Below are positions 1 to 64,000 of a stretch of DNA of 64,000 bases, in pieces. Position numbers and translations under genes: made by a program. A model generated the notes under the pieces. The model was not told the origin of the DNA. It searched no databases and was given only the letters and a program-made list of their open reading frames with translations. The DNA lies in sequence record LR745206.1; one strand, given 5' to 3'. Positions within the stretch are counted from its first letter, which is position 1. Every line of letters begins with the position of its first letter.

Positions 1-1
1 A

Positions 2-247
2 CTATTTTAGTATATCATCTATCTTTTTATCTCTGAGTATTTGATTATAAATGTTAATATCAATTAGATCAGAAACATCACCGCTAAAATTAACTCGTAT
101 TGATTTATAAGGTCGTTTGAATAATTTTGCTAAATTTGGTGAGTTAACAATAAGTTCAACATCCATAAGTTCATAGTTCCATTCATCAAAAGAAACAACA
201 CCCTTTGATTGTAATATAGTCATAACTACATATTTATCAATAATCAT
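2..247 (-). CDS. hypothetical protein, C-tag
   Basis: Ends ILRDKKIDDILK; ATGA overlap with upstream ORF. Confidence 0.7.
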   Translation of the reverse strand: MIIDKYVVMTILQSKGVVSFDEWNYELMDVELIVNSPNLAKLFKRPYKSIRVNFSGDVSDLIDINIYNQILRDKKIDDILK

Positions 248-495
248 AATATTTTTTCTAATTTCATATTTCTATATTCTTGTAGAGAGATTAGTTTATT
301 AAATCCGCCCCTGTAGCTAAATATAAAATGATTTGTTTTATCTATTGGGTTATATATGTTACAAGTTCCTGATTCAGATATATCGGATATAATAAATCCA
401 ACATCCATTGGAAAATGGTAATAATATGATCCACCTTGCTTACCATACTTGGCTTTATGTGGCTCTTTTAGGTAAACTATATCACCATTTTTCAT
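244..495 (-). CDS. hypothetical protein, C-tag
   Basis: Ends YRNMKLEKIL; ATGA-coupled. Confidence 0.75.
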   Translation of the reverse strand: MKNGDIVYLKEPHKAKYGKQGGSYYYHFPMDVGFIISDISESGTCNIYNPIDKTNHFIFSYRGGFNKLISLQEYRNMKLEKIL

Positions 496-917
496 TCCAA
501 TTCCAATTTCATCATCATATTACTCTCTGGATGGAGTATTAGCTCAATATAATCAACATATTCTTGTTTATCATGATATCCAACTAATCTTGCAAATTCC
601 TCTCCTTTGTAAAATATTATAACTGTTGGTACGAATCTAATATTATATACCTCATGTAAATCTTCCTCACTATTTATATCAATATCCATTGTGGTTACAT
701 TGGGATATTCCTTTTTTATTTCTTCTATATAAGGAGCAATCATCTTACACGGTTTGCATCCATCTGCCCAAAAATCAACAAGCACTATATCATTGTTATC
801 TTTAGCTTCTTCGAGTTCTTTACTACCGTAACCAGAGCTAAGAACTGATGCTATTATGTATAAGGATGATATACCTAGTAAAAAAAATGTTATTATTGTT
901 GGTATATTTTTTTTCAT
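492..917 (-). CDS. trxA: thioredoxin with N-terminal membrane anchor
   Basis: VLVDFWADGCKPCKMIAP and IRFVPTVIIF (cis-Pro) motifs; hydrophobic N-terminus; TGA stop. Confidence 0.9.
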   Translation of the reverse strand: MKKNIPTIITFFLLGISSLYIIASVLSSGYGSKELEEAKDNNDIVLVDFWADGCKPCKMIAPYIEEIKKEYPNVTTMDIDINSEEDLHEVYNIRFVPTVIIFYKGEEFARLVGYHDKQEYVDYIELILHPESNMMMKLELE

Positions 918-1213
918 ATTTGATCTATATTTTTTAATATTTGTTTTATCTTTTTATCTCTATCTCTTCTTACTTTCTTATCAACTACTGTGATGCTAGA
1001 AACACCAATAGATTTCCTTATTTTCTTATCTTTACAACGCTGACATCCACACTTCCTATTGGTTCTTAAATCATCATAATAAACAGATAGTTTTGATTTC
1101 GATAAATCAGACACTATAAATTCTTGGTTAGCGCATTTACACGAACCATAACCACTATAAACTTTTTTTATCCCTTTGTGGTTAATAATAAATATATCAC
1201 CAATTTCAGCCAT
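914..1213 (-). CDS. Cys-containing hypothetical protein, C-tag
   Basis: CKC and CGCQRC; RDRDKKIKQILK; TATATTTG 4 nt upstream of ATG. Confidence 0.75.
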   Translation of the reverse strand: MAEIGDIFIINHKGIKKVYSGYGSCKCANQEFIVSDLSKSKLSVYYDDLRTNRKCGCQRCKDKKIRKSIGVSSITVVDKKVRRDRDKKIKQILKNIDQI

Positions 1214-1217
1214 TTTA

Positions 1218-1225
1218 CAAATATA
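1218..1225 (-). promoter_or_regulatory. Bacteroidota-type -7 promoter box (TAnnTTTG); example of ~20 copies
   Basis: TATATTTG with TTG 20 nt upstream; same box heads most minus-strand operons. Confidence 0.7.
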
Positions 1226-1258
1226 AGGAACTTTTTTAGTTATGTCAATATAAATAAT

Positions 1259-1534
1259 ATGTTAAAGAAAATATATTGTCATACTAAACCAGATAAATGT
1301 CCAAGTCAATGGGTTATAAAATCTACCTATTGTGAGGTTGGTAAGTGGTATTATTATCATGAGTATAAAACAGGACCGATGAATAGCTTTGATATAAAAC
1401 TATTTGATGATAGAATGAGTAAGACTATGTTGTGTATGAGAATGAGTGAAATGAGTTTATTCTTTTGGACTAGAGAAGAATATCGTGATATAATGATAGA
1501 TGATATCTTATCTATATCTCATAAATTAGTTTAA
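1259..1534 (+). CDS. hypothetical protein, C-tag
   Basis: Start moved to ATG 1259 (upstream part overlaps an opposite gene); YRDIMIDDILS. Confidence 0.65.
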   Translation: MLKKIYCHTKPDKCPSQWVIKSTYCEVGKWYYYHEYKTGPMNSFDIKLFDDRMSKTMLCMRMSEMSLFFWTREEYRDIMIDDILSISHKLV

Positions 1535-1925
1535 TTAATTTATCAGACATTTTTTGTGGTTGAAAATTAGAATCTATAACAGTAACATCAAACTTATCAT
1601 TCCATAGATCTTTTATATTTATCATTTCCTCTAACTTCTCAGGTGATAATTTATTATTACCATACCCAGGAAAGGTATTAACATCATAAAATCCTTTATT
1701 ATCAATAAAGTAATCACCTACTTTGATAATTATATGTGAGAATTTAATATCATATTCTATTCTAGCTCTAGATCCTTCTAAATAATAGATTTCGCTATCA
1801 ACTCCATATTTATCTTTCAGTGTTTTATGTAAGTGATAGGAGAATGTGCCACAACCACCATAATTAATATTTGGTATTTTATTATCAATAGATTGTATTT
1901 TATATTTCAATTCTTCAATTATCAT
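1512..1925 (-). CDS. hypothetical protein
   Basis: 137-aa ORF coupled to upstream gene; NYGGCG and FSH motifs. Confidence 0.7.
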   Translation of the reverse strand: MIIEELKYKIQSIDNKIPNINYGGCGTFSYHLHKTLKDKYGVDSEIYYLEGSRARIEYDIKFSHIIIKVGDYFIDNKGFYDVNTFPGYGNNKLSPEKLEEMINIKDLWNDKFDVTVIDSNFQPQKMSDKLIKLIYEI

Positions 1926-2254
1926 AGTATTGAATCTATTTTTAGATCTCTAATTTCTTGTTTAGTTATTTCTTTTTTATAGAATAAGAATCGTTTAGTA
2001 TCTTGACCGTATATTTTGTAAGTTAGTGTTGTTAATAATAAGAAATCATCATCTATTAACCCACCAACATTTGTATCAATTATGTACCATTTTCTAAACT
2101 CTTTAATATCCATGTCAGATGTATAGGTGATAGAGAAAAGTTTAGTATCGTAACCACCAACCCAATTATCAAATCCTATGATATCAGCATCAATCGGTAA
2201 AATTATTTCTTGATTAACAAGATTCAATGGATCTGTTGAGTGTATCTTTTTCAT
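1922..2254 (-). CDS. hypothetical protein, C-tag
   Basis: Ends IRDLKIDSIL. Confidence 0.75.
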   Translation of the reverse strand: MKKIHSTDPLNLVNQEIILPIDADIIGFDNWVGGYDTKLFSITYTSDMDIKEFRKWYIIDTNVGGLIDDDFLLLTTLTYKIYGQDTKRFLFYKKEITKQEIRDLKIDSIL

Positions 2255-2571
2255 TTTACTAGTAGATTAACTTTTAAATCTCTTAAAATAATTTTATAGA
2301 AACCTCTAGCTTTTGTTGTGAAAAATTCTTTAGCAGTTGGTTGAATCTCGCACCAAATAGGTTCCGGATATATTTTATACTTGGTATTCAGAAACTTAGT
2401 AAAAGGTATCATATCAGTATCATATTTAGATAGAGTTTCGTTCATACGCTTAAATACCGGAATATCCATAAATGATTCATAACTATAATTCTTTCCAAAA
2501 TCATTATTATTATCATCCATAAGAAAGTCATGTATAGATTGTGTACACTCTAATATTTCTAAATCATTCAT
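2251..2571 (-). CDS. hypothetical protein, C-tag
   Basis: Ends LRDLKVNLLVK. Confidence 0.7.
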   Translation of the reverse strand: MNDLEILECTQSIHDFLMDDNNNDFGKNYSYESFMDIPVFKRMNETLSKYDTDMIPFTKFLNTKYKIYPEPIWCEIQPTAKEFFTTKARGFYKIILRDLKVNLLVK

Positions 2572-2794
2572 TATCTAATATGTTATTTATTCTATTCTCT
2601 CTATATTCTTCTATTGGTATAAAATTTTTAGCATCAAACTTCCTAAACATACCATCATTACATTTAACAATATAAAAAGGTTCGGTTGGTAATAATGTAT
2701 TTGGATCATACATTAATGGTGTCGGATCAGCATCATACTTACCATTAATATCTAAGTGTGGTGGATTATCTGTTAGGCAAATTACTATCATCAA
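2564..2794 (-). CDS. small hypothetical protein, C-tag
   Basis: Ends YRENRINNILDNE. Confidence 0.7.
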   Translation of the reverse strand: MMIVICLTDNPPHLDINGKYDADPTPLMYDPNTLLPTEPFYIVKCNDGMFRKFDAKNFIPIEEYRENRINNILDNE

Positions 2795-3035
2795 GTATCA
2801 ATTTTAAGGATTGAGTTCTTTTATCTTTTATTCTACCTATGACATATAGATAATCATATAGGTGATTATCACACCCACATCCACAGCCGTCACCAGCGTT
2901 TCTTTGTAAAACCTTATCACCAGATATAAATGTTATACATTCTGACCAATCATAACCACCATTAACATAATCCGTATTGTTATTACAATACTTAACATAG
3001 TGTTCAGCTTTCTTTATGGTATTAAATATAATCAT
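2766..3035 (-). CDS. hypothetical protein
   Basis: GCGCGC motif; C-tag-like KRTQSLKLIL. Confidence 0.65.
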   Translation of the reverse strand: MIIFNTIKKAEHYVKYCNNNTDYVNGGYDWSECITFISGDKVLQRNAGDGCGCGCDNHLYDYLYVIGRIKDKRTQSLKLILDDSNLPNR

Positions 3036-3056
3036 AATTATAGTTAAGTTAAAAAA

Positions 3057-3180
3057 GTACCGATTCGTTCACTCAGGATTTGCATCCAGAACTCGCTCGG
3101 TACAAGTGCGAAACAGATAGAGAGGTAAGAATCATATCTGAGTTAACCTTATTCCTACATAAGGTGACTTTGACAAGCCA
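3057..3180 (-). ncRNA. candidate structured RNA / terminator-like multi-hairpin
   Basis: GTACCGA..TCGGTAC stem enclosing GTTC/GAAC and GGAT-GCAA-ATCC, then T6; two more hairpins upstream. Confidence 0.4.
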
Positions 3181-3185
3181 ATATT

Positions 3186-3320
3186 TTAATTTTTATTTCC
3201 ACAAATTTCATCAATATAATCAATTATTGATTCTGATAATTCTTCAAGTTCCTTTTTTGTTAGATTATCATCAGCTTCATTTAAAGCCTCAATTATTTTA
3301 TTCTCAATTATTTCTTTCAT
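3186..3320 (-). CDS. small acidic protein (44 aa)
   Basis: Hand-translated MKEIIENKIIEALNEADD...GNKN*; below track cutoff. Confidence 0.6.
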   Translation of the reverse strand: MKEIIENKIIEALNEADDNLTKKELEELSESIIDYIDEICGNKN

Positions 3321-3337
3321 ATTTTTATTTTATTTTG

Positions 3338-3411
<74 letters not shown>

Positions 3412-3415
3412 ATTT

Positions 3416-3769
3416 TTATTTAAACAAATCTTCTAAAATAGTATCTCTTCTTAATTGTGTAAAATCATCATTGAAATCTTTAATATCAACCCAAGAACTT
3501 TTAACACCATTCATAATAACCTGATATTTATATTCTTGACCTACCTTATTTTGATCTTTATATGTTAAGATTATTTTATTATTATCCTTTTTAAATGTTA
3601 TTGTGAACAATCGTTCCTTAAATACTGATCCCCAAAATGTACCTTTGATATTTAATTGTCTATATCCACATTCTGAATCAATTTTATCCCATCCAGATCT
3701 TTTTAAATATCCTCTTGTTCCTCTATCCTCTGTGTCGAGTATAGTAAATTCCAATTCACCTTCTTCCAT
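3416..3769 (-). CDS. hypothetical protein, C-tag
   Basis: Ends RRDTILEDLFK. Confidence 0.7.
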   Translation of the reverse strand: MEEGELEFTILDTEDRGTRGYLKRSGWDKIDSECGYRQLNIKGTFWGSVFKERLFTITFKKDNNKIILTYKDQNKVGQEYKYQVIMNGVKSSWVDIKDFNDDFTQLRRDTILEDLFK

Positions 3770-3778
3770 ATCCTAATA

Positions 3779-4048
3779 TTATTGTAATTTATATCCACCC
3801 ATATCGAGTTTTCTTAAAAGTCCGTCTCTCCCATCAAGTCTTATAAATGATAGGAAGTATTTTGTATTGTGACTCCAACCATATGACTTACAGTTCTTTG
3901 AGTCTCCGTGAACATACATCCTTACCTCAACAGATCCACTATCCATATCTTCATCAAGATATTTGTCTTTATAAACAGCAATAACTTCTATTCTATGATC
4001 ATTCTTTGTCATAAAAATCTGTCCTGCTTTAAAGTCATGTATATTCAT
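3779..4048 (-). CDS. hypothetical protein
   Basis: Start moved to MNIHDFK; C-tag-like GRDGLLRKL. Confidence 0.65.
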   Translation of the reverse strand: MNIHDFKAGQIFMTKNDHRIEVIAVYKDKYLDEDMDSGSVEVRMYVHGDSKNCKSYGWSHNTKYFLSFIRLDGRDGLLRKLDMGGYKLQ

Positions 4049-4049
4049 A

Positions 4050-4307
4050 TCACTTATATTTCTCAACTTTCTCAATAATATCTTCATACATTTCGAATAA
4101 TTCATCACGACCTTCTAAATCTTCTGGTAGTTGATTGAGATCATTAGCAATATCTTCAATTTCTTCCCATGCTCCTTCACCAATTTCCTTTTCGAAAAAT
4201 TCTTTCTCTGTCATACCAGCCTCCTTGGCTCTCATTGGAATAGTATCTAATGCTTTAGATAAAATTCCCATTGTCATACCCAAAAGGGCTACCATCATAT
4301 CACTCAT
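4050..4307 (-). CDS. acidic hypothetical protein
   Basis: 85 aa; TACATTTG box upstream. Confidence 0.7.
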   Translation of the reverse strand: MSDMMVALLGMTMGILSKALDTIPMRAKEAGMTEKEFFEKEIGEGAWEEIEDIANDLNQLPEDLEGRDELFEMYEDIIEKVEKYK

Positions 4308-4336
4308 ATCATTCTATTTTTACAAATGTAAGGAAA

Positions 4337-4345
4337 TAATATATA
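4337..4345 (+). promoter_or_regulatory. putative phage (late) promoter TAATATATA; example of >=15 copies
   Basis: Lies just upstream of N-tag and T9SS genes; back-to-back with the TAnnTTTG box at 4323-4330. Confidence 0.55.
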
Positions 4346-4351
4346 CAACGT

Positions 4352-5107
4352 ATGAAATATTTAAAATCTTTTAACGAGAATGAATTTACTAAGTTAGCTA
4401 CCCATTTTATGGGTGATATGGATAAGAGCTTAAAGTTCACAGAACCAGCTGATAATGTTAGGTTAAGATTTTGTAATGTTACTTTTCCTGATGGGGTTAA
4501 GATTAGATTTAGAATGCATGAGAATATAAACTCAGATACAGAGACTATAACATTAAGATCGATAGAAGATGGTAGTGTTCAACAAAGACTATCAACTGCT
4601 TATCTAAACCTATATGGTCGTAAGTTACAATTTGATAATTATCAAGCTTTTAGAAGAATTAGGCTTTATATGAATGCTGTTGATTTATTTGATACTGAAT
4701 TTGAGGGATATATTTATGATGCTAATAAATTAGGATTTATTGAGGTGAGTATTGAAATAGATGATTCTAATATAAAGACAGATAACCCATCTAGTTTCAC
4801 TGACAATAGATCCATTCTAGATTCATTGGAGGGTTCATTATCTATATTAGAGAATGATGAATATATTAATGAGTTTAGAAAGAAAAAGAATGAGTTGATA
4901 AGAGACTTCATGGAAGTGTTGGAAAGTATGGGTGGTAACGATATAGTACCATTTGATATTACGTATAATGGTATGAATCTAATTGGGTATCTTTATCTAT
5001 TCACCATCTTAATAGAAGAACATGAGGATGTTCTAAAGGTATTGAAGATGTCTAGGAGGAGATTTAATAGAGAAGAATTAATAGGTATACTTTATGTAAT
5101 AGGATAA
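4352..5107 (+). CDS. hypothetical protein, N-tag
   Basis: Starts MKYLKSFNENEF. Confidence 0.8.
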   Translation: MKYLKSFNENEFTKLATHFMGDMDKSLKFTEPADNVRLRFCNVTFPDGVKIRFRMHENINSDTETITLRSIEDGSVQQRLSTAYLNLYGRKLQFDNYQAFRRIRLYMNAVDLFDTEFEGYIYDANKLGFIEVSIEIDDSNIKTDNPSSFTDNRSILDSLEGSLSILENDEYINEFRKKKNELIRDFMEVLESMGGNDIVPFDITYNGMNLIGYLYLFTILIEEHEDVLKVLKMSRRRFNREELIGILYVIG

Positions 5108-5136
5108 ACTTCATGATTTGTATTTATATAAATTAA

Positions 5137-5544
5137 ATGAAAACATCTCCAAGTAATTTCAAATTACACAAACTAACATATAAGTTAAGTAAATCTGAAT
5201 TAAATAGAGATAATATACAAATAAAATTACCAGATCATATTGAGTCTATTCTATCAGTATCTCCCGTTATATCTAAATGGCAAAAGATTATTCATAGATT
5301 TAGATGGTTGGTTACATCTTCTATGTTTATGATAGTTAGATTTGTTACTAAACTCATATATATTCATCCTGGTCAATATATACCACTAGGTGATATTATT
5401 AAGTTCGATTATAATACCAAGAATAATATACTAACTATGTTTAATGTGACAGCTTATGACAAGGAATATTATACTAAGATTGATATAATGTATATCTCAA
5501 AGAGTGAGGATAGAAATAAGATATTAGAGAAGTTGGGTATTTAA
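5137..5544 (+). CDS. hypothetical protein, C-tag
   Basis: Ends DRNKILEKLGI. Confidence 0.7.
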   Translation: MKTSPSNFKLHKLTYKLSKSELNRDNIQIKLPDHIESILSVSPVISKWQKIIHRFRWLVTSSMFMIVRFVTKLIYIHPGQYIPLGDIIKFDYNTKNNILTMFNVTAYDKEYYTKIDIMYISKSEDRNKILEKLGI

Positions 5545-5787
5545 TATATTATCAATTTTAATATCCCTTGATTCTTCTGGTGTTTCAAAATATTCATCAA
5601 TATCAAACCAACCAGATCCATTTGGATTAATTTCATCTGGTATTAAGAAACACCAATATCTCACACCATCATCCCTAGTTTGTTTTTCTAGTACTTTATA
5701 ATAAACATCCTCAGATATTCTTGGAAACTTTACTCTCGTAAGAGTATCTAACATATAATATGTTTTCTTACATCTTAATTTCATCAT
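5524..5787 (-). CDS. hypothetical protein, C-tag
   Basis: Ends SRDIKIDNILN. Confidence 0.7.
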   Translation of the reverse strand: MMKLRCKKTYYMLDTLTRVKFPRISEDVYYKVLEKQTRDDGVRYWCFLIPDEINPNGSGWFDIDEYFETPEESRDIKIDNILNTQLL

Positions 5788-6196
5788 CCAAAATAGAGTT
5801 TATCTTTTTTTCTCTTAGTTTACTTGGTGAGTTTTCAATAAACCAATCCATATCCATTGGTGTATTTATATCTTCCATTGTTAGTCCATATTCCTTTAAG
5901 AAGGAATAATCACCACTATTTAATGATTTTAATGTTTTTAAAACAGGATTTAGATCTTTACTATATTTTTGTAGGATACTAATATCCATATTATCCATAT
6001 TATCTAGTATCCATAAAATAAGATTAAACATTATTTTATTTCCATGTGATGTTGATATATCTAAATAGTGTTCTATATTGGTGTATATAAAACTATTATC
6101 AGTTTCTTTCGGGATGATTTCCACTTTTTCATTTGGGTCAGGAACCCAACCTTCTTCTGTGAATATCACACCTGGATAATTTTCGTTTGTGTACAT
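5768..6196 (-). CDS. hypothetical protein, C-tag
   Basis: LREKKINSILDD. Confidence 0.7.
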   Translation of the reverse strand: MYTNENYPGVIFTEEGWVPDPNEKVEIIPKETDNSFIYTNIEHYLDISTSHGNKIMFNLILWILDNMDNMDISILQKYSKDLNPVLKTLKSLNSGDYSFLKEYGLTMEDINTPMDMDWFIENSPSKLREKKINSILDDEIKM

Positions 6197-6579
6197 TATA
6201 CTAAAGTTATTTCTACTTTTTTTATTTCAGTGCTATTTTTAATGTATAGAGGATTAAAGTTATTATTACCTCTTGCTCTTTCGGTATATAAACCATCAAA
6301 AAATGATGTGTCAATATCTACTCTATATTTGAATTCATCATGTTTGATTTTATCAAAATTATTATATAATCTAGCACCATTTATGCGATTCTTTGTTGTT
6401 AAATCAAAATAAATATCTTTTTTATTTCTATAATAGAATAATCTCAATAGAATGTCTTTTATATCACCCACTCTGACTTTGAATGGATATTTATGTATTT
6501 CTATTGAATATTTACTATAAGATATAGTATATCCTTCATCTTCCAATTCAAGTAAAATATCTTTGATATCATCATTCAT
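6196..6579 (-). CDS. DIKDILLEL-family protein
   Basis: Start moved to MNDDIKDILLELEDEGY. Confidence 0.7.
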   Translation of the reverse strand: MNDDIKDILLELEDEGYTISYSKYSIEIHKYPFKVRVGDIKDILLRLFYYRNKKDIYFDLTTKNRINGARLYNNFDKIKHDEFKYRVDIDTSFFDGLYTERARGNNNFNPLYIKNSTEIKKVEITLV

Positions 6580-6635
6580 GTTATAAAGGTAATAAAAATC
6601 TACCAAATAAAAAAATATTATTAATATATAAGGTA

Positions 6636-7070
6636 ATGAAATACTTAAAGCTATTTAATGAGAGTAAAGGAACTTTTACTAAGGATGATATAGAGAGGAA
6701 AACTGAGGATATGTTAGATACTTTATTGGAAGTATTTGATAAGTATAACATAGGTTGTTTTGATGATTTAGATTCAGAACAAGCTTGGTGGTATATAAGA
6801 AGTATATGGAAAGATTCACAATACCAAGAAGATATAGAGTATGTTAATGATGGTATAACTATTTTACATTTCAGAGGTAGTGATGAATTATATAAAAATA
6901 TTTATAATGATATAAAAGAGTTGGTTCCAATAATTGAGTCAAGAACAGGATTGGGTGTTAAGCTTATATCTTCGGGTTATAAAATATCAATTGAGTTAAA
7001 ATGGGAAACGGTTGGTAGGAAATTAAAATCATTTTTTACTGGATACACATCAAATACTGGACCTAGATAG
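6636..7070 (+). CDS. hypothetical protein, N-tag
   Basis: MKYLKLFNES; TAATATATA at 6622-6630. Confidence 0.8.
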   Translation: MKYLKLFNESKGTFTKDDIERKTEDMLDTLLEVFDKYNIGCFDDLDSEQAWWYIRSIWKDSQYQEDIEYVNDGITILHFRGSDELYKNIYNDIKELVPIIESRTGLGVKLISSGYKISIELKWETVGRKLKSFFTGYTSNTGPR

Positions 7071-7135
7071 ATTAAATGAATCTATTAGAATTGATTTTGG
7101 AAAATAATATATAGTATATAAAAATTCACTAAATA

Positions 7136-7672
7136 ATGGCAAACAAAATCATTCTAAAGGACAACGGTTTATCAGGACAACCAAACTCACCAACAGGATA
7201 TAAATATCTTGGGTATGATGGTGAGACAATATCTGAAAAAACGGGTGCTACTGTAAGTTCTATTGGTGGTGGTATTTCAATTCTTTCAAAAGCTTTCAAC
7301 TTGGATTCAACAGATATATCAGGATTGGCTAGTCAATATTCTCTTGATTTGGGTATTAATGGTGAAACATTTATTTTAGTATCGATTGTGGTTGATTATA
7401 AAGTAAATGGTGGGGCTGGTATATCATGGGATGGATCTGGTAAATTAAGATTTAATTCAACGAATGGTAATTTTGGATTTGCGGATAATCAAATATTTGA
7501 AGCTAGTAATAGTGGACCTCGTCAAATTAGACTTGCTGATGAAAATGGTGATACACACGGAACGACTATATTAATGGCTGATCAATACTTTTTAGATATG
7601 GATCAAACGATAGGATCTATTGATCCATTAACAACATTGGATGTTACTATCCATTATATTAAATTTAGTTGA
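7136..7672 (+). CDS. hypothetical, possibly virion-associated protein
   Basis: Gly/Ser-rich, beta-type composition; TAATATATA at 7105-7113. Confidence 0.6.
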   Translation: MANKIILKDNGLSGQPNSPTGYKYLGYDGETISEKTGATVSSIGGGISILSKAFNLDSTDISGLASQYSLDLGINGETFILVSIVVDYKVNGGAGISWDGSGKLRFNSTNGNFGFADNQIFEASNSGPRQIRLADENGDTHGTTILMADQYFLDMDQTIGSIDPLTTLDVTIHYIKFS

Positions 7673-8053
7673 TTAGATTCCTAGTTTTTCCAAGCTACGT
7701 TGTCGTTTATCTTCTGTCGTCAATTCATCAAATATTTTTTTCTCATAATCAACTACCAATTCATAATCGAAAGATATATTAGAATTTTTTAACATACTCT
7801 CATATTTTGATAAGAAGAAACAATCTGGTGTACTTTTCTTATAGAAGAATTCTATCTGTTGTGATACAGAACTTCTTGATCCATAATAGGTTAAAGTTCT
7901 TCCTTTATCCTTTATATATGATATAGTTGATCCTTGATATTGTTTGGGTTCACCAGTAGTAAACTTATAAACCCTTTTGTTGAACCATGCTTTCTTGGAT
8001 CTTTGGTATCTACTTTTACCTGTTATTTTTCTTAGTAAATACTCCTTAATCAT
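7673..8053 (-). CDS. hypothetical protein, C-tag
   Basis: Ends KRQRSLEKLGI. Confidence 0.7.
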   Translation of the reverse strand: MIKEYLLRKITGKSRYQRSKKAWFNKRVYKFTTGEPKQYQGSTISYIKDKGRTLTYYGSRSSVSQQIEFFYKKSTPDCFFLSKYESMLKNSNISFDYELVVDYEKKIFDELTTEDKRQRSLEKLGI

Positions 8054-8262
8054 TTCAGTGTGTCTCCTATATTATATTTATCAACATCAGTGAAAGTTTG
8101 CTCACACCCATTAATATCTTGGTAGGTATATTCAACCCAAGAACTGTTAAATGTTTGTTTACCAACGATAATAAAAGGCTTCTCATATTTAGTTGGTTCA
8201 CAACTAGTGAGTAGTGTAAGTGCGAGTATTGATAGTATTATAACTATAATTAATCTTTTCAT
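8050..8262 (-). CDS. putative lipoprotein
   Basis: Basic N-terminus, hydrophobic stretch, lipobox LTSC. Confidence 0.7.
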   Translation of the reverse strand: MKRLIIVIILSILALTLLTSCEPTKYEKPFIIVGKQTFNSSWVEYTYQDINGCEQTFTDVDKYNIGDTLK

Positions 8263-8702
8263 TATACTTTTTTGATTGATATAGATGGAACTCCTACGTT
8301 TTCTAACAAACCTTGTTTGTTAGGTATTTTTAGGAATACATTTTTTCTAGCAGTTTTAGTAACTTCGTATTTCCCAGGGTATCTCTTAGCAAATGCTGGT
8401 GATACAAATTGCACAGTATCTCCACTAACATAAGTATCAGGTACCATTGGGTTATCCCATCCTGGTACAAGTTTATTAAGAAGTTTTGGGTTTAATAGGT
8501 CGTTCATAGCTTCCCCTATTGATGAGGTCTTAGCCTTTGTTTGAACATATTTATCAAGTGCTTCAAAAGCACCCTTCATTTCTACTAGTTGTCCACTTGC
8601 CTTTGCACCATTAAATGATGTGGTGAAGTTACCAACTGGTAATTTAAGGGTTATGTAGTCTCTTTGTGAGTTTATTTTCGGTAGTGAGTTTTTCTTAGCC
8701 AT
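8262..8702 (-). CDS. hypothetical protein
   Basis: Start moved to MAKKNS, 3 nt after TATATTTG. Confidence 0.7.
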   Translation of the reverse strand: MAKKNSLPKINSQRDYITLKLPVGNFTTSFNGAKASGQLVEMKGAFEALDKYVQTKAKTSSIGEAMNDLLNPKLLNKLVPGWDNPMVPDTYVSGDTVQFVSPAFAKRYPGKYEVTKTARKNVFLKIPNKQGLLENVGVPSISIKKV

Positions 8703-8749
8703 ATACAAATATACGGATAAATGATTAATTACCAAAATAAAATTAATGT

Positions 8750-9208
8750 TTAATCCTCACTTATTATTATTCTGATATAGTCAATTGGTGCCTTACCTAT
8801 ATCTAATAAAACACCATCAATATTATTTTTATCCTCTTTGAACTTTTCATAAGTGCAAATTTGACTTTCACTAATAGCTTCTAGTGTTAATGTATATCCA
8901 TTTTCTATCGTATATGATAGAAGATGTTCTATTGAGTCTGATATTGTTCTATTTATAATATATGGTTTTGTTAAATAGTCTCTTGTTACAACTGTGTTAA
9001 CTTCTTCTGTATCATCCAATTTCTCGATATAGATTCGAATATTCTCTCCTTGAACTTCCAATATATCATTATGATCAATATCATGTATTTCCACATAGAA
9101 CCCATCATCTTGTATATCAGCTAATATATCTCTGACATTATCCGAGAATGTTTTATCCGGACTAAAAGTACCAAGAACATCAAATGATTCGAATTTTAGA
9201 ATTTTCAT
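8750..9208 (-). CDS. DIKDILLEL-family protein, N-tag variant
   Basis: MKILKFESF; NVRDILADIQDDGF. Confidence 0.75.
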   Translation of the reverse strand: MKILKFESFDVLGTFSPDKTFSDNVRDILADIQDDGFYVEIHDIDHNDILEVQGENIRIYIEKLDDTEEVNTVVTRDYLTKPYIINRTISDSIEHLLSYTIENGYTLTLEAISESQICTYEKFKEDKNNIDGVLLDIGKAPIDYIRIIISED

Positions 9209-9252
9209 AGGTTATATATTTAATATATAAAATCACAAAATTAGAACACTAT

Positions 9253-9444
9253 ATGAAGTATTTAAGAACATTTGATGAGATAAATGAAAGAAGTTCAACT
9301 AAAGTAAGAACATCTTCTAAAAGAAAATCACCAACTGATAGTGCTACTGATCATAAAGTAGGTACTGAAATGGAAGGTAATGATGGTGAGATGTGGTGTG
9401 TTAAGACCGATAAAAACGGTGTTAAGAGCTGGAAAAGAATTTAA
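9253..9444 (+). CDS. small basic protein, N-tag
   Basis: MKYLRTFDEINE plus RKSPTDSAT..GNDGEMW..NGVKSWK motif. Confidence 0.75.
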   Translation: MKYLRTFDEINERSSTKVRTSSKRKSPTDSATDHKVGTEMEGNDGEMWCVKTDKNGVKSWKRI

Positions 9445-9480
9445 ACAAAAAAAGAGAGTAATATACTCTCTTTTTTGTTT
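9443..9480. terminator. bidirectional intrinsic terminator
   Basis: AAAAAGAGAGTA-ATA-TACTCTCTTTTT between convergent genes. Confidence 0.85.
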
Positions 9481-9485
9481 TCAGA

Positions 9486-9641
9486 TTACAATGTGTCTGA
9501 AACTGTATCAACACTCACAGAGTCAGAGACAACAATAGTTACCTCCTCCACTACATCTACTTCCGTAGCTACCTCTTCTGTGTTAGAAGAACATGCTACC
9601 AATAAAGTCATTGTTACAAATAAGAATAAAATCCTTTTCAT
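9486..9641 (-). CDS. small acidic lipoprotein (51 aa)
   Basis: Hand-translated MKRILFLFVTMTLLVAC-SSNTEEV; lipobox; not in track. Confidence 0.75.
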   Translation of the reverse strand: MKRILFLFVTMTLLVACSSNTEEVATEVDVVEEVTIVVSDSVSVDTVSDTL

Positions 9642-9711
9642 TAAGTTTATAATTTTTTATCCGTTTACGGTTAGACTATATATGATAATATATATCGTTT
9701 GTTTGGTGAAT

Positions 9712-10029
9712 TTACTCAAGTATATCATCTATTTTTTGATCCCTCTTCTCTTGTCGGGTATCATTAGTAGCATATTCCCATTTATCTTTATATTCTAATA
9801 TAAATTGAATACCTTCTTCTTTTGTTTTAAACTTCAGCCCATATTCACTAACAGTCTTTGTGTTCATATCTTGACTATACGTACATATCTCACTGCTTAA
9901 TTTAGTACCATTATGTGATATTACAAAATATTCCCAATATACTTTGGTTGTGTTAAATATACCATATATTGACAAATCACTACCATGATCTTTTAATTTC
10001 GAAGTGTATAGTATTTTACTCTTTAACAT
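9712..10029 (-). CDS. hypothetical protein, C-tag
   Basis: Ends KRDQKIDDILE. Confidence 0.75.
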   Translation of the reverse strand: MLKSKILYTSKLKDHGSDLSIYGIFNTTKVYWEYFVISHNGTKLSSEICTYSQDMNTKTVSEYGLKFKTKEEGIQFILEYKDKWEYATNDTRQEKRDQKIDDILE

Positions 10030-10499
10030 ATTCCTAATTCTTTTAGTTTTTTATCTCTTCTTGTTTGTACATAATCAAAATAATCATCTATCATATGTAC
10101 TGTGTAATTGAAACCAGGTCGACCTTCTCTATTACCACCTTTATTTTTAACAGCACCTAAGGCATAAACATCATCATCTGATAATAAACAAAAGGTATTT
10201 GTTTGTCCATCAGAACATAAAATATTAGCAAAGGGTATATCTACTTTTTTAGCATATCTTTTATGAACTTCTTTCATATCTAAATAACCTGGTATGACCT
10301 CATGTAGTGTTTCTTGTGTGTAACCTTTTCGGATCCATTCGATTGATCCAGATATCATACTGGTATATTTCCAATAGTTCTCATAATCTGTGATAAATTC
10401 AGTGCTCCTATTTTCTATTTTAGATATAGTATATTCTTGACCAACAATAAGAATCTCTCCCCAATGTGCTGTCATTGATTTAATACATTTTAATACCAT
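10023..10499 (-). CDS. hypothetical protein, C-tag
   Basis: Ends RRDKKLKELGIC. Confidence 0.75.
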   Translation of the reverse strand: MVLKCIKSMTAHWGEILIVGQEYTISKIENRSTEFITDYENYWKYTSMISGSIEWIRKGYTQETLHEVIPGYLDMKEVHKRYAKKVDIPFANILCSDGQTNTFCLLSDDDVYALGAVKNKGGNREGRPGFNYTVHMIDDYFDYVQTRRDKKLKELGIC

Positions 10500-10500
10500 A

Positions 10501-10761
10501 TTATTTTTCTATCCAAGCCGCTGCTGTTTCAGTACCAGCAGTAACTTCTGTTAAACCTAAATCTTTTTGTATATATGGATTACAACCATTTTCTATAGCA
10601 TCCAATATTAAATTCGTGAATTTTGTTTGTGATACTTTTAATACCACTATGATACAATCCGGTGGTGTCTCACCTAGGTTTTTAACAGCGTGTGCTATTT
10701 GTGAAGCTACTTTCTGCTCAGACATTTTAAGATTGTGTGGGTATATCGCTTTTATTCTCAT
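10501..10761 (-). CDS. peptidyl-tRNA hydrolase type 2 (PTH2)-like
   Basis: LKMSEQKVASQIAHA, IVVLKV and DLGLTEVTAGTET match PTH2 motifs; start moved to MRIKA. Confidence 0.75.
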   Translation of the reverse strand: MRIKAIYPHNLKMSEQKVASQIAHAVKNLGETPPDCIIVVLKVSQTKFTNLILDAIENGCNPYIQKDLGLTEVTAGTETAAAWIEK

Positions 10762-10994
10762 ATTCCTAATTCTTTCAATTTTTGATCTCTTATAAAGGAT
10801 GGTGTGGTATTCTCCGCCCATTCCCCATTATAGTAAATATAGCCTCCTTTACCATCAGTGAGTGCTCCTTTGTGATTACTATTATAAATATACTCAGTTG
10901 GCATAAAATATAACTTACAATCTTTTTTACTCTTAGCGCAATTATAAGTTGTGATGGATCTTTCACATTCTTGTCCATCACTACCAGGCACCAT
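10758..10994 (-). CDS. hypothetical protein, C-tag
   Basis: Ends IRDQKLKELGI; frame open 24 more codons upstream. Confidence 0.65.
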   Translation of the reverse strand: MVPGSDGQECERSITTYNCAKSKKDCKLYFMPTEYIYNSNHKGALTDGKGGYIYYNGEWAENTTPSFIRDQKLKELGI

Positions 10995-11066
10995 TATACC
11001 TTCTTCGAATCCTAATTCTTTAGCCTTCTCTAAGAGTTCTTTTAGTGTTTCACCACCTCTTTTTTC

Positions 11067-11459
11067 TTAGTTTAGTTGATAAACAGCAATATCCTTCAAT
11101 ATACTTTGTAGTCTTGATTCCCTTTTATGTAAAGGTGATTTGAAAATTGATTCATGTGACCATTGAACTACTTGAGCAATTGATCCATATCCTATTTTCT
11201 GTGATTTGGTATATTTAGAAAATGGAATAGCGTTATATTTTTCACTGAAATTACCCCATTTATAACCATCAATATATTTATGATAACATGAATACTCTTT
11301 TGTTCTAAATTCCACTTTATCATCTATGTGTCTAACTAGTCGAAGATGTCCAATTTTTATAAATCCAAATATTTCCTTATCCATTATTAGGACACAAATA
11401 TTCAAATTATCATGAAACTCAAGTGATTTTATTTTATACCAAATAGGAAACCTAACCAT
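11067..11459 (-). CDS. hypothetical protein, C-tag
   Basis: KRESRLQSILKD; start moved to MVRFP. Confidence 0.65.
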   Translation of the reverse strand: MVRFPIWYKIKSLEFHDNLNICVLIMDKEIFGFIKIGHLRLVRHIDDKVEFRTKEYSCYHKYIDGYKWGNFSEKYNAIPFSKYTKSQKIGYGSIAQVVQWSHESIFKSPLHKRESRLQSILKDIAVYQLN

Positions 11460-11460
11460 A

Positions 11461-11757
11461 CTATATCCACCTAGATTTCCATTTAACATTTTTCTTAGCC
11501 ATCATATTCATTAAATCCTCATATGTTATTCCATACGTATCAATTAATGATATAACACACTGGATTGTATCAGCAGCTTCTTCACAAATTAAGTCTATAA
11601 CTTCTTCCTTAGAGGTTGTATTTACTTTTCGACCTATTGACTTGTTAACAGCTTGTGCTAACTCCCCTGACTCTTCAAACAGCTTACAGAGTCTTTCTGC
11701 CGGTCCTACTTGATCCAATTTATTGATTTCTTGAATCTCTTTGTATAATTCTTTCAT
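11461..11757 (-). CDS. mazG: MazG-like nucleotide pyrophosphohydrolase
   Basis: KLFEESGELAQAV ... EEAADTI acidic helix motifs. Confidence 0.85.
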   Translation of the reverse strand: MKELYKEIQEINKLDQVGPAERLCKLFEESGELAQAVNKSIGRKVNTTSKEEVIDLICEEAADTIQCVISLIDTYGITYEDLMNMMAKKNVKWKSRWI

Positions 11758-12239
11758 TATTTATTATTTATTAATATTATATAGATTTTTCTAGCGGCGT
11801 AATAAATGCTTTTTTGGTACTTTTGGTATGTATAATCTCTATCCAGTAAATTGAATAATCTTCCACTACCCATTGTTTCTGTTGTGGATGTTAAATAAGT
11901 TTGTCCTGTATAATCATCGGTTCTATAATCAGGTGTTATCTTTTCCTTAGAATCACTATCACCAACAATTTTAATATTAGTCCATTGACCATCACGATCT
12001 AACTTTATCAAAAATTCATATTCTGGTTTAAATTCCATTAGACGTTTTATTATATCTGACATATAATTCAAACCGATTAATCCAGAATCATTCCTTTCAA
12101 TAACGACAGTCATACCATTATAGTTTCTGATAACAGCAACTTCATAATCATCATTATCAGATAATTCAAAACATATGTCTTGTACATCATGATAATCCCC
12201 AATAGATTCAAATATTTTATAATGTATTATGTGTTCCAC
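11757..12239 (-). CDS. DIKDILLEL-family protein, N-tag variant
   Basis: HYKIFES; DVQDICFELSD; GTG start. Confidence 0.7.
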   Translation of the reverse strand: MEHIIHYKIFESIGDYHDVQDICFELSDNDDYEVAVIRNYNGMTVVIERNDSGLIGLNYMSDIIKRLMEFKPEYEFLIKLDRDGQWTNIKIVGDSDSKEKITPDYRTDDYTGQTYLTSTTETMGSGRLFNLLDRDYTYQKYQKSIYYAARKIYIILINNK

Positions 12240-12243
12240 AATA

Positions 12244-12666
12244 CTATATATTTAATATCTGTTCAATTTTTTTATCTCTTATCCACTTTAGGAGTGATGA
12301 TTTATTGAATTGATGGTTATTTATTTTATTAAAATGTTTCCATTCACCATTTATATCACAGTTATCAAAAGGTGATATTAATAAAATTTCACCACATGGA
12401 TTACTTGACTCAGTGACTTTTGTTTTTATTTTCTTATATCCATTCCATGTTGGTTTAATCATTTCAATAAGAATATAATCACCATTTACATATTGTGTTG
12501 GGGATATCCCATTACCATTTACTATTAAATGATCAGTAACTTTATTATCCTTATCCTTTTGATGAAACCTCATTGTGTTTATTTTATATGAAATTACTTC
12601 ATCAACAATAATTCTATCAGGATATTTCTGATTAATATACTCCTTGATAAGTTCTTTTGATATCAT
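12244..12666 (-). CDS. hypothetical protein, C-tag
   Basis: Ends IRDKKIEQILNI. Confidence 0.7.
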   Translation of the reverse strand: MISKELIKEYINQKYPDRIIVDEVISYKINTMRFHQKDKDNKVTDHLIVNGNGISPTQYVNGDYILIEMIKPTWNGYKKIKTKVTESSNPCGEILLISPFDNCDINGEWKHFNKINNHQFNKSSLLKWIRDKKIEQILNI

Positions 12667-13004
12667 TTCTTTTCTATAAAATCATTCATATTTTTCGGTA
12701 GCCGAAGTCTATTCTTATTACTACCAAATATAGAGACATAATAACAATCACTATAAAAAATAGTATTATTTCTAGCAACCATCAATTGTAAATCATTTAA
12801 AGCCTCTTTAGTTGGCTCATCATCCACCCATTTAGATTCTAAATAATTACCAGATGATATATTATAGAATTTAATCTCATACTTTGGTTTTGAATCGGGA
12901 AATGCTTTTTCTAATAAATCAAGTATCCTATCAAAGGCATCATAATTATTAGTTTCTTTTTCCGTAATTTCAATAATGCGTTTTGCAACTTTTCTCTTAT
13001 CCAT
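12663..13004 (-). CDS. hypothetical protein
   Basis: 113-aa ORF in coupled operon. Confidence 0.65.
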   Translation of the reverse strand: MDKRKVAKRIIEITEKETNNYDAFDRILDLLEKAFPDSKPKYEIKFYNISSGNYLESKWVDDEPTKEALNDLQLMVARNNTIFYSDCYYVSIFGSNKNRLRLPKNMNDFIEKK

Positions 13005-13010
13005 ATTAGT

Positions 13011-13232
13011 TTACCATAATTTAAAATAATCAAATATATTTGGTTTCATGTTTTTATCAAGTTGAAGAGTAACTCCGAATCTATCATCATAATCTTCATC
13101 TGATATCTTTATATCAACATCACTTATTTTTATAATTCTATATTTAGCACCTGGTCTAAACAATGTTCCAAATTGTCTTGTACATGTAAGTTTATTACCA
13201 ACTACTAGTTTATCACTTTTTATTAAAATCAT
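13011..13232 (-). CDS. 73-aa paralog family member 1
   Basis: Aligns by eye with 33906..34127 and 34121..34342. Confidence 0.75.
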   Translation of the reverse strand: MILIKSDKLVVGNKLTCTRQFGTLFRPGAKYRIIKISDVDIKISDEDYDDRFGVTLQLDKNMKPNIFDYFKLW

Positions 13233-13381
13233 CCTTTTCTTTTAAATAATATTGATAGTGGAATACATATTAAAGCCATTACCAACATTACAATAGATTG
13301 TGCTTGATATCCTAATGATAGGTAAGTAAATGATACGCCTAATGAGAAGGCTAATACATAATTAAAAATTGAGTCTTTCAT
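13229..13381 (-). CDS. small membrane protein (50 aa)
   Basis: Hand-translated MKDSIFNYVLAFSLG...FKRKG*; two hydrophobic stretches. Confidence 0.6.
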   Translation of the reverse strand: MKDSIFNYVLAFSLGVSFTYLSLGYQAQSIVMLVMALICIPLSILFKRKG

Positions 13382-13383
13382 AG

Positions 13384-13644
13384 TTATTCCATATAAGGTT
13401 TAGATATTATCCAAGATTTATCTATCTGATATCCAGCTTTATTCAAATGGTATGAAGATTCTAATAGTGAGGTTGATAATTTTTGTCTTCCCCTTTTTAG
13501 ATCCTTGAAGCCATCAGACTTAATCTTTTGTGATAGATTGAATAGAAACTTGGCCAATTCTTCATAGTGTAAATCACCAATATCATTAGCCAAGTCTTCC
13601 ATATTATTATATCCTGGTATAGTTCTTTTGTGTTTTTCTTCCAA
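13384..13644 (-). CDS. hypothetical protein
   Basis: 86-aa helical ORF. Confidence 0.7.
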   Translation of the reverse strand: MEEKHKRTIPGYNNMEDLANDIGDLHYEELAKFLFNLSQKIKSDGFKDLKRGRQKLSTSLLESSYHLNKAGYQIDKSWIISKPYME

Positions 13645-13659
13645 TTTATTATATTTTTC

Positions 13660-14331
13660 TTAGTTAATATATTTACTAGCTATTTCCAGTATCTTCTCAA
13701 CCTTAACCAAATCAAATTCATCATTTGTTCTGGCACCACTTTCCAAATCAATCCATACCTCACTTGAATCACCGTGATTGGATATCATCTGACATATTCT
13801 ATCAGTGTTATCTGGATTTAATCCACCAGCATAACCAGTGTATAACCCTTTTACAGTTGGCTCAATAGATTGAATCTCTGTTCCTCTACCACCACTAGCA
13901 TCATATAATATGTGGAAGTTGTTTGGTATATCAGCGTTCTCAATGATATCAGCATTTGATTTGTTATATTGTAATATAACATTGATTGGTAATTCTGTGC
14001 TTAATAGTCTACCTAAATCCCAACCCTTTGAGTTTTTAAAATTGTAGTTTAGTTGAACTCGGTTGAATCCATTAAGATTTTTAATTAGGTCATAGTTGGC
14101 ATTTTCCAATACTTGTCTTGGATACCACCCACAGAAGTGAGCTGATAATGACAAATTGAATTTAGTTACTTCATGTATCCATTGACTTGATGGATATCTT
14201 TGAGATCCTTCTCTACCATTCGAGAAAAGAATACCCCATTCGACAAATGGATATTTGTTACTTAATCGAATTAGATCTTCGATTTTAGTATTATCATCTG
14301 CTCCTGTTATTGTTACTTTATTAATTTTCAT
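13660..14331 (-). CDS. TIM-barrel protein, TrpF/PRA-isomerase-like
   Basis: LYDASGGRG, GYAGGLNPDN and WIDLESG resemble the TrpF C-terminal half. Confidence 0.55.
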   Translation of the reverse strand: MKINKVTITGADDNTKIEDLIRLSNKYPFVEWGILFSNGREGSQRYPSSQWIHEVTKFNLSLSAHFCGWYPRQVLENANYDLIKNLNGFNRVQLNYNFKNSKGWDLGRLLSTELPINVILQYNKSNADIIENADIPNNFHILYDASGGRGTEIQSIEPTVKGLYTGYAGGLNPDNTDRICQMISNHGDSSEVWIDLESGARTNDEFDLVKVEKILEIASKYIN

Positions 14332-14707
14332 TTAAAATATTTTTTAATTTTTCATCCCTTATAAATTGTGGGATCATTTCTATGTGTTCTTTTAGTTCCA
14401 TCATCATACTATTTTCTCTGTCCCATATACTTCCGGTTAATGGAAATTTTTTGAAACAAGGATTTATATACATCCGATTATTAGAGATACCAACTGTATT
14501 GCTCCATGAATCACTTCTTATATAAGTTTTGTTATCAGTTGTTGAGTAGGATGGTGTTTGTATTAAAATCGTTTCACCATTATCTACTTCACTTACTTTA
14601 ACCTCTTCCGATTTTATATCACTATTGTATAAAAAATCAACAATATATTTTATACCTTGTTCCCTAACAAGCTTAATTAGATTTTTATCGGTAATATCAA
14701 CTGACAT
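14321..14707 (-). CDS. hypothetical protein, C-tag
   Basis: IRDEKLKNILNEN. Confidence 0.7.
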   Translation of the reverse strand: MSVDITDKNLIKLVREQGIKYIVDFLYNSDIKSEEVKVSEVDNGETILIQTPSYSTTDNKTYIRSDSWSNTVGISNNRMYINPCFKKFPLTGSIWDRENSMMMELKEHIEMIPQFIRDEKLKNILNEN

Positions 14708-15026
14708 CTTTTAATATTTCATTTAAAATTCGTTCTCTCTTTTCTGATACTAAGTTACTAAATAATTCACCTGGTGATTTGGAAAATATTTCCTCAGCGA
14801 CATCATCACTTATACTTATATTACACCTCTTTTCAATATTCATTATAAATTCAACCTGATCTAAATCATCCATTATATCCACCCATTCTTGCCTACTTAC
14901 CCATTTTATGTAATCTCCTATTGTTGATATATCTGATGGTATATCAATAACATCAATCATAGATTTAGCAATGGATTCTATATCAAGTGTTTTATATAAC
15001 TGTTTAATATCTTTAATTATAACCAT
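14697..15026 (-). CDS. acyl-carrier-protein-like protein lacking the Ppant serine, C-tag
   Basis: MDDLDQVEFIMNIEKRCNISISDDVAEEI vs ACP DSLDxVELxMxxE..I.D..AE.I. Confidence 0.65.
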   Translation of the reverse strand: MVIIKDIKQLYKTLDIESIAKSMIDVIDIPSDISTIGDYIKWVSRQEWVDIMDDLDQVEFIMNIEKRCNISISDDVAEEIFSKSPGELFSNLVSEKRERILNEILKDVS

Positions 15027-15064
15027 TTAAATACATTTTAACAAATATACGGAAATTATATAAC

Positions 15065-15094
15065 AAAAAAAAGGTTCATTAAAAAAATGAACCT
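15065..15094. terminator. intrinsic terminator
   Basis: AGGTTCATT/AATGAACCT stem with flanking A-tract (U-tract on minus strand). Confidence 0.7.
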
Positions 15095-15114
15095 CCTTAA
15101 TAACTTACTTAATA

Positions 15115-17613
15115 TTATTTTAATACAGTAACATGACCATGATGTTTATGTTTCCTATCTGACATAGTTTCTTTGAACTCAATTTGCCATACATAGACAC
15201 CAGACTCAGTAGTTTTACTACCATACGTACCATCCCATGATTTAGAAGCATCATATGATTCGAAAACGATTTCACCCCATCTATTAAATATGGTCATATG
15301 AAAGTCATAAGGATCATATCCAGAATAGAATACTGGTTGAAAAACATCATTCAACTCATCACCATCTGGTGTAAATGAATTCGGTACATAGAAAGTGATA
15401 ACATCATTAACGATTATTAGTTTAGATGTTTCATCTTGACAACCCAAATCATTCTCAACAGTTAAGGTAACAATATAGTTTACATTAGGTACGTCAGGAA
15501 ATAGATGTGATGGGTCTTCAATATTTGATACCGGACTTCCATCGCCAAAATTCCAACTTGATGTTGTTGAATTAAATGAAGTATTGTCAAATAAAATCAT
15601 TGGATCATCAATAGTAGCGTTACCACTAAACCCAAAGGATGCAATAGGAGTGGATATAACTTCAATATAATCTGTGTATGTAACTGTTCCTTGACATCCA
15701 CCTGGTAGTGTGACAGTTAGTGTAACATCATATGTTCCTTCTTGGTTATAGGTATTGGTTACAACACCACAACCAGTTCCAGTATTTCCATTTCCAAAAT
15801 TCCAATCACAAGATGAACCAGGAAATGGTGTTGTTAAGTTTGTAAACTGAACCGTGAATGGATCACATCCAATAAGTGTATCTGCTAAAAATACAACTGA
15901 TGGATTTGTAATTACTTCAATATCCACCATATCAGTATTCTGACATCCATTAGCATCTGTACCTATTACTGTGTAAGTGGTTGTGACTCCAACGGGTGGT
16001 GTGAATGGATTACCATCAATAACTCCACCATCCCAAACGTAACTTGTACCACCAGAACCATTAAGAGTAGTAATAACTCCTTGACAAAGTGTTTGATCAG
16101 GTCCTGCCCCGATTACCGGAATTGGATTAACTGTTACATACATATTATCTGTTGAGATACATCCAAGTAAATCTGCGGTTACTGTATAAGTTGATGATGA
16201 TACCAAGAAAGGTGTTCCGTCAATAACTCCACCATCCCATGATATAACAGCACCATCTGGATTATTTGCTATTAGTGTGACCAAGTCACCATCACATATA
16301 GTTACATCAACACCAGCTCCAATTATTGGATAAGGATTTGATGTAACATCTACAACATCAGTTGAAATACACCCAAGTAAATCTGCTGTTACGGTATAGG
16401 TAGTAGTTGTTCCTGTTGGTGGAATAAATGATATTCCATCGGTAACTCCACCAGTCCAAACTAATGTAGCACCATCTGGATTAATAGCCGTTAATGTTAC
16501 GTTTGATCCATCACATACTGTTTGGTCAACTCCAGCATCTATTACTGGTATAGGATTTACAGTTATACAAATTGTATCTGAGTAAGCTATAGTTCCACAA
16601 CTACTAACTTCTGCTCTATAACAAACATCAGAACTTAGTGAACCAGTAGTCCAAGTATCTAATACTTCACCAACAACTGTTACAAAAGGTCCAGCTGATG
16701 TAGGTGCACTTTCCCATTGGATAGTTCCAAAATATCCTACTAGAGTAATATCAGTTGTTTCACCATCACATATTGTTGTTGGTATAGCACTTGCGATTCC
16801 TCCAATTGGAGCAGTAGGTGTATATGTTATTGAAGAATATCCATTTCCGGTATTAGCTCCTGGTGTACAAACACCACCTGGGTTTAGTGAAGAGCCTCCA
16901 CCTCCGCCACCGCCGCCATTAGCGCCTGTGCAACATCCATCATTACCTCCGCCTCCACCGCCGAAGTAACCACCTCCGCCTCCACCACCGGAAGCAGTTT
17001 GCCATTGTCCACCCATCCCACCTTGTCCAGATGTGCCGGGTTGTCCACCGGGTGGTGTCCCTGCCCAAGGTGCACCTCCAGCTCCACCAGCTACTTGTGT
17101 TCCTGGTCCACCTCCAGCACCATATGTACTAACACCAGCAGTTCCGATTAGACATCCACCATTTCCACCACCGTTAAAAACATCTGAACCTCCACCACAT
17201 CCTCCGCCACCAGATGCAACTGCGGTCAAAACACCATTAACAAGTATATTTGTTGAACCTCCTCCACCACATGACCCGTAGTTTGGATTTCCATCACTTG
17301 AATTAAACCCAGTTCCTCCACCGTTATATCCTGGTGTAGGACATCCACCTTGACCACCAACTATAATTTCAATTATATCTCCTGGGAGAACTGGAATAGT
17401 AGCAGTTATTATAGCACCGTCTCCACCATTAGATCCACCAACCCCACCGCCTTCGGCACCAGCAATAACTATATCAAGTGATGTAACACATGGTGGTACA
17501 ACCCAAATTGATGGAGCTCCTGTATATGAAAAATTCACAACTGTTTGTGAATATGGTATAAATGATAGGAAGGTTATAAATAGAAAGGATAATATTTTCT
17601 TTGATAGTTTCAT
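15115..17613 (-). CDS. Gly-rich/PKD protein with T9SS type B (gliding-motility-associated) C-terminal domain
   Basis: Signal peptide; GGxGG-rich domain; WNFGDG PKD motifs; YVPNSFTPDGDELND..IFNRWGE..GVYVW. Confidence 0.9.
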   Translation of the reverse strand: MKLSKKILSFLFITFLSFIPYSQTVVNFSYTGAPSIWVVPPCVTSLDIVIAGAEGGGVGGSNGGDGAIITATIPVLPGDIIEIIVGGQGGCPTPGYNGGGTGFNSSDGNPNYGSCGGGGSTNILVNGVLTAVASGGGGCGGGSDVFNGGGNGGCLIGTAGVSTYGAGGGPGTQVAGGAGGAPWAGTPPGGQPGTSGQGGMGGQWQTASGGGGGGGYFGGGGGGNDGCCTGANGGGGGGGGSSLNPGGVCTPGANTGNGYSSITYTPTAPIGGIASAIPTTICDGETTDITLVGYFGTIQWESAPTSAGPFVTVVGEVLDTWTTGSLSSDVCYRAEVSSCGTIAYSDTICITVNPIPVIDAGVDQTVCDGSNVTLTAINPDGATLVWTGGVTDGISFIPPTGTTTTYTVTADLLGCISTDVVDVTSNPYPIIGAGVDVTICDGDLVTLIANNPDGAVISWDGGVIDGTPFLVSSSTYTVTADLLGCISTDNMYVTVNPIPVIGAGPDQTLCQGVITTLNGSGGTSYVWDGGVIDGNPFTPPVGVTTTYTVIGTDANGCQNTDMVDIEVITNPSVVFLADTLIGCDPFTVQFTNLTTPFPGSSCDWNFGNGNTGTGCGVVTNTYNQEGTYDVTLTVTLPGGCQGTVTYTDYIEVISTPIASFGFSGNATIDDPMILFDNTSFNSTTSSWNFGDGSPVSNIEDPSHLFPDVPNVNYIVTLTVENDLGCQDETSKLIIVNDVITFYVPNSFTPDGDELNDVFQPVFYSGYDPYDFHMTIFNRWGEIVFESYDASKSWDGTYGSKTTESGVYVWQIEFKETMSDRKHKHHGHVTVLK

Positions 17614-17925
17614 TTTTTATTTTTTATTTGTTTTTGTTTACCTACTCTGTTAGGGATTTTCAGTTATCTCCCACTAAAATCTTTTTTATCCCCATAGAAA
17701 TATGGAGGTTAAGATTTAGTAAATTAAAAAAGGTGATATAAAATTATTTATTCATGCGTTGAATGATATATATATTACGATGGAAATATTTAAAAGGTAG
17801 CTTTTTTGACGAAAAATCAAAAAAAATTTTACCGTCTTCGACAGGTCTCAAAAAATTTTTAAACTCAGACATCAGAAATAATCACACAAATTAGAATACA
17901 AATAAATATAAATAATATATAGATA

Positions 17926-18765
17926 ATGAAATATCTAAAGCAATATGAAGAGCTTAAAAAGTTCAAGCTTAAAAATCCATTTAAGAAGAGTAAGGAGGAA
18001 AAAGATCATAGTATATCAAAAGAAGATATTTCTAAATTCAAACATCCTGATATCGAGAATATTGATGATGGTAATATAACTTTCAAAAAGTCATTAATTG
18101 ATAAAATAATAAAACTAGATAAAAGACTGAGTGGTTTACGAGCTATTATTTATACAAGTGATGAGTCTGGTGAATTTCCAAAAGGTATTTCTATATGTTT
18201 CATTTTTGATTTGATTGGTAATGACTATTCAAATTTAAATTTTGGTAGAGATGTCAGATCCCGTACTATGGTTAGATCAAAAGTTATGAATTCTGATGTT
18301 TGGGAGGTTATGAAATATGTTTACCTACCGTATATTAACAAAAGGACAGATGAAGTGGTCAATTTAGAAAAGATATCATCATTTTTTGATGATATTTTAC
18401 AAATATCCAGAACTTGGTCATTATCTAGTGCTCTAGATGAATCTACTAAGAGGTATAATAGAAATATAAAAACAGAATTAATACAATCACATATTAGTGA
18501 GATAGAGGATTATTTTTTGGATTTAATTGATTTGAGTTATTCACATCATATTATGAAAAATCAAGCTGATGGTATAACATTAATATTCGATATCGAGAAA
18601 ATATATGTGGATAGTTTAGGTGATAGAACTTTTAGATTGGATGGTGTTATGTCAAAAGTTATGGATCATTTATTGGAGATAGAGGATAGAGTATCGAGTT
18701 TAATACCTAAAGCTGAATTTTTAGTTGATATAAAAAGTAATAAAGTTAGTATTTATATAAAATAG
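17926..18765 (+). CDS. hypothetical protein, N-tag
   Basis: MKYLKQYEE; TAATATATA at 17913-17921. Confidence 0.8.
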   Translation: MKYLKQYEELKKFKLKNPFKKSKEEKDHSISKEDISKFKHPDIENIDDGNITFKKSLIDKIIKLDKRLSGLRAIIYTSDESGEFPKGISICFIFDLIGNDYSNLNFGRDVRSRTMVRSKVMNSDVWEVMKYVYLPYINKRTDEVVNLEKISSFFDDILQISRTWSLSSALDESTKRYNRNIKTELIQSHISEIEDYFLDLIDLSYSHHIMKNQADGITLIFDIEKIYVDSLGDRTFRLDGVMSKVMDHLLEIEDRVSSLIPKAEFLVDIKSNKVSIYIK

Positions 18766-18782
18766 TTTAGAATATATAGTTT

Positions 18783-19250
18783 ATGAAATACGTTGAATTA
18801 TTTGAAAATTTCAAGAAGAGTAAAAAGAGTAAAAAGGTTAATGAGTTATCAGGAATTGTTTTGATTGTTGATAATAGAATATTAATGGTTAAAGCTACTA
18901 AATACTCTGATTATGATGATAGATGGTCAATTCCAAAAGGTCATATAGAGGGAAATTCACTAGATTCTGCTATAAAAGAGCTATATGAGGAGTCTGGGAT
19001 AAAAATAGATACAAATTATGATGTTATGTTTGATATCCAGTATGTGAAGTCTGGTGTTATTAAAATAATGGATGTTTATGTATATCACCGAGATAGAAGT
19101 GAATTTGAGAATTATTTGGATGGTTGGGAGATATCTAGTGATTTTTTACATGAAGAAGAGATAACAGAAGCTGAATTTTTCACACCAAGCGAAGCTATAC
19201 AAAGAATAGATATATCAATGATAGATATATTGGATATAGTTGAATTCTAA
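18783..19250 (+). CDS. NUDIX hydrolase, N-tag
   Basis: MKYVELFENF; Nudix box PKGHIEGNSLDSAIKELYEESG. Confidence 0.85.
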   Translation: MKYVELFENFKKSKKSKKVNELSGIVLIVDNRILMVKATKYSDYDDRWSIPKGHIEGNSLDSAIKELYEESGIKIDTNYDVMFDIQYVKSGVIKIMDVYVYHRDRSEFENYLDGWEISSDFLHEEEITEAEFFTPSEAIQRIDISMIDILDIVEF

Positions 19251-19681
19251 ACAGGGACAGGATATCTGCCTTGACCACTTGTATCATTATCAATACCGAA
19301 ATCATACCTTGGTATATTCCTATTTTTTTTTATTAAAAATTTTTCTATAACATATTCGGTATCGACAGAGTTATTATCATATAAAGACATATCCCCAGTT
19401 AATATAGATAATCTCCAATCACGACTTCTTTGTATATCTTTTTCGACTCTATATTCTTCTAATTGACAAGATCCATGTTCAGATAATACCCAACAATCAG
19501 GTACTATGCTCCAATGAAATTTTGATTCTGGCATGTGATCCCAAGGACCATAAGTCCCAACCACTTGACCTTTTAACAGACCCTCATTTTCCAATTCCCA
19601 TTCAGATAACTTATTGTTTCTTCTAGCTTCACTCCATGAATATATATGTTGTATAATCACAAAATCTCCTATATTAATCAT
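19247..19681 (-). CDS. hypothetical protein
   Basis: 144 aa; internal tag-like SRDWRLSIL. Confidence 0.65.
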   Translation of the reverse strand: MINIGDFVIIQHIYSWSEARRNNKLSEWELENEGLLKGQVVGTYGPWDHMPESKFHWSIVPDCWVLSEHGSCQLEEYRVEKDIQRSRDWRLSILTGDMSLYDNNSVDTEYVIEKFLIKKNRNIPRYDFGIDNDTSGQGRYPVPV

Positions 19682-19884
19682 AATATCTTCCCAAGTTTTA
19701 TTTCACGTACTCTTTCCAATTCTAAGAATAAGATTGATGAACATTCCTTTATATCACCAATATCATCTTTTATAACATAAGTAGGGAAAGCTCCATATAT
19801 CTTTGTTTCTATAACATCATATGTTTTATTGATAGTTAAGTTATAGTTCTCTCTTAGTTTATTATACATACAAACCACTTTCAT
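19678..19884 (-). CDS. small hypothetical protein, C-tag
   Basis: KVVC..LTINKTYDV; VREIKLGKIL. Confidence 0.7.
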   Translation of the reverse strand: MKVVCMYNKLRENYNLTINKTYDVIETKIYGAFPTYVIKDDIGDIKECSSILFLELERVREIKLGKIL

Positions 19885-19904
19885 TATTTTAAAAGATTAT
19901 ATGT

Positions 19905-20588
19905 TTAATCCAATTCATATATTTCCCCAAACTTAGTTCCATTTATAATCGTGATTAGTTTATACCCCTTGAATATTCTATATTGGTGTTTTTCTATCTG
20001 CGCTACATCAATATATTTTAGAAATTCATCTAATCTATATTTTATCACACATGGGTTATTTTCATCACGTATTATATCATAATCATTAAATAGATCTATT
20101 AGTTTAACATCTTTGAATAAATTCCACATGTTGTTAATAGGATTACCCAAGAATGGTGTTTTTCCCCACAACCAAATATCATCTCTATATCCATCAAAAG
20201 ATATTATTTTATTATCACGACAATCCAATCTACCAACAACCTCAAATCCTATATCCAACTTACTATATCCGATAGAAGGGCAACCATTTAATGATGTAAA
20301 TTTATTACCTCTTATAATCAAATCCCCATTTATTTTTTTCGGAAATCCATCAAACGATGATAGTTTATTAAAAGAACAATCAAAATTACCATTAACTATA
20401 TTAAATCTAAGTGGTAGTTTTTCTAATATTTTGGATGAATGTATTGGCCCTAATTCTAATCCATTACATGATGATCCACATTTTAGATTAACGTGACCAT
20501 CAACATCAATTGATCCATCTTTATTTATAGTATAGTTTTTTATACCATATTTCTTACATAAATATTTTGTTCTCAGCCTTTTAAACAT
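19905..20588 (-). CDS. leucine-rich-repeat-like protein
   Basis: Repeats FDCSFNKLSSFDGFP / IRGNKFTSLNGCP / LDCRDNKIISFDG. Confidence 0.7.
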   Translation of the reverse strand: MFKRLRTKYLCKKYGIKNYTINKDGSIDVDGHVNLKCGSSCNGLELGPIHSSKILEKLPLRFNIVNGNFDCSFNKLSSFDGFPKKINGDLIIRGNKFTSLNGCPSIGYSKLDIGFEVVGRLDCRDNKIISFDGYRDDIWLWGKTPFLGNPINNMWNLFKDVKLIDLFNDYDIIRDENNPCVIKYRLDEFLKYIDVAQIEKHQYRIFKGYKLITIINGTKFGEIYELD

Positions 20589-20589
20589 A

Positions 20590-20844
20590 TTATCTTAATA
20601 TATCATCAATTTTAGAATCACGTATAGAGGCTTTTCCTACTATATTGTGAATTTTTTTAAGTGATTCATCCACCTTATCTTTTTTATCCTTATTTAATTT
20701 CGTTTTGTATTCAACATATATGTCATAGAAGAATTTATAATCATCAAGACATAATTTACCCTTATAAGTATAAGTACCAACTGATGATATCATAACAGAA
20801 TTTATTTTAAATAATCCATCCTTTATTTTATAGTTAATAACCAA
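20590..20844 (-). CDS. hypothetical protein, C-tag
   Basis: Ends IRDSKIDDILR. Confidence 0.7.
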   Translation of the reverse strand: MVINYKIKDGLFKINSVMISSVGTYTYKGKLCLDDYKFFYDIYVEYKTKLNKDKKDKVDESLKKIHNIVGKASIRDSKIDDILR

Positions 20845-20942
20845 TTTAACCTCATCTTGGTTTCGATAGGAAGATTCATCCTTTTTTTGTGATTTTCTGA
20901 ATCTTATTTCTTCGTGTGATTGGTATTATTATAATATCAATT

Positions 20943-21119
20943 ATGAGATACAGAACAAATAAACTTAAAAATACTATCCAAATTCCAAAAGAGGAATTTA
21001 CCGAAATAAAATCTTTTGATGAGGATCAATACATCAAAGATACATTTAAATTGGTTTTTAATTCTATACAAAAAGAAGATTGGGTTAGAAGTATAGACGT
21101 ACAAGAGAAGATAAATTAA
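20943..21119 (+). CDS. small hypothetical protein
   Basis: Start moved to ATG 20943. Confidence 0.55.
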   Translation: MRYRTNKLKNTIQIPKEEFTEIKSFDEDQYIKDTFKLVFNSIQKEDWVRSIDVQEKIN

Positions 21120-21132
21120 ATAAGATATTAAA

Positions 21133-21663
21133 ATGATAACAAATATAAAAAACGGAAACTTAACGGATAAAGGAATGGTTAAGATGGTGGATAATCCTTG
21201 GAATGATAAGGATGGTAATCCAGTTGATAGAATAGTAACAACCACACAGGGCGCTTTTAGAGAAAGTGAATTAACCATTATCGAAAAAGCTGAAAAAACA
21301 ACTAAACCAATTAAAGAACTTATTGATTTCAACACGGCTATGTCTGTTGATATAAGACCTGGTAGAGTTACTATGGCTAAAAGAGTACCAAAGACTGATA
21401 AACTATTACATCTTGTTATCAACACATCATTAGGTACAAAAAACGTAGTTACTAATTTAGGTGGTCAATTCGAACCAGAAGTATTTGTTGGTAATACATT
21501 TATGTTTATTGTAAATATGCCATCTGTTAAGATGAAAGGAATAGAATCAGAAGCTATGATATTAGCTAATGAGGTTGAAGTTTTCAACCCAAACGAAAAT
21601 TCATGGTCAACAGTCACCAAACTTATGAAAGTAGATTTACCAATAAACTCAACAATACTATAA
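21133..21663 (+). CDS. tRNA-binding OB-fold protein (Trbp111/CsaA/MetRS C-terminal-like) with extra N-terminal domain
   Basis: DIRPGRV..AKRVPKTDKLL..FIVNMPSVKMKGIESEAMIL. Confidence 0.85.
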   Translation: MITNIKNGNLTDKGMVKMVDNPWNDKDGNPVDRIVTTTQGAFRESELTIIEKAEKTTKPIKELIDFNTAMSVDIRPGRVTMAKRVPKTDKLLHLVINTSLGTKNVVTNLGGQFEPEVFVGNTFMFIVNMPSVKMKGIESEAMILANEVEVFNPNENSWSTVTKLMKVDLPINSTIL

Positions 21664-21972
21664 ATGAGGTTAATATTTATTTTAATATTTCTATTTACTC
21701 ACCAAGTTTCTATATCACAAGATACATTAACAATTAAGGAGATTGAAAAATATGAGAATGAACTCATACAAATGAATCGAAATACTGATATACTATTAAC
21801 AATCGGTATTAGTTTAAATTTAATAACTATAACAAGCTTACCAAATAAAATAAACACATCAACTATAACATATGGATTGATTGGATTATTATTTGACTAT
21901 TTAGCAATTTCACAACATATTAAATATAAGAAAAGGGAACTTTTCGTTAATAAATTATACATAAAATATTAG
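21664..21972 (+). CDS. putative membrane/exported protein
   Basis: Signal-like N-terminus and two hydrophobic stretches. Confidence 0.6.
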   Translation: MRLIFILIFLFTHQVSISQDTLTIKEIEKYENELIQMNRNTDILLTIGISLNLITITSLPNKINTSTITYGLIGLLFDYLAISQHIKYKKRELFVNKLYIKY

Positions 21973-21974
21973 GT

Positions 21975-22151
21975 ATGAGAAAAATAATACTTAGAATTAA
22001 ACTATTCAAAGCAAAAAGTAGATTGAGAGAATTTAAATTTGTTTATAGATTCTATAAAGGTACAGATAATGAAGAAACCTTTGATAGTTGTTATAATGAA
22101 CAATTGATCAAAATTAAAAATCTTGAAAACGAACTAAATAAAATTAAATGA
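21975..22151 (+). CDS. small hypothetical protein (58 aa)
   Basis: Hand-translated MRKIILRIKLF...; ATGA overlap with next gene. Confidence 0.6.
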   Translation: MRKIILRIKLFKAKSRLREFKFVYRFYKGTDNEETFDSCYNEQLIKIKNLENELNKIK

Positions 22152-22519
22152 AAATATTAAAATTTATATTAAACATAATATTTCCATTCTTACTATTTAA
22201 AACTTTATTCTTAAATATAAAGGATGATATGAAAGATGGTGTCTGTGCATTAAAAAAGTTTGATTTCTGGGATTCTAATATAGGATGGACTCTTAAATTA
22301 TACTCACTAACATCAGTTATCCCCTTTGCTGGTACAGTAATGATAATATTGTTTTCAATTCTAGGACAAACTATGAAATATTCATTTTTCGAAGGTATAT
22401 GGAGAATGTGGTGTGATTTTTATATAACCGGAACATTCTTAGATGTTGCTGCCTGGAGGTGGCAAATTATATTATTGATAGTAGCATTTATATTCAACAT
22501 AGCAAATAAAGATTCATGA
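22148..22519 (+). CDS. membrane protein
   Basis: Three hydrophobic segments. Confidence 0.65.
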   Translation: MKILKFILNIIFPFLLFKTLFLNIKDDMKDGVCALKKFDFWDSNIGWTLKLYSLTSVIPFAGTVMIILFSILGQTMKYSFFEGIWRMWCDFYITGTFLDVAAWRWQIILLIVAFIFNIANKDS

Positions 22520-22527
22520 GCACATCA

Positions 22528-22740
22528 TTAATTATAATTGGATCTTTCTAAATCTATTGTTATTAATTCACCGCTTATTTTATCTGGAAATACATTACAA
22601 GAAATTGTTCCGGTATCACTTTGATACCTAACTCTATAATATCTAGCCGCTGTGTTTACAAATTCAATAGTTCCACTTCTATCAATTATACCAATGTGTC
22701 GTTTTGTGAAAATAACTTTATCACCCTCTTTTAAATCCAT
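22528..22740 (-). CDS. small SH3/KOW-like protein
   Basis: LKEGDKVIF..GTIEFV..YRVRY pattern. Confidence 0.55.
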   Translation of the reverse strand: MDLKEGDKVIFTKRHIGIIDRSGTIEFVNTAARYYRVRYQSDTGTISCNVFPDKISGELITIDLERSNYN

Positions 22741-22742
22741 GA

Positions 22743-22940
22743 TTAATCCTCACTAAGTATCTTTAATAATCTATCAAATAGGTTATTTTGTTTTGTGGCT
22801 TCTTTATTCAATTGGTCAAGTTTATTACTTACTCTCTTTAGCATAACATGATTTTTCCTCCTTTTTTTAGCAATTATAACATCCCTTATCACTAAATAAA
22901 GGAATAAAATCACTAATAAGGTTATAATTATGTAATCCAT
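22743..22940 (-). CDS. single-pass membrane protein
   Basis: TM helix then basic coil; ATG 5 nt after TATATTTG. Confidence 0.65.
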   Translation of the reverse strand: MDYIIITLLVILFLYLVIRDVIIAKKRRKNHVMLKRVSNKLDQLNKEATKQNNLFDRLLKILSED

Positions 22941-23006
22941 ACTCACAAATATAAGGAATTATATTTATATCTCAAATAAATTTTTAATCATTTTAATATA
23001 TAGTAA

Positions 23007-23360
23007 ATGATTACACCTGAGTTATTAACAGATACAGTTTTGGAATGGTTTGATAGTTTGGATTATGAGTATATGATACTACATATACTTGTGTCTTATG
23101 GTTTATACTTCTCTAAAAATATGAAATGGGTATCAGATAAACTTGGTGGTCTACCATATTCTGTTTGGTGGGTTGGTGGTATATTAGCAATTATTGAAAT
23201 GTGTAGATTTTTACCATATTTTGGTGAGAATGATCTATCAATTCAAAAAATGGTTAGTATATTTCACTCATTTTTATTGATACAAGTTTTTGTAGAGGAT
23301 ATTGTACGTAACCTTAATAAATGGATTAATATGTTTAAGAGGTCTGAGAAGTCTGATTAA
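23007..23360 (+). CDS. membrane protein (holin-like possible)
   Basis: About 3 TM segments; TAATATATA at 22994-23002. Confidence 0.5.
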   Translation: MITPELLTDTVLEWFDSLDYEYMILHILVSYGLYFSKNMKWVSDKLGGLPYSVWWVGGILAIIEMCRFLPYFGENDLSIQKMVSIFHSFLLIQVFVEDIVRNLNKWINMFKRSEKSD

Positions 23361-24192
23361 ATTTTACCCAAGTTTCAATATTTGAAAATTCTGATATATC
23401 AAAACTTTCAAATTTCTTAATTCTAGATAATTTATTCTTCCACATCTTTTCTAAAAATAGTAATTTATTCTTATCTATTTTACAGTTTCTATTTGAAATG
23501 TTACCTTCGTTGAAAAGACTTATCATTTCATCCATAGTTAATGTTTTGTGGTGTTTATCAAAGTTTGGATCTGGATGTGACCAACCAAATTTAACTAACC
23601 AATTTAACAAAGCCTCTTTACTAAAGTCTTTGTAATCTTCTGTTGTTCCATTTCCTGTTCTTTTTGATAGTTTTTTATTACCCTCAAATAAAAGACCAGC
23701 ATGTGTTATTTCTGGAAATTTTTTATCACCTTCAACTTCACATATTTTATCCCATATTAGCTTTTGTTTTGGTTCATTAGAAACATGATCCACTCCCCTC
23801 ACTATGTTTGTTACATCATAATCATAATCATCTAATATAGAAGAGAAGTTATAAGTTGGGAATCCATTATTTCTGAGTATAACCATTTTATAGTCACCCA
23901 TATCCAGTTCATATCCGTTATCAGTCTTGGTTCCTATTTTCTCAGCAACTTCTTTATATCTATCTAATCTTTCTGATTGTCTAAAAGTTATATCATAATC
24001 TAACCCAAAAGCACTCATTTGTTCATAGATATAATCTATCCATTCTGGTCTATTTCTTTCTTGGTCAGTATCATCGATACGTAAAATGAAAGTACCATTA
24101 TTAGCACGAGCCATTAAATAATTAAGCAATGCTGTTCTTAAAGTACCTAGGTGAAATTCTCCTGTTGGAGAGGGTGCTATTCTTGTTACCAT
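23335..24192 (-). CDS. gltX: minimal glutamyl-tRNA synthetase-like protein (catalytic domain only, GluQ-sized)
   Basis: RIAPSPTGEFHLG, RIDDTD, RGVDH, KLSKR; 285 aa, no anticodon-binding domain. Confidence 0.85.
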   Translation of the reverse strand: MVTRIAPSPTGEFHLGTLRTALLNYLMARANNGTFILRIDDTDQERNRPEWIDYIYEQMSAFGLDYDITFRQSERLDRYKEVAEKIGTKTDNGYELDMGDYKMVILRNNGFPTYNFSSILDDYDYDVTNIVRGVDHVSNEPKQKLIWDKICEVEGDKKFPEITHAGLLFEGNKKLSKRTGNGTTEDYKDFSKEALLNWLVKFGWSHPDPNFDKHHKTLTMDEMISLFNEGNISNRNCKIDKNKLLFLEKMWKNKLSRIKKFESFDISEFSNIETWVKFNQTSQTS

Positions 24193-24240
24193 AATATTAT
24201 TTTTAATTTATTAATTATATATTAAAAATAATATATGAAA

Positions 24241-24600
24241 TTACTTTTTCAAATAGTCTTTTTCTGGATTTTGTATTGTTAATGCTATTTCAGAACCATA
24301 TTTCAAAATATCAATCATATCCTTATTATTTATAAATAGATATGAGTATGATCCGAATCCACTGGATTCACAAGAGTAAACTATTAAACCAAACTCTGAT
24401 TTTATTTTATCAATACTATATGGTATATTTAGAGCACCTGATATACCACTATTTCTACTACCAAATTTAACATCACCGTTTCTTATAGCATCTATAAGTT
24501 CCAACTGAACCTTTGTTTCATTGATGTTGTCACAGAAATATATAAGTTTTTCTTTTCTTCTCTCAGTGGCCTTTTTGCGTTCTTTTATTTTTTTAAACAT
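24241..24600 (-). CDS. hypothetical protein
   Basis: 119-aa ORF. Confidence 0.6.
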   Translation of the reverse strand: MFKKIKERKKATERRKEKLIYFCDNINETKVQLELIDAIRNGDVKFGSRNSGISGALNIPYSIDKIKSEFGLIVYSCESSGFGSYSYLFINNKDMIDILKYGSEIALTIQNPEKDYLKK

Positions 24601-24779
24601 CTTTCAATTCTTTCGATTTCGATTTCTTTTATTTCTGGGCATCCCCTACGATCTTTTGGTGATTCACCAGCAAATCGATGAACTCTGATGTAATATGATT
24701 CATTATAGGGGTAAACATCAGTTATACCAAGATATTTACCTAATCCTTCATAATATTGTTCTTTTACGTATTCATTCAT
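24585..24779 (-). CDS. hypothetical protein
   Basis: 64 aa, coupled. Confidence 0.55.
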   Translation of the reverse strand: MNEYVKEQYYEGLGKYLGITDVYPYNESYYIRVHRFAGESPKDRRGCPEIKEIEIERIERCLKK

Positions 24780-25306
24780 TATTTTAAGATATTTTTTAAT
24801 TGGTTAAGTACATTTGTTAATTGTCTTCCATTATCAAATGGATACATATAACTACCGATAACATCACTTACGGTGAATAGAACTTTTGTGAAATATTCAT
24901 CAACAAAGAATCTTGATTTAGCTTTTTCTAAAATCTCTGGACAAGTTTCTTCTGATGTTAATAAACCACATAACCATATCCCATTAGATTTCAATTCTAA
25001 TAAAACATATGGGTGTCTAAAGTGTGGGTGCATAAGTACATCACCTTTTTTATATCGAGTTGGTACTTTTTTGGATTTTGATTTAATAACATTTTGGACT
25101 TCAATCATTTTTGTTTGGTTATCAATTTGATCAATATGGTATTCATTTACCCATTCTATCAGTTGTTCTTTGGTGAATGGTGTTTTAATTTTTTCGGATA
25201 AGGATTTTCTATCAAAGTTTAATTTAGGTAGTGAGTTTATCCAAGCTTTTAGTTGTGTGTTGGTATATCCCTCTTCAATCTTTTGTAATAGTAATTCTTT
25301 TGTCAT
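24779..25306 (-). CDS. hypothetical protein
   Basis: Start moved to MTKELL downstream of TATATTTG. Confidence 0.7.
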   Translation of the reverse strand: MTKELLLQKIEEGYTNTQLKAWINSLPKLNFDRKSLSEKIKTPFTKEQLIEWVNEYHIDQIDNQTKMIEVQNVIKSKSKKVPTRYKKGDVLMHPHFRHPYVLLELKSNGIWLCGLLTSEETCPEILEKAKSRFFVDEYFTKVLFTVSDVIGSYMYPFDNGRQLTNVLNQLKNILK

Positions 25307-25350
25307 AATATATTTTTTACAAATATACAAAAAAATTTAATATATACAAC

Positions 25351-25686
25351 ATGAAAGAACATATTTTTGTGTATGGTTTATTTAGAGATTCTGGTAATCC
25401 TTTATTGATGGGTGCTACTTTTTGTGGCAGGACTAGTGTTATTGGTAAGCTATATAAAGTTAATGAATTCTATCCAGGATTTGTCAGAAATGGAAATAAT
25501 AAAGTTTATGGTGATGTTTATTTAATAGATCCATCTATACTACCAGAGTTGGATGAATTTGAGGGTGATGAGTATATTAGAACAAAAATAAGAACAACTA
25601 GTGATATAGAATGTTTAATCTATGAATATAGACATGACGTGTCTAAATTTACAGAGATTAAAGGAGGTGACTGGATGTTGAGATAA
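25351..25686 (+). CDS. gamma-glutamylcyclotransferase (AIG2-like) family protein
   Basis: IFVYGLFR, YPGFV, VYGDVY, LDEFEG..Y.R. Confidence 0.85.
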   Translation: MKEHIFVYGLFRDSGNPLLMGATFCGRTSVIGKLYKVNEFYPGFVRNGNNKVYGDVYLIDPSILPELDEFEGDEYIRTKIRTTSDIECLIYEYRHDVSKFTEIKGGDWMLR

Positions 25687-25767
25687 ACAACTAATTGTAT
25701 TTTTGGTCGTCTATATAAAACAAACTAGTATTATTTACCTATAAATAGACAAATCAAACTAAACTAA

Positions 25768-27966
25768 ATGAAAAAGTTATTATCATTATTATTCATATTA
25801 CTATTAACAACTGTATCTAACGCTCAATTCTGTCCTGATTTAGGACCTGATCAATTTCTACCTTGTGGTGTTGGTACAACTACACTAACTGCTAATCTAA
25901 GCTCCTGTTCACCTGGTGTGAACCCAAATGAAACCACGACATATGGTGTAACACCTATTCCTTATGTTGCTCAAGTTAACACAGGAACTAATGTTTCATT
26001 GAGTGATGATTCACAAGCAGGTCCATTTCCAATTGGATTTAATTTTTGTTTTTTCGGTAATACATATACACAATTTTATATAGGATCAAATGGTTGGATA
26101 TCATTTAGTGCTGGGATGCCAACTACATTTACATCAGCAACTATACCAAGTGTTGGTCCAACAATACCTAAGAATTGTATAATGGGTCCTTGGCAAGATT
26201 GGCATCCTGGTTTAGGTGGTCAGATTAAATATCAAACTCAAGGAACAGCTCCTTGTAGAACATTAATAGTTAGTTGGATAAACGTACCAATGTATAGTTG
26301 TACCGCAACAACAGGAACATTCCATATTGTAATACACGAATCAACAAATTTAATAGAAAATTTTATAGAGAATAAACAATTTTGTGCTTGGGCAGGTGGT
26401 ACGGCAGTTCAAGGAATACACAATCTACCAGGAACAGTAGCTGTGGTTGTGCCTGGTAGGAATTCAACGGTATGGACTGCTGTTAATGAAGCTTATTCTT
26501 ATACACCAAATGGTGCTGTTGTTAATCCAATACTTACTTGGTATCAAGTAGGTATACCTGGATCAATAGGAACAGGACCAACTATTGTTGTTACTCCACC
26601 ACCAGGTGGTGCTCAATACACTTGCCATTTGGAATATCCTATTTGTAATGCTGGTTGGAGTGCTTGTAATCCTTCTGCAGGACCTGGTCCTGATACAGTA
26701 TTGGTTGTACCAACACCATCACTAGCTCCTCCTTTAATGACATTTACTGATCCATTATGTAATGGTAGTTGTGATGGTACAGCTACTATAACTCCTATTG
26801 TTCCTAGTGCTGGATATACCTATCTTTGGTCAACTGGTGGATTAACACCAACAATAACAGGATTGTGTGCTGGTATTTATACGGTTACTGCTGATGATGG
26901 TAATGGGTGTATAACAACCGGTACTGTTACCTTAACTGATCCACCGTTATTAATAGCTCCTCCGATAGTATCACCACCTATTGTTTGTTATCAATCAAAT
27001 AGTGAAATCTATTCAGTAACTCCTGTTGGTACTGGTATAACATATACTTGGGTAACTTCCGGTATAATAAATTCTGGACAAGGAACTGATGTTGTTGATT
27101 TAGATTTATCAACACTTATTGGTGGAATAACACCTAACGCAGTTGGTGTTTTCATTACTGATATTAATGGTTGTGTTAGTGATACAGTATTTGTTGATGT
27201 TAATGTGTTAAACATAACAACAACTATTGATCCAATAGGACCTTTTTGTTCAAATGATCCTTGTGTTGTCTTAGTTGGTAGTCCTGTTGGTGGTGTTTTC
27301 AGTGGTGTTGGTGTTAGTGGTATGAATTTTTGTCCTGATTCTGGTAGTAGTGATATAACATATACATATACACAAAGTGGTTGTACTTTCGATACGACTA
27401 TATCTGTGATATCAAATCAACAACCATTAATACTTTCTATATTACCATCAAGTCAATATATTACGGTGTGTGAAAATGAAACACTATCTGTTACATACAC
27501 AACACAAACAACTTTACCGGGAACCAATGAATGGCTATTTGATGGTCAAGTGTACACAAGTAATGGTTTGGATGTTATATGGGACACGCCAGGAGCTTAT
27601 AATATCGAGGTTATTCATTATAGTAATGGTTGTCCATCAGATCCTTATAACGTGTTAATTGTTGTATCAGAGTGTCCTTCATTGATATATTATATACCAA
27701 ATGCTTTTACACCAGATGGTGATGGTCATAATCAATTATGGTTTCCTGTCTTTACAAAAGGATTTGATCCATATGACTTCCACTTATCTATCTTCAATAG
27801 ATGGGGTGAAACTATATGGGAATCTTATGATGTTAATGGTAAGTGGGATGGTACTTATGGTGGTCAACTAGTTCCACAAGGTGTTTATGTGTGGGTAGTT
27901 GAATTTGGTGATTCGTATAACGATTCCAGACACATTGATTATGGGTCTGTTAATGTGATTAGATAG
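25768..27966 (+). CDS. secreted adhesin-like protein with T9SS type B C-terminal domain
   Basis: Signal peptide; nidogen-like LSDDSQAGPFPIGFNFCFFG; SprB-like repeat; YIPNAFTPDGDGHN..IFNRWGE. Confidence 0.9.
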   Translation: MKKLLSLLFILLLTTVSNAQFCPDLGPDQFLPCGVGTTTLTANLSSCSPGVNPNETTTYGVTPIPYVAQVNTGTNVSLSDDSQAGPFPIGFNFCFFGNTYTQFYIGSNGWISFSAGMPTTFTSATIPSVGPTIPKNCIMGPWQDWHPGLGGQIKYQTQGTAPCRTLIVSWINVPMYSCTATTGTFHIVIHESTNLIENFIENKQFCAWAGGTAVQGIHNLPGTVAVVVPGRNSTVWTAVNEAYSYTPNGAVVNPILTWYQVGIPGSIGTGPTIVVTPPPGGAQYTCHLEYPICNAGWSACNPSAGPGPDTVLVVPTPSLAPPLMTFTDPLCNGSCDGTATITPIVPSAGYTYLWSTGGLTPTITGLCAGIYTVTADDGNGCITTGTVTLTDPPLLIAPPIVSPPIVCYQSNSEIYSVTPVGTGITYTWVTSGIINSGQGTDVVDLDLSTLIGGITPNAVGVFITDINGCVSDTVFVDVNVLNITTTIDPIGPFCSNDPCVVLVGSPVGGVFSGVGVSGMNFCPDSGSSDITYTYTQSGCTFDTTISVISNQQPLILSILPSSQYITVCENETLSVTYTTQTTLPGTNEWLFDGQVYTSNGLDVIWDTPGAYNIEVIHYSNGCPSDPYNVLIVVSECPSLIYYIPNAFTPDGDGHNQLWFPVFTKGFDPYDFHLSIFNRWGETIWESYDVNGKWDGTYGGQLVPQGVYVWVVEFGDSYNDSRHIDYGSVNVIR

Positions 27967-28207
27967 ATAATAGATAATCTATTTTAGTTTCTCTTTGATA
28001 TATTTTATAATCATCCAAAAACATCCAGTGTGTTGGTTGAAATGGTAGGGGAATTTCATCATCTAATTCTTCTGAGATATTAATCCATCTATATTCTGAG
28101 CTACATAAATAGTATAAAATGGCAACTGATTCACCATCAGTTGCCATAACATCTACACCCTCTGGTGGTAATGTTGATAATATATCATTGTCGAATTTTA
28201 CCCACAT
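27959..28207 (-). CDS. DUF551-like small protein, C-tag
   Basis: LPPEG.DV..PTHWM; QRETKIDYLL. Confidence 0.6.
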   Translation of the reverse strand: MWVKFDNDILSTLPPEGVDVMATDGESVAILYYLCSSEYRWINISEELDDEIPLPFQPTHWMFLDDYKIYQRETKIDYLLSI

Positions 28208-28208
28208 A

Positions 28209-28394
28209 TTATTTTGATGCTACCGGAAGTACTTCATAGAAGCATCCACTATCAGAATTTTCATTCATAACCTCGACTAGTTTATTAGCCACATTCTCAT
28301 GTGCTATCTCTAGTACTTCACTATGACCATTTGTTAAAAACACATGAATTTTCTTTCCCTCTCTTACTAATGTTTTCTTAATTACGTAAATCAT
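28209..28394 (-). CDS. hypothetical protein
   Basis: 61-aa ORF. Confidence 0.6.
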   Translation of the reverse strand: MIYVIKKTLVREGKKIHVFLTNGHSEVLEIAHENVANKLVEVMNENSDSGCFYEVLPVASK

Positions 28395-28406
28395 TTTATT
28401 TAAATT

Positions 28407-28538
28407 TTAATTGTTTTTTTGTTTAGGGAATAGGAATAGACCAAATACAACAGCAAGTGCAATACCTACTCCTATATTAGCTGTTGCTAATCCAATTGCT
28501 AATCCTATAATACCTGGTATTAAGTTGAATTTTTCCAT
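28407..28538 (-). CDS. small Gly-zipper membrane peptide (43 aa)
   Basis: Hand-translated MEKFNLIPGIIGLAIGLATANIGVGIALAVVFGLFLFPKQKNN*. Confidence 0.6.
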   Translation of the reverse strand: MEKFNLIPGIIGLAIGLATANIGVGIALAVVFGLFLFPKQKNN

Positions 28539-29053
28539 TATCTTGTATATTTTTTTGATTCGTAAGAGTTAAAATATATAGCTATAACCGGACCATCTAT
28601 TTTCTCACCAGTTTCTATATTTCTATATTGATGTCCTGACATATCCAATGCAATGTCATTTTTTAATATGTATGTTAGTTCCTCACCTAAATAATCTTTT
28701 ACTCTCTCTGTTACCTCCATAACATCAATATTATTAATTAAATTAGAAATACACCAACTTGATACACTTTTAGATATAACAGAAGGTGTTATGATGGCTA
28801 CTTTATATAAAGTGGTTACTTCATATTTCCTATCAACGGCTTTCAATCTATGATATTGGAACTCTTCTTCAAATGACACATCATTATCTCTTTCCAATTC
28901 ATAAAATTGAACCATTTTTCTATTTCTAGGTTTACCCATTACATCTTGAACGATAACATCGAAGTTGGAGGTATCTTCCAATTCAAGGAATATATCTTCA
29001 ACCATATCAGCATTCACTAAATCATTTATTGGATGTTTCTCTCTGGTATACAT
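28538..29053 (-). CDS. DIKDILLEL-family protein
   Basis: MVEDIFLELEDTSNF; TATCTTTG 5 nt upstream. Confidence 0.7.
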   Translation of the reverse strand: MYTREKHPINDLVNADMVEDIFLELEDTSNFDVIVQDVMGKPRNRKMVQFYELERDNDVSFEEEFQYHRLKAVDRKYEVTTLYKVAIITPSVISKSVSSWCISNLINNIDVMEVTERVKDYLGEELTYILKNDIALDMSGHQYRNIETGEKIDGPVIAIYFNSYESKKYTR

Positions 29054-29077
29054 AATACCAAAGATAAGGAATATTAT

Positions 29078-29671
29078 TTACTTTTTCTTTCTTAATTGCT
29101 TTTTAGCTTCTAAAAAATTATCCTTTATTTCTTGTGTAGTTGTATCAACCGTAACATATTTTCTGAGTGTTCGATCGTATCTTGATTTATCCGAACAAGG
29201 ATTGGTGAATCCATGACATTTTAATAGAATTTTATACCATTCAACATCAGTTAGTACTGTGGTGAAGTATCTCTTTTGTTTAACAAGAACACCAGCGAAT
29301 GCTTTTTTGTCATGTTGGTATTTTCTAAGCAACTTTATCATTATTTCCTTTGTATTGGTTTCAGTGGCATAGTTACCATAACCATTTTTAATAACTTTAC
29401 CATTTGGTGCATTTTTCTCATAAAAGGATATTAGATCCATTGCTGATTCTTCTTTAACATCTAACTCACCAAGTATAGATCTTAATTGAGTATCTCGGTC
29501 TCTTTCTTTAAAGAATGATTCGGTGGTTATTTTAGATGTTAGGTTGTATTCTAATATTTCTTGATTTTTATCAGCAGATATTGCTTTAAGCAACTGGGTC
29601 TCTGATTTATATACTTTGTGTTTTTGATTTCTATACGATCCATTATTTATTACTATCCAAATTTTATTCAT
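29078..29671 (-). CDS. hypothetical protein, internal C-tag-like helix
   Basis: DRDTQLRSILGE. Confidence 0.7.
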   Translation of the reverse strand: MNKIWIVINNGSYRNQKHKVYKSETQLLKAISADKNQEILEYNLTSKITTESFFKERDRDTQLRSILGELDVKEESAMDLISFYEKNAPNGKVIKNGYGNYATETNTKEIMIKLLRKYQHDKKAFAGVLVKQKRYFTTVLTDVEWYKILLKCHGFTNPCSDKSRYDRTLRKYVTVDTTTQEIKDNFLEAKKQLRKKK

Positions 29672-29930
29672 ATAAACTTTTTATTTTTTTATCTCTTAAT
29701 TTACTTATATAATCGGGGTGATATTCCAATTCATCATCTGGTATAACCTGTACACTTATAAAATCGTCAGATTTGAATTCAATACAATGTGATGTCTCTG
29801 ATATTCTATAATCAGAATTATATTCGATAGATTTCTTTTTACAATATTCTACTCTGTCTATAATAGTACCCCTTTCAGAACCATATGATTCCTTTTTAGT
29901 TACTTCGTCACCAACTACAAATTTATTCAT
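29664..29930 (-). CDS. hypothetical protein, C-tag
   Basis: FVVGDEV; LRDKKIKSLYE. Confidence 0.7.
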   Translation of the reverse strand: MNKFVVGDEVTKKESYGSERGTIIDRVEYCKKKSIEYNSDYRISETSHCIEFKSDDFISVQVIPDDELEYHPDYISKLRDKKIKSLYE

Positions 29931-29984
29931 ATATGTTATATGATAAATTCAAAAGTTGTTTATTATACAAATATAGTTAAAAAT

Positions 29985-30012
29985 AAAAAAGTCCTGTCAT
30001 AAACAGGACTTT
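29985..30012 (-). terminator. fusA intrinsic terminator
   Basis: AAAGTCCTGT/ACAGGACTTT stem plus U-tract right after the fusA stop. Confidence 0.85.
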
Positions 30013-30016
30013 AATT

Positions 30017-31972
30017 TTAAACTTTCTCGTAATGTGAGAAGACCATATTATAATCACCTCTACCAGAAGTTATTGTTCTTAGGTTAGTCATATAACCAAA
30101 CATCCTAGATATAGGAACGGTGCCGGTGATATATTTCAATTCACCCTTATTATCCATTTCGGATATAATACCTTTCCTCTTACTAAAATCACTAACAACT
30201 CCACCAACATAATCTTCTGGTGTTATGATATTAGTATTCATAATAGGCTCCAATAAACAAGGATCACATTTTTCCAAAGCTGATCTAAATGCTAACTGAG
30301 CTACCATTTCAAATGAGTAAGCATCAGAGTCAACATTATGATAACTACCATCAAGAAGTCTAACTTTAAGATTTTGAACAGGGTAACCAAAAGCACCATT
30401 ACTCAAACAATTCTTAAATCCTTTTTCAATAGCTGGTATATACTCTTTTGGAATATTACCACCAGTAACTTCATTGATGAATTGTAAACCTTCTACATCA
30501 TCATCAGCAGGTCCAATCTCAATAGAGATATCGGCAAATTTACCCTTACCACCAGTTTGTTTACTCAAAACCTCTTTGTGTAAAACAGTTTTCTGTAATC
30601 TTTCCTTATGAGCAACCTTAGGGACACCCTTAGTAACCTCAACACCAAAATCGGTTTGTAATCTACTTATAATAACATCAAGGTGTAACTCACCCATACC
30701 ACTAAGAATAGTCTGACCAGCTTCATTACTCTTAACTATAAGAGTTGGATCCTCTTCCGTTAGCTTAGATAAAGCAACTGATATCTTATCATAATCAACT
30801 TGAGTTTTTGGTTCGATAGCTATTGATATAACTGGGTCAGGAAAATTCATAGACATCAACTCCACAGGATTATCAACATCACAAATTGTTTGACCAGTGT
30901 TAGTATTTTTCAGACCAACAACCGTAACTATATCACCAGCTACCGCAACATCAACAGCTTTCTTATTTTGAGCATGCATCTGGAATATTCTAGATATTCT
31001 TTCATGTTCATTCGTATAAGGATTCAAAACAACATCACCTGGTTTTAATTGACCGGAGTATATTCTTATGAACGTAAGTTTTCCATGTTTATCAGTCATA
31101 ATCTTAAATACCAAAGCACTAAATGGATCCTCTACTCTATTACCTTTATCTTCTGGACTAGGTAATATATTAATAATAGTATCCAATAAAGTTTGAACTC
31201 CTTTGTTCTTAAAGGCAGAGCCACAAAGAACCGGGATAGCTAAGTTATTAAGGCAAATATCATGTAGAGCCTCATTAATACCATCAACAGTAACTTCATC
31301 ATTCAAATAAGACATCATAAACTTATCATTAAGATCAGATATCTGCTCCAACATAATACTTCTATATTCTTTAGAAATATCAATCATATGATCTGGTATA
31401 GTTTCGATGGAAACAACTTCACCCATCTCACCTGATTGTTTTATAGCAACCATATTTATTAGGTCAATAATACCTTCGAAGTCTGTCTCAGCACCAATTG
31501 GTAACTGTATAGCAATCGGATTAGCATTAAGTCTTTCTCTTATTTGTTTACACACCGATAAGAAGTCAGAACCAACTCTATCCATTTTATTAACAAACGC
31601 AACACGACTCACACCATACTCATTGGCTAATCTCCAATTCGTTTCTGATTGAGGTTCGACACCATCAACAGCAGAGAAAAGGAATACTAAACCATCAAGA
31701 ACTCTTAATGATCTATTTACCTCAACTGTAAAGTCAACGTGACCTGGGGTATCAATGATATTAATTTTATTATTGTTCCAATAGCAAGTTGTAGCAGCCG
31801 AAGTAATTGTTATACCACGGTCTCTTTCTTGAACCATATGGTCCATAGTTGTATTACCATCATGTACTTCACCAATTTTGTGATTTACACCTGTGTAATA
31901 AAGAATTCTTTCGGTTAGGGTTGTTTTACCTGAGTCGATGTGGGCGACGATGCCTATATTTCTTGTTTTCAT
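30017..31972 (-). CDS. fusA: elongation factor G
   Basis: [42 protein letters not shown]; ATG at 31972. Confidence 0.97.
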
Positions 31973-32059
31973 AATTTTCAAATTTTTATTTAAACCAACA
32001 TCTTCCGAAGCCTCTCTTATGAGAAGTTGTTAATTTTGTTAATAAAGTTTAGGGAATAA

Positions 32060-32094
32060 AAATTTAGTCAATCACCAAGGATTTGGGTGATTGA
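32060..32094 (-). terminator. terminator-like hairpin in the fusA leader
   Basis: TCAATCACC/GGTGATTGA stem 1 nt after the leader stop, followed by AAATTTTT. Confidence 0.6.
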
Positions 32095-32095
32095 A

Positions 32096-32131
32096 TTATA
32101 AAACAGCTCGTATGATAATTACGTTTTTCAT
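32096..32131 (-). CDS. putative fusA leader peptide MKNVIIIRAVL
   Basis: Hand-translated; between TATATTTG (32176-32183) and the hairpin. Confidence 0.65.
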   Translation of the reverse strand: MKNVIIIRAVL

Positions 32132-32194
32132 TATTCGTTATATATTACTTTCGTAAATAGTTTATTTTCCGATTACAAATATAAGAAAATAAAC

Positions 32195-33613
32195 TTAAAT
32201 CCTGTCAAATAAAATTTGTTTTTTACAACCTTCGATAACATTTAAAAATTCATTAGTCTTTTCAACGCCAAATAATGGTATGTATAATGTATTAACAACC
32301 AATAATAGTGAATATAAATTAGATAACTCAACTTCATAATTTTCGGAAGCCCAAGGTTTATTATCATTTATATATTTGTTTGCAAATTTAACCAATTCAT
32401 TAGTCTTACATAAAGCATCTTTAACTTTAAAGTTATCCCATAAATCTACAACAGAATCTTTATAACTATTTATTGTATCATTGAATGAATCTTCTGGTAA
32501 ACAATTTGGTCTGCGACCACATTTTATATCAATTAAATGTAATACTCTTGATACTAAATTTCCCCAATCATTTACAATTTCAGAATTCCATATTTGTTTA
32601 AGTTCATCATCATCCCAAGATGAATTAGCATAAGTATTTAATCTAAGAGCATAATACCTAACTGGGTATAATCCATACTTATCTAATTGATCAATTGGAT
32701 CTACAACATTACCAATTGATTTGGAAATCTTACGACCATCTTTATCGAGAATAGTACCATGAACTAGTAATTTATCGGTGTGTTTTATATTCTCAGCTTC
32801 TAGAAAGGATTGAAATATAACTCCCTGGAACCTTATATTATCTGGTCCACAGAGTTGTATAACTCTATTCCAGTTGAAATTATCTGTTAGATACCCAGCA
32901 GCGAAGATGTAATTGAGTAAAGCATCAAACCAGACATAAATAACTTGGTCTTCGTCATTTGGTACAGAAACACCCCAAGGGCAATTCTTTCTTACTCTAG
33001 ATATAGATATATCATCAGAATCTATAATTAGATTCCTTAATTCGTTTATTTTTGATATTGGTTCTAAGAACGTTGGATTATTTTCAATCCATTTTAGTAG
33101 TGAGTCTCTGTACTTAGATAATCTAAAGAAATAATTTTCCTCATCTACTATTTTTATTTCGGTTGTTGTATGATCTTGGCATTTACCATCCACCAATTCG
33201 GAATCTTTTTTAGCTGATTCACATCCAACACAATATTTACCCTTATATGAGCCTTTGTATATATCACCGTTGTTTAAGAATTTTGTCCAAATGGATTGCA
33301 CTTTCTCGTGGTGAGAGATGTCAGAGGTTTTATAAAAGGAATCATAGTCTATGTTAAATTTAACACAAAAGTCCTTCCAAGACGTTGTTAGGTTGTTTAT
33401 ATGTTGTTCTGGTGTTATACCAAGCTCTTGAGATTTCTCCCAGACTTTCAAACCATGTTCATCCAATCCAATGTTAAAATGAACATCATTTTTAATTTTA
33501 AACCATTTTGAAAGAGCATCTCCCAATATAAATTCGAAAGCGTGTCCAATATGTGGAACTGAGTTCACATATGGTAATGTTGTTGTTATAAATATATTTT
33601 CTGCGATTTCTAT
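32195..33613 (-). CDS. metG: methionyl-tRNA synthetase lacking the C-terminal OB domain; probable AUA start
   Basis: FITTTLPYVNSVPHIGH, YCVGCE Zn knuckle, YVWFDAL, KISKS; no in-frame ATG before the first motif. Confidence 0.9.
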   Translation of the reverse strand: MEIAENIFITTTLPYVNSVPHIGHAFEFILGDALSKWFKIKNDVHFNIGLDEHGLKVWEKSQELGITPEQHINNLTTSWKDFCVKFNIDYDSFYKTSDISHHEKVQSIWTKFLNNGDIYKGSYKGKYCVGCESAKKDSELVDGKCQDHTTTEIKIVDEENYFFRLSKYRDSLLKWIENNPTFLEPISKINELRNLIIDSDDISISRVRKNCPWGVSVPNDEDQVIYVWFDALLNYIFAAGYLTDNFNWNRVIQLCGPDNIRFQGVIFQSFLEAENIKHTDKLLVHGTILDKDGRKISKSIGNVVDPIDQLDKYGLYPVRYYALRLNTYANSSWDDDELKQIWNSEIVNDWGNLVSRVLHLIDIKCGRRPNCLPEDSFNDTINSYKDSVVDLWDNFKVKDALCKTNELVKFANKYINDNKPWASENYEVELSNLYSLLLVVNTLYIPLFGVEKTNEFLNVIEGCKKQILFDRI

Positions 33614-33906
33614 GTTTTTTTAAATAATAAATAATTCAATCTAATTTCTCTAATAACTGGTTTTAATAAATCTAACATTTCTTTATCACATTCAAATTTA
33701 TCACCTATTTCAGTATTATATATGTAATGTATTTCTCCTGTGTCAAAATTACCACTATCTTCTTCTAATATATTGTTCTTTATTAGGTAATAAACAACCG
33801 AATTGGGTATTTTTATTGCCTTTTTTCGTGGATGCCACTTACTTAATATACAATTTAATGTTGGTTCGATAGTTAGTTCTCGACCATAAAATATCTCTTT
33901 CAGCAT
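33610..33906 (-). CDS. hypothetical protein, C-tag
   Basis: IREIRLNYLL; TAG overlaps candidate ATA start of metG. Confidence 0.65.
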   Translation of the reverse strand: MLKEIFYGRELTIEPTLNCILSKWHPRKKAIKIPNSVVYYLIKNNILEEDSGNFDTGEIHYIYNTEIGDKFECDKEMLDLLKPVIREIRLNYLLFKKT

Positions 33907-34127
33907 TAAAATACAATAAAATAATCAAATATACTCATTCTATCCTCTTTAAGTAAAGATACACTCAATGGTACTTTTATATCATTATCATTATCTAGAA
34001 TTTTAATATTTTCATCTAGAATATCAAGTATTTCATAATCCACACCAGGTGTTAAAAGCTTACTAAATTGTTTTTTACATCTTATTAGCTTACCAATCTT
34101 TATCTTTTCACTTTTAATTTTTACCAT
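33906..34127 (-). CDS. 73-aa paralog family member 2
   Basis: IKSEKI.IG..I.C..LLTPG.DYEI..SIFDYF. Confidence 0.75.
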   Translation of the reverse strand: MVKIKSEKIKIGKLIRCKKQFSKLLTPGVDYEILDILDENIKILDNDNDIKVPLSVSLLKEDRMSIFDYFIVF

Positions 34128-34342
34128 ATTTGAAAATATCTGAAAATATTTGGACTTTCACTTTTATTCATCGACATAGACAAAGGGAAAGTTCTATCAT
34201 TTTCATTGTCCATTATGAAAATACTATCATCTGTAATTGAGATTATCTCATAATCCAATCCAGTTGTTAATAAAACAGCCATTGGTGTAATACATTTGAG
34301 TTTTTTACCAACAGCTATGTTTTCACTCTTAATTAATATCAT
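34121..34342 (-). CDS. 73-aa paralog family member 3
   Basis: Tandem paralog of the adjacent gene. Confidence 0.75.
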   Translation of the reverse strand: MILIKSENIAVGKKLKCITPMAVLLTTGLDYEIISITDDSIFIMDNENDRTFPLSMSMNKSESPNIFRYFQIW

Positions 34343-34377
34343 TTGTGTTTAATTTATACAAATATAAGGAAAATTAA

Positions 34378-35709
34378 TTATATTTCATAAATAATATTAA
34401 ATATTGGTTCCAAGTCCTCTATGATATACTTTAATGTAATTGATGTTGGTTTTGTTTTTGATGATTCTATCCACTCATCACAGAATAGATTCCAGAAAAA
34501 CTTATATAATAAATCATTAGCGATGCTAAGATCCATATTATCAAAAGCATTTAATATATCAGATTTATATTGTGACCAAATCTCTATTAATTTATCATCC
34601 TCTCCTATCCATTCGTTATCAATTTGTATTTGAATGAACTTCTTAGCGTTCTTAAACTTATTACTCATCTTCCAACCCATTCTCATCTTAGACTCATCTA
34701 TCTTAGTGTCCATACCCAATGTACCAGATGTTGACCAACTTCTTATACCATTAGCACCATATCTATCTATTAAAGGTTTTGGTGGTGTTGCATTACCACT
34801 CGACTTACTAAACTTATCACCGTTACCATCAAGTGTATGTCCTGTTATCATAATACTTTTCCAAGGTATTTGGTTATTTAAAAAGTAGGACATAGCTATT
34901 GTATAGAATGCCCAAGTTCTAATAATATCATGTGATTGAAATCTCATATCAAATATAGGACACTCTAAAGATGGTATTCCGGTGTGAGCTGACCAAGCTA
35001 ATTGTGGTGTTAGTGCTGATATAAACCAAGTATCGAACGTGGATGTTTCACCAGGAATCATAATTCCGAAATTTCTCTCTCTTGATATTGACCAGTCCCA
35101 TTTGATTTGTTCTAACCAATCATCTGCTCTTTTTTTGTGAGAGAAGGGTTTCCAATCTATCTTGTCTATCATTTCTTTTATTTTTGGTAAATGATCTTTT
35201 ATATTTATAAACCAGCCTTCACCAGTTTTTATTAAAGGAATCTCACCAGTTCTTTCGATTATCCCATCATCATTTAGTTCTGATTGTGATATAGATGTCT
35301 TTAATTTTTCTGACCATAAATATTCAGTTGTTGCTTTATAAGCAATTCCTCTTTCTTTTAATTTCTCAAATGCCATATAAGCAATATTAATTGATTGGTC
35401 ATCATAGGTATAATATCTTTGTTCACCAAAATTAATACCTGATAGATTAAATGTGTCATGATAATCTTTTGACTTGTTTATTGAGAAATCAATAATATTT
35501 TGTGTACCCTTTATTCCTTTGTTTGATGCAAGTTTACCAGTTGGTATTCCGTTGTTGTCAAAACAGAATGGATAAATTAAATTTTTACCAAGATATTTTT
35601 GATATCTAGCAATTATATCTCCTTGTGTATAAGAGAATATATGACCTATGTGTAGGTTACCACTTATTGTAGGTGGTGGTGTGTCGATTAAATAATTGTT
35701 TGTTTTCAT
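34378..35709 (-). CDS. valS: minimal valyl-tRNA synthetase (443 aa; CP1 editing region and C-terminal coil missing)
   Basis: DTPPPTISGNLHIGH, DWSISR, FDTWF, DIIRTW, KFSKS; Val-rich leader supports Val specificity. Confidence 0.9.
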   Translation of the reverse strand: MKTNNYLIDTPPPTISGNLHIGHIFSYTQGDIIARYQKYLGKNLIYPFCFDNNGIPTGKLASNKGIKGTQNIIDFSINKSKDYHDTFNLSGINFGEQRYYTYDDQSINIAYMAFEKLKERGIAYKATTEYLWSEKLKTSISQSELNDDGIIERTGEIPLIKTGEGWFINIKDHLPKIKEMIDKIDWKPFSHKKRADDWLEQIKWDWSISRERNFGIMIPGETSTFDTWFISALTPQLAWSAHTGIPSLECPIFDMRFQSHDIIRTWAFYTIAMSYFLNNQIPWKSIMITGHTLDGNGDKFSKSSGNATPPKPLIDRYGANGIRSWSTSGTLGMDTKIDESKMRMGWKMSNKFKNAKKFIQIQIDNEWIGEDDKLIEIWSQYKSDILNAFDNMDLSIANDLLYKFFWNLFCDEWIESSKTKPTSITLKYIIEDLEPIFNIIYEI

Positions 35710-35731
35710 GTTTATAATTTTATAATTTTTT

Positions 35732-35852
35732 AAAATAAAAAACCCGACATATCTTTTGATATGTCGGGTCGAGTGAGTTATATAATAGCTATTCCAACAT
35801 ATCAGACTGATACATTGACAACCACTAAGTTATTTAAATTTATTGTTTTCAT
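35732..35852 (-). promoter_or_regulatory. Val-sensing transcription attenuator of valS
   Basis: Leader ORF, alternative 1:2, 2:3 and 3:4 pairings; 12-bp terminator ACCCGACATATC/GATATGTCGGGT plus U-tract. Confidence 0.9.
35802..35852 (-). CDS. valS leader peptide MKTINLNNLVVVNVSV
   Basis: 5 Val in the last 7 codons (GTG GTT GTC GTA GTC); promoter TATATTTG at 35869-35876. Confidence 0.88.
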   Translation of the reverse strand: MKTINLNNLVVVNVSV

Positions 35853-35900
35853 ATTCTTTATATATCTACAAATATAATTAAAGTTTTTCACTTTTCAAAA

Positions 35901-36356
35901 TTATTTAGTGAATTCTATTTTGATGTGTTTGAATCCAGCATTTGATCCATCATAATTAAAATTTATATATCTATCTCTAAATATATCAAGAAACTCACCC
36001 AATCTTTTCTCACTAAGGTATTGGAACATTAAACAACCATTATTTAAATGATTATCATTATACAAAGTAGCGTCAACTCTCATTATCCACCTTCTATCTA
36101 TGACCATATAATAGTATAGTCTTTCAATAACATCAACAACTTCATCACCTCCAAATGTCTCTCTATCTTGATATACTCTATCTGGGAAAATATTAACATT
36201 TAGAAACGCTGTTCTTGAAGTCCAAGTTGAACTACCATATTCATGACACTCAGTTTTATACTTTAGATTACTATCCGAAAGTTCCATACAGATTTCATCA
36301 ACTATCTCTAATTCACCATCTTCTTTTTTCTCGTTATATGATTTTATATGTTTCAT
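35901..36356 (-). CDS. DIKDILLEL-family protein, N-tag
   Basis: MKHIKSYNE; IVDEICMELSD. Confidence 0.75.
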   Translation of the reverse strand: MKHIKSYNEKKEDGELEIVDEICMELSDSNLKYKTECHEYGSSTWTSRTAFLNVNIFPDRVYQDRETFGGDEVVDVIERLYYYMVIDRRWIMRVDATLYNDNHLNNGCLMFQYLSEKRLGEFLDIFRDRYINFNYDGSNAGFKHIKIEFTK

Positions 36357-37057
36357 TATTTCTTAAATGGTTGTAAATCTTTAAATATAGTATCTAATAA
36401 CATCTTCAATCCTTTCTTTGAGTTAACAATATAATTTATATACTCTCTAAGTATCTTTTCATTATTACATTGTAATTTCAATAAATATGACTCTCTACCA
36501 CCTAAACAAGATATAGGGTGTATTTCAAAATGTAAGTTATCTAAACTAGTGTATGATAAATTATTAATTGGACTAACCTCATCAATTGTATTATAAGGTG
36601 ATTTCAATTCTGGTTTATATTCATCATTTGTATATGTTATAAATTTATAATTACCAGCATCCTCTACTCCATAATTACTATCGGTGGTGAATTCAGAGTG
36701 CCAATCATCAATATAGTTTACAGCATCAAAACCAACATCAATAGAATTTGCGGTGGTTGACCAGTATGATTTTTGTAAACTCTTATCGTAAAATGATAAT
36801 TGTTCAAGAGCTTGTGAGAGTGTCTTGAATTGAAAATAGTTATATGCTATTGATCCTGGTTTATCCACTATATCCTTGTTTGGATCGTATTTAGCGATTA
36901 CCCATTCTTCATTATTTTTATAGAAGAAGAATCTTATACCATCATATGCAATTACATGAAATCTTATTATACCATTGTTAGCAATTGTATAATCCAAATC
37001 ATTATCGGTAATAAATTTTATTATTTTTTCTATATTTTCTTTATCCAGTTCTATCAT
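36356..37057 (-). CDS. hypothetical protein
   Basis: 233-aa ORF in coupled operon. Confidence 0.7.
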   Translation of the reverse strand: MIELDKENIEKIIKFITDNDLDYTIANNGIIRFHVIAYDGIRFFFYKNNEEWVIAKYDPNKDIVDKPGSIAYNYFQFKTLSQALEQLSFYDKSLQKSYWSTTANSIDVGFDAVNYIDDWHSEFTTDSNYGVEDAGNYKFITYTNDEYKPELKSPYNTIDEVSPINNLSYTSLDNLHFEIHPISCLGGRESYLLKLQCNNEKILREYINYIVNSKKGLKMLLDTIFKDLQPFKK

Positions 37058-37391
37058 TTACATTTTTAAAATTTATTAGGATGTATTGGTAAAAAGTTAC
37101 ACCATCTTTCTCTATTTTCATATATTTATTATCATGTGAATATCCTTTTTGATCCATATAATCATAGAGCCTTTCACAAAAATCTTCAACCTCATCATAT
37201 GTGAAATTAAAATCTTTCGGTTTTGGAAGAGATACAACATGACCTTTGGCTATATGTATACCTATACTATCATCATATATACCTTCACCAGTTCCTAATT
37301 CAAATCCATCATCTTTCAACTCAAGAAACATATCCTTTATATCATTTAATATAGATTCATTATTAGACTCAAATGTTTTTAAATACTTCAT
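37041..37391 (-). CDS. DIKDILLEL-family protein, N-tag
   Basis: MKYLKTFESNNE; DIKDMFLELKDDGF; TAATATATA at 37396-37404. Confidence 0.8.
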   Translation of the reverse strand: MKYLKTFESNNESILNDIKDMFLELKDDGFELGTGEGIYDDSIGIHIAKGHVVSLPKPKDFNFTYDEVEDFCERLYDYMDQKGYSHDNKYMKIEKDGVTFYQYILINFKNVNDRTG

Positions 37392-37424
37392 TTATTATAT
37401 ATTAAATCTATTTCTTAGATAAAA

Positions 37425-37451
37425 AAAATAGGACTATGTTAGTCCTATTTT
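37425..37451. terminator. intrinsic terminator
   Basis: AAAATAGGACT/AGTCCTATTTT stem. Confidence 0.8.
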
Positions 37452-37469
37452 AAGTAAATATAAATATTA

Positions 37470-37892
37470 TTAAATGTCTAATAATTTCTTCAATGCTGAG
37501 TTACGAGCAATCATAACCTTTAGATGTTCGGTGTTATAAACCCATTCACCAAATACTGATCCAACTATTCTATTATTACTACCAACCTTTTCTCTTGTGT
37601 ATCCAGGTTCACGGTATAGATATTTTATCACAACTGATTTAGCATTTTTCTTAATTACTTCAACTCTATCACCTCTTCGTAAACCACCTTGTCCCCAATA
37701 AGGGTTAATCCCCGTATTAAATTCAATAACATCACCTATTTCTATATAATCTAGTACTAATGTAAAAGATGATTGTTTTTTATCTATTTTCAATGATTTA
37801 TTAATCTTTCTCAAATTGGAAATTTCAGCTTCCTTACAACGTATTATATCGTTGTTTGTATTGATTAATTTTTGTATCTCTTCTGGCTTCAT
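37470..37892 (-). CDS. hypothetical protein, C-tag
   Basis: Coil plus SH3-like segment; ARNSALKKLLDI. Confidence 0.7.
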   Translation of the reverse strand: MKPEEIQKLINTNNDIIRCKEAEISNLRKINKSLKIDKKQSSFTLVLDYIEIGDVIEFNTGINPYWGQGGLRRGDRVEVIKKNAKSVVIKYLYREPGYTREKVGSNNRIVGSVFGEWVYNTEHLKVMIARNSALKKLLDI

Positions 37893-38338
37893 TAGATTAT
37901 TATCTCCTTATTTGTTTTGGATTTTTTAACCTTATGTGCTTTTTTGGAACTACTCAACATAGAATATAACCAAGCATCATGATTAGCTAGAGCTCTCTTA
38001 TCACTTTCCATTTTTTTAACTAAATCAGACCTTGTTGTTCCTTTTAATTGGTGATAAACAACTTGCCCAGATTTGGTATCCATTATAATAACAGACTTAG
38101 TATCTAAATAATCTCTTAGTCTATCAGACAATTCCCAATTCTTATTATTCCTAGCCTTTTCTCTTATATCAATAAGTTCGTCTATATAATAATCATCTAA
38201 ATTATCTAGACTTCTCTTATCAACCAATAAACTCGCTGCGTTTTCTAAAGCATCTTTCCAATCTTTGTTAGAGTGTTGAGCTTTTAATTTATAACCCTCA
38301 CTAACTAATTTCTTTAATATTTTTCTTATATCACTCAT
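37892..38338 (-). CDS. protein with a CysRS C-terminal (anticodon-binding)-like domain
   Basis: LIDIREKARNNKNWELSDRLRDYL...IMDTKSG matches the CysRS C-terminal signature. Confidence 0.7.
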   Translation of the reverse strand: MSDIRKILKKLVSEGYKLKAQHSNKDWKDALENAASLLVDKRSLDNLDDYYIDELIDIREKARNNKNWELSDRLRDYLDTKSVIIMDTKSGQVVYHQLKGTTRSDLVKKMESDKRALANHDAWLYSMLSSSKKAHKVKKSKTNKEIII

Positions 38339-38344
38339 GTTTCT

Positions 38345-38653
38345 TTATTTAATGGTTTCCCATATTGATACAGGATCACCTTTTTCTTTAACTTTGAATA
38401 CACTTTTGAATGTTGATTTATATACTTTAACCTCTTGACCACTAACTGAGTGTGAGAACTTCTCAACAGATTTGAAATCATCTGTCCCAAAAGAATATAA
38501 AGATTTAAATTTCTTATCCTTTTCACCTTTTAGGTTTATACGATCTATCACATAACAAAATGAATTAGAGTTTTTAACCCCGGTATAGAACCGAGTCATT
38601 ACTAATCTTCTTTTAGAATCTACCTTTGGTGTGAATGTCTTGAATTTGCTCAT
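38345..38653 (-). CDS. basic hypothetical protein
   Basis: Start moved to MSKFKT, downstream of TATATTTG. Confidence 0.65.
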   Translation of the reverse strand: MSKFKTFTPKVDSKRRLVMTRFYTGVKNSNSFCYVIDRINLKGEKDKKFKSLYSFGTDDFKSVEKFSHSVSGQEVKVYKSTFKSVFKVKEKGDPVSIWETIK

Positions 38654-38701
38654 AGTTAGTATTTTAAACAAATATACGAAAAATATTTTAATATATAATT
38701 A

Positions 38702-38896
38702 ATGAAAGTAAAACTAAAAGAATTCTTTGGTAGATTTGATGCTATTAATGGATGGAAAAATGGATGTGGGGCTAAACAAGGTGATAAGTATGTTATTGAG
38801 TTTAGACTTGGTAAACTAACTGTTATTCAAATAAGACTTGATCTAAATAAAGAGGTAAGACTTACGTTGTTTAATTTTGCTATATCATTCAAATGA
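38702..38896 (+). CDS. small hypothetical protein
   Basis: TAATATATA at 38689-38697. Confidence 0.65.
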   Translation: MKVKLKEFFGRFDAINGWKNGCGAKQGDKYVIEFRLGKLTVIQIRLDLNKEVRLTLFNFAISFK

Positions 38897-39214
38897 TAAT
38901 TTATCATTGAGTATTTGTATAAGTTCTTTTTGATAATATTTATAAATGTCTTTTATATCTAGGACTGATAGTTTATTATTGTATCTACTTCCTATATTAT
39001 CAACTATAATTTTTTTGTGTTTATTTTCCATCACATAGATATTATCTGACCATTCCAACATCCATTCTTCTAATAGAGTTGTTCCTTCTTTATTACAAAT
39101 TTTGTGATTTGTACCAGCAGACATAAATGATATCTCTGGATACTTCAAAGAGAAGTAATCATCAGCGGTTTTTGACCGTTGTTTATTAGCTGAGCATATA
39201 AATAAAACATTCAT
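38885..39214 (-). CDS. low-molecular-weight phosphatase-like protein
   Basis: NVLFICSANKQRSKTA (CX5R P-loop), SAGT, IYVME. Confidence 0.85.
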   Translation of the reverse strand: MNVLFICSANKQRSKTADDYFSLKYPEISFMSAGTNHKICNKEGTTLLEEWMLEWSDNIYVMENKHKKIIVDNIGSRYNNKLSVLDIKDIYKYYQKELIQILNDKLSFE

Positions 39215-39765
39215 TATTCAATACAACATTTTTTATATTTCTTACCTGATCCACAAGGACAAGTAACATTTCTTTCTATTTTAATATTCTTAATATCAAC
39301 ATTACCTTCTCGGACATCTTCTTCTATACCGTTAAGATGATTAATTTCATGTTGCCAAACTTGAGCTTCGAATCCGGTCACCTCAATCTCCTTCATTTCA
39401 CCATCAGATGTGTGATACTCAACAATAATCCTATGATTTCTTTCAGCTACTATTGTTTTCCCTATCCAGGTCAAACAACCTTCTGATTTAGTCCTAACCA
39501 TACCCAATTTTTGTTTTATTATCGGGTTTATTATTATAGACCATTCGTTGGTATTTAAATCCATTTTACCAAACATCCTTTTCATTATTCTTTCACCATT
39601 CAATGATGCTTGATTAGCGGCTAACCCAGCCGCATTGGGTAGTGTTTTAACATAGTTTAAGAACGAATCGATTAGTTCCTTGTTTTCTGAAATAAAGTCT
39701 CTTACATCAGTTATTTCAGGAACCGATGGTGTTTGTTCATCTTTGATTATATCAAAATTATTCAT
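39214..39765 (-). CDS. def: peptide deformylase with C-terminal SEC-C motif
   Basis: GLAANQ, EGCL, QHEINHLNG; CPCGSGKKYKKCC. Confidence 0.93.
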   Translation of the reverse strand: MNNFDIIKDEQTPSVPEITDVRDFISENKELIDSFLNYVKTLPNAAGLAANQASLNGERIMKRMFGKMDLNTNEWSIIINPIIKQKLGMVRTKSEGCLTWIGKTIVAERNHRIIVEYHTSDGEMKEIEVTGFEAQVWQHEINHLNGIEEDVREGNVDIKNIKIERNVTCPCGSGKKYKKCCIE

Positions 39766-40135
39766 CTAATATTTTTTTAATTTTACTATCTCTCAATTTT
39801 TGAGAATTGCTATCATACCATATAATTCTACTAGTTGGTACCCAATCATTATGTCCCCAATATCTTAGTATTTTGGATTGATCCTGTTCAGACCTTCTAT
39901 CTGGTATAACTTTGTGTAATTTTATTTTAGTTCTATCACCAGCAGTATCTAATTCCTCAACTTCAAATACAGCATACATTGATTGATAATCATTATCATA
40001 TCTGATAATACCCATACGACCAGTTCCTTCATTAAGTGTTTCACTTATGAAGGTTTTGTACCTTTTTTTACCCATCTTATATCCAAATATAAAAAGTATA
40101 GGTAGTAAAGTTAATAATATTATTTGTAAAATCAT
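39758..40135 (-). CDS. membrane-anchored protein, C-tag
   Basis: N-terminal TM; LRDSKIKKILDE. Confidence 0.7.
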   Translation of the reverse strand: MILQIILLTLLPILFIFGYKMGKKRYKTFISETLNEGTGRMGIIRYDNDYQSMYAVFEVEELDTAGDRTKIKLHKVIPDRRSEQDQSKILRYWGHNDWVPTSRIIWYDSNSQKLRDSKIKKILDE

Positions 40136-40746
40136 TATGCTAATTCTAAAGCTGGTTGAATTTTCTCTTTAATAACATCAATCAATACTTTGTGTGTATC
40201 TGTTAATGTTCTATTGTTTTCTAGAGCATCTACGATATTTTTTGTTTGGTATGAATATTTAACCGCCCATTTAATATCAGAATTTTTACCACTGTCAATT
40301 TTTGATTGAACATCTGATAAGTTATGAATTCTATCTGATAGTTTGATAACAAGACCCCAGGTGGACATATTAGACATCTTATTAATTAAGTATTGCTCTT
40401 TTCCATATTGCTCTAACCCTTTTGGATCCGATGTAAGTTCTTCTACTAGAGAAGCTATTAAATCACCAAATTCGTCTCTAATTACGTCTATTGTTACCCA
40501 ATCTACGTCCTCAACGGTATCATGTAACATACAAACCGCTACTAATACCGCTATCTTATGTGATTTCTTATATTTATGTACAATTTTACCAACAGCAACT
40601 GGGTGAGTTATATACTCTAACCTATTACCATTCTCGTCTTTACCTTTACGATAAACACCTTTATGCGCATTTGTCGCGAAAACTCTAGCTCTCTTAACTA
40701 AAGAAACAAAGTCTGTGAATCGTGATATGTCATTATTGTTGTTCAT
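40135..40746 (-). CDS. HD-domain small alarmone hydrolase (SpoT/Mesh1-like)
   Basis: YITHPVAV, LHDTVED, IKLSDRIHNL; no synthetase domain; start moved to MNNNND. Confidence 0.88.
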   Translation of the reverse strand: MNNNNDISRFTDFVSLVKRARVFATNAHKGVYRKGKDENGNRLEYITHPVAVGKIVHKYKKSHKIAVLVAVCMLHDTVEDVDWVTIDVIRDEFGDLIASLVEELTSDPKGLEQYGKEQYLINKMSNMSTWGLVIKLSDRIHNLSDVQSKIDSGKNSDIKWAVKYSYQTKNIVDALENNRTLTDTHKVLIDVIKEKIQPALELA

Positions 40747-40769
40747 GTTACAAATATACGAATTTTTAA

Positions 40770-41483
40770 TCAATTAATGGAATTATATTTAAAATATTTA
40801 ACTACCATTTCGTGCTCTGGTTGATTAGTTTTAATATAATCTTCTTGTATTGAGTTATTAATTATAACATTCATTTTTTTACCCCTGAACTGACTTATTG
40901 TTTTTTCATCATTTATGGTTCTAACAACCCTATCATTAAATAGTATCTTTATTTCACTTTCTGTCCAAACACATCCATATTTATTAAATGTTTTATTAGG
41001 TCTCTTCCAACCCAACCAATGTGATTTAGCACCCATCATATAATTATTTGGGGAATTTCCAAGATGTATATTTGAATTAACTGCCCAGAATTTACCAATA
41101 AGCGAACGAAGTGACCAGTTAAAATAACTTCCCTTTTTATTACTGTAACCTTCGAATACATCTATCTCTGGTGGCCATGAATCAAACGACCACATCCAAA
41201 AAGCTGGCCAAGTATATGGACCACTTGGTAACTTAGCAACTATTTCAAATTTACCATATCCAAATTCGGTAGTGCAAGATATCAATCCCGTACCAATTGG
41301 TATTTCGATGTTTCCCTTATCAGTAATAAAAAAATTAGGATTTGGTCTTGTTTTTAGTCTAAGTGTTTGATCAGTATCAATCACTACTGCTGATGGATCA
41401 TACCATACAATTGGTTTGTCTGGATGGAATTGTCCCCATCTTTCATTTGTCAACCATTCATAACCTTGCCATTTAATATTCAT
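40770..41483 (-). CDS. glycoside hydrolase family 16
   Basis: GYGKFE, WPAFWM, EIDVFE catalytic motif. Confidence 0.85.
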   Translation of the reverse strand: MNIKWQGYEWLTNERWGQFHPDKPIVWYDPSAVVIDTDQTLRLKTRPNPNFFITDKGNIEIPIGTGLISCTTEFGYGKFEIVAKLPSGPYTWPAFWMWSFDSWPPEIDVFEGYSNKKGSYFNWSLRSLIGKFWAVNSNIHLGNSPNNYMMGAKSHWLGWKRPNKTFNKYGCVWTESEIKILFNDRVVRTINDEKTISQFRGKKMNVIINNSIQEDYIKTNQPEHEMVVKYFKYNSIN

Positions 41484-41521
41484 TTATTTGGTTTTCTTTT
41501 TATTTATTAAAAAGCAAAAAC

Positions 41522-41878
41522 CTAAAATGTTATAGTTATGACAAGACCTGTTGATAGTAGAATTACACCCCCAAGAACGGCAGATGCTCTTGCTGGATTT
41601 TCAAAGAATTTTTTATCTGGTCCATTAAGTCCATACTGTTCGGTTGATGTTAATAAACCACCAATTAAAAATCCAGCACCAGCCACCATCATACCTGGTC
41701 CGAGATCGTTATTACCTTTACTAGTTTTATACCCATATGTTGGTGAGTTTGATACGAGATTAACTTTTTCTAAGTTTAAGTTTATTGTTGGTTCATTTAA
41801 ACTTGCAAATAACTGGTTATCTTGAGCACTAAGTGACATTGATACCAGTAGTAATAATACGGTAATTAATTTTTTCAT
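41522..41878 (-). CDS. exported/membrane protein
   Basis: Signal peptide plus two hydrophobic segments. Confidence 0.65.
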   Translation of the reverse strand: MKKLITVLLLLVSMSLSAQDNQLFASLNEPTINLNLEKVNLVSNSPTYGYKTSKGNNDLGPGMMVAGAGFLIGGLLTSTEQYGLNGPDKKFFENPARASAVLGGVILLSTGLVITITF

Positions 41879-41890
41879 ATATCTAAAGTT

Positions 41891-41989
41891 TTATTGTTTC
41901 TTGTTGTTTCTACTTATTCTTATTTTGTCAATTGCTATTGTTAATATGACAATACTTAGAATACAAACTATTATAATTCCAGGATTCAT
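41891..41989 (-). CDS. small membrane peptide (32 aa)
   Basis: Hand-translated MNPGIIIVCILSIVILTIAIDKIRISRNNKKQ*. Confidence 0.45.
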   Translation of the reverse strand: MNPGIIIVCILSIVILTIAIDKIRISRNNKKQ

Positions 41990-41992
41990 AAT

Positions 41993-42223
41993 TTAATCTT
42001 TTAATATTTTGTCTATTTTTTCATTTCGTTTACAAGACTTACAACATATCATATTTTCTAAATAATCATTGTATATATCTCCACACCTATCACATTTTTT
42101 AGCGAATGCGCTAATATAATCTGGTGGTATAATACCATCTTCATAATCCGTGTTATTATATTTTCTAACCATTAGATAGTTCAAATTGATAAACACATTG
42201 TTTATCACCATTTTTGTTTCCAA
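41993..42223 (-). CDS. Zn-ribbon protein, C-tag
   Basis: CDRC..CKSC; KRNEKIDKILKD. Confidence 0.65.
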   Translation of the reverse strand: METKMVINNVFINLNYLMVRKYNNTDYEDGIIPPDYISAFAKKCDRCGDIYNDYLENMICCKSCKRNEKIDKILKD

Positions 42224-42407
42224 CTAAATAATCATGTCTGCCCGTTTCGATTATAATAACCTCTTCTCCAGTTTTATATTTGGTGTTGGTTAATTTGTAA
42301 AAATTTATCTTACATTTATCACCAATTTTATATCTTCTCTGTAATGGTGATGTATATCCATGATTATTATCTAATTTACTTAGTAGTGACCAAAGTATTC
42401 TTTTCAT
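42165..42407 (-). CDS. hypothetical protein
   Basis: YKIGDK / YKTGEEV SH3-like; TATATTTG upstream. Confidence 0.6.
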   Translation of the reverse strand: MKRILWSLLSKLDNNHGYTSPLQRRYKIGDKCKINFYKLTNTKYKTGEEVIIIETGRHDYLVGNKNGDKQCVYQFELSNG

Positions 42408-42492
42408 TATTTTACGGTATTAATTACAAATATATGGAAAAAATATTACAATTCAAAATTTATATGTGATATATAAAAGAAAAAAATAATAA

Positions 42493-42648
42493 ATGGGTAC
42501 AATTAAATTTTTAGAAGGTAAAATAGTTACGGAAAATGAGGGTGTTAAAGAAACTTGGATAATGTTAGGAGAAAAAACTAATAAATTTATAAAATATAAT
42601 GGTATTACATATCACCTAAAACAAACAAAGATAGAAGAATCTGAGTAA
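42493..42648 (+). CDS. small hypothetical protein (51 aa)
   Basis: Hand-translated MGTIKFLEGK...; GATATATA upstream. Confidence 0.5.
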   Translation: MGTIKFLEGKIVTENEGVKETWIMLGEKTNKFIKYNGITYHLKQTKIEESE

Positions 42649-42654
42649 GTAAAC

Positions 42655-44333
42655 TTACTCAGAAATATATTTCTTCTTTACACTACCATCCTCATAGATT
42701 TCAAATATTAAACCTTTTTGGTATTCATCTACTTCTTGTCCTAAAGTATTAACTCTTTTTACTAATGGTGAATTGAATTCTCCTGATACATTTATTGCAA
42801 TAGTATTGAATGTTTCTCTTTCACCATTAAAATCTGTTTGTGACAATCTATAATAAACTACACCAGATCTTACATTAAAATCTTTATATCTATATTCTAA
42901 TGTTGATGATGAATTACCAGCACCTTTTATATTAGTAATATTCGTCCAATTATAACCATTATATGACTTCTCTAATGTATAGAAATCATTATTTAATTCT
43001 GATGCTGATACCCATTTTACCAATAGAATTGATATCATTTGATGGTGTATTGAATAAATTACAAACTCCATATATTGATATATGAAATACACCCAATATT
43101 AACTATTTGTGAATATGTTTTTACACAACCAACAGCATCAGTTACGGTTAGTGAGACTGTATATGTTCCAGTTGTAGCGTATGTATATGAAGTTAATGCA
43201 CCATTTGTTGACGTATTCCCGTCTCCAAAGTTCCATAAATATGTGGAATTTGGGCCTGTGTAAAACGGAGCTCTATTTAATGTTAAAATCATACAGGTTG
43301 CATCAAGTGATGTTGTGAAATCTGCTGGTTGTCCCATAACAGAAGTTCCTCCAAATGTAACACTAAATCCATTATTTGATGCTGAATAATTATCTATTAA
43401 AATTGTATATGTTTGAGCAACTAAATTTATAGTATTGGACCATTGAAATGGTCCGGGAGCACAAGTTCCAGGACCAGGCGGGTTATTGTTTTGCCATAAT
43501 CCAGCTCCTAAACCACCAGCACTTCCAAAGCTAGTAACTGGGTTAGTTGCAATTCCTGTTGTACCAGCACACCCACTCCAATTACATGAAAGTGGTGCTC
43601 CTAATGTAGTTCCACTAGTATAACAACCAGTTGTTGTGTTCCATAAAGCAAAATCATAATCATTTGTATAAGTTACTGGATTTATCATAAACACGAATGT
43701 TCCACTAACACCTACTGTGAATTTATACCATTTAGATTGTTGTTCATTGGCACCAAAACATGAATTTGTTGAGATATTTTCAGCAACCCCTATCCCAGAA
43801 AACATACCTTGTGAGAATGATGAATTATCACACAATACTGCTGAATTAGTACAATCTTGTCCAGGTACAGGTGGTGGGGTTGTGTTGGTAACACAAGTTG
43901 TGAATGTCCCAAGTGATCCTGTATTTGAAATAGTATAATAATATGTTGCTCCTATTGTTAGGTTGTTAGATACCATACCAACTAATGGACTTGCCCCACA
44001 TAAGCTACCTTCAAGTGTTAAACCAGAACAAGGTCCGGTAGATTCAACTAGTATGAATTCAATATTACCAGTCATTGTTCCGTTTGTAACATTAATATTT
44101 AATTGTGTACCAGTTGCTACGAAAGAAAACCAAACCTCTTGGTTATTACCAGCACATCCTACGGTACCTACCCAGTTATCAGCAGATCCTGCTGTTGTTG
44201 TTTGTGGTAGTCCAGGTCCATAACATGTTCCATTTGGATTTACACTAAAAGCTCCTGAACAAAAATCATTTGGTGGTTGCGCATAAATTACTGTTGATAT
44301 TAAAATCAACAACATAGTTAATAGTTTCTTCAT
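42655..44333 (-). pseudogene. secreted PKD/T9SS-type protein split by a micro-inversion at ~43017-43082
   Basis: Signal peptide, PPNDFC, WNFGDG; missing linker LPIELISFDG reads on the opposite strand; tail KRVNTLGQEV..IFEIYEDGSVKK. Confidence 0.8.
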
Positions 44334-44572
44334 TATTTCTCTTCTTTAATTGTAATCACTTTCTTTGGATAGATTATGATTGTTGTGTATATTGATAAAT
44401 TATAGTAAACCGTATCTGTTGGGATAGCCAATGTAGCAACTTTTACTGCAATGGTATCCATAGTCTCTTTAGTAAGTAGTTCTTCTACTTTTGTCTCTTG
44501 TTTAATCTCATAAGTTTGAGATTTTCCTATAAATGGAATCAAAAGAATAGATATTAATAATAATTTTTTCAT
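44333..44572 (-). CDS. small exported protein
   Basis: Signal peptide MKKLLLISILLIPFIGKS-Q. Confidence 0.65.
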   Translation of the reverse strand: MKKLLLISILLIPFIGKSQTYEIKQETKVEELLTKETMDTIAVKVATLAIPTDTVYYNLSIYTTIIIYPKKVITIKEEK

Positions 44573-44610
44573 AATAAATTTGTTTTTGTTATAGTATATA
44601 TCATTTATTT

Positions 44611-45174
44611 TTACATTGGTTTTATATCTCTTGATATTTTTAGTGAGTTGTCGAATGTGATGTGAGCATCTTCGGAGAGTGTTTTTGATAGTGTAACAAC
44701 ATCGTCTGGAATTGTAGTATTAGTTTTCTTCTCATGTTCTATGATGGATTTTAAATCATCAATTGAATTTAATGCTTTATTAAACTCATTTAATAGTATT
44801 ACCCAATCACTACCTGGTGATTTATGATCTATGAAGAATGCAATAGAGTCTGATGTTGTTAATATCTCTTCGAGTGCTATGAGTGATACCTTTAATATAC
44901 TTGAAGTATTATCACATATTGATAATATATTGTTTATAGAGGCTACATCATAACACAATTTAAGAATTTCTTTAGCGTTTTTTTCTATCTCTATCTCTTG
45001 GAATGGGCTAATTTTTCGATCATTTTTTGATCTAACCTCAATATCATATTTATCAAACAACGCTTTTATTGTTTTGTGTTTTGTAGCTGGATTATCTTTT
45101 GGTTCCATGTCCTCTATGAGGTGTAGAACTTCTAACCATAGAAACTTTTTGTCTATCTCTTCTTTATTCTCCAT
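44611..45174 (-). CDS. hypothetical protein
   Basis: 187 aa; TATATTTG upstream. Confidence 0.7.
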   Translation of the reverse strand: MENKEEIDKKFLWLEVLHLIEDMEPKDNPATKHKTIKALFDKYDIEVRSKNDRKISPFQEIEIEKNAKEILKLCYDVASINNILSICDNTSSILKVSLIALEEILTTSDSIAFFIDHKSPGSDWVILLNEFNKALNSIDDLKSIIEHEKKTNTTIPDDVVTLSKTLSEDAHITFDNSLKISRDIKPM

Positions 45175-45252
45175 TAATTTAAAATATTTGTATCATCACA
45201 AATATAAGTAAAATATTTACACTATTGGAATATAATATATAATTTATTAAAA

Positions 45253-45516
45253 ATGAAAATGAAAATGAAATATTTAAAAAGTTTTAATGAAGATGTTATT
45301 GATGGTAATGTTATAGAACCATCTTCAACAATGATAGATAATAATTTAGATACGAGTGAGGAAAATCCACTTGATACTGAATTAGAAAATCAAGATGAAC
45401 AATTCAGTATATTCAATGATATAGAATCTGATATTGATAACATGGATCCTTCTGATGCTAAAGATTATCTAAAAAGTATAATCGTGTTCTGTAATCAGAA
45501 GATTAATGATATTTAA
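45253..45516 (+). CDS. acidic protein, N-tag
   Basis: (MKMK)MKYLKSFNED; TAATATATA at 45233-45241. Confidence 0.75.
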   Translation: MKMKMKYLKSFNEDVIDGNVIEPSSTMIDNNLDTSEENPLDTELENQDEQFSIFNDIESDIDNMDPSDAKDYLKSIIVFCNQKINDI

Positions 45517-45908
45517 TTTAAAATATCATTAATCTTACTATCTCTTAGTATCTTCTTCGAAACGGGAATATCCCAACCTGGTTGACTATTATCGATAACC
45601 ATTTTCTTACAAGCTCTGTATAATTTCCACTTTTTTATAATACCTAATCCACTAATCTTAAATTCACTTGTGAATTCTGGTAATTTTCCAGGTTTCGTAA
45701 AAGTCATTTTACGTGGTACTTTTATATCACAACAAGGAAATCCATTAGCTAACCAAATAACCACACCAATTTCTTTATTTTCTATTTCATATGGAATACC
45801 AACACCTTTGCTATGTGTGTGATAATGGTCACTATATGTCCAATCTTCTGGTGATTGTTTGAGTGATTTGTATATCAGTTCATATAGATCACTGGTTGTA
45901 AGTTTCAT
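45513..45908 (-). CDS. hypothetical protein, C-tag
   Basis: Ends LRDSKINDILN. Confidence 0.7.
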   Translation of the reverse strand: MKLTTSDLYELIYKSLKQSPEDWTYSDHYHTHSKGVGIPYEIENKEIGVVIWLANGFPCCDIKVPRKMTFTKPGKLPEFTSEFKISGLGIIKKWKLYRACKKMVIDNSQPGWDIPVSKKILRDSKINDILN

Positions 45909-45925
45909 CTTATTAAATTTAAAGA

Positions 45926-47752
45926 TTAATAAATTTTAATTGATTTATCAATATCGTTATTGAATATTCTGATTATAGAAATCTGACCTGGTCTATTAAC
46001 TCTATATCCTGATTTTATATTCACATTACTATCACTAAGTATCACTTGACCCAACATATTATAGATAACAACATTAACTGTCTCTGATTGGTTTGACTTT
46101 ATAATAATTTGATCATTATCATATAACACTTTTATACTATCATCGTTGTTTATTTCCGCCACATTTACCGAACTACCAGCAAATAGGTGAATTATGAATC
46201 TATTAGTATAATTTATGTTACTTCCTATAAATGGATATCCAGTTGTTAAAGTGCTTATTTGTGTCATACTATTATCAGATAAATCTTCAAGATAAAGGTC
46301 ATAATGTGGTTCCCATGTAACTAAATCATTGAAATATAAAGTTCCACTACCAATAGTATAAACAGGAATGGATGATGTGGAATCATTTATTGAATTTATT
46401 GAATACATTACTGTATCGGTGTAGAATTTTGAATAGATTCTAGAACCATCACCCATAAATTTATAAGCATCAAAATCTGAATTGAAACTGGAATTTGTTA
46501 AATCATTAGCTCTTATTATAATTTCATCATCACCAAGAGATACTCTTAGAATATTATCCAATGGGTTTGATGATTTTAATAGCGTTGTTGGGTTTGATGT
46601 TATTACTCTACTTTTTGATGTTAGTGAGGGTGAAGTATTATTGGTTTTTATATAAAATCCCTGAAATGTTGATATATACCTATCACCACCATTCACACCA
46701 ATACTACCAACATATGATGAATATGTTTGGTTACAAGTGTTGAATTCATAAATAGCGTTATCCACATTTGTTCTAACCCATCCAATATCATCCCAATCAA
46801 TAACACCTGGGTATGGGTTAGAAACTAGATTCCAACCATCTGATGTTATATCACCTGTGTTTGTGTATTGAATAGGGAAACTAAAAGTGCTTGTAAAATC
46901 GATTGTTCCTTTAGTTGCTACTTTCCATTTTTGTTGTATTGGTGGACCACTACTGTTGAACACTGTATCGGAATTCCAATACCAAAATCCGGTACCTCTA
47001 GCTAATGTCACATTTCCGTTTGGTGTTACCCAACCTTGTGCTGGTGTATTCCAATTTTCATCCCAAAGCCAAGTGTTTGTCCATCCGAAAGTTGGATAAT
47101 CAGAATTTGGAAAATTCGTATATATCATTTGTCCTGTAGCGCTATCAGCATACTCATTAAGTGTAGCATCAAAAGGTCCACCATATAATGACCAATTATT
47201 ACATCTATCTACCCATTGTTCGAAAATAAAACTACCTATGATATTGTCATTATTTCCTATACCAACTAATCTACCAGTGTATATAGAGTCACCAACGATT
47301 GTTAACATCCCACTAGTAACATCCAAAATACCATTTTTTATATCAAGATCATTTCTAACCCATATACTATCATTAACAAAAACAGTCTTATTCATCTGTA
47401 ATGTTAGATTAAAAAATTTTGTGTTACCAGTTAGTTGGTGATTTGTATTATTTCTGAAAAGAACTTCACCAGATGTATCTGTATATGTTCCATTTTTTAT
47501 CCAATCTCCATCAACTCTTAATTGATAACCACCATTAATTAAGGTTCCATTAATTGTAATATTTTTAAGCCTATCGTTTTGATTAAGTGTTATGGTATGA
47601 TTGATAATTGCGTTATCGTTGTTACCAGGTACACCGTTACTCCAATTAGAAGCATTGTTCCAGTTACCAGATGATACAGTTGTTGTGTTCGCTGAGAACA
47701 TTATACTTGGTATTAATAATACCAAGAATAGAAATGTTAGTATTTTCTTCAT
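45926..47752 (-). CDS. secreted protein with T9SS type A-like C-terminal domain
   Basis: Signal peptide; SSGNWNNASNWSNGVP; GWNLVSNPYPGVIDW; VIYNMLGQVI..KIY; TAATATATA at 47757-47765. Confidence 0.8.
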   Translation of the reverse strand: MKKILTFLFLVLLIPSIMFSANTTTVSSGNWNNASNWSNGVPGNNDNAIINHTITLNQNDRLKNITINGTLINGGYQLRVDGDWIKNGTYTDTSGEVLFRNNTNHQLTGNTKFFNLTLQMNKTVFVNDSIWVRNDLDIKNGILDVTSGMLTIVGDSIYTGRLVGIGNNDNIIGSFIFEQWVDRCNNWSLYGGPFDATLNEYADSATGQMIYTNFPNSDYPTFGWTNTWLWDENWNTPAQGWVTPNGNVTLARGTGFWYWNSDTVFNSSGPPIQQKWKVATKGTIDFTSTFSFPIQYTNTGDITSDGWNLVSNPYPGVIDWDDIGWVRTNVDNAIYEFNTCNQTYSSYVGSIGVNGGDRYISTFQGFYIKTNNTSPSLTSKSRVITSNPTTLLKSSNPLDNILRVSLGDDEIIIRANDLTNSSFNSDFDAYKFMGDGSRIYSKFYTDTVMYSINSINDSTSSIPVYTIGSGTLYFNDLVTWEPHYDLYLEDLSDNSMTQISTLTTGYPFIGSNINYTNRFIIHLFAGSSVNVAEINNDDSIKVLYDNDQIIIKSNQSETVNVVIYNMLGQVILSDSNVNIKSGYRVNRPGQISIIRIFNNDIDKSIKIY

Positions 47753-47755
47753 ATT

Positions 47756-47995
47756 TTATATATTAATAAATTTGTTGTATAATTTCTCATTTTTTCCACA
47801 CCAATAAACAAACTCTATAAATGTGTAATGTCTATGTGGGTGTGGTGATATAATAGATCGTCCTGTGATTATACACCAATGGTTCGAATATATATCATCA
47901 TTCACACGATTAAGTATTTTCAACTCTCTTGTGAACTTTGGTAACTTTAGATATTCTTCATATCCTGATTGTAATTTTTCCTCAAATTTATTCAT
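47756..47995 (-). CDS. hypothetical protein
   Basis: 79 aa; TATCTTTG upstream. Confidence 0.65.
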   Translation of the reverse strand: MNKFEEKLQSGYEEYLKLPKFTRELKILNRVNDDIYSNHWCIITGRSIISPHPHRHYTFIEFVYWCGKNEKLYNKFINI

Positions 47996-48030
47996 ATATA
48001 TTTTTTAATTTACAAAGATAAGGAAAAATA

Positions 48031-48060
48031 AAAAACCCACCATTTTTGGTGGGTTTTTTA
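48031..48060 (-). terminator. terminator after the release-factor gene
   Basis: AAAAACCCACCA/TGGTGGGTTTTT abutting the TAA stop. Confidence 0.85.
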
Positions 48061-48759
48061 TTAGGATTTATTTTTATGTAAGGATTTAATCTGACCCTTG
48101 TACAACTCTTTAATTGTTATTCTTTTATTTGTGATATGATCCAAAACCCACCCATCTTGTTCTCTATATGTTCGTCTTTTATCATTTCTGTTACCATATC
48201 CGATTTGGTTGAATCTAGCTTCTTTTATTTCATCATTTTTAGAACTATCATTAATTGATTGTAATTTTTCCTCTAACCTCTTCCAAGCAGCTTCTTCGTT
48301 TTTACCTTGTGTTCTGCTTTCCTCTGAACGCACCATTATACCACTTGGTTTATGTAATAGTATAACACAAGTTGATCTTCTGTTGACATTTTGACCGCCT
48401 TTACCACCAGAGCAGGTATATTGACGCTCTACATCACCTTTATTAATAATAATTTTTTGATTTTGATTTTCGTTCATAACCGCAACTGTTACAGTGCTTG
48501 TTTGAACTCTACCTCTTTTTTCAGTTGGAGGTATTCTTTGCCATCTATGTCCACCTACTTCGTTCTCAAAGAACTTACCGACTCCGTTTCCAGTCAGTCA
48601 TATCGAGACATATCCTGGTATTCAGTGTTCTACTTTATAGGAGAATCCGTTTAGGTTAGCAGTCTTTTTATAGATATCTGCCATATCATTTACAAGAAGT
48701 TTGGCATCTTCACCACCTTCAGCTGCTCGAAGTTCGAGTTTAATTGTTTGTGTTTTCAT
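48061..48759 (-). CDS. prfA: RF1-like peptide chain release factor (232 codons, no domain 1) with two in-frame TGA codons
   Basis: Hand-translated LELRAAEGGEDAKL...VEH*IPGYVSI*LTG...GGHRWQRIPPTEKRGRVQTSTVTVAV...GGKGGQNVN; TGA at 48624-48622 and 48600-48598. Confidence 0.9.
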
Positions 48760-48787
48760 TTTATTCGGTTTTTTTTATTATATATTC

Positions 48788-49132
48788 TTATTTAAGACTC
48801 AGTTTATCTTTTAGTTTAACAAAATTAAATATTTGCTCCTCAGTTTTATTATAGAATTTCATTTTACTTTTCAATACCCAATTAAGATCTTCTATTCTTT
48901 TTATACAACTTCTTATATAAAAAGATCCATATCTTTGTCTCGAAGATGTTATTTCATCCCAATTAGCACTCAATACAGCCTCGATGTTTATGGTTTCATC
49001 TTTTAATAAAACCTTTTTGAAATTAACACATCTAATCTCTAAAGAATCTTTTATTTGATTAACATCATGTCCGTTTTTGAAAGATTGTATAATGGTTGTA
49101 TCAACCATTTTAAGTATTTTATCTGCATCCAT
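48788..49132 (-). CDS. hypothetical protein
   Basis: Start moved to MDADK, 4 nt after TATATTTG; heads the RF operon. Confidence 0.7.
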   Translation of the reverse strand: MDADKILKMVDTTIIQSFKNGHDVNQIKDSLEIRCVNFKKVLLKDETINIEAVLSANWDEITSSRQRYGSFYIRSCIKRIEDLNWVLKSKMKFYNKTEEQIFNFVKLKDKLSLK

Positions 49133-49242
49133 ATTACAAATATAAGGAATTAATTCCAATATATAGATATATGAATATCATTTTGTATATTTTTGGGTTT
49201 AGTTATAATAAGAAAGAAAATTCTTATACTAGAATAAGATAG

Positions 49243-49692
49243 CTATCGACCACTTCTATTAATCTTACGTAATGCTTTTTGTAATGAGAATTCAACTTTA
49301 GCAACAGCATCTCTTTTAAATTTAGATCTTCTTTTATTCAACTCTCTTTTAAATACAGCACTTATATAATTCTCTGTATTTATATCTATTTCTATATCAT
49401 ATCCGAAAACGGTATTAACCATTTTAATATTCCTTGGTTCTAAGAAGAAAAATATATCACCACTCGGATCTATTCTTTTTATATAACATTCTTGTGATTC
49501 GATATCATAGTATAATTCAGATGTTGAATCGAGTATAGATTTAATAATAATATCAACTGCCATACTCTGTGACTCATTTAATTTTGTTGGTCTTTTAGGT
49601 CTATCAATTTTTGATTTCATTTTAAGCACTCTTTTCCACCTAACCCACATGCGCCTCAATTTCCACTTTATCTTATCTTTCAATGTTCTCAT
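49243..49692 (-). CDS. basic hypothetical protein
   Basis: 149-aa ORF. Confidence 0.7.
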   Translation of the reverse strand: MRTLKDKIKWKLRRMWVRWKRVLKMKSKIDRPKRPTKLNESQSMAVDIIIKSILDSTSELYYDIESQECYIKRIDPSGDIFFFLEPRNIKMVNTVFGYDIEIDINTENYISAVFKRELNKRRSKFKRDAVAKVEFSLQKALRKINRSGR

Positions 49693-49791
49693 ATCCGTTT
49701 ATTATAATTTACAATACTTTATATATTATAATTCTAAGTGATAATTTTTACAATTTGTTAAATTATCCTTAATTTCATTGATGTTGGGAGT

Positions 49792-50040
49792 TTATATCTT
49801 ACCAGACTTACTTCCATGTCTTAATTCATCAGATAATATCCCAAATGTTATTTTTATAATAGGGTTATCTCTAAAGCTTTTTAGATTTATAAGTATTGTT
49901 CTTAATGAACCTCTGTCTGGGTCACCTATAAATGATTTAGCATAAGTGTTTAAATCAATTAATCTATCATCAATTGTCCCATCTGAGTTCATTATTCTAT
50001 GAACTTCCTCATATATATCTTCGTATTTTTGTAAATTCAT
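49792..50040 (-). CDS. hypothetical protein
   Basis: 82-aa ORF. Confidence 0.65.
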   Translation of the reverse strand: MNLQKYEDIYEEVHRIMNSDGTIDDRLIDLNTYAKSFIGDPDRGSLRTILINLKSFRDNPIIKITFGILSDELRHGSKSGKI

Positions 50041-50041
50041 T

Positions 50042-50215
50042 TTACTTTATAACTAATCTATCACCATCAAACATACCAAACATCATATTAATCCATTGTT
50101 TGGGTGTGTTTTGTTCTTTTAGTTGTATTCGAATTTGACACATTTGTTCTCCTTTATCATTAAATTCTTTAAAATAATAATAAAAGTTATCACGCTCTCT
50201 TTGTATAAATTGCAT
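50042..50215 (-). CDS. small hypothetical protein (57 aa)
   Basis: Hand-translated MQFIQRERDNFYYYF...RLVIK*; fills the gap exactly. Confidence 0.55.
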   Translation of the reverse strand: MQFIQRERDNFYYYFKEFNDKGEQMCQIRIQLKEQNTPKQWINMMFGMFDGDRLVIK

Positions 50216-50216
50216 A

Positions 50217-50660
50217 TTATCTATCTTTTATTAGATTGGATCCCAATGCAGCGCTAGTAGCTAATACATCACATCTTTCATTTTCGACATGACCATTGTG
50301 TCCTTTAACCCAATTAAATGTTATTTTGAAGTTTTTATGGACATTTAAGTATCTTCTCCAAATATCTTCATTCTTTTTTCCTCCAAAATTTGACTTCTTA
50401 TCCCAGTTGAATACCCAACCTTTATTAATAGAGTCTATAACATATTTTGAATCGGAATATATCTCGATCGGATATTTTGTAATTTTAATAGACTCTAAAG
50501 CAACAACAATTGCGAGTAACTCCATTCTATTATTTGTGGTATGAATATATCCCTGTGATATTTCTTTGGTTTTATCCTTAAATTTCATGACGATTCCATA
50601 TCCGCCTGGACCCGGATTACCGCGCGAACTACCATCTGTATAAATATAAATTTTATCCAT
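50217..50660 (-). CDS. rnhA: ribonuclease HI
   Basis: IYTDGSSRGNPGPGG, TNNRMEL, SDSKY, WVKGHNGHVENERCD. Confidence 0.96.
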   Translation of the reverse strand: MDKIYIYTDGSSRGNPGPGGYGIVMKFKDKTKEISQGYIHTTNNRMELLAIVVALESIKITKYPIEIYSDSKYVIDSINKGWVFNWDKKSNFGGKKNEDIWRRYLNVHKNFKITFNWVKGHNGHVENERCDVLATSAALGSNLIKDR

Positions 50661-50786
50661 AATTACAAATATAGTGAATTTAATTGATTTTTATTTATAT
50701 CAAATCAATTAAATTAGTTTTAATAAATATCAAAAAAGAGATTTAATATATAATATATACATTATAAACAAAAATAATACTATAAT

Positions 50787-51368
50787 ATGAGATACCTAAA
50801 AGCTTTTGAAAATTTCAAAATTAATGAAGAAACAGAGGGTGATATAGATCAAGTTGTTACACAGAAGATTAATAATTTATCTGATGAGGATAAAGATAAA
50901 GTTAAAAATGAACTAATTAACCTAGCTGATAAACTTGGATTATCACCGGAGGATATGACAGATCCAAATAAAGTAGGTGAAGCACTATCTAAACATCAAG
51001 GTGAACTTGCTGAAATAACTGAATCAGTTCTTAATGAAGGATTGAGTGATTGGTGGGGTAGAGTAAAAAACTCTTTCTATTCTTGGATGACTAAGTTAGG
51101 TATTATGGGTATGTTGGGTAGTATAACCAGTGTAGCTATTGGGGCAAATGCTCTAGAAACAGCAACCAATTTAGCTGATTATGTACCAGATTCAGTTGTT
51201 GAGCCTAACACAGCTATTATAATGGGTGGTATTGCTTTGGTAATATCATTAGCGGCTACAATAGTAGGAATGCAAGGTCAATCTAGTCCGGTGGGTTCTA
51301 ATAATGCTATTGATCCTGAAAGAGCGAAGGCGATAATTGCTAAAAGAAAACTTAGACACAGAAGATAA
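50787..51368 (+). CDS. membrane protein, N-tag
   Basis: MRYLKAFENFKINEE; two C-terminal TM segments; tandem TAATATATA at 50744-50759. Confidence 0.75.
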   Translation: MRYLKAFENFKINEETEGDIDQVVTQKINNLSDEDKDKVKNELINLADKLGLSPEDMTDPNKVGEALSKHQGELAEITESVLNEGLSDWWGRVKNSFYSWMTKLGIMGMLGSITSVAIGANALETATNLADYVPDSVVEPNTAIIMGGIALVISLAATIVGMQGQSSPVGSNNAIDPERAKAIIAKRKLRHRR

Positions 51369-51385
51369 TAAATATATTTAAAATT

Positions 51386-51417
51386 AAAAAACCTCAGACT
51401 ATATCTGAGGTTTTTTT
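51386..51417. terminator. bidirectional terminator
   Basis: AAAAACCTCAGA/TCTGAGGTTTTT between convergent genes. Confidence 0.85.
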
Positions 51418-51418
51418 A

Positions 51419-51772
51419 TTATTTAGATTTTTCAAGTTTAATTTCATTTAAGACTTCGATGGTATATTTAAATTCACCATATACAACTTTAGCATCCTTG
51501 AAGAGTACTTTTGAGTAAAAGAATTTATACAATAAGAAGTGTGATACCATCAACATAATACCTGCTGATGCAAGTACACCAAAATCAACATTTGGTAATA
51601 GGTAAATCAAAGTTACCAAAAATGGTATAAGTGATGCAATAAAGATAGTAGATTCACTATATAAAAATTTCATTACTTTTGAAATTTTAATAGCGATGTT
51701 GATGTTTTTAACGGTCTCGTTGTTAAAATCTTTTTGGATTTCTGACTTTAGTGTTAATTTATCTTTTGTCAT
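51419..51772 (-). CDS. membrane protein
   Basis: Two TM segments. Confidence 0.65.
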   Translation of the reverse strand: MTKDKLTLKSEIQKDFNNETVKNINIAIKISKVMKFLYSESTIFIASLIPFLVTLIYLLPNVDFGVLASAGIMLMVSHFLLYKFFYSKVLFKDAKVVYGEFKYTIEVLNEIKLEKSK

Positions 51773-51845
51773 GTCTTTAGTTTTTTGTAGTGATTATTTA
51801 GTGATTATTTAACAAATATAAGCAAATAATATCGATAAAAGAAAT

Positions 51846-52133
51846 TTATTTATATATTTCTTTTATAATTTCCAAAGTTTTTTGATTTATTAACTCTTTT
51901 ATCAATGGATCGTTTGGATCATCTTCGATAACACAAAATTCCTTATCCAATCCTTTTATCAATTCATTGTTTATTACAAGTTCTAATTCGTTGGTTGCTT
52001 TATATTTAAACTTTTCGTTATTTAGATAATTTTCATTTATATACTTAGCAAGAATCCTAACTCGATGTTTATTCATTATATCATCTATTTCTTCTAAAGA
52101 AAGCTTTGATAATTTTATTCTCTTTTCCGACAT
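51846..52133 (-). CDS. hypothetical protein
   Basis: 95 aa, coupled. Confidence 0.6.
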   Translation of the reverse strand: MSEKRIKLSKLSLEEIDDIMNKHRVRILAKYINENYLNNEKFKYKATNELELVINNELIKGLDKEFCVIEDDPNDPLIKELINQKTLEIIKEIYK

Positions 52134-52402
52134 TAGTTATTCTTTTTAAATTTTTGTTCTTTTCCACAATAGAAGCATTTTATGTATCTATTATCATCAA
52201 CACCAACAATCCTTTTATCACATTGGCTCAAACACTTAACCTGTGATTTAACATCACTACGATCAACTATTTTTGTTCTCTTGGATTTGAAGAATTTAAC
52301 CACGACATCATCATCTTTTTCGGATAAGACTTTACCAAGCTTACCATTAACGGTAACAATTTCTTCTGGTGTAAATTCCTCAAATAGCTTTATATAAAAC
52401 AT
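52133..52402 (-). CDS. SH3/Zn-ribbon protein, N-tag variant
   Basis: MFYIKLFEEF; CLSQC..CFYC. Confidence 0.65.
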   Translation of the reverse strand: MFYIKLFEEFTPEEIVTVNGKLGKVLSEKDDDVVVKFFKSKRTKIVDRSDVKSQVKCLSQCDKRIVGVDDNRYIKCFYCGKEQKFKKNN

Positions 52403-52426
52403 AAGTTATATATAAAGTTGGTAAAC

Positions 52427-52630
52427 TTATTTATGCTTTGTTAGATATATATCAAACGTTTTATCACATAATAAGTTACGAACATCATGAATATATTCTT
52501 TCTCATTTGGTTCTAATGATTGATAACTATCAATCACCTTTGAGGCATTACCTGTATCCTCCATAGTCACACAACTCTCTATAATTTTATATATTTTTGA
52601 TTGTGCCATTACATTTAAATAGGGTGTCAT
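52427..52630 (-). CDS. hypothetical protein
   Basis: 67-aa ORF. Confidence 0.6.
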   Translation of the reverse strand: MTPYLNVMAQSKIYKIIESCVTMEDTGNASKVIDSYQSLEPNEKEYIHDVRNLLCDKTFDIYLTKHK

Positions 52631-52644
52631 AATTTATTTATTTA

Positions 52645-53382
52645 TTAGTTTATAATATTTTTTAACTTTTCAATTTTTTCTTCACTTAGTAATTTACCCA
52701 TTACTCTCCAATAGATATCATCAGTACTAGCCATTGATTCTGATAATCTAAATATAGGAACCGGATTCTCTATATTCTTTAGCTCCATTTCGAAGATATA
52801 AAATAACATAAATTCTTTAGAAATAAGAATAACTTCTGGGTTATCCACTAGTAATTTATCATAGTTATTATTACTTTTTAAAATCTCAAAAGATGCTGGG
52901 TAAAAATGTTTTATTAGTTTATTATAAAGATAGAACCCGATAGATGATGTTGTGTTAGCAAATAGCTTAGTATTAGATTCTATTCTTGATGTTCTGTTAA
53001 TAACTGAACCGACATAAGTATTTAGTGAATCCTCTCCAACTCTCCAAATACTACCAGAATCAGCACCAATACCGAATGATGTATAAAATCCGGTGCTTTT
53101 GGTAAAATCACTACATATCTTATTTAATGCTCTATTAACAGCTAATAAAAAAGCATATCCATCAATGTGATTATTTTCAGATAGGAATATTGTTAATACA
53201 CCATCACCAGTTGTACCCATGTGTATATCATCTGATATAAGCTTTGCTATATCAGATTGTGCTTGATAATATTTCTCAATAAATTGTAAAAATTCATCAG
53301 AATAATTATGTTGGAATTTTTCGAATAACCCACTGAAATTTCTAATATCGGTTAATATTGTCGTAGCGTATGTTTTGTGCAT
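52645..53382 (-). CDS. class III adenylate/guanylate cyclase
   Basis: ILTDIRNFS, TGDGVL, GIGADSG, VGSVINRTSRIE. Confidence 0.85.
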   Translation of the reverse strand: MHKTYATTILTDIRNFSGLFEKFQHNYSDEFLQFIEKYYQAQSDIAKLISDDIHMGTTGDGVLTIFLSENNHIDGYAFLLAVNRALNKICSDFTKSTGFYTSFGIGADSGSIWRVGEDSLNTYVGSVINRTSRIESNTKLFANTTSSIGFYLYNKLIKHFYPASFEILKSNNNYDKLLVDNPEVILISKEFMLFYIFEMELKNIENPVPIFRLSESMASTDDIYWRVMGKLLSEEKIEKLKNIIN

Positions 53383-53462
53383 CTTTTTTTATTTCAGGTC
53401 AAATATACGGATTTTTTCCATATTTATAGGATAATATATACATTATAAAAAAATTATTATTT

Positions 53463-53849
53463 ATGAAGTACTTAAAGAAGTTTTTCGAAGACCTTGAAGA
53501 GGCTCAAGAAGAAATGGCACAAGCTCAAAATGAGGGTGACATGGGTGCTTGTATAGAAGCATGTAGAAAATGTGTAGAAATCTGTAACAAATGTGCTGAG
53601 GAATGCGCATCAAATGATATGGAAGATTGTGCAAAGATATGTAAAGAATGTGCCTTACTATGTGAGTTGTGTGCTACATCTTGTGAAAATGGATCAACAA
53701 GATCTAAAGACATATGTGAACTTTGTGTTGATGTGTGTAAAGATTGTGTTGAATCTTGTGAGAACTGTGGATCAGAAACCTGTACAGAATGTGTTGGTGT
53801 TTGTAACACTTGTATCGAAGAGTGTATGAAATGTCTCGAAACTATGTAA
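53463..53849 (+). CDS. Cys-rich four-helix copper-storage-like (Csp/DUF326) protein, N-tag
   Basis: MKYLKKFFE; 24 Cys in CxxxCxxC periodicity. Confidence 0.75.
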   Translation: MKYLKKFFEDLEEAQEEMAQAQNEGDMGACIEACRKCVEICNKCAEECASNDMEDCAKICKECALLCELCATSCENGSTRSKDICELCVDVCKDCVESCENCGSETCTECVGVCNTCIEECMKCLETM

Positions 53850-53855
53850 AAAATT

Positions 53856-53881
53856 AAAACCACTCAATGAGTGGTTTTTTT
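53856..53881. terminator. bidirectional terminator
   Basis: AAAACCACTCA/TGAGTGGTTTT. Confidence 0.8.
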
Positions 53882-54262
53882 GTTTATTAAATCATCTAAA
53901 TTTTTTCTTCTATTATATAACTTTTTTGACTTCTCAATTTCATCTTTACTATTACCGAACATATAGTTACCATAATATAATAAAGTAGCATCTTCTAAAT
54001 TCTCAGATATACATTTATCACAAATACCAATTATTATTTTATCACCATCATGACTACTTCCGTATCCAGCGTCAATGATATGTATTATACCATTATTGAT
54101 CATCGCGTTGTTTATGGATTGTCTTCTTGTACCACCGTCATTCATCGATACAGATTTATCTTCCCATAACATATCAACCTCACTTTTTTGATCAACACCA
54201 TCAATGTCGTTACCAACATCTATTGGTTCTATATTATTTTCTTTACAACATATACAATACAT
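53864..54262 (-). CDS. hypothetical protein, C-tag
   Basis: CICC..CDKC; NRRKNLDDLINK. Confidence 0.7.
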   Translation of the reverse strand: MYCICCKENNIEPIDVGNDIDGVDQKSEVDMLWEDKSVSMNDGGTRRQSINNAMINNGIIHIIDAGYGSSHDGDKIIIGICDKCISENLEDATLLYYGNYMFGNSKDEIEKSKKLYNRRKNLDDLINKKTTH

Positions 54263-54263
54263 A

Positions 54264-54878
54264 CTATTTCTTTATAATTCCTAAATCCTTCAATGCTAGA
54301 TACCCAAAATAACCACCAAATATTGCCATAAAGAAGTATCCAGTTAGTAAACTAAAAATAACTAATAATATTGATGTTATTAAAGATGTCTTAGATGCGA
54401 TATCAGCGGCTTTTCTTCTGGTTATATTTAGCTTCCTACTTCTTGATAGAAGGAAATCCTTTAATATTCGGCCTCCATCCATTGGATATATTGGTAATAT
54501 ATTGAAAATGAATAGGAATAGGTTAACCATCATAAATGAATCAATAAATTGATTTGTGTAAACCAAACTTATAATAAATCCCAGTAAATATAATAATAAA
54601 TTACTAGCAGGTCCAGCAGCTGAGATTGGTATAGCATCTCGTTCATGCATGTTAGAATCGATTGCGGCTGATCCATTGAATAACCCAATCTCAATACCAT
54701 ACACATGATAACCCTTTCTATTAGCTACATAAGCGTGTGCCATTTCGTGTAAGAGTATAGCGATAAATATCGATATAGCTACTGATAATGGAGCTAGTGC
54801 GAATATAATAAGGAATAATAGATTTAATTTAACAGGTGATCCTAGAAAATTAAATAATTTAAATGTTAAATTTGTCAT
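54264..54878 (-). CDS. site-2 protease (M50)
   Basis: LLHEMAH, AGPASN, FNILPIYPMDGG; start moved to MTNLT. Confidence 0.92.
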   Translation of the reverse strand: MTNLTFKLFNFLGSPVKLNLLFLIIFALAPLSVAISIFIAILLHEMAHAYVANRKGYHVYGIEIGLFNGSAAIDSNMHERDAIPISAAGPASNLLLYLLGFIISLVYTNQFIDSFMMVNLFLFIFNILPIYPMDGGRILKDFLLSRSRKLNITRRKAADIASKTSLITSILLVIFSLLTGYFFMAIFGGYFGYLALKDLGIIKK

Positions 54879-54883
54879 ATTTT

Positions 54884-55291
54884 TTAATATTGTGTTATTG
54901 TTAATTTTTGCCCACCGTACCAAGGGGAAATATAAATTTCTTTTCCATCAATTTCATCACATGGGAATTGTTCAAATCCTTCACCAATACCATCAGACCA
55001 TTGACCTTGTGTATATTCACCCAAATCGTGTAATTCATCTGGTGTTAGTTCTCTTGTTGATGAATAGGTAGTTATTGTGTATAATTCACCATTTTCATAT
55101 TTGAATCTCATATAACCACCACTTACCGCATCAGTATATGAATCATCATCAAAATAGTCAGAGAAATTATCTTGACAATCTATACCATCTAATTTAGATA
55201 AATCATCTGTTCCACCAACACTACCAGATTTAGCCTTTATTGTTATTTTCCATTTTTTTGTTTGTTGTTCAAACATTTTTATTTTATCCAT
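54884..55291 (-). CDS. acidic hypothetical protein, N-tag variant
   Basis: MDKIKMFEQ; GQWSDGIGEGFEQ. Confidence 0.7.
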   Translation of the reverse strand: MDKIKMFEQQTKKWKITIKAKSGSVGGTDDLSKLDGIDCQDNFSDYFDDDSYTDAVSGGYMRFKYENGELYTITTYSSTRELTPDELHDLGEYTQGQWSDGIGEGFEQFPCDEIDGKEIYISPWYGGQKLTITQY

Positions 55292-55326
55292 ACTATTTAA
55301 TTTTGTGATTTTTGAATTATAAAAAA

Positions 55327-56943
55327 TTACCAAGATCCTGATGATCCACCACCACCTGATGATCCACCACCAAATCCACCAAAGCTACTACCACTTGAGC
55401 TACTACCATATGATGATCCACCATACCCACCATAACTACTTGAACTAGAACTTCTTCTCCTTCTTCTAGAACTCTCTTCATCATCTATATCAGAACTAGC
55501 TTTTCTAGTAACTGACTTTATTTCGGATATCAAAGATAATAATAATAAACAAGAAGATATAACCGATGATTGGTCATAATTGGGTGAATATTTCTTTACC
55601 TTATCTTCAACATCCTTAGCCTTTCTTCTTGTTGATGATGATACATCAGAATCTTTACACTTCTTATTCATTTTAGATAATAGATCAGGTAATTCCGATA
55701 ACCCTGATTTAATAGATTTGTTTGATGAATAATGTGATTCGAGATCACTAGAATATTTAGAAATTATAGAATTTGAATGATCAATAAGTGATAAACATTT
55801 CTTATAATCTATTCTTAATTTTTCTATATTTTTTATATCTAAATTTTTCTCTATCTCAGAAAAATATCTTCTACTACTTTCAATATTATTTATAATGTTC
55901 ATATCAGACCATTTGATAGAGTATAGTCCTTTATCATTTGAAACCTTAAAGGATCTAACTGAATCATTTAATGATTTTATTTTATACTCTAGTGTGTTTC
56001 TATCAACAAATGATTTTATTTCTGAAAAATCTTTATGTGTATTAATTATATTAATCATTGGATTAATTGATGAACTAGATATTCTAACAAGTTCACTTGA
56101 TTTACTTTCTAATTTATCTAAAGATATTGATGTGTCACATAGTTTAACTATGTCAGAAATATCATTAGATAATTTTGTCCATTCTTTTATTTTTGGGTTG
56201 TTGGGTTCTAGTGATTTAACCGTTTCTAAAGTTCTGTTGAATTGTATTGCATTAGCTTTTATTTTACTAATAACATTATTAATCATTCTTCTCAATTCTT
56301 CTGCTTTTTCTTTAGCAATTCTTTTTATTGTAAAAAGACCCCATGCCGCAAATCCTAAAACCAAGATAATACCAAACCACATGAAGAAGTTTGCCACTGC
56401 TTTTCTAGATTCTTCTGCATCTTTCTCAGCTTGTATTTTATTTTTCTCAATTTCTGCCTCTCTCTCTATCCAAGTCATTTCACCTAATCTATTTTGAAAT
56501 AGGTCAACTATTGGATTAATACCACCGAAGTAGTCATTTTTTTTGAAGTGTGATGGGAATTCCTTCTCAGCTTCAATCTTAGTATATCCATCAGTCAGAT
56601 ATTCTTCTAGACCATACCCAACTTCAATTCTCCATTTACGTTCATTAGGAGCAATTAGAATCATTAATCCATTATTTTTACCAGATTTACCAACACCCCA
56701 TCTATTATATAAATCGTTGGTAAAACTTTCAACATCACGATCATTAAGTGAATTAACAGTAACAATTGCAAACTCAATATCTGTTTTCTTTTCAAAGTTT
56801 TCAATCTTGGTATTTAAAATTGATTCTTGTTCATCTGATAATACATCAGCATAGTCATTTACCCAATTATTATACTTTAAGTTATCTTGTGAAAAGGAAC
56901 TTAAAGTTAATAAAGTCATTAATATAAATATAATTTTCTTCAT
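55327..56943 (-). CDS. TPM-domain membrane protein
   Basis: WVNDYADVL, WGVG, RIEVGYGLE; TM; coil; GGFGGGSSGGGGSSGSW tail. Confidence 0.9.
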   Translation of the reverse strand: MKKIIFILMTLLTLSSFSQDNLKYNNWVNDYADVLSDEQESILNTKIENFEKKTDIEFAIVTVNSLNDRDVESFTNDLYNRWGVGKSGKNNGLMILIAPNERKWRIEVGYGLEEYLTDGYTKIEAEKEFPSHFKKNDYFGGINPIVDLFQNRLGEMTWIEREAEIEKNKIQAEKDAEESRKAVANFFMWFGIILVLGFAAWGLFTIKRIAKEKAEELRRMINNVISKIKANAIQFNRTLETVKSLEPNNPKIKEWTKLSNDISDIVKLCDTSISLDKLESKSSELVRISSSSINPMINIINTHKDFSEIKSFVDRNTLEYKIKSLNDSVRSFKVSNDKGLYSIKWSDMNIINNIESSRRYFSEIEKNLDIKNIEKLRIDYKKCLSLIDHSNSIISKYSSDLESHYSSNKSIKSGLSELPDLLSKMNKKCKDSDVSSSTRRKAKDVEDKVKKYSPNYDQSSVISSCLLLLSLISEIKSVTRKASSDIDDEESSRRRRRSSSSSSYGGYGGSSYGSSSSGSSFGGFGGGSSGGGGSSGSW

Positions 56944-56954
56944 AGTTAGTTAGA

Positions 56955-57470
56955 TTAAAATTCAACGGTTGGTACGATATCAGCTCCTTCAGCAGATTCA
57001 AAGTAATTTCTTGTCTCAAACCCAAACATATTAGCCCATAGGTTACCAGGAAATATTCGAATTTTCTTATTATATTTCTTAACAGTCTCATTGAAATTCT
57101 TTCTCTCAACAGCAATTCTATTTTCTGTACCTGCCAATTCAGCTTGTAGTGATAAGAAATTCTCATTAGCTTTTAAGTCTGGGTATCTTTCGACAACCAT
57201 TAGTTTAATGTTTACACTTGTAGCCTTGGATCTTGCTTCAATAACACCTTCTAGTGTTTCTTTTTCGTGTGCGGCATATCCCTTAACTGTGTTTACTAGA
57301 TTTGGGATAAGGTCTACTCTTCGCTGATAGACATTCTCAACTTGTGACCAAGCTGTTGATACATCTTCGTCATTTGAGACGAGTGTGTTGTAGGTTGAGC
57401 AACCATTCATTCCGGTTATCATCAACAGGAAGATTAAAACTCCCCAAATAATTTGACTTTTTGTTGGCAT
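56955..57470 (-). CDS. lemA: LemA family protein with internal in-frame deletion
   Basis: YQRRVDLIPNLV, YPDLKANENF, ENRIAVER; helix between ATSVNI and KLMVV absent. Confidence 0.9.
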   Translation of the reverse strand: MPTKSQIIWGVLIFLLMITGMNGCSTYNTLVSNDEDVSTAWSQVENVYQRRVDLIPNLVNTVKGYAAHEKETLEGVIEARSKATSVNIKLMVVERYPDLKANENFLSLQAELAGTENRIAVERKNFNETVKKYNKKIRIFPGNLWANMFGFETRNYFESAEGADIVPTVEF

Positions 57471-57492
57471 AATTTAATTTAGTTTAATTGAT

Positions 57493-57696
57493 TTATATTA
57501 CTTTTTTTGTTAAAAATTTTGCTAGTTTGGATGACTTAAAGAATATCTCTGGTATAACCAATAGAATGAATATAGAGATTTCACAGAGTAACATAGTTAC
57601 CCCGGTATTTGTTGTTAGTATTCCATCTTTATACATTATTGATGCAATAATAGCAATTGATAAAGCGTGTATTAAGAATATTATATCTCTGACCAT
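57493..57696 (-). CDS. small two-TM protein
   Basis: ATG 4 nt after TATATTTG; heads lemA operon. Confidence 0.65.
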   Translation of the reverse strand: MVRDIIFLIHALSIAIIASIMYKDGILTTNTGVTMLLCEISIFILLVIPEIFFKSSKLAKFLTKKVI

Positions 57697-57758
57697 TTTA
57701 CAAATATAATAATTTTATTTTAATATATAACCAAGATAATAAAATTAAATTTATAAAA

Positions 57759-57983
57759 ATGGGACTTCCTGTTGTATCTTTTAAAGAGTTTGTAAAAAAT
57801 CCAATAGTAGCTTTACTATTCATGTGTTTGATGGCTATAGGATATTTATACATTGATAACAAATCTACACTAACAAATCAAATAGAAGAATTACAAGGTG
57901 AAGTTAAAACTTTAAGGGATGATTACAAAGCATTAAATGATAAATTCATAGATACAATACAAAAAATTAAAAAAAATGATTAA
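57759..57983 (+). CDS. TM plus coiled-coil protein
   Basis: TAATATATA at 57721-57729. Confidence 0.65.
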   Translation: MGLPVVSFKEFVKNPIVALLFMCLMAIGYLYIDNKSTLTNQIEELQGEVKTLRDDYKALNDKFIDTIQKIKKND

Positions 57984-58572
57984 ACATCTAAAAAAATACT
58001 TTTATATAATTTTCAGTATTTTTATTGCTGCTATTATAATAATAACTCTAAGAGAAGATCGTAATAAAAAACTTCATGAGACATGTGTTAGTGTGAATGA
58101 ATTAAGTAACCAATCGGATAGTCTTTTTAATTTAGCAGATGAAGTATTGGAAGTTGTTAGTAAGGAAAAAGAAATGAATGATTCTGTTGTTAATAGTTTG
58201 GATGATAAGGTTAAAAATAAAGAGATTACTATCGAAGAACAAATAAAGGAATTGAAGAGGTTGGTAAAACAATCTAATGATGCAAGGTTATTCGCTATCG
58301 AACAATCTGAACTTGCTACAGAAATGGAAAGGCAATCAATATTACAAAAACAATTAGCTGAGGAAGCTAGATTGCAATCCGAGATTAAATACAAGAAACT
58401 ACTAGAGGAGAATTTTAAACTACAAGAAACAATAGATATTTTAAATAAAAAGATTGAAGATCTAGCTAATTTACTTAACAAAAAAGCTGATATTATTGTT
58501 GATATTGAATCTGATACTATACCATCATTTGATAATGTAGATGATAAGAAAAAGAAAAAGAAAAGAAATTAA
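57976..58572 (+). CDS. membrane-anchored coiled-coil protein (spanin-like possible)
   Basis: N-terminal TM, long heptads, poly-Lys tail. Confidence 0.6.
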   Translation: MIKHLKKYFYIIFSIFIAAIIIITLREDRNKKLHETCVSVNELSNQSDSLFNLADEVLEVVSKEKEMNDSVVNSLDDKVKNKEITIEEQIKELKRLVKQSNDARLFAIEQSELATEMERQSILQKQLAEEARLQSEIKYKKLLEENFKLQETIDILNKKIEDLANLLNKKADIIVDIESDTIPSFDNVDDKKKKKKRN

Positions 58573-58578
58573 TTTCTT

Positions 58579-59310
58579 TTAGATAATTATTAAAATAGGA
58601 AGATGATCAGATAAACTTCTTCTATCTCCATCATATTTATAATCAAAAACTTCTGAATGATTTATCTTTAATCCTTTCTCAACAAAGAAATGGTCATAAC
58701 TATTATTACTTATACTACCATCTGTTTTGAATGTCGTTGGTAGTCCTTTTAATGGACATTGAAAATATGTTAATAAAGGAATATAAATTAAATGTTTTGA
58801 TGTTAGATTGAAATCACCACATATGATACCATCATTATATTTATATAGTTTTGATACTTCATATTGTGGATTTTTAGATGCTGGTACAATATGAACTTGT
58901 CTAATTACAATCTTTTTACAATTATAGGTAAAGTTTGCTACATAAGGCTCTCTATCAATAGAGTCAGCTAATGATTCATCTAAATAAGCAGAATCTAATT
59001 TAATATCTTTGTTATAAAGATAGGCATATCTTTCAGCCCCTTTACCACTAGTTCTATCCGATATGATGTAATCATATTTCAATATATTTGCTAATTGTAT
59101 AATACAAGAGTCACCATATTTTGATAATACTAATTCCTGTATAGCTATTATATCAGCCTTTGACTGTATCATCACCTCAGCAATTGCTGGTATTATGGTA
59201 TCTCTTTTGAATTTCGCCTCTCCTAGATTCTGTATGTTCCATGACATTATAACCTGTGAGAAGGTCATAATTGGTAATAAAACGAATAATAATAATATAA
59301 ATTTTTTCAT
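58579..59310 (-). CDS. secreted endonuclease/exonuclease/phosphatase (EEP) protein
   Basis: Signal peptide; SWNI, AIQE, GDFN, YDH, SDHLP. Confidence 0.9.
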   Translation of the reverse strand: MKKFILLLFVLLPIMTFSQVIMSWNIQNLGEAKFKRDTIIPAIAEVMIQSKADIIAIQELVLSKYGDSCIIQLANILKYDYIISDRTSGKGAERYAYLYNKDIKLDSAYLDESLADSIDREPYVANFTYNCKKIVIRQVHIVPASKNPQYEVSKLYKYNDGIICGDFNLTSKHLIYIPLLTYFQCPLKGLPTTFKTDGSISNNSYDHFFVEKGLKINHSEVFDYKYDGDRRSLSDHLPILIII

Positions 59311-59345
59311 AAAGTATATATCTAATCAAATATACGAATAATATT

Positions 59346-59534
59346 TCATATATCCTTCATTATAAGTTCAGTTAGTGGGTTGTTATAAATATCAAGCTTA
59401 CCTAAATTGTAACCAACCCATCTTCCTTCTTTCGGAAAATAAACTTTAACCATAAAATAGTCTAACTCTGATATCCACATACTATCTACTATACCAGGTC
59501 CATTTGGTGTGTTGACTTCAACTTCTCTCTTCAT
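59346..59534 (-). CDS. hypothetical protein
   Basis: 62-aa ORF. Confidence 0.6.
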   Translation of the reverse strand: MKREVEVNTPNGPGIVDSMWISELDYFMVKVYFPKEGRWVGYNLGKLDIYNNPLTELIMKDI

Positions 59535-59580
59535 TAATATTTAATAATTTTTTATGAAACTATATATTAATATATATTTA

Positions 59581-60030
59581 ATGAAATATCTAAAATTATT
59601 CGAAGGGGTAGATAATATAAATGAGGAGAAAGATTATATTTTGTATAGTTTAGCTAATTTGGTTATAGATCAAATGGAGGAATATGTTAAAAATGAAACG
59701 ACACATCACACACTTGAATTAGCCAGTGAGCGTTTTAGCGCTACTACAATCTATTCAATTATATTTGGTGGGGAGGATAAGTTAATAATGGGTATAAATA
59801 AGTTATTTGATGAAATGGATTTACACACCGGTGATTATAGAATTAATCAACCCAATGTTAGACTAAATATTAAAACAATGAATATTGAACAATCAGGATC
59901 ATGGTCAAAAACACTATATTTATATATAAGTAATGCTTATAAACTATTGAAATATTGTGATAGTGATGATGAATTAAAGTCTCAGTTATCGAATTGGGAA
60001 GATATAGAAAAATATATGGAGAAGAAATAA
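59581..60030 (+). CDS. hypothetical protein, N-tag
   Basis: Start moved to MKYLKLFEG; TAATATATA at 59568-59576. Confidence 0.75.
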   Translation: MKYLKLFEGVDNINEEKDYILYSLANLVIDQMEEYVKNETTHHTLELASERFSATTIYSIIFGGEDKLIMGINKLFDEMDLHTGDYRINQPNVRLNIKTMNIEQSGSWSKTLYLYISNAYKLLKYCDSDDELKSQLSNWEDIEKYMEKK

Positions 60031-61403
60031 TGTTACAAAGGTCTTATTACGAATTTCTTTTAGAAAAGAGAGAGAATGAAATATTAGAATTATTAAATGA
60101 ATCGGTTTTTATAATGTCTAGTAAAATGGGTGATATCATTGAAGAATTGGTAGATAACAAAGAGGACTATTCGAAAATAGCTAAGTGTTTTTATTTACTT
60201 GATATGGAAGATATAGATACTAAGGTTAGTTACTTAGACCTAGGTGATGATAACTCATCTATAACATTTTTAGATCCTGATAAAGTTGATAAAATTAGAG
60301 ATGAAAAGGGGTGGACGGTAAATGATGTTTATCGTAATGTAAAAGGTAACTCTATTAAAGTTGGTAGATTAGCGAGAAAGGTTATTGAATTATATGTTAA
60401 ATATAAAAAGCCAAAGGGGTCTGATTTTAACTTCACTGATCAGGATATTGAAAAGTTTGTAAATGCTTATAAATCACAATATGATTTTAGTAATAATATA
60501 ATGGATAGTTTTAGTTTAGTGAGTGGTGATGATATAAAGGATGTTTATTTAGATTCTAATTATTATAATGAAGATGGTACACTTGGTGGATCTTGCATGA
60601 GAGATGAAGATTGTCAAGATTATTTTAGGTTATATACTGATTCGTCTGTTAATCTTTTGGTATTAAAATCTCCTAATAAAAAGATAATGGGTCGAGCAGT
60701 TATTTGGACACTAATGGATGGTTCTAAATTCATGGATAGAGTTTATACTAACAGAGATTCCGATGTTGATTTGTTTATTAAGTATGCTAAGGAAAACGGA
60801 TTCACTTATAAAAATAATCAAAATTCATTAGCAAATACTAAATTTCTTACACCAGATGATGATTATTCGGAACCAAAAAATCTCAAATTAGAATCTAAGG
60901 TTTATAAGTTTCGATATGATGAAAGAGAAGATGCTAATTTCCCTTATATGGATACTATGAAATATCTTTATTGGAGAGAAGGTGTTGTCCGTAACTATAC
61001 AACTTCTGGAAGTTATTATGTTTGTATGGAAGATACAGATGGTGGTTGTGACTGTAATGAATGTAATGGTGATGGTAAATCAGAATGTGAATCTTGTCAC
61101 GGTAGGGGTAGTAATGATTGTGATTCATGTGATGGGAATGGATGGACTAACTGTGAGGAATGTGATGGACAAGGTAGTTATGATTGTAGTGAGTGTGATG
61201 GTAGAGGATTAATTGATAATGGTGAAACTGAGTGTGATAAGTGTAGTGGTAATGGTTATGTGGATTGTGATAAATGTTCAGCATCTGGTCACATAGACTG
61301 TGATGATTGTAATACCAATGGATCAATGGAGTGTGAAGATTGTGAAGGTGAAGGTAATGCTTCTTGTTCTAGATGTGGTGGGTTCTCAAATAAATGGGAT
61401 TAA
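60030..61403 (+). CDS. protein with ten C-terminal DnaJ-type CxxCxGxG repeats
   Basis: Start moved to MLQRSYYEFLLE; GSCM..GRAVIW..FMDRVY core; CNECNGDG...CSRCGG. Confidence 0.8.
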   Translation: MLQRSYYEFLLEKRENEILELLNESVFIMSSKMGDIIEELVDNKEDYSKIAKCFYLLDMEDIDTKVSYLDLGDDNSSITFLDPDKVDKIRDEKGWTVNDVYRNVKGNSIKVGRLARKVIELYVKYKKPKGSDFNFTDQDIEKFVNAYKSQYDFSNNIMDSFSLVSGDDIKDVYLDSNYYNEDGTLGGSCMRDEDCQDYFRLYTDSSVNLLVLKSPNKKIMGRAVIWTLMDGSKFMDRVYTNRDSDVDLFIKYAKENGFTYKNNQNSLANTKFLTPDDDYSEPKNLKLESKVYKFRYDEREDANFPYMDTMKYLYWREGVVRNYTTSGSYYVCMEDTDGGCDCNECNGDGKSECESCHGRGSNDCDSCDGNGWTNCEECDGQGSYDCSECDGRGLIDNGETECDKCSGNGYVDCDKCSASGHIDCDDCNTNGSMECEDCEGEGNASCSRCGGFSNKWD

Positions 61404-61636
61404 CAAACCTCTCTATAATAAAGATTTGCTAGTAGTTTTCTAGCAAGTTTAAATTCACTTACCCTATTCAACTTTAATCCATATATCAAAGCCACATCAT
61501 TTAAATGTGGCATAACTTCTGATATTTTCATTTTACCTATTTCCATTTTATAAATTATCATATCCAAATCCATATTCTTGTCTATTAAATTCTTCTCTAC
61601 GTCTATCCCAGTTGTATTGTGCTCTTCTGTGAGCAT
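61400..61636 (-). CDS. hypothetical protein
   Basis: Short ORF; start uncertain. Confidence 0.5.
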   Translation of the reverse strand: MLTEEHNTTGIDVEKNLIDKNMDLDMIIYKMEIGKMKISEVMPHLNDVALIYGLKLNRVSEFKLARKLLANLYYREVC

Positions 61637-62750
61637 CTCTTGTTATGATATCTATATTTCCTGTATCTGGATTATAATTTAGATCCCATGTATCATTCTG
61701 AACTAATTCCTCATCTTCCTTATCTATAATAGGAGTTACTTTTATAACAAACCCACTACTCAAAAATTCAATTGAAATATCACATATATGATATCCCTTT
61801 ATCTTGGAAATAGCATCTGTTAGTTCATAAAATATATTAGTTGATTTATCATCCATTTTGAATATTACACCATTATCTGATTTTTTAGCACCAAATTTAA
61901 ATGATATTTTATAAAAATGATCTTTGTATAAAATATTAAAATTATCATCACCAATAACATCTATAACATGTGAGAAACAATCTTTTATAACATCATTTGT
62001 TATATTTTTTGTAAAATCATCAACTTGTTTAATAATTGATAACTGTCTATTATTTTGTTTTATTTCTTCGCTGATATTATTTTCTATTTGACTTCTTATA
62101 TTTCTTATGAAGTCATTCAATATTTCATTTATATTTAATTCAGTTCTTCTACTTCTAAGATATTCTTTCTTAGGTATAGAGATATTTCTATAATCATGAT
62201 TTTTTATTCCTATACTAGGATTTGAATCTATATTATGTAATGTTTTATAAGTTCTACTAACAATAGTATCCGAAACCTTAACATCATAAAATGTCATATC
62301 AGAGTCCCTATTTTCGCTTATTGATAGATTCAAAGTTACACTTTTAACGAATATTCTACTATTATCTATGTTAATAACACCAATTCCATAACCAGGAATA
62401 CTATTTGATGTTGTTAAACTTCCCATTGGTTGGAATAAATATGACCCATCGATATTTAAAGCTACTTTATATTCATAACTACTATTCTCATATCTAGAAC
62501 GTGTATAATAGCTATCTCTACGATAGGTATCATTATTCCCATAATAATTATCATAATCATTTTCTATTCTAGAGATTCTACACCAATGTGGTGTTTTTAT
62601 TGATCTTATTTTATCTCCAAGTGTTTCAACAATAGGTTTTGGTGTTTCAATTTGTTTTGTTGTTTCAATTGGATTTTTATCGCGCGATGTTGTATCCGAA
62701 TATAATCCGCCCCATCCTAAATTTTTAAATATATCACGAAATGCCATCAA
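61548..62750 (-). CDS. hypothetical protein (400 aa)
   Basis: Long ORF, no recognisable motif. Confidence 0.75.
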   Translation of the reverse strand: MMAFRDIFKNLGWGGLYSDTTSRDKNPIETTKQIETPKPIVETLGDKIRSIKTPHWCRISRIENDYDNYYGNNDTYRRDSYYTRSRYENSSYEYKVALNIDGSYLFQPMGSLTTSNSIPGYGIGVINIDNSRIFVKSVTLNLSISENRDSDMTFYDVKVSDTIVSRTYKTLHNIDSNPSIGIKNHDYRNISIPKKEYLRSRRTELNINEILNDFIRNIRSQIENNISEEIKQNNRQLSIIKQVDDFTKNITNDVIKDCFSHVIDVIGDDNFNILYKDHFYKISFKFGAKKSDNGVIFKMDDKSTNIFYELTDAISKIKGYHICDISIEFLSSGFVIKVTPIIDKEDEELVQNDTWDLNYNPDTGNIDIITRDAHRRAQYNWDRRREEFNRQEYGFGYDNL

Positions 62751-62764
62751 TTATCATTTAAAAT

Positions 62765-62792
62765 AAAATACAACCCAAATGGGTTGTATTTT
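62765..62792. terminator. intrinsic terminator
   Basis: AAAATACAACCC/GGGTTGTATTTT. Confidence 0.8.
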
Positions 62793-62807
62793 ATAAATAT
62801 TTTATTA

Positions 62808-63059
62808 TTACTTAGAAAAAGTACCAGCCACCATTTGTGTTTCAATTTCCTTTGCTCTTAAAATAGCAGCTTCTTTATTTTTGAATCCTGTTTCAATCAT
62901 TTTCTTACCAGCAAATATACCGATTGTTGTTGATTGACACTTTCTAATCTTTTCTTTACTACCGACAGCAGTTACATAACCAAATACTAGCTTTTGTCTG
63001 ATTCTTAATCCACCAACTTGAGCAATTACTTTACCAATGTCATTTTTTCCTAGTCCCAT
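62808..63059 (-). CDS. basic hypothetical protein
   Basis: 83-aa ORF. Confidence 0.7.
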   Translation of the reverse strand: MGLGKNDIGKVIAQVGGLRIRQKLVFGYVTAVGSKEKIRKCQSTTIGIFAGKKMIETGFKNKEAAILRAKEIETQMVAGTFSK

Positions 63060-63123
63060 TTTTTCTTTTCTTTTTTAAGTGATTAATTTCTACAAATATA
63101 TATAAAGTATTTTAATTAAACTA

Positions 63124-63438
63124 TTATTTTTTCAAAATATTATTAATTAATCTATTTCTTTTTTCTTGTTTTGTTTCTGGTTCACCAATAGCTCTTACAT
63201 TAACATCAACAATATCAGTATCATTTGGTAATTGTTTTGTTGATTTTACCCATTTCCAGTCACCTGGTGTCATTTTAGTTTTTTCTTGTTTATGACATAC
63301 ATTACATTTTCGCCACCTTGGTAGTACCTTCCCTTCTATATTACTTCTATCAGAATGTAATCTAACATTCCAATACCTCCATGTGTGTTTACATGTGAGT
63401 TGTTTAAAGTAGAATTTTATTACTTGTAAAATACCCAT
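63124..63438 (-). CDS. Cys/His protein, C-tag
   Basis: CKH..CNVC; KRNRLINNILKK. Confidence 0.7.
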   Translation of the reverse strand: MGILQVIKFYFKQLTCKHTWRYWNVRLHSDRSNIEGKVLPRWRKCNVCHKQEKTKMTPGDWKWVKSTKQLPNDTDIVDVNVRAIGEPETKQEKRNRLINNILKK

Positions 63439-63719
63439 TAGATATTTATTCTTTTGTATTTATTTGATTCAACCCAACTTATTTTGAATCGAGCTGTTCC
63501 ATAGTATCTATTATTGACGAAGCATTCCAATAGATTGGTTTTTTTATTAAAATTAAATTTAACTTTCTTTTTATCACTAGCACCAACAATTTGTGCTACT
63601 TCTAATACGAATATCTTTTTATGTGGTTGAAATTGTGTTTTGAAATTTCCCATAGTTCCTCTAATAGAAATATAGGTTTGCTCAGATTCATTTTCAATTA
63701 AATTTTTTATAAAATCCAC
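63438..63719 (-). CDS. hypothetical protein
   Basis: 93 aa; TATATTTG upstream. Confidence 0.6.
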   Translation of the reverse strand: MDFIKNLIENESEQTYISIRGTMGNFKTQFQPHKKIFVLEVAQIVGASDKKKVKFNFNKKTNLLECFVNNRYYGTARFKISWVESNKYKRINI

Positions 63720-63763
63720 ATTTTATGATTTAGTTACTGCAAATATAATAAAAAAAATTCAAT

Positions 63764-64000
63764 TTATAACATATCTTTTAATCCTACTAACATTTCACAA
63801 GAAAGACCAGATCTATCTCTAAGATTTACTTCGGTTGATATGTTTTTACCAAAATAGTTAATATCAACTTTTATATAAGCTCTAACAGAAAATCCAGATG
63901 ATGATTTTGACATCTGAACACTTGTTATCTCAGGAAATTGAATTTTTAAATCATTTGTGTATTTCCTTTCTAAGGATTTTTGCTCAACCCTTGTTATTGA
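63764..64000 (-). CDS. partial hypothetical protein (5' end outside window)
   Basis: 79 open codons from the window edge to TAA. Confidence 0.55.
   Translation of the reverse strand, partial: SITRVEQKSLERKYTNDLKIQFPEITSVQMSKSSSGFSVRAYIKVDINYFGKNISTEVNLRDRSGLSCEMLVGLKDML

Follow-up and report, generated by a model that had tools for sequence, protein, structure and literature searches.

Ribosome-mediated attenuation by a leader peptide is a known mechanism, and several described systems resemble the locus studied here. Among the closest is probably the pheM-pheST attenuator of E. coli, in which a short ORF rich in Phe codons is followed by an intrinsic terminator in front of the phenylalanyl-tRNA synthetase genes, and synthetase expression rises when the cognate charged tRNA is limiting. 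In the ilvGMEDA and ilvBN leaders of enterobacteria, runs of Val codons are used to sense Val-tRNAVal with the classical 1:2 / 2:3 / 3:4 pairing logic, but these leaders control biosynthetic operons and are multivalent (Ile/Leu/Val, or Leu/Val). In Firmicutes, valS can be controlled by a T-box riboswitch, which serves the same regulatory purpose (antitermination when tRNA-Val is uncharged), but binds the tRNA directly, is about 200 nt or longer and needs no translation. Outside Proteobacteria, His leader peptides have been predicted computationally upstream of hisS paralogues and hisZ in bacilli (Naville and Gautheret 2010, PMC2965389). Besides, Rfam contains the Bacteroidete tryptophan peptide leader RNA (RF01692) and the trpB motif (RF04312), which are leader ORF plus terminator units with Trp control codons.

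We analysed a stretch of 64,000 nucleotides (the window) which is the start of the 634,780-bp "uncultured phage" LR745206.1, a huge phage whose predicted host phylum is Bacteroidetes (PMC7162821). An earlier note, made from the sequence alone, had claimed a complete Val-sensing attenuator in front of a putative phage valS. It turned out that every element listed there is present on the minus strand (Table 1), except that the terminator has 13 bp by folding, where the note said 12. Compared with pheM-pheST, this unit senses Val rather than Phe, lies in a virus rather than on a bacterial chromosome and shows no sequence similarity, while compared with the ilv leaders it senses Val only and controls the synthetase. 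The His leader in bacilli is bacterial and a single case, whereas the phage uses the principle on at least seven different units, including tRNA genes.

Table 1. Coordinates of the valS attenuator and neighbouring features in the window
Feature	Coordinates	Strand	Sequence	Remarks
Whole unit	35876 to 35732	-		promoter-like box to U-tract
Promoter-like box (Bacteroidetes -7 type TAnnTTTG)	35869..35876	-	TATATTTG	within the longer motif TTATATTTGTA
Second conserved upstream motif (candidate phage promoter or initiation element)	35858..35865	-	ATATATAA	ends 5 nt before the leader ATG
Leader ORF	35802..35852	-	MKTINLNNLVVVNVSV, then stop	16 codons plus stop, ATG 35852 to TGA 35802
Control codons	35817..35825	-	GTG GTT GTC	Val-Val-Val
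Segment 1	35808..35817	-	CAATGTATCA	5' arm of the anti-antiterminator hairpin, starting at the last base of the Val run; 1:2 is 10 bp with two G-U pairs, loop GTC
Segment 2	35794..35804	-	TGATATGTTGG	first three bases are the leader stop codon TGA; pairs with either segment 1 or segment 3
Segment 3	35757..35767	-	CCGACATATCA	pairs with either segment 2 (antiterminator, 11 bp with one G-U pair) or segment 4
Intrinsic terminator hairpin (segments 3:4)	35741..35770	-	GACCCGACATATC-AAAA-GATATGTCGGGTT	13 bp, -20.5 kcal/mol
U-tract	35732..35742	-	TTTTTTATTTT	expected 3' end of the attenuated transcript; valS ATG (35709) follows 22 nt later
ValRS-like gene	34378..35709	-		443 aa, class Ia synthetase
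Genes of the upstream co-directional operon	37391 to 35901			stop of the upstream gene at 35901
Previous minus-strand terminator	37451-37425	-		

The five Val codons of the leader are GTG, GTT, GTC, GTA and GTC, so all four Val codons are used. To see whether the structure could arise by chance, we folded the 156-nt region and compared it with dinucleotide shuffles. The minimum free energy was -39.3 kcal/mol against -21.5 +/- 3.4 for the shuffles (z = -5.2, 0 of 200 shuffles as good), and the structure is hairpin 1:2 plus the terminator. The 2:3 duplex (-15.3 kcal/mol) beats 499 of 500 shuffles of the interval (p = 0.002). In a scan of the whole 635-kb genome with a direct stem finder, 219 short ORFs lie upstream of 259 terminator-like hairpins, and this is the only one with a Val run.

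The downstream gene is ValRS-like. It has a Pfam tRNA-synt_1 match at 1.8e-46, and its best NCBIfam hit is valS (NF009687) at 328 bits, against ileS at 156 and leuS at 92, while the best solved structure is ValRS 1GAX. The signature motifs LHIGH (residues 19-23) and KFSKS (residues 299-303) are invariant in five homologues. However, the valS score is below the equivalog cut-off of 738 bits, and the protein lacks the CP1 editing domain and the C-terminal part: in the alignment to 1GAX, query residues 148-183 (about 36 residues) stand where 1GAX residues 191-378 (about 190 residues, CP1) are, and nothing aligns beyond 1GAX residue 656. The enzyme is therefore called ValRS-like here, and its valine specificity is inferred from homology and from the leader.

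Homologous leaders of 14-20 codons were found in 17 related loci (numbered below with the prefix L). At the three positions of the run, 52 of 54 codons in the 18 loci are Val, while third positions and flanking residues vary; the run is degenerate in two loci, where L005 has V-I-V and L016 only V-V. GTC is 52% and GTG 25% of run codons (together 77%), against 4% and 9% (together 13%) of Val codons in the long ORFs of this phage, indicating a preference for rare codons. Segment 1 starts 0-3 nt from the last run codon in 17 of 18 loci, and in 14 loci the stop codon lies from 3 nt before to 11 nt after segment 2, and at least 20 nt before the terminator, which fits a ribosome footprint. The unit stays with valS rather than with the upstream gene, since upstream genes differ between loci and are divergent in L008, L009, L019 and L025, while in L003, L012 and L016 a homing-endonuclease-like ORF was inserted between the terminator and valS and the attenuator was kept. 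Nevertheless, one close relative (L014) and all relatives at or below 53% identity lack the unit. A scan of genome contigs gave a single hit, a 3.9-kb, 33% GC contig binned in a Dehalococcoidales MAG, which carries the same phage-type valS plus leader. It is most likely mis-binned phage DNA and is not evidence for a cellular origin.

Plain MAFFT alignments of the leaders misplaced a 2-nt indel and the spacer and were unusable for column-based pair counts, so we built a covariance model from seven well-aligned leaders and realigned 15 loci. L028, L016 and L008 scored below reverse-strand hits to the palindromic terminator, and were left out of this alignment and analysed alignment-free. Helix 1:2 is 88.5% paired with 7 of 10 pairs changing on both sides, and helix 3:4 is 98% paired with 8 of 10 pairs changing on both sides. 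Taken together, 93.4% of cells are paired and 15 of 20 pairs changed on both sides, with 0 of 500 shuffles as high and slid controls at 32-46%. For the antiterminator, which was not used to fit the alignment, 85.7% of cells pair and 6 of 8 pairs change on both sides, with 0 of 500 shuffles as high and slid controls at 33-52%. In the alignment-free tests, the shuffle p of the 2:3 duplex is 0.002-0.09 and 12 of 14 loci are at or below 0.05, while segments 2 and 3 match better within a locus than between loci (on average -11.2 against -8.65 kcal/mol, permutation p = 5e-5).

We also simulated ribosome positions in 14 loci. With the ribosome masking the RNA up to the third Val codon plus 13 nt, and segment 4 not yet made, helix 2:3 forms in every locus (-6.8 to -13.3 kcal/mol), and with the ribosome at the stop codon only the terminator forms. 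At equilibrium the terminator is more stable than the antiterminator (-15.3 kcal/mol as a duplex, -12.8 in context), so read-through must be kinetic, as in trp. In the window itself, with segment 4 absent and no ribosome, 2:3 plus a small hairpin (-15.9) is about as stable as the extended 1:2 helix (about -15.4), and basal read-through could be appreciable. What's more, the other two Val codons (GTA, GTC) lie in segment 1 and in the loop, and stalling there would mask segment 2 and favour termination. If TGA were read through, the leader would end at a TAA 24 nt later, still upstream of segment 3, and the model would survive; the standard code gives dense ORFs and no suppressor tRNA was found.

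The promoter boxes are consensus matches only and their function is inferred. The promoter-like box occurs 50 times within 60 nt upstream of ORF starts in this genome against about 6 expected. The longer motif, (C)TTATATTTGTA, recurs after the valS stop, before fusA and before gltX, and is also present before the leader in L001, L002, L005, L009, L015 and L025. The second motif, as ATATATA[AC], occurs 151 times within 60 nt upstream of ORF starts against about 11 expected, with a sharp peak 11-12 nt from motif start to ATG, and is present before most Val leaders and before the Ile, Leu, Phe and Asp leaders.

The same genome has leaders enriched in cognate codons before six other aaRS or tRNA units: IIII before ileS, LLL-P-L before a short leuS, QQ-I-QQQQ before three tRNA-Gln genes and glnS, F-N-FFF before a PheS-related ligase, N-DD before aspS and NN-R-N before asnS. 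Each has the same 1:2 / 2:3 / 3:4 layout. The Gln unit is conserved in at least 10 other huge-phage contigs. Single-protein scans of viral contigs for relatives of the IleRS and of the PheS-like ligase found nothing. Not every phage aaRS is attenuated, as gltX has only the promoter-like box and metS follows a small gene at 41 nt with no room for a leader.

No Rfam 15 family reaches threshold at the element. RF01692 and RF04312 align weakly over their full length to 35746-35872 and 35731-35816, with 29.0 and 29.6 bits against gathering scores of 49 and 59, so the element is not a member of either family. Only a tRNA and a DUF805b RNA reach threshold in the window, and only tRNAs in the sequences L099, L100 and L105. 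The guess in the earlier note that such control is not described for a viral aaRS agrees with these results and with our literature searches, which found no description in the open-access papers covered.

On this sequence evidence, the locus is most likely a valine-specific, ribosome-mediated transcription attenuator of trp/ilv type that gates the valS gene of the phage. Transcription would start just upstream of the leader, probably at one of the two boxes, and can also read in from the upstream operon. If Val-tRNAVal is plentiful, the ribosome translating the leader is inferred to run to the UGA stop and cover segment 2, so that segment 3 pairs with segment 4 and RNA polymerase stops at the U-tract. 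If Val-tRNAVal is scarce, the ribosome would stall on GUG-GUU-GUC, rare codons that together need both Val isoacceptor types, and its footprint would cover segment 1. Segment 2 is then free to pair with segment 3 as soon as it is made, the terminator cannot form, and valS is transcribed. With no translation at all, 1:2 and 3:4 both form and transcription terminates. The expected result is negative feedback, in which ValRS is made on demand when charging of tRNA-Val falls behind. The transcription start, coupling with the ribosome, the actual 3' end, the valine response and its biological trigger (starvation, phage demand or host defence) are inferred.

Other explanations were considered and appear unlikely. 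The hairpin could simply be the terminator of the upstream co-directional operon, with the short ORF and extra pairings as chance features of an AT-rich spacer. Indeed, there is no other terminator in the window between the stop of the upstream gene and the hairpin, so transcripts from upstream would end here. But such a role is compatible with the attenuator and does not replace it, and chance does not agree with the compensatory changes in all three pairings, the changing upstream genes, the retention next to inserted endonuclease ORFs and the cognate leaders at six other units. It is also improbable that the leader senses general translation capacity or ribosome availability, for example as a phage timer tied to host translation shut-off. 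Any leader-peptide attenuator terminates when its leader is not translated and thus also reports whether ribosomes load at all, as inferred here from the default 1:2 plus 3:4 fold. However, Val is the only conserved residue class in the peptide, it uses rare codons and sits exactly 5' of segment 1, and the run amino acid changes to Ile, Leu, Gln, Phe, Asp or Asn in step with the downstream synthetase, which is not expected for a general sensor.

Control by a protein or a tRNA is also improbable, although aaRS genes are often regulated in this way, as at the thrS operator in E. coli and by T-boxes in Firmicutes, and hairpin 1:2 is conserved and might be bound by ValRS as a tRNA mimic. No T-box hit was found at E <= 10 in 35000-36500, the leader RNA is only about 120 nt, and the RNA between the leader start and the terminator is only about 110 nt with no specifier-loop or T-box sequence. 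The loop of hairpin 1:2 is not conserved and does not carry a Val anticodon, while the period-3 conservation of GTN codons argues that the run is read as codons. The least likely reading is a functional hydrophobic micropeptide or cis-acting arrest peptide. The peptide is short and partly hydrophobic, and Asn at position -2 of the run is frequent (14 of 18 loci), but apart from the Val run and this Asn the sequence and length vary freely, the C-terminal part differs completely between loci, and the analogous leaders have runs of whichever amino acid the next synthetase uses.

In conclusion, the mechanism is known, and what appears new, judging from Rfam and the open-access papers covered, is its use on viral aaRS and tRNA genes. 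These units offer very compact (about 120 nt) amino-acid-specific sensors, presumably functional in Bacteroidetes, and the leader codons give an independent clue to the amino acid or tRNA handled by divergent or truncated enzymes, such as the editing-domain-less ValRS and the PheS-related "mystery ligase". Huge phages are known to carry up to 15 tRNA synthetases and dozens of tRNAs, but why they do so and when these genes are used is open (PMC7162821). Cognate attenuators indicate that these genes are not constitutive and that each is wired to the charging level of its own tRNA, which gives a directly testable answer: they act as on-demand back-up when host charging capacity falls behind, whether from phage demand, starvation or tRNA/aaRS-directed defence. 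It is fairly likely, though less certain than the Val unit itself, that the at least seven attenuators (Val, Ile, Leu, Gln, Phe, Asp and Asn), of which at least the Gln unit is shared by many related huge phages, form a virus-encoded regulon that senses charging one amino acid at a time and switches on each phage synthetase, and for Gln the phage's own tRNA genes, only when that aminoacyl-tRNA runs short. This would be the first description of ribosome-mediated attenuation of aaRS and tRNA genes in any virus, and would mean that huge phages hold their translation genes in reserve and deploy them on demand.

To check whether the attenuator exists as described, we read the region on the minus strand and listed its elements with their coordinates. 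It turned out that the description in the earlier note is right, except that the terminator stem, which the note gave as 12 bp, has 13 bp. [quoted passage not shown] As RNA, the region folds into hairpin 1:2 plus the terminator at -39.3 kcal/mol, while dinucleotide shuffles give -21.5 +/- 3.4 (z = -5.2, 0 of 200 as good).

Coordinates of the attenuator, its regulated gene and other features (L099, L100, L101 and L105 are further stretches of LR745206.1; L003, L007, L012 and L016 are related loci)
Feature	Sequence	Position	Strand	Letters or remark
Upstream box	window	35876-35869	-	TATATTTG
Second AT-rich box	window	35865-35858	-	ATATATAA
Leader ORF	window	ATG 35852 to TGA 35802	-	MKTINLNNLVVVNVSV, then stop; Val codons GTG GTT GTC, then GTA, then GTC
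Val codons of the run	window	35825-35817	-	GTG GTT GTC
Segment 1	window	35817-35808	-	CAATGTATCA
Segment 2	window	35804-35794	-	TGATATGTTGG
Segment 3	window	35767-35757	-	CCGACATATCA
Terminator hairpin	window	35770-35741	-	GACCCGACATATC-AAAA-GATATGTCGGGTT
U-tract	window	35742-35732	-	TTTTTTATTTT
ValRS-like ORF	window	35709-34378	-	443 codons; ATG 22 nt after the U-tract
Box right after the valS stop	window	34369-34351	-	CCTTATATTTGTA
Examples of the enriched upstream motifs	window	35858-35876, 34351-34369, 32169-32187	-	(C)TTATATTTGTA and ATATATA[AC]
MetRS-like gene	window	32195-33568	-	457 aa
Spacer before fusA (EF-G)	window	31960-32190	-	200 nt
Short ORF in the fusA spacer	window	32131-32096	-	MKNVIIIRAVL, then stop
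Hairpin in the fusA spacer	window	32092-32070	-
Terminator after EF-G	window	30012-29988	-
DUF805b RNA motif hit	window	17639-17673	-	just upstream of the 832-aa ORF 15115-17613
Unit before ileS	L100	19299-19414	+
Unit before the leuS-like gene	L100	41966-42064	+
LeuRS-like gene	L100	42231-43499		422 aa
Unit before the PheS-related ligase	L105	genome 614928-615030	-
PheS-related ligase	L105	2218-3297	-	359 aa
Unit before aspS	L099	23700-23840	+
Unit before asnS	L100	27775-27880	+
Gln leader, terminator, three tRNA-Gln(UUG) genes and glnS	L100	45038-47152	+
Odd tRNA-like genes in the phage tRNA arrays	L100; L101; L099	44764-44837; 7436-7523; 31231-31315
Homing-endonuclease-like ORFs	L003; L012; L016	2193-3005; 1558-1998; 1003-1998		exactly between the terminator and valS
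Short remnant of such an ORF	L007	between the terminator and valS

The window is identical to positions 1-64000 of LR745206.1, an unannotated 634,780-bp 'uncultured phage'. A 634-kb genome is one of the four largest complete genomes in Al-Shayeb et al. 2020, which places its largest genomes in the 'Mahaphage' clade and predicts Bacteroidetes hosts for them (PMC7162821). The regulated ORF is a class Ia synthetase (Pfam tRNA-synt_1, 1.8e-46) and is closest to ValRS, with 328 bits for NCBIfam valS, 156 for ileS and 92 for leuS, while the best solved structure is T. thermophilus ValRS 1GAX. The HIGH and KFSKS motifs are kept, but about 36 residues stand where the roughly 190-residue CP1 editing domain should be, and the protein ends at the equivalent of 1GAX residue 656. 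It therefore falls below the equivalog cut-offs, and we call it ValRS-like. Several class I synthetases of this phage are unusually short, as the LeuRS-like and MetRS-like proteins are also truncated relative to bacterial enzymes. Downstream of valS on the same strand lie three small ORFs, the short MetRS-like gene and EF-G, and the next strong terminator on this strand follows EF-G. A fresh box sits right after the valS stop, and the attenuator therefore primarily gates valS.

To figure out whether the unit is conserved, we scanned viral contigs, metagenome contigs and genome contigs for relatives of the protein, which gave 17 further loci with a leader (L001-L005, L007-L010, L012, L013, L015, L016, L019, L025, L028 and L106), plus the 5'-truncated L011. 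Their ValRS proteins are 66-81% identical to the query. One of them, L106 (CAYHBE010000203.1), is a 3.9-kb, 33% GC contig binned in a Dehalococcoidales MAG, which carries the phage-type valS (73% identity) with a Val leader (MLRIANILVVVNTDSVWC, then stop) and is probably phage DNA mis-binned into a bacterial MAG. Each locus has an ATG leader of 14-20 codons, a Val run, a hairpin that begins 0-3 nt after the run and an intrinsic terminator. The run is V-V-V in most loci, V-V-V-V in L008, L012 and L028, V-I-V in L005 and V-V in L016. At the three run positions, 52 of 54 codons are Val, while third positions use all four bases and neighbouring residues vary, which is the signature of selection on codon identity. 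One close relative (L014) and all relatives at or below 53% identity, however, lack the unit.

The helices differ between loci, and examples of segment 2 paired with segment 3 are GAUAUGUUGG:CCGACAUAUC, GAUGUUGG:CCAACAUC, GAUGUUAG:CUAACAUC, GGUGUCG:CGACAUC and UCUGGUGU:GCACCAGA. The three-way pairing potential is nevertheless kept. Per locus, the 2:3 duplex beats shuffles of the interval with p = 0.002-0.09, and 12 of 14 loci are at or below 0.05. Besides, segment 2 matches the segment 3 of its own locus better than that of other loci (-11.2 against -8.65 kcal/mol; permutation p = 5e-5). On a covariance-model alignment of 15 loci, helices 1:2 and 3:4 are 93.4% paired with both-sided changes in 15 of 20 pairs, which no shuffle of 500 reached, while slid controls gave 32-46%. 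The antiterminator, which was not part of the fitted structure, is 85.7% paired with both-sided changes in 6 of 8 pairs (0 of 500 shuffles; slid controls 33-52%). Most unpaired cells in this last count come from three rows (window, L001 and L007) where a 2-nt indel is misaligned, and when read directly, those three rows form a continuous 2:3 helix of 9-11 bp.

The unit belongs to valS rather than to its upstream neighbours, which differ from locus to locus. In L008, L009, L019 and L025 the nearest upstream gene is on the opposite strand, 37-169 nt away, so that the hairpin there cannot be the terminator of that gene, and a promoter must lie in the short spacer. In L003, L012 and L016 a homing-endonuclease-like ORF has been inserted between the terminator and valS, while the leader and terminator are retained upstream of it. 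A short remnant of such an ORF sits in L007, and the spacer seems to be a recurrent insertion site. Two motifs precede the leaders, namely (C)TTATATTTGTA, which appears to contain the Bacteroidetes -7 consensus TAnnTTTG, and ATATATA[AC]. Both are strongly enriched just 5' of ORF starts across the genome (50 against 6 expected and 151 against 11 expected), with a peak 11-12 nt from motif start to ATG. This suggests promoters that give very short or leaderless 5' UTRs, although promoter function is inferred only. The spacer before fusA also has the promoter-like boxes, together with a short ORF, a hairpin and a structured remainder (z = -3.3), but it has no canonical terminator, so it may be another regulatory leader.

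The control codons are mostly rare ones. In ORFs of 200 aa or more in the window, Val codons are GTT 59%, GTA 28%, GTG 9% and GTC 4%, while in the leader runs of the 18 loci they are GTC 52%, GTG 25%, GTA 13% and GTT 10%. The runs nearly always mix a GTY codon with a GTR codon, and the phage itself encodes tRNA-Val(GAC) and tRNA-Val(UAC). Rare, slowly read control codons are generally typical of classical attenuators, but a contribution of G+C to stem stability cannot be excluded.

For the rest of LR745206.1, we searched terminators preceded by short ORFs and found six more units, in which the leader codons correspond to the downstream synthetase.

Cognate leader units found elsewhere in LR745206.1 (each peptide is followed by a stop codon)
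Leader peptide	Control codons	Downstream genes	Evidence for gene identity
MNFNTIIIIRYSIPWSIPIG	IIII	ileS	TIGR00392, 674 bits
MINNNVNILLLPLT	LLL-P-L	small ORF, then a 422-aa leuS-like gene	leuS_bact best NCBIfam match, 390 bits, below its 548-bit cut-off
MTTTQQIQQQQINQTD	Gln-rich	three tRNA-Gln(UUG) genes, then glnS	TIGR00440, 661 bits
MNTNTTFNFFFSHKMV	F-N-FFF	PheS-related ligase	NF051887, 423 bits
MKNIRLNDDRFLLTNCKADW	N-DD	aspS	475 bits
MKTMTINNRNRLTDII	NN-R-N	asnS	414 bits

Each unit has a hairpin after the control codons, a 7-8-bp or longer 2:3 alternative (p = 0.008-0.084) and a strong terminator. Segment 2 overlaps or closely follows the leader stop in five of the six units, while in the Ile unit it lies about 15 nt upstream of the stop. 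The Asn and Leu cases are weaker on codons alone, because Asn is common in this AT-rich genome. In the Gln unit, a leader-peptide attenuator appears to gate tRNA genes, and the arrangement of Gln leader, terminator, tRNA-Gln array and glnS recurs in at least 10 other huge-phage contigs (among L107-L120), with GlnRS 58-79% identical and varied Gln-run leaders such as MTTTSQYQQQQQINRTD, MVNITINIQQQQQQQTLNKGSGIALS and MKNLTLQQQQQMIKLD, each followed by a stop. The protein downstream of the FFF leader matches NCBIfam 'PheS-related mystery ligase SrmL' (cut-off 300 bits) and, more weakly, mitochondrial-type monomeric PheRS. The Phe leader suggests that its activity is tied to Phe-tRNA, while no paper on SrmL was found. 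Not all synthetases are covered, since gltX and metS have no leader. What's more, the tRNA arrays of the phage contain odd tRNA-like genes: ARAGORN calls two tRNAs with irregular anticodon loops (one with a 4-nt 'gtag'), and Rfam gives a tRNA-Sec-like hit exactly at threshold (47.4 against 47).

Several other explanations were weighed against attenuation. A plain terminator accompanied by a chance ORF is excluded by the conservation, the covariation, the divergent upstream genes and the cognate pattern. A general translation sensor, a protein- or tRNA-binding switch and a functional micropeptide could each be proposed instead, but none of them explains why the run amino acid tracks the downstream synthetase, and no T-box is present.

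Among known systems, the pheM-pheST attenuator of E. coli is functionally the closest, the ilv leaders share the use of Val codons, and the T-box on Firmicute valS shares the purpose. His leaders before hisS paralogues in bacilli were predicted by Naville and Gautheret (PMC2965389). The element shows the sequence-level defining features of the leader-peptide attenuator class, while the physiological response that also defines it is beyond sequence analysis. It is not a member of any Rfam family, and the best scores are 29-30 bits for the Bacteroidetes trp leader and the trpB motif, against gathering scores of 49 and 59. Elsewhere in the window, a DUF805b RNA motif hit exceeds its threshold (38.2 bits; gathering score 35.6).

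The mechanism is a textbook one, but its setting appears undescribed, being a virus, a synthetase gene, and one of a set that also gates tRNA genes. The huge-phage paper (PMC7162821) and the first 200 of its 257 supplementary files mention terminator-like palindromes, but no attenuators or regulatory leader peptides. Full-text searches also found nothing, although most subscription journals were outside their reach and a prior description cannot be ruled out.

From these results and the classical model, the following mechanism is inferred. A ribosome that reaches the UGA stop covers segment 2, so 3:4 forms and transcription ends at the U-tract. A ribosome stalled with a Val codon of the run in its A site covers segment 1, so 2:3 forms first and RNA polymerase reads into valS, while with no ribosome 1:2 and 3:4 form. 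Constrained folding reproduces these three states in all 14 loci tested. At equilibrium the terminator is the more stable structure, so the switch has to be kinetic, as it is in trp. In this inferred mechanism, the outcome is feedback control of ValRS by the charging level of tRNA-Val.

Follow-up and report, generated by a model that had tools for sequence, protein, structure and literature searches.

A stop-gated RF1-type release factor gene in a 634-kb bacteriophage

How can a phage produce a peptide chain release factor from a gene that is interrupted by two in-frame UGA codons, when UGA serves as an ordinary stop elsewhere in the same genome? The question is raised by a locus in the first 64,000 nucleotides (hereafter, the window) of GenBank record LR745206.1, an unannotated uncultured phage genome of 634,780 bp. 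The genome is one of the four largest complete, manually curated and circularised genomes of Al-Shayeb et al. 2020, belongs to the Mahaphage clade, and its host is predicted to be Bacteroidetes (PMC7162821). The T9SS-sorting domains found in proteins encoded by the window fit that host, and the window also encodes EF-G and two class-I aaRS genes. A first-pass annotation, made from the sequence alone, had described the locus as an RF1-like release factor gene gated by two UGA codons and had proposed that the factor is made only when host RF2 activity falls or a UGA suppressor is present. The observation itself proved correct in all its sequence claims, including the translation, whereas the interpretation is supported only in part. 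The elements of the locus, all on the minus strand, are as follows.

48061..48759 (-), the complete recoded gene for a domain-1-less RF1-like release factor: 230 sense codons, two in-frame UGA codons and a TAA stop (48063-48061), with the ATG at 48759-48757
48625..48759 (-), segment 1, 45 codons, aligning to residues 109-143 of Thermus RF1 and including the GGED tip that reads the first stop-codon base
48622..48624 (-), first in-frame UGA (TGA-A), 25 codons before the His of the HRW motif
48601..48621 (-), seven codons between the stops (IPGYVSI), conserved as protein and therefore translated
48598..48600 (-), second in-frame UGA (TGA-C), 17 codons before the His of HRW and corresponding to about residue 161 of Thermus RF1
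48064..48597 (-), segment 3, 178 codons: the rest of the codon-recognition domain, the GGQ domain and domain 4
48523..48531 (-), PPT tripeptide (the RF1-type PxT "anticodon"), within HRWQRIPPTEKRGRVQTS
48391..48399 (-), GGQ catalytic motif
48027..48062 (-), intrinsic terminator hairpin with a T run, directly after the TAA (bidirectional)
48577..48598 (-), small hairpin overlapping or following the second UGA, not conserved beyond close relatives and probably incidental

The terminator hairpin is strong and has 16 pairs, and four terminator-like sites were found against 0.3 expected. A mechanical list of open reading frames shows only the 45-aa piece and a 138-aa piece (48477-48061) which starts at an internal ATG, the latter being what a standard gene caller sees. 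To establish what the interrupted frame encodes, its pieces were searched separately. The 45-aa piece matches Pfam PCRF (positions 100-139, E=2e-5) and the RF1 profile PRK00591 at positions 104-143 (26.1 bits), while the 178-aa piece matches PCRF 158-194, the RF-1 domain at 3-114 (E=4e-24) and PRK00591 at 163-335 with 152.7 bits. The same piece scores 91.9 bits for RF2 and 49.8 for PrfH. The pieces are therefore colinear parts of one RF1-like protein which begins where domain 2 of RF1 begins: the ATG at 48759 aligns to RF1 profile position about 100-104, stop codons lie upstream, and the N-terminal domain 1 (about 100 residues) is absent. Both scores fall below the NCBIfam equivalog cut-off of 400. 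Against solved structures, RF1 chains score E about 1e-26 and RF2 chains about 1e-14. In the alignment to Thermus RF1, Gly116, Gly117, Glu118, Gln181, Pro184, Thr186, Glu187 and Thr194 are in register, Glu119 is Asp, and His193, which is conserved in RF1 and RF2, is replaced by Gln, so that the specificity could differ from that of RF1. In RF1 these residues take part in reading UAA and UAG.

The lack of domain 1 is shared with PrfH (RF-H), the release factor paralogue paired with RtcB, which also keeps the codon-recognition-like domain and the GGQ domain. However, the TIGR03072 score of 49.8 is well below the cut-off of 166.65, the RF1 decoding residues are retained, and no RtcB gene is adjacent, the neighbouring ORFs being of 123 and 79 aa. 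RtcB is likewise missing next to two cellular copies of the gene (L127 and L120), and in L179, a relative discussed below, an RtcB gene lies 4 kb away but is not adjacent. PrfH genes are not reported to be recoded (PMC1586002).

Two stops in a conserved gene, in a record without annotation, may indicate a pseudogene or an assembly error. Conservation of the UGA columns among homologues and the strength of selection on both sides of them had been proposed beforehand as a check, and both came out in favour of the gating idea. Most database relatives are annotated as fragments of 135-138 aa or about 175 aa, yet at the DNA level relatives from independent assemblies and different samples have stops at the same columns. 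TGA is present at both columns in 13 distinct genes, down to about 50% protein identity, an arrangement far beyond chance. Eleven further genes have TGA only at the second column, eleven have TGA at the second column plus one just after codon 30, and two have TGA plus TAG, whereas one relative (L178) has the first-column TGA plus a TGA which replaces the conserved Trp of the HRW motif. In total, the first column holds TGA in 17 distinct genes and the second column holds a stop in 37 (35 TGA, 2 TAG). Among the closer relatives, synonymous sites in the 45-codon N-terminal piece are saturated (pS 0.64-0.96), yet dN/dS is 0.05-0.19, and the value is similar downstream. The region upstream of the first stop is therefore translated in this frame and the stops themselves are preserved. 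Given these data and the manual curation of the genome (PMC7162821), the pseudogene or error explanation is already contradicted and is regarded as highly improbable.

The same data bear on the possibility that separate products are made, namely a 45-aa peptide plus a C-terminal protein arising from re-initiation after the second UGA or from the internal ATG at 48477, the latter as a GGQ-only rescue factor like ArfB. Gene callers do predict the 138-aa ORF, and in two relatives (L004 and L172) an ATG directly follows the second TGA. In the window, however, CTG follows the stop, the seven codons between the stops (LPGYVAL, RDGFVSL, TPGLVSI and others in relatives) and the PPT region upstream of ATG 48477 are under strong purifying selection, and segment 1 carries part of the same fold. 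This alternative seems unlikely. Ribosomal bypass between the two stops was rejected as well, because the seven intervening codons are conserved as protein and single-stop relatives exist.

A further explanation is that the phage switches to a TGA=Trp code (code 4) for part of its genome and that this gene is simply written in that code. Some pipelines have indeed translated relatives with W at the TGAs, and code-4 phages that encode RF1 are known (bioRxiv 10.1101/2021.08.26.457843). The first-pass annotation had stated that TGA ends many other genes here, and the stops at 492 and 13229 are TGA. In the whole genome, of 305 ORFs of at least 200 aa, 236 end in TAA, 47 in TGA and 22 in TAG. A genome-wide search for other UGA-interrupted genes and for a tRNA with a UCA anticodon, which had been proposed beforehand as a check, gave a negative answer on both counts. 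Scans for ORFs bridged by TGA or TAG (codes 4 and 15) in the window and the genome found only this gene with coding support on both sides, as two whole-genome candidates proved to be adjacent separate genes. None of the 59 tRNAs has a UCA, CUA or UUA anticodon, and no UCA anticodon occurs among 867 tRNAs in 1.94 Mb of relatives. In the relatives' flanks TGA likewise ends ordinary genes, in at least 10 relatives the RF gene is the only convincing ORF bridged by TGA, and L172 has uninterrupted terminase and sheath genes. A comparison of coding density between codes was not discriminating for 20-kb loci, apart from hinting at TAG recoding in some relatives. A genome-wide or late-gene TGA=Trp code is therefore excluded for this phage. 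In the TGA-recoded Jade phages a phage-encoded RF1 is also linked to UGA decoding as Trp, as part of a module with a suppressor tRNA and TrpRS, but there the RF1 is written in the standard code and many late genes contain TGA (bioRxiv 10.1101/2021.08.26.457843), while here only the RF gene contains TGA and no tRNA(UCA) exists. The gene is also the only class-I RF gene in the genome.

Is the arrangement peculiar to this phage? Scans of GTDB genomes and IMG/VR showed that the gene belongs to a family of about 130 distinct domain-1-less RF1-like genes in huge phages and Myxococcota. High-GC relatives have no in-frame stop at these columns. Instead, their first 34 or so codons (MIxEIRAAEGGxDAKLLV...RRGL) lie in the -1 frame relative to the rest, and that frame ends in CTT TGA or CTT TAG, usually 3-6 nt after GGAGG, which is a literal prfB-type +1 frameshift cassette. 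Among the distinct genes, 81 have CTT plus a stop at a fixed codon (51 TGA, 28 TAG and 2 TAA, 58 of them with an SD-like 4-mer upstream), 27 have two in-frame stops, 19 have one, two are unclear and one (L179) is uninterrupted. By contrast, 70 of 71 canonical RF1 genes recovered in the same searches are intact. A metagenome scan with back-translated patterns was too generic and returned mostly canonical RF1 genes, which were then used as the control set. The carriers include huge phages, with the 735-, 642- and 636-kb genomes LR756501, LR756502 and LR756504 having in-frame stops in this gene, and cellular genomes, mostly Myxococcota, among them the Minicystis rosea chromosome and Pyxidicoccus fallax. 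No conserved operon partner was found in Minicystis or Pyxidicoccus.

A tree of the C-terminal pieces separates canonical RF1 (100% SH-aLRT support) from the family, places the low-GC in-frame-stop clade (97%) inside frameshift-type members, and requires at least four independent switches between frameshift and in-frame stop. Some low-GC phages have moved a CTT TAG C shift site without an SD to the second-column region. All 70 in-frame stops of the family are followed by A or C, and 67 of them are TGA; UGA-A and UGA-C are the weakest termination contexts known in E. coli. The constant feature across the family is thus a premature, weakly terminated stop before the PxT and GGQ motifs, whereas its position and the mechanism of its bypass vary. 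L178 lost the second-column stop but gained another and still has two, which suggests that the number of stops is itself under selection.

What, then, reads the UGA codons? The first-pass annotation had pointed to a hairpin after the second TGA and had left selenocysteine open. The hairpin exists, but it is present only in the closest relatives and shows no covariation, so there is no SECIS-like element. The genome has no tRNA-Sec, the positions are variable surface residues, and some relatives have TAG at the same column, all of which leaves selenocysteine very unlikely. Trp, which had been said to fit both positions, is the most likely inserted residue, although neither column is a conserved Trp in uninterrupted or single-stop relatives, and other relatives have T, L, E, Q, H, R, I or K at the second column. 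The best available hint comes from L178, in which a TGA sits at the family's near-invariant Trp (W in 115 of 130 genes).

The phage encodes one tRNA-Trp(CCA), at LR745206.1 343033-343104. Its top anticodon-stem pair is an A27.C43 mismatch, marked by Infernal as non-standard, so that the anticodon stem has 4 bp; its D-stem pair is U11-A24, and it has A59 and G9. Such features have been linked to UGA reading by tRNA-Trp(CCA): unpairing 27:43 (C27A) raises UGA read-through in E. coli in vivo, G24A is the classical Hirsh UGA suppressor, and a C27A/G24A/G59A triple mutant was selected on UGA-programmed ribosomes (PMC13092985), although that study did not examine phages. Two other phages with double-TGA RF genes (L202, L217) also have tRNA-Trp with an unpaired 27:43, so that the feature occurs in three of four tRNA-Trp of phages with in-frame TGAs against none of about eleven from frameshift-type or other loci, which have 5-bp stems. 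This association looked strong but weakened once the background was measured, since 8 of 57 tRNAs of this phage and 14% of other tRNAs in low-GC relatives have an unpaired 27:43, against 3 of 9 tRNA-Trp, a difference which is not significant, and the present sample does not decide whether the feature is specific to tRNA-Trp or goes with in-frame UGA. A BLAST search of the tRNA-Trp against GenBank phages gave no informative relatives in the other huge phages. The tRNA, whose function is untested, is therefore treated as a plausible decoder and not as an established one.

The explanation favoured here, with moderate confidence, is that programmed read-through of two UGA codons eight codons apart, probably inserting Trp, ties the synthesis of an auxiliary RF1-type class-I release factor to weak RF2 termination. 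In this view, host RF2 would compete at each UGA with the near-cognate tRNA-Trp(CCA), and output would scale roughly with the square of the ratio of read-through to termination, so that the factor would be made in quantity only when RF2 termination is slow relative to Trp-tRNA decoding; the ratio would rise when RF2 is limiting or when the phage tRNA-Trp, a candidate for raising it, is abundant. The product is predicted to terminate at UAA and UAG. As UAA ends 77% of the long ORFs of this phage, the factor could take over UAA load and free RF2 for UGA, which would restore termination at the gate and close an indirect negative feedback loop. One must bear in mind that the analysis demonstrates the anatomy of the gene, its conservation, the selection on both sides of the stops, the standard genetic code, the absence of a UCA suppressor and the family-wide stop gating, while Trp insertion, dependence on RF2, the role of the phage tRNA-Trp and the codon specificity and physiological role of the factor are inferred. 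There are no expression data, and without an efficient decoder two UGAs in series could yield 0.01% or less. An RF1-type factor is not expected to read UGA, hence the feedback is indirect at best. In addition, relatives with an in-frame TAG or a CTT-TAG site, and relatives that carry amber-suppressor tRNAs next to the gene, show that a pure RF2-sensing logic does not hold across the family. Many relatives carry an amber-suppressor tRNA(CUA) 1-4 kb from this gene and appear to be TAG-recoded, which is puzzling, since an RF1-type factor should oppose that recoding, and the role of the family is therefore not understood. The proposal of the first-pass annotation that the switch responds to a fall in RF2 activity thus remains an inference, whereas its analogy with prfB turned out to be stronger than suspected.

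Two other readings of the gate have to be considered. The stops may be only an attenuator which keeps a potentially harmful release factor at a constant, very low level without sensing anything. Overexpression of release factors reduces fitness (PMC12421855), and the use of either TGA or TAG, by frameshift or by read-through, fits the idea that any leaky barrier will do. On the other hand, a weak promoter or start codon would do the same job more cheaply, stop-based barriers have been kept across about 130 genes through repeated turnover of position and mechanism, and TAA is nearly absent (2 of 81 shift sites and 0 of 70 in-frame stops), which together point to dependence on the stop-decoding step itself. 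This reading is considered unlikely. Slightly less likely still is direct autoregulation as in prfB, in which a factor of broadened specificity would itself terminate at its own UGA (or UAG) codons. The prfB-like cassette of 81 relatives and the replacement of His193 by Gln in 58 of 130 members speak for it, and for CTT-TAG members direct RF1-type autoregulation is straightforward. However, the PxT, Gln181 and Thr194 equivalents are all RF1-type and predict no UGA reading, the profile score is higher for RF1 than for RF2, and release activity was not assayed.

Compared with prfB, in which a +1 frameshift at CUU UGA permits full-length synthesis when the early stop is decoded slowly, the gene of the window shares a conserved premature stop that must be bypassed, but it has two in-frame UGAs and no shift site, and its protein is RF1-type and lacks domain 1. 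The family shift sites use TAG in 28 of 81 cases, while Prince et al. 2025 found no TAG among 8,164 prfB motifs and no programmed frameshift in prfA (PMC12421855). Atkins et al. 2016 state that no RF2 gene has an early in-frame UGA with the ORF continuing in frame, and that the UAG/RF1 counterpart is unknown (PMC5009743). The release factor gene of Mimivirus and Megavirus also needs two recoding events at internal stops, one frameshift and one read-through (PMC3521657), but it encodes an eRF1 homologue in a virus of amoebae, whereas here the factor is a bacterial RF1 homologue in a phage and both events are read-through. Al-Shayeb et al. mention RF genes in huge phages but not their recoding. 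No description of the family was found in the literature searched, although, this literature being incomplete, prior description cannot be excluded.

Regulation of a release factor gene through its own substrate, a stop codon, has so far rested on one bacterial case (prfB) and one giant-virus curiosity. In-frame stop read-through in bacterial RF genes, recoding in RF1 genes and TAG in the prfB cassette were stated to be unknown or never to occur, and this family shows all three, in about 130 genes from the largest known phages and from cellular Myxococcota. These genes are systematically mis-annotated as 135-138-aa fragments. The finding raises the question of what a domain-1-less RF1 does during phage takeover of translation, and suggests a test of whether phage tRNA-Trp(CCA) variants act as anticodon-unchanged UGA decoders. 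A bolder and only tentative reading is that huge phages and Myxococcota share an undescribed fourth kind of bacterial class-I release factor, RF1-like and lacking domain 1, the synthesis of which is tied to failure of termination at a premature stop, by a prfB-type +1 shift at CUU-UGA/UAG or by single or double stop read-through, and which would act as a sensor and effector of cellular termination capacity. In the largest phages it would form a two-part switch with a phage tRNA-Trp(CCA) that reads UGA without a changed anticodon, and this would be the in-frame-stop regulation of a release factor gene that was postulated before prfB was sequenced and never found. The family offers a natural series of interchangeable recoding devices (shift or read-through, UGA or UAG, one stop or two) on one protein scaffold, which suits dissection of how termination efficiency is sensed.

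Apart from the release-factor gene, the following features were detected in the window and elsewhere in LR745206.1:
window 17639-17673, minus strand, Rfam DUF805b RNA motif;
window 30017-35709, minus strand, cluster of translation genes;
LR745206.1 343033-343104 (outside the window; 29033-29104 of L265, a piece of this record), tRNA-Trp(CCA);
LR745206.1 407364-407437 and 419836-419923 (outside the window), two tRNA-like genes.

The DUF805b motif scored 38.2 bits, which is above the gathering score, and is located just upstream of the gene coding for the 832-aa T9SS/CHU_C protein (17613-15115). The translation cluster comprises the genes for an EF-G-like protein (654 aa, 30017-31981), a MetRS-like protein (457 aa, 32195-33568) and an unusually short class-I aaRS (443 aa, 34378-35709). 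The two tRNA-like genes exhibit irregular anticodon loops (called by ARAGORN as a 4-base ‘gtag’ and a 2-base ‘gt’), and may represent either frameshift-suppressor-like tRNAs or mis-calls. Meanwhile, the phage tRNA-Trp(CCA) has an A27.C43 mismatch, resulting in a 4-bp anticodon stem, together with U11-A24, A59 and G9, i.e. features that are linked to UGA reading in E. coli tRNA-Trp mutants.

The same domain-1-less RF1-like gene, equipped with a CTT-TGA/TAG +1 frameshift cassette and having no conserved neighbours, is also carried by cellular genomes of Myxococcota, Pirellulaceae, Bryobacterales and Armatimonadota, including Minicystis rosea (CP016211, region 5.21 Mb; locus L127), Pyxidicoccus fallax (locus L120) and about 45 other genome loci. 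In the low-GC phages L188, L189, L219, L229 and L231, the CTT TAG C shift site lacks an SD-like element and sits at codon 46, near the column of the second UGA of the window, instead of codon 30. In two other relatives (L176, 2-361; L179, 9390-9902), an IF3 gene lies directly upstream of the RF1-like gene; L179 is the only uninterrupted member of the family found, and it also has RtcB 4 kb upstream.

In addition, amber-suppressor tRNA(CUA) genes were found next to the RF1-like gene, about 1-4 kb downstream of it, in many of the relatives from IMG/VR (L202, L207, L210, L213, L214, L216-L219, L222, L229, L233, L237, L239 and L249), and these loci gain coding density when TAG is read as sense. 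The presence of an RF1-type factor beside an amber suppressor is paradoxical.
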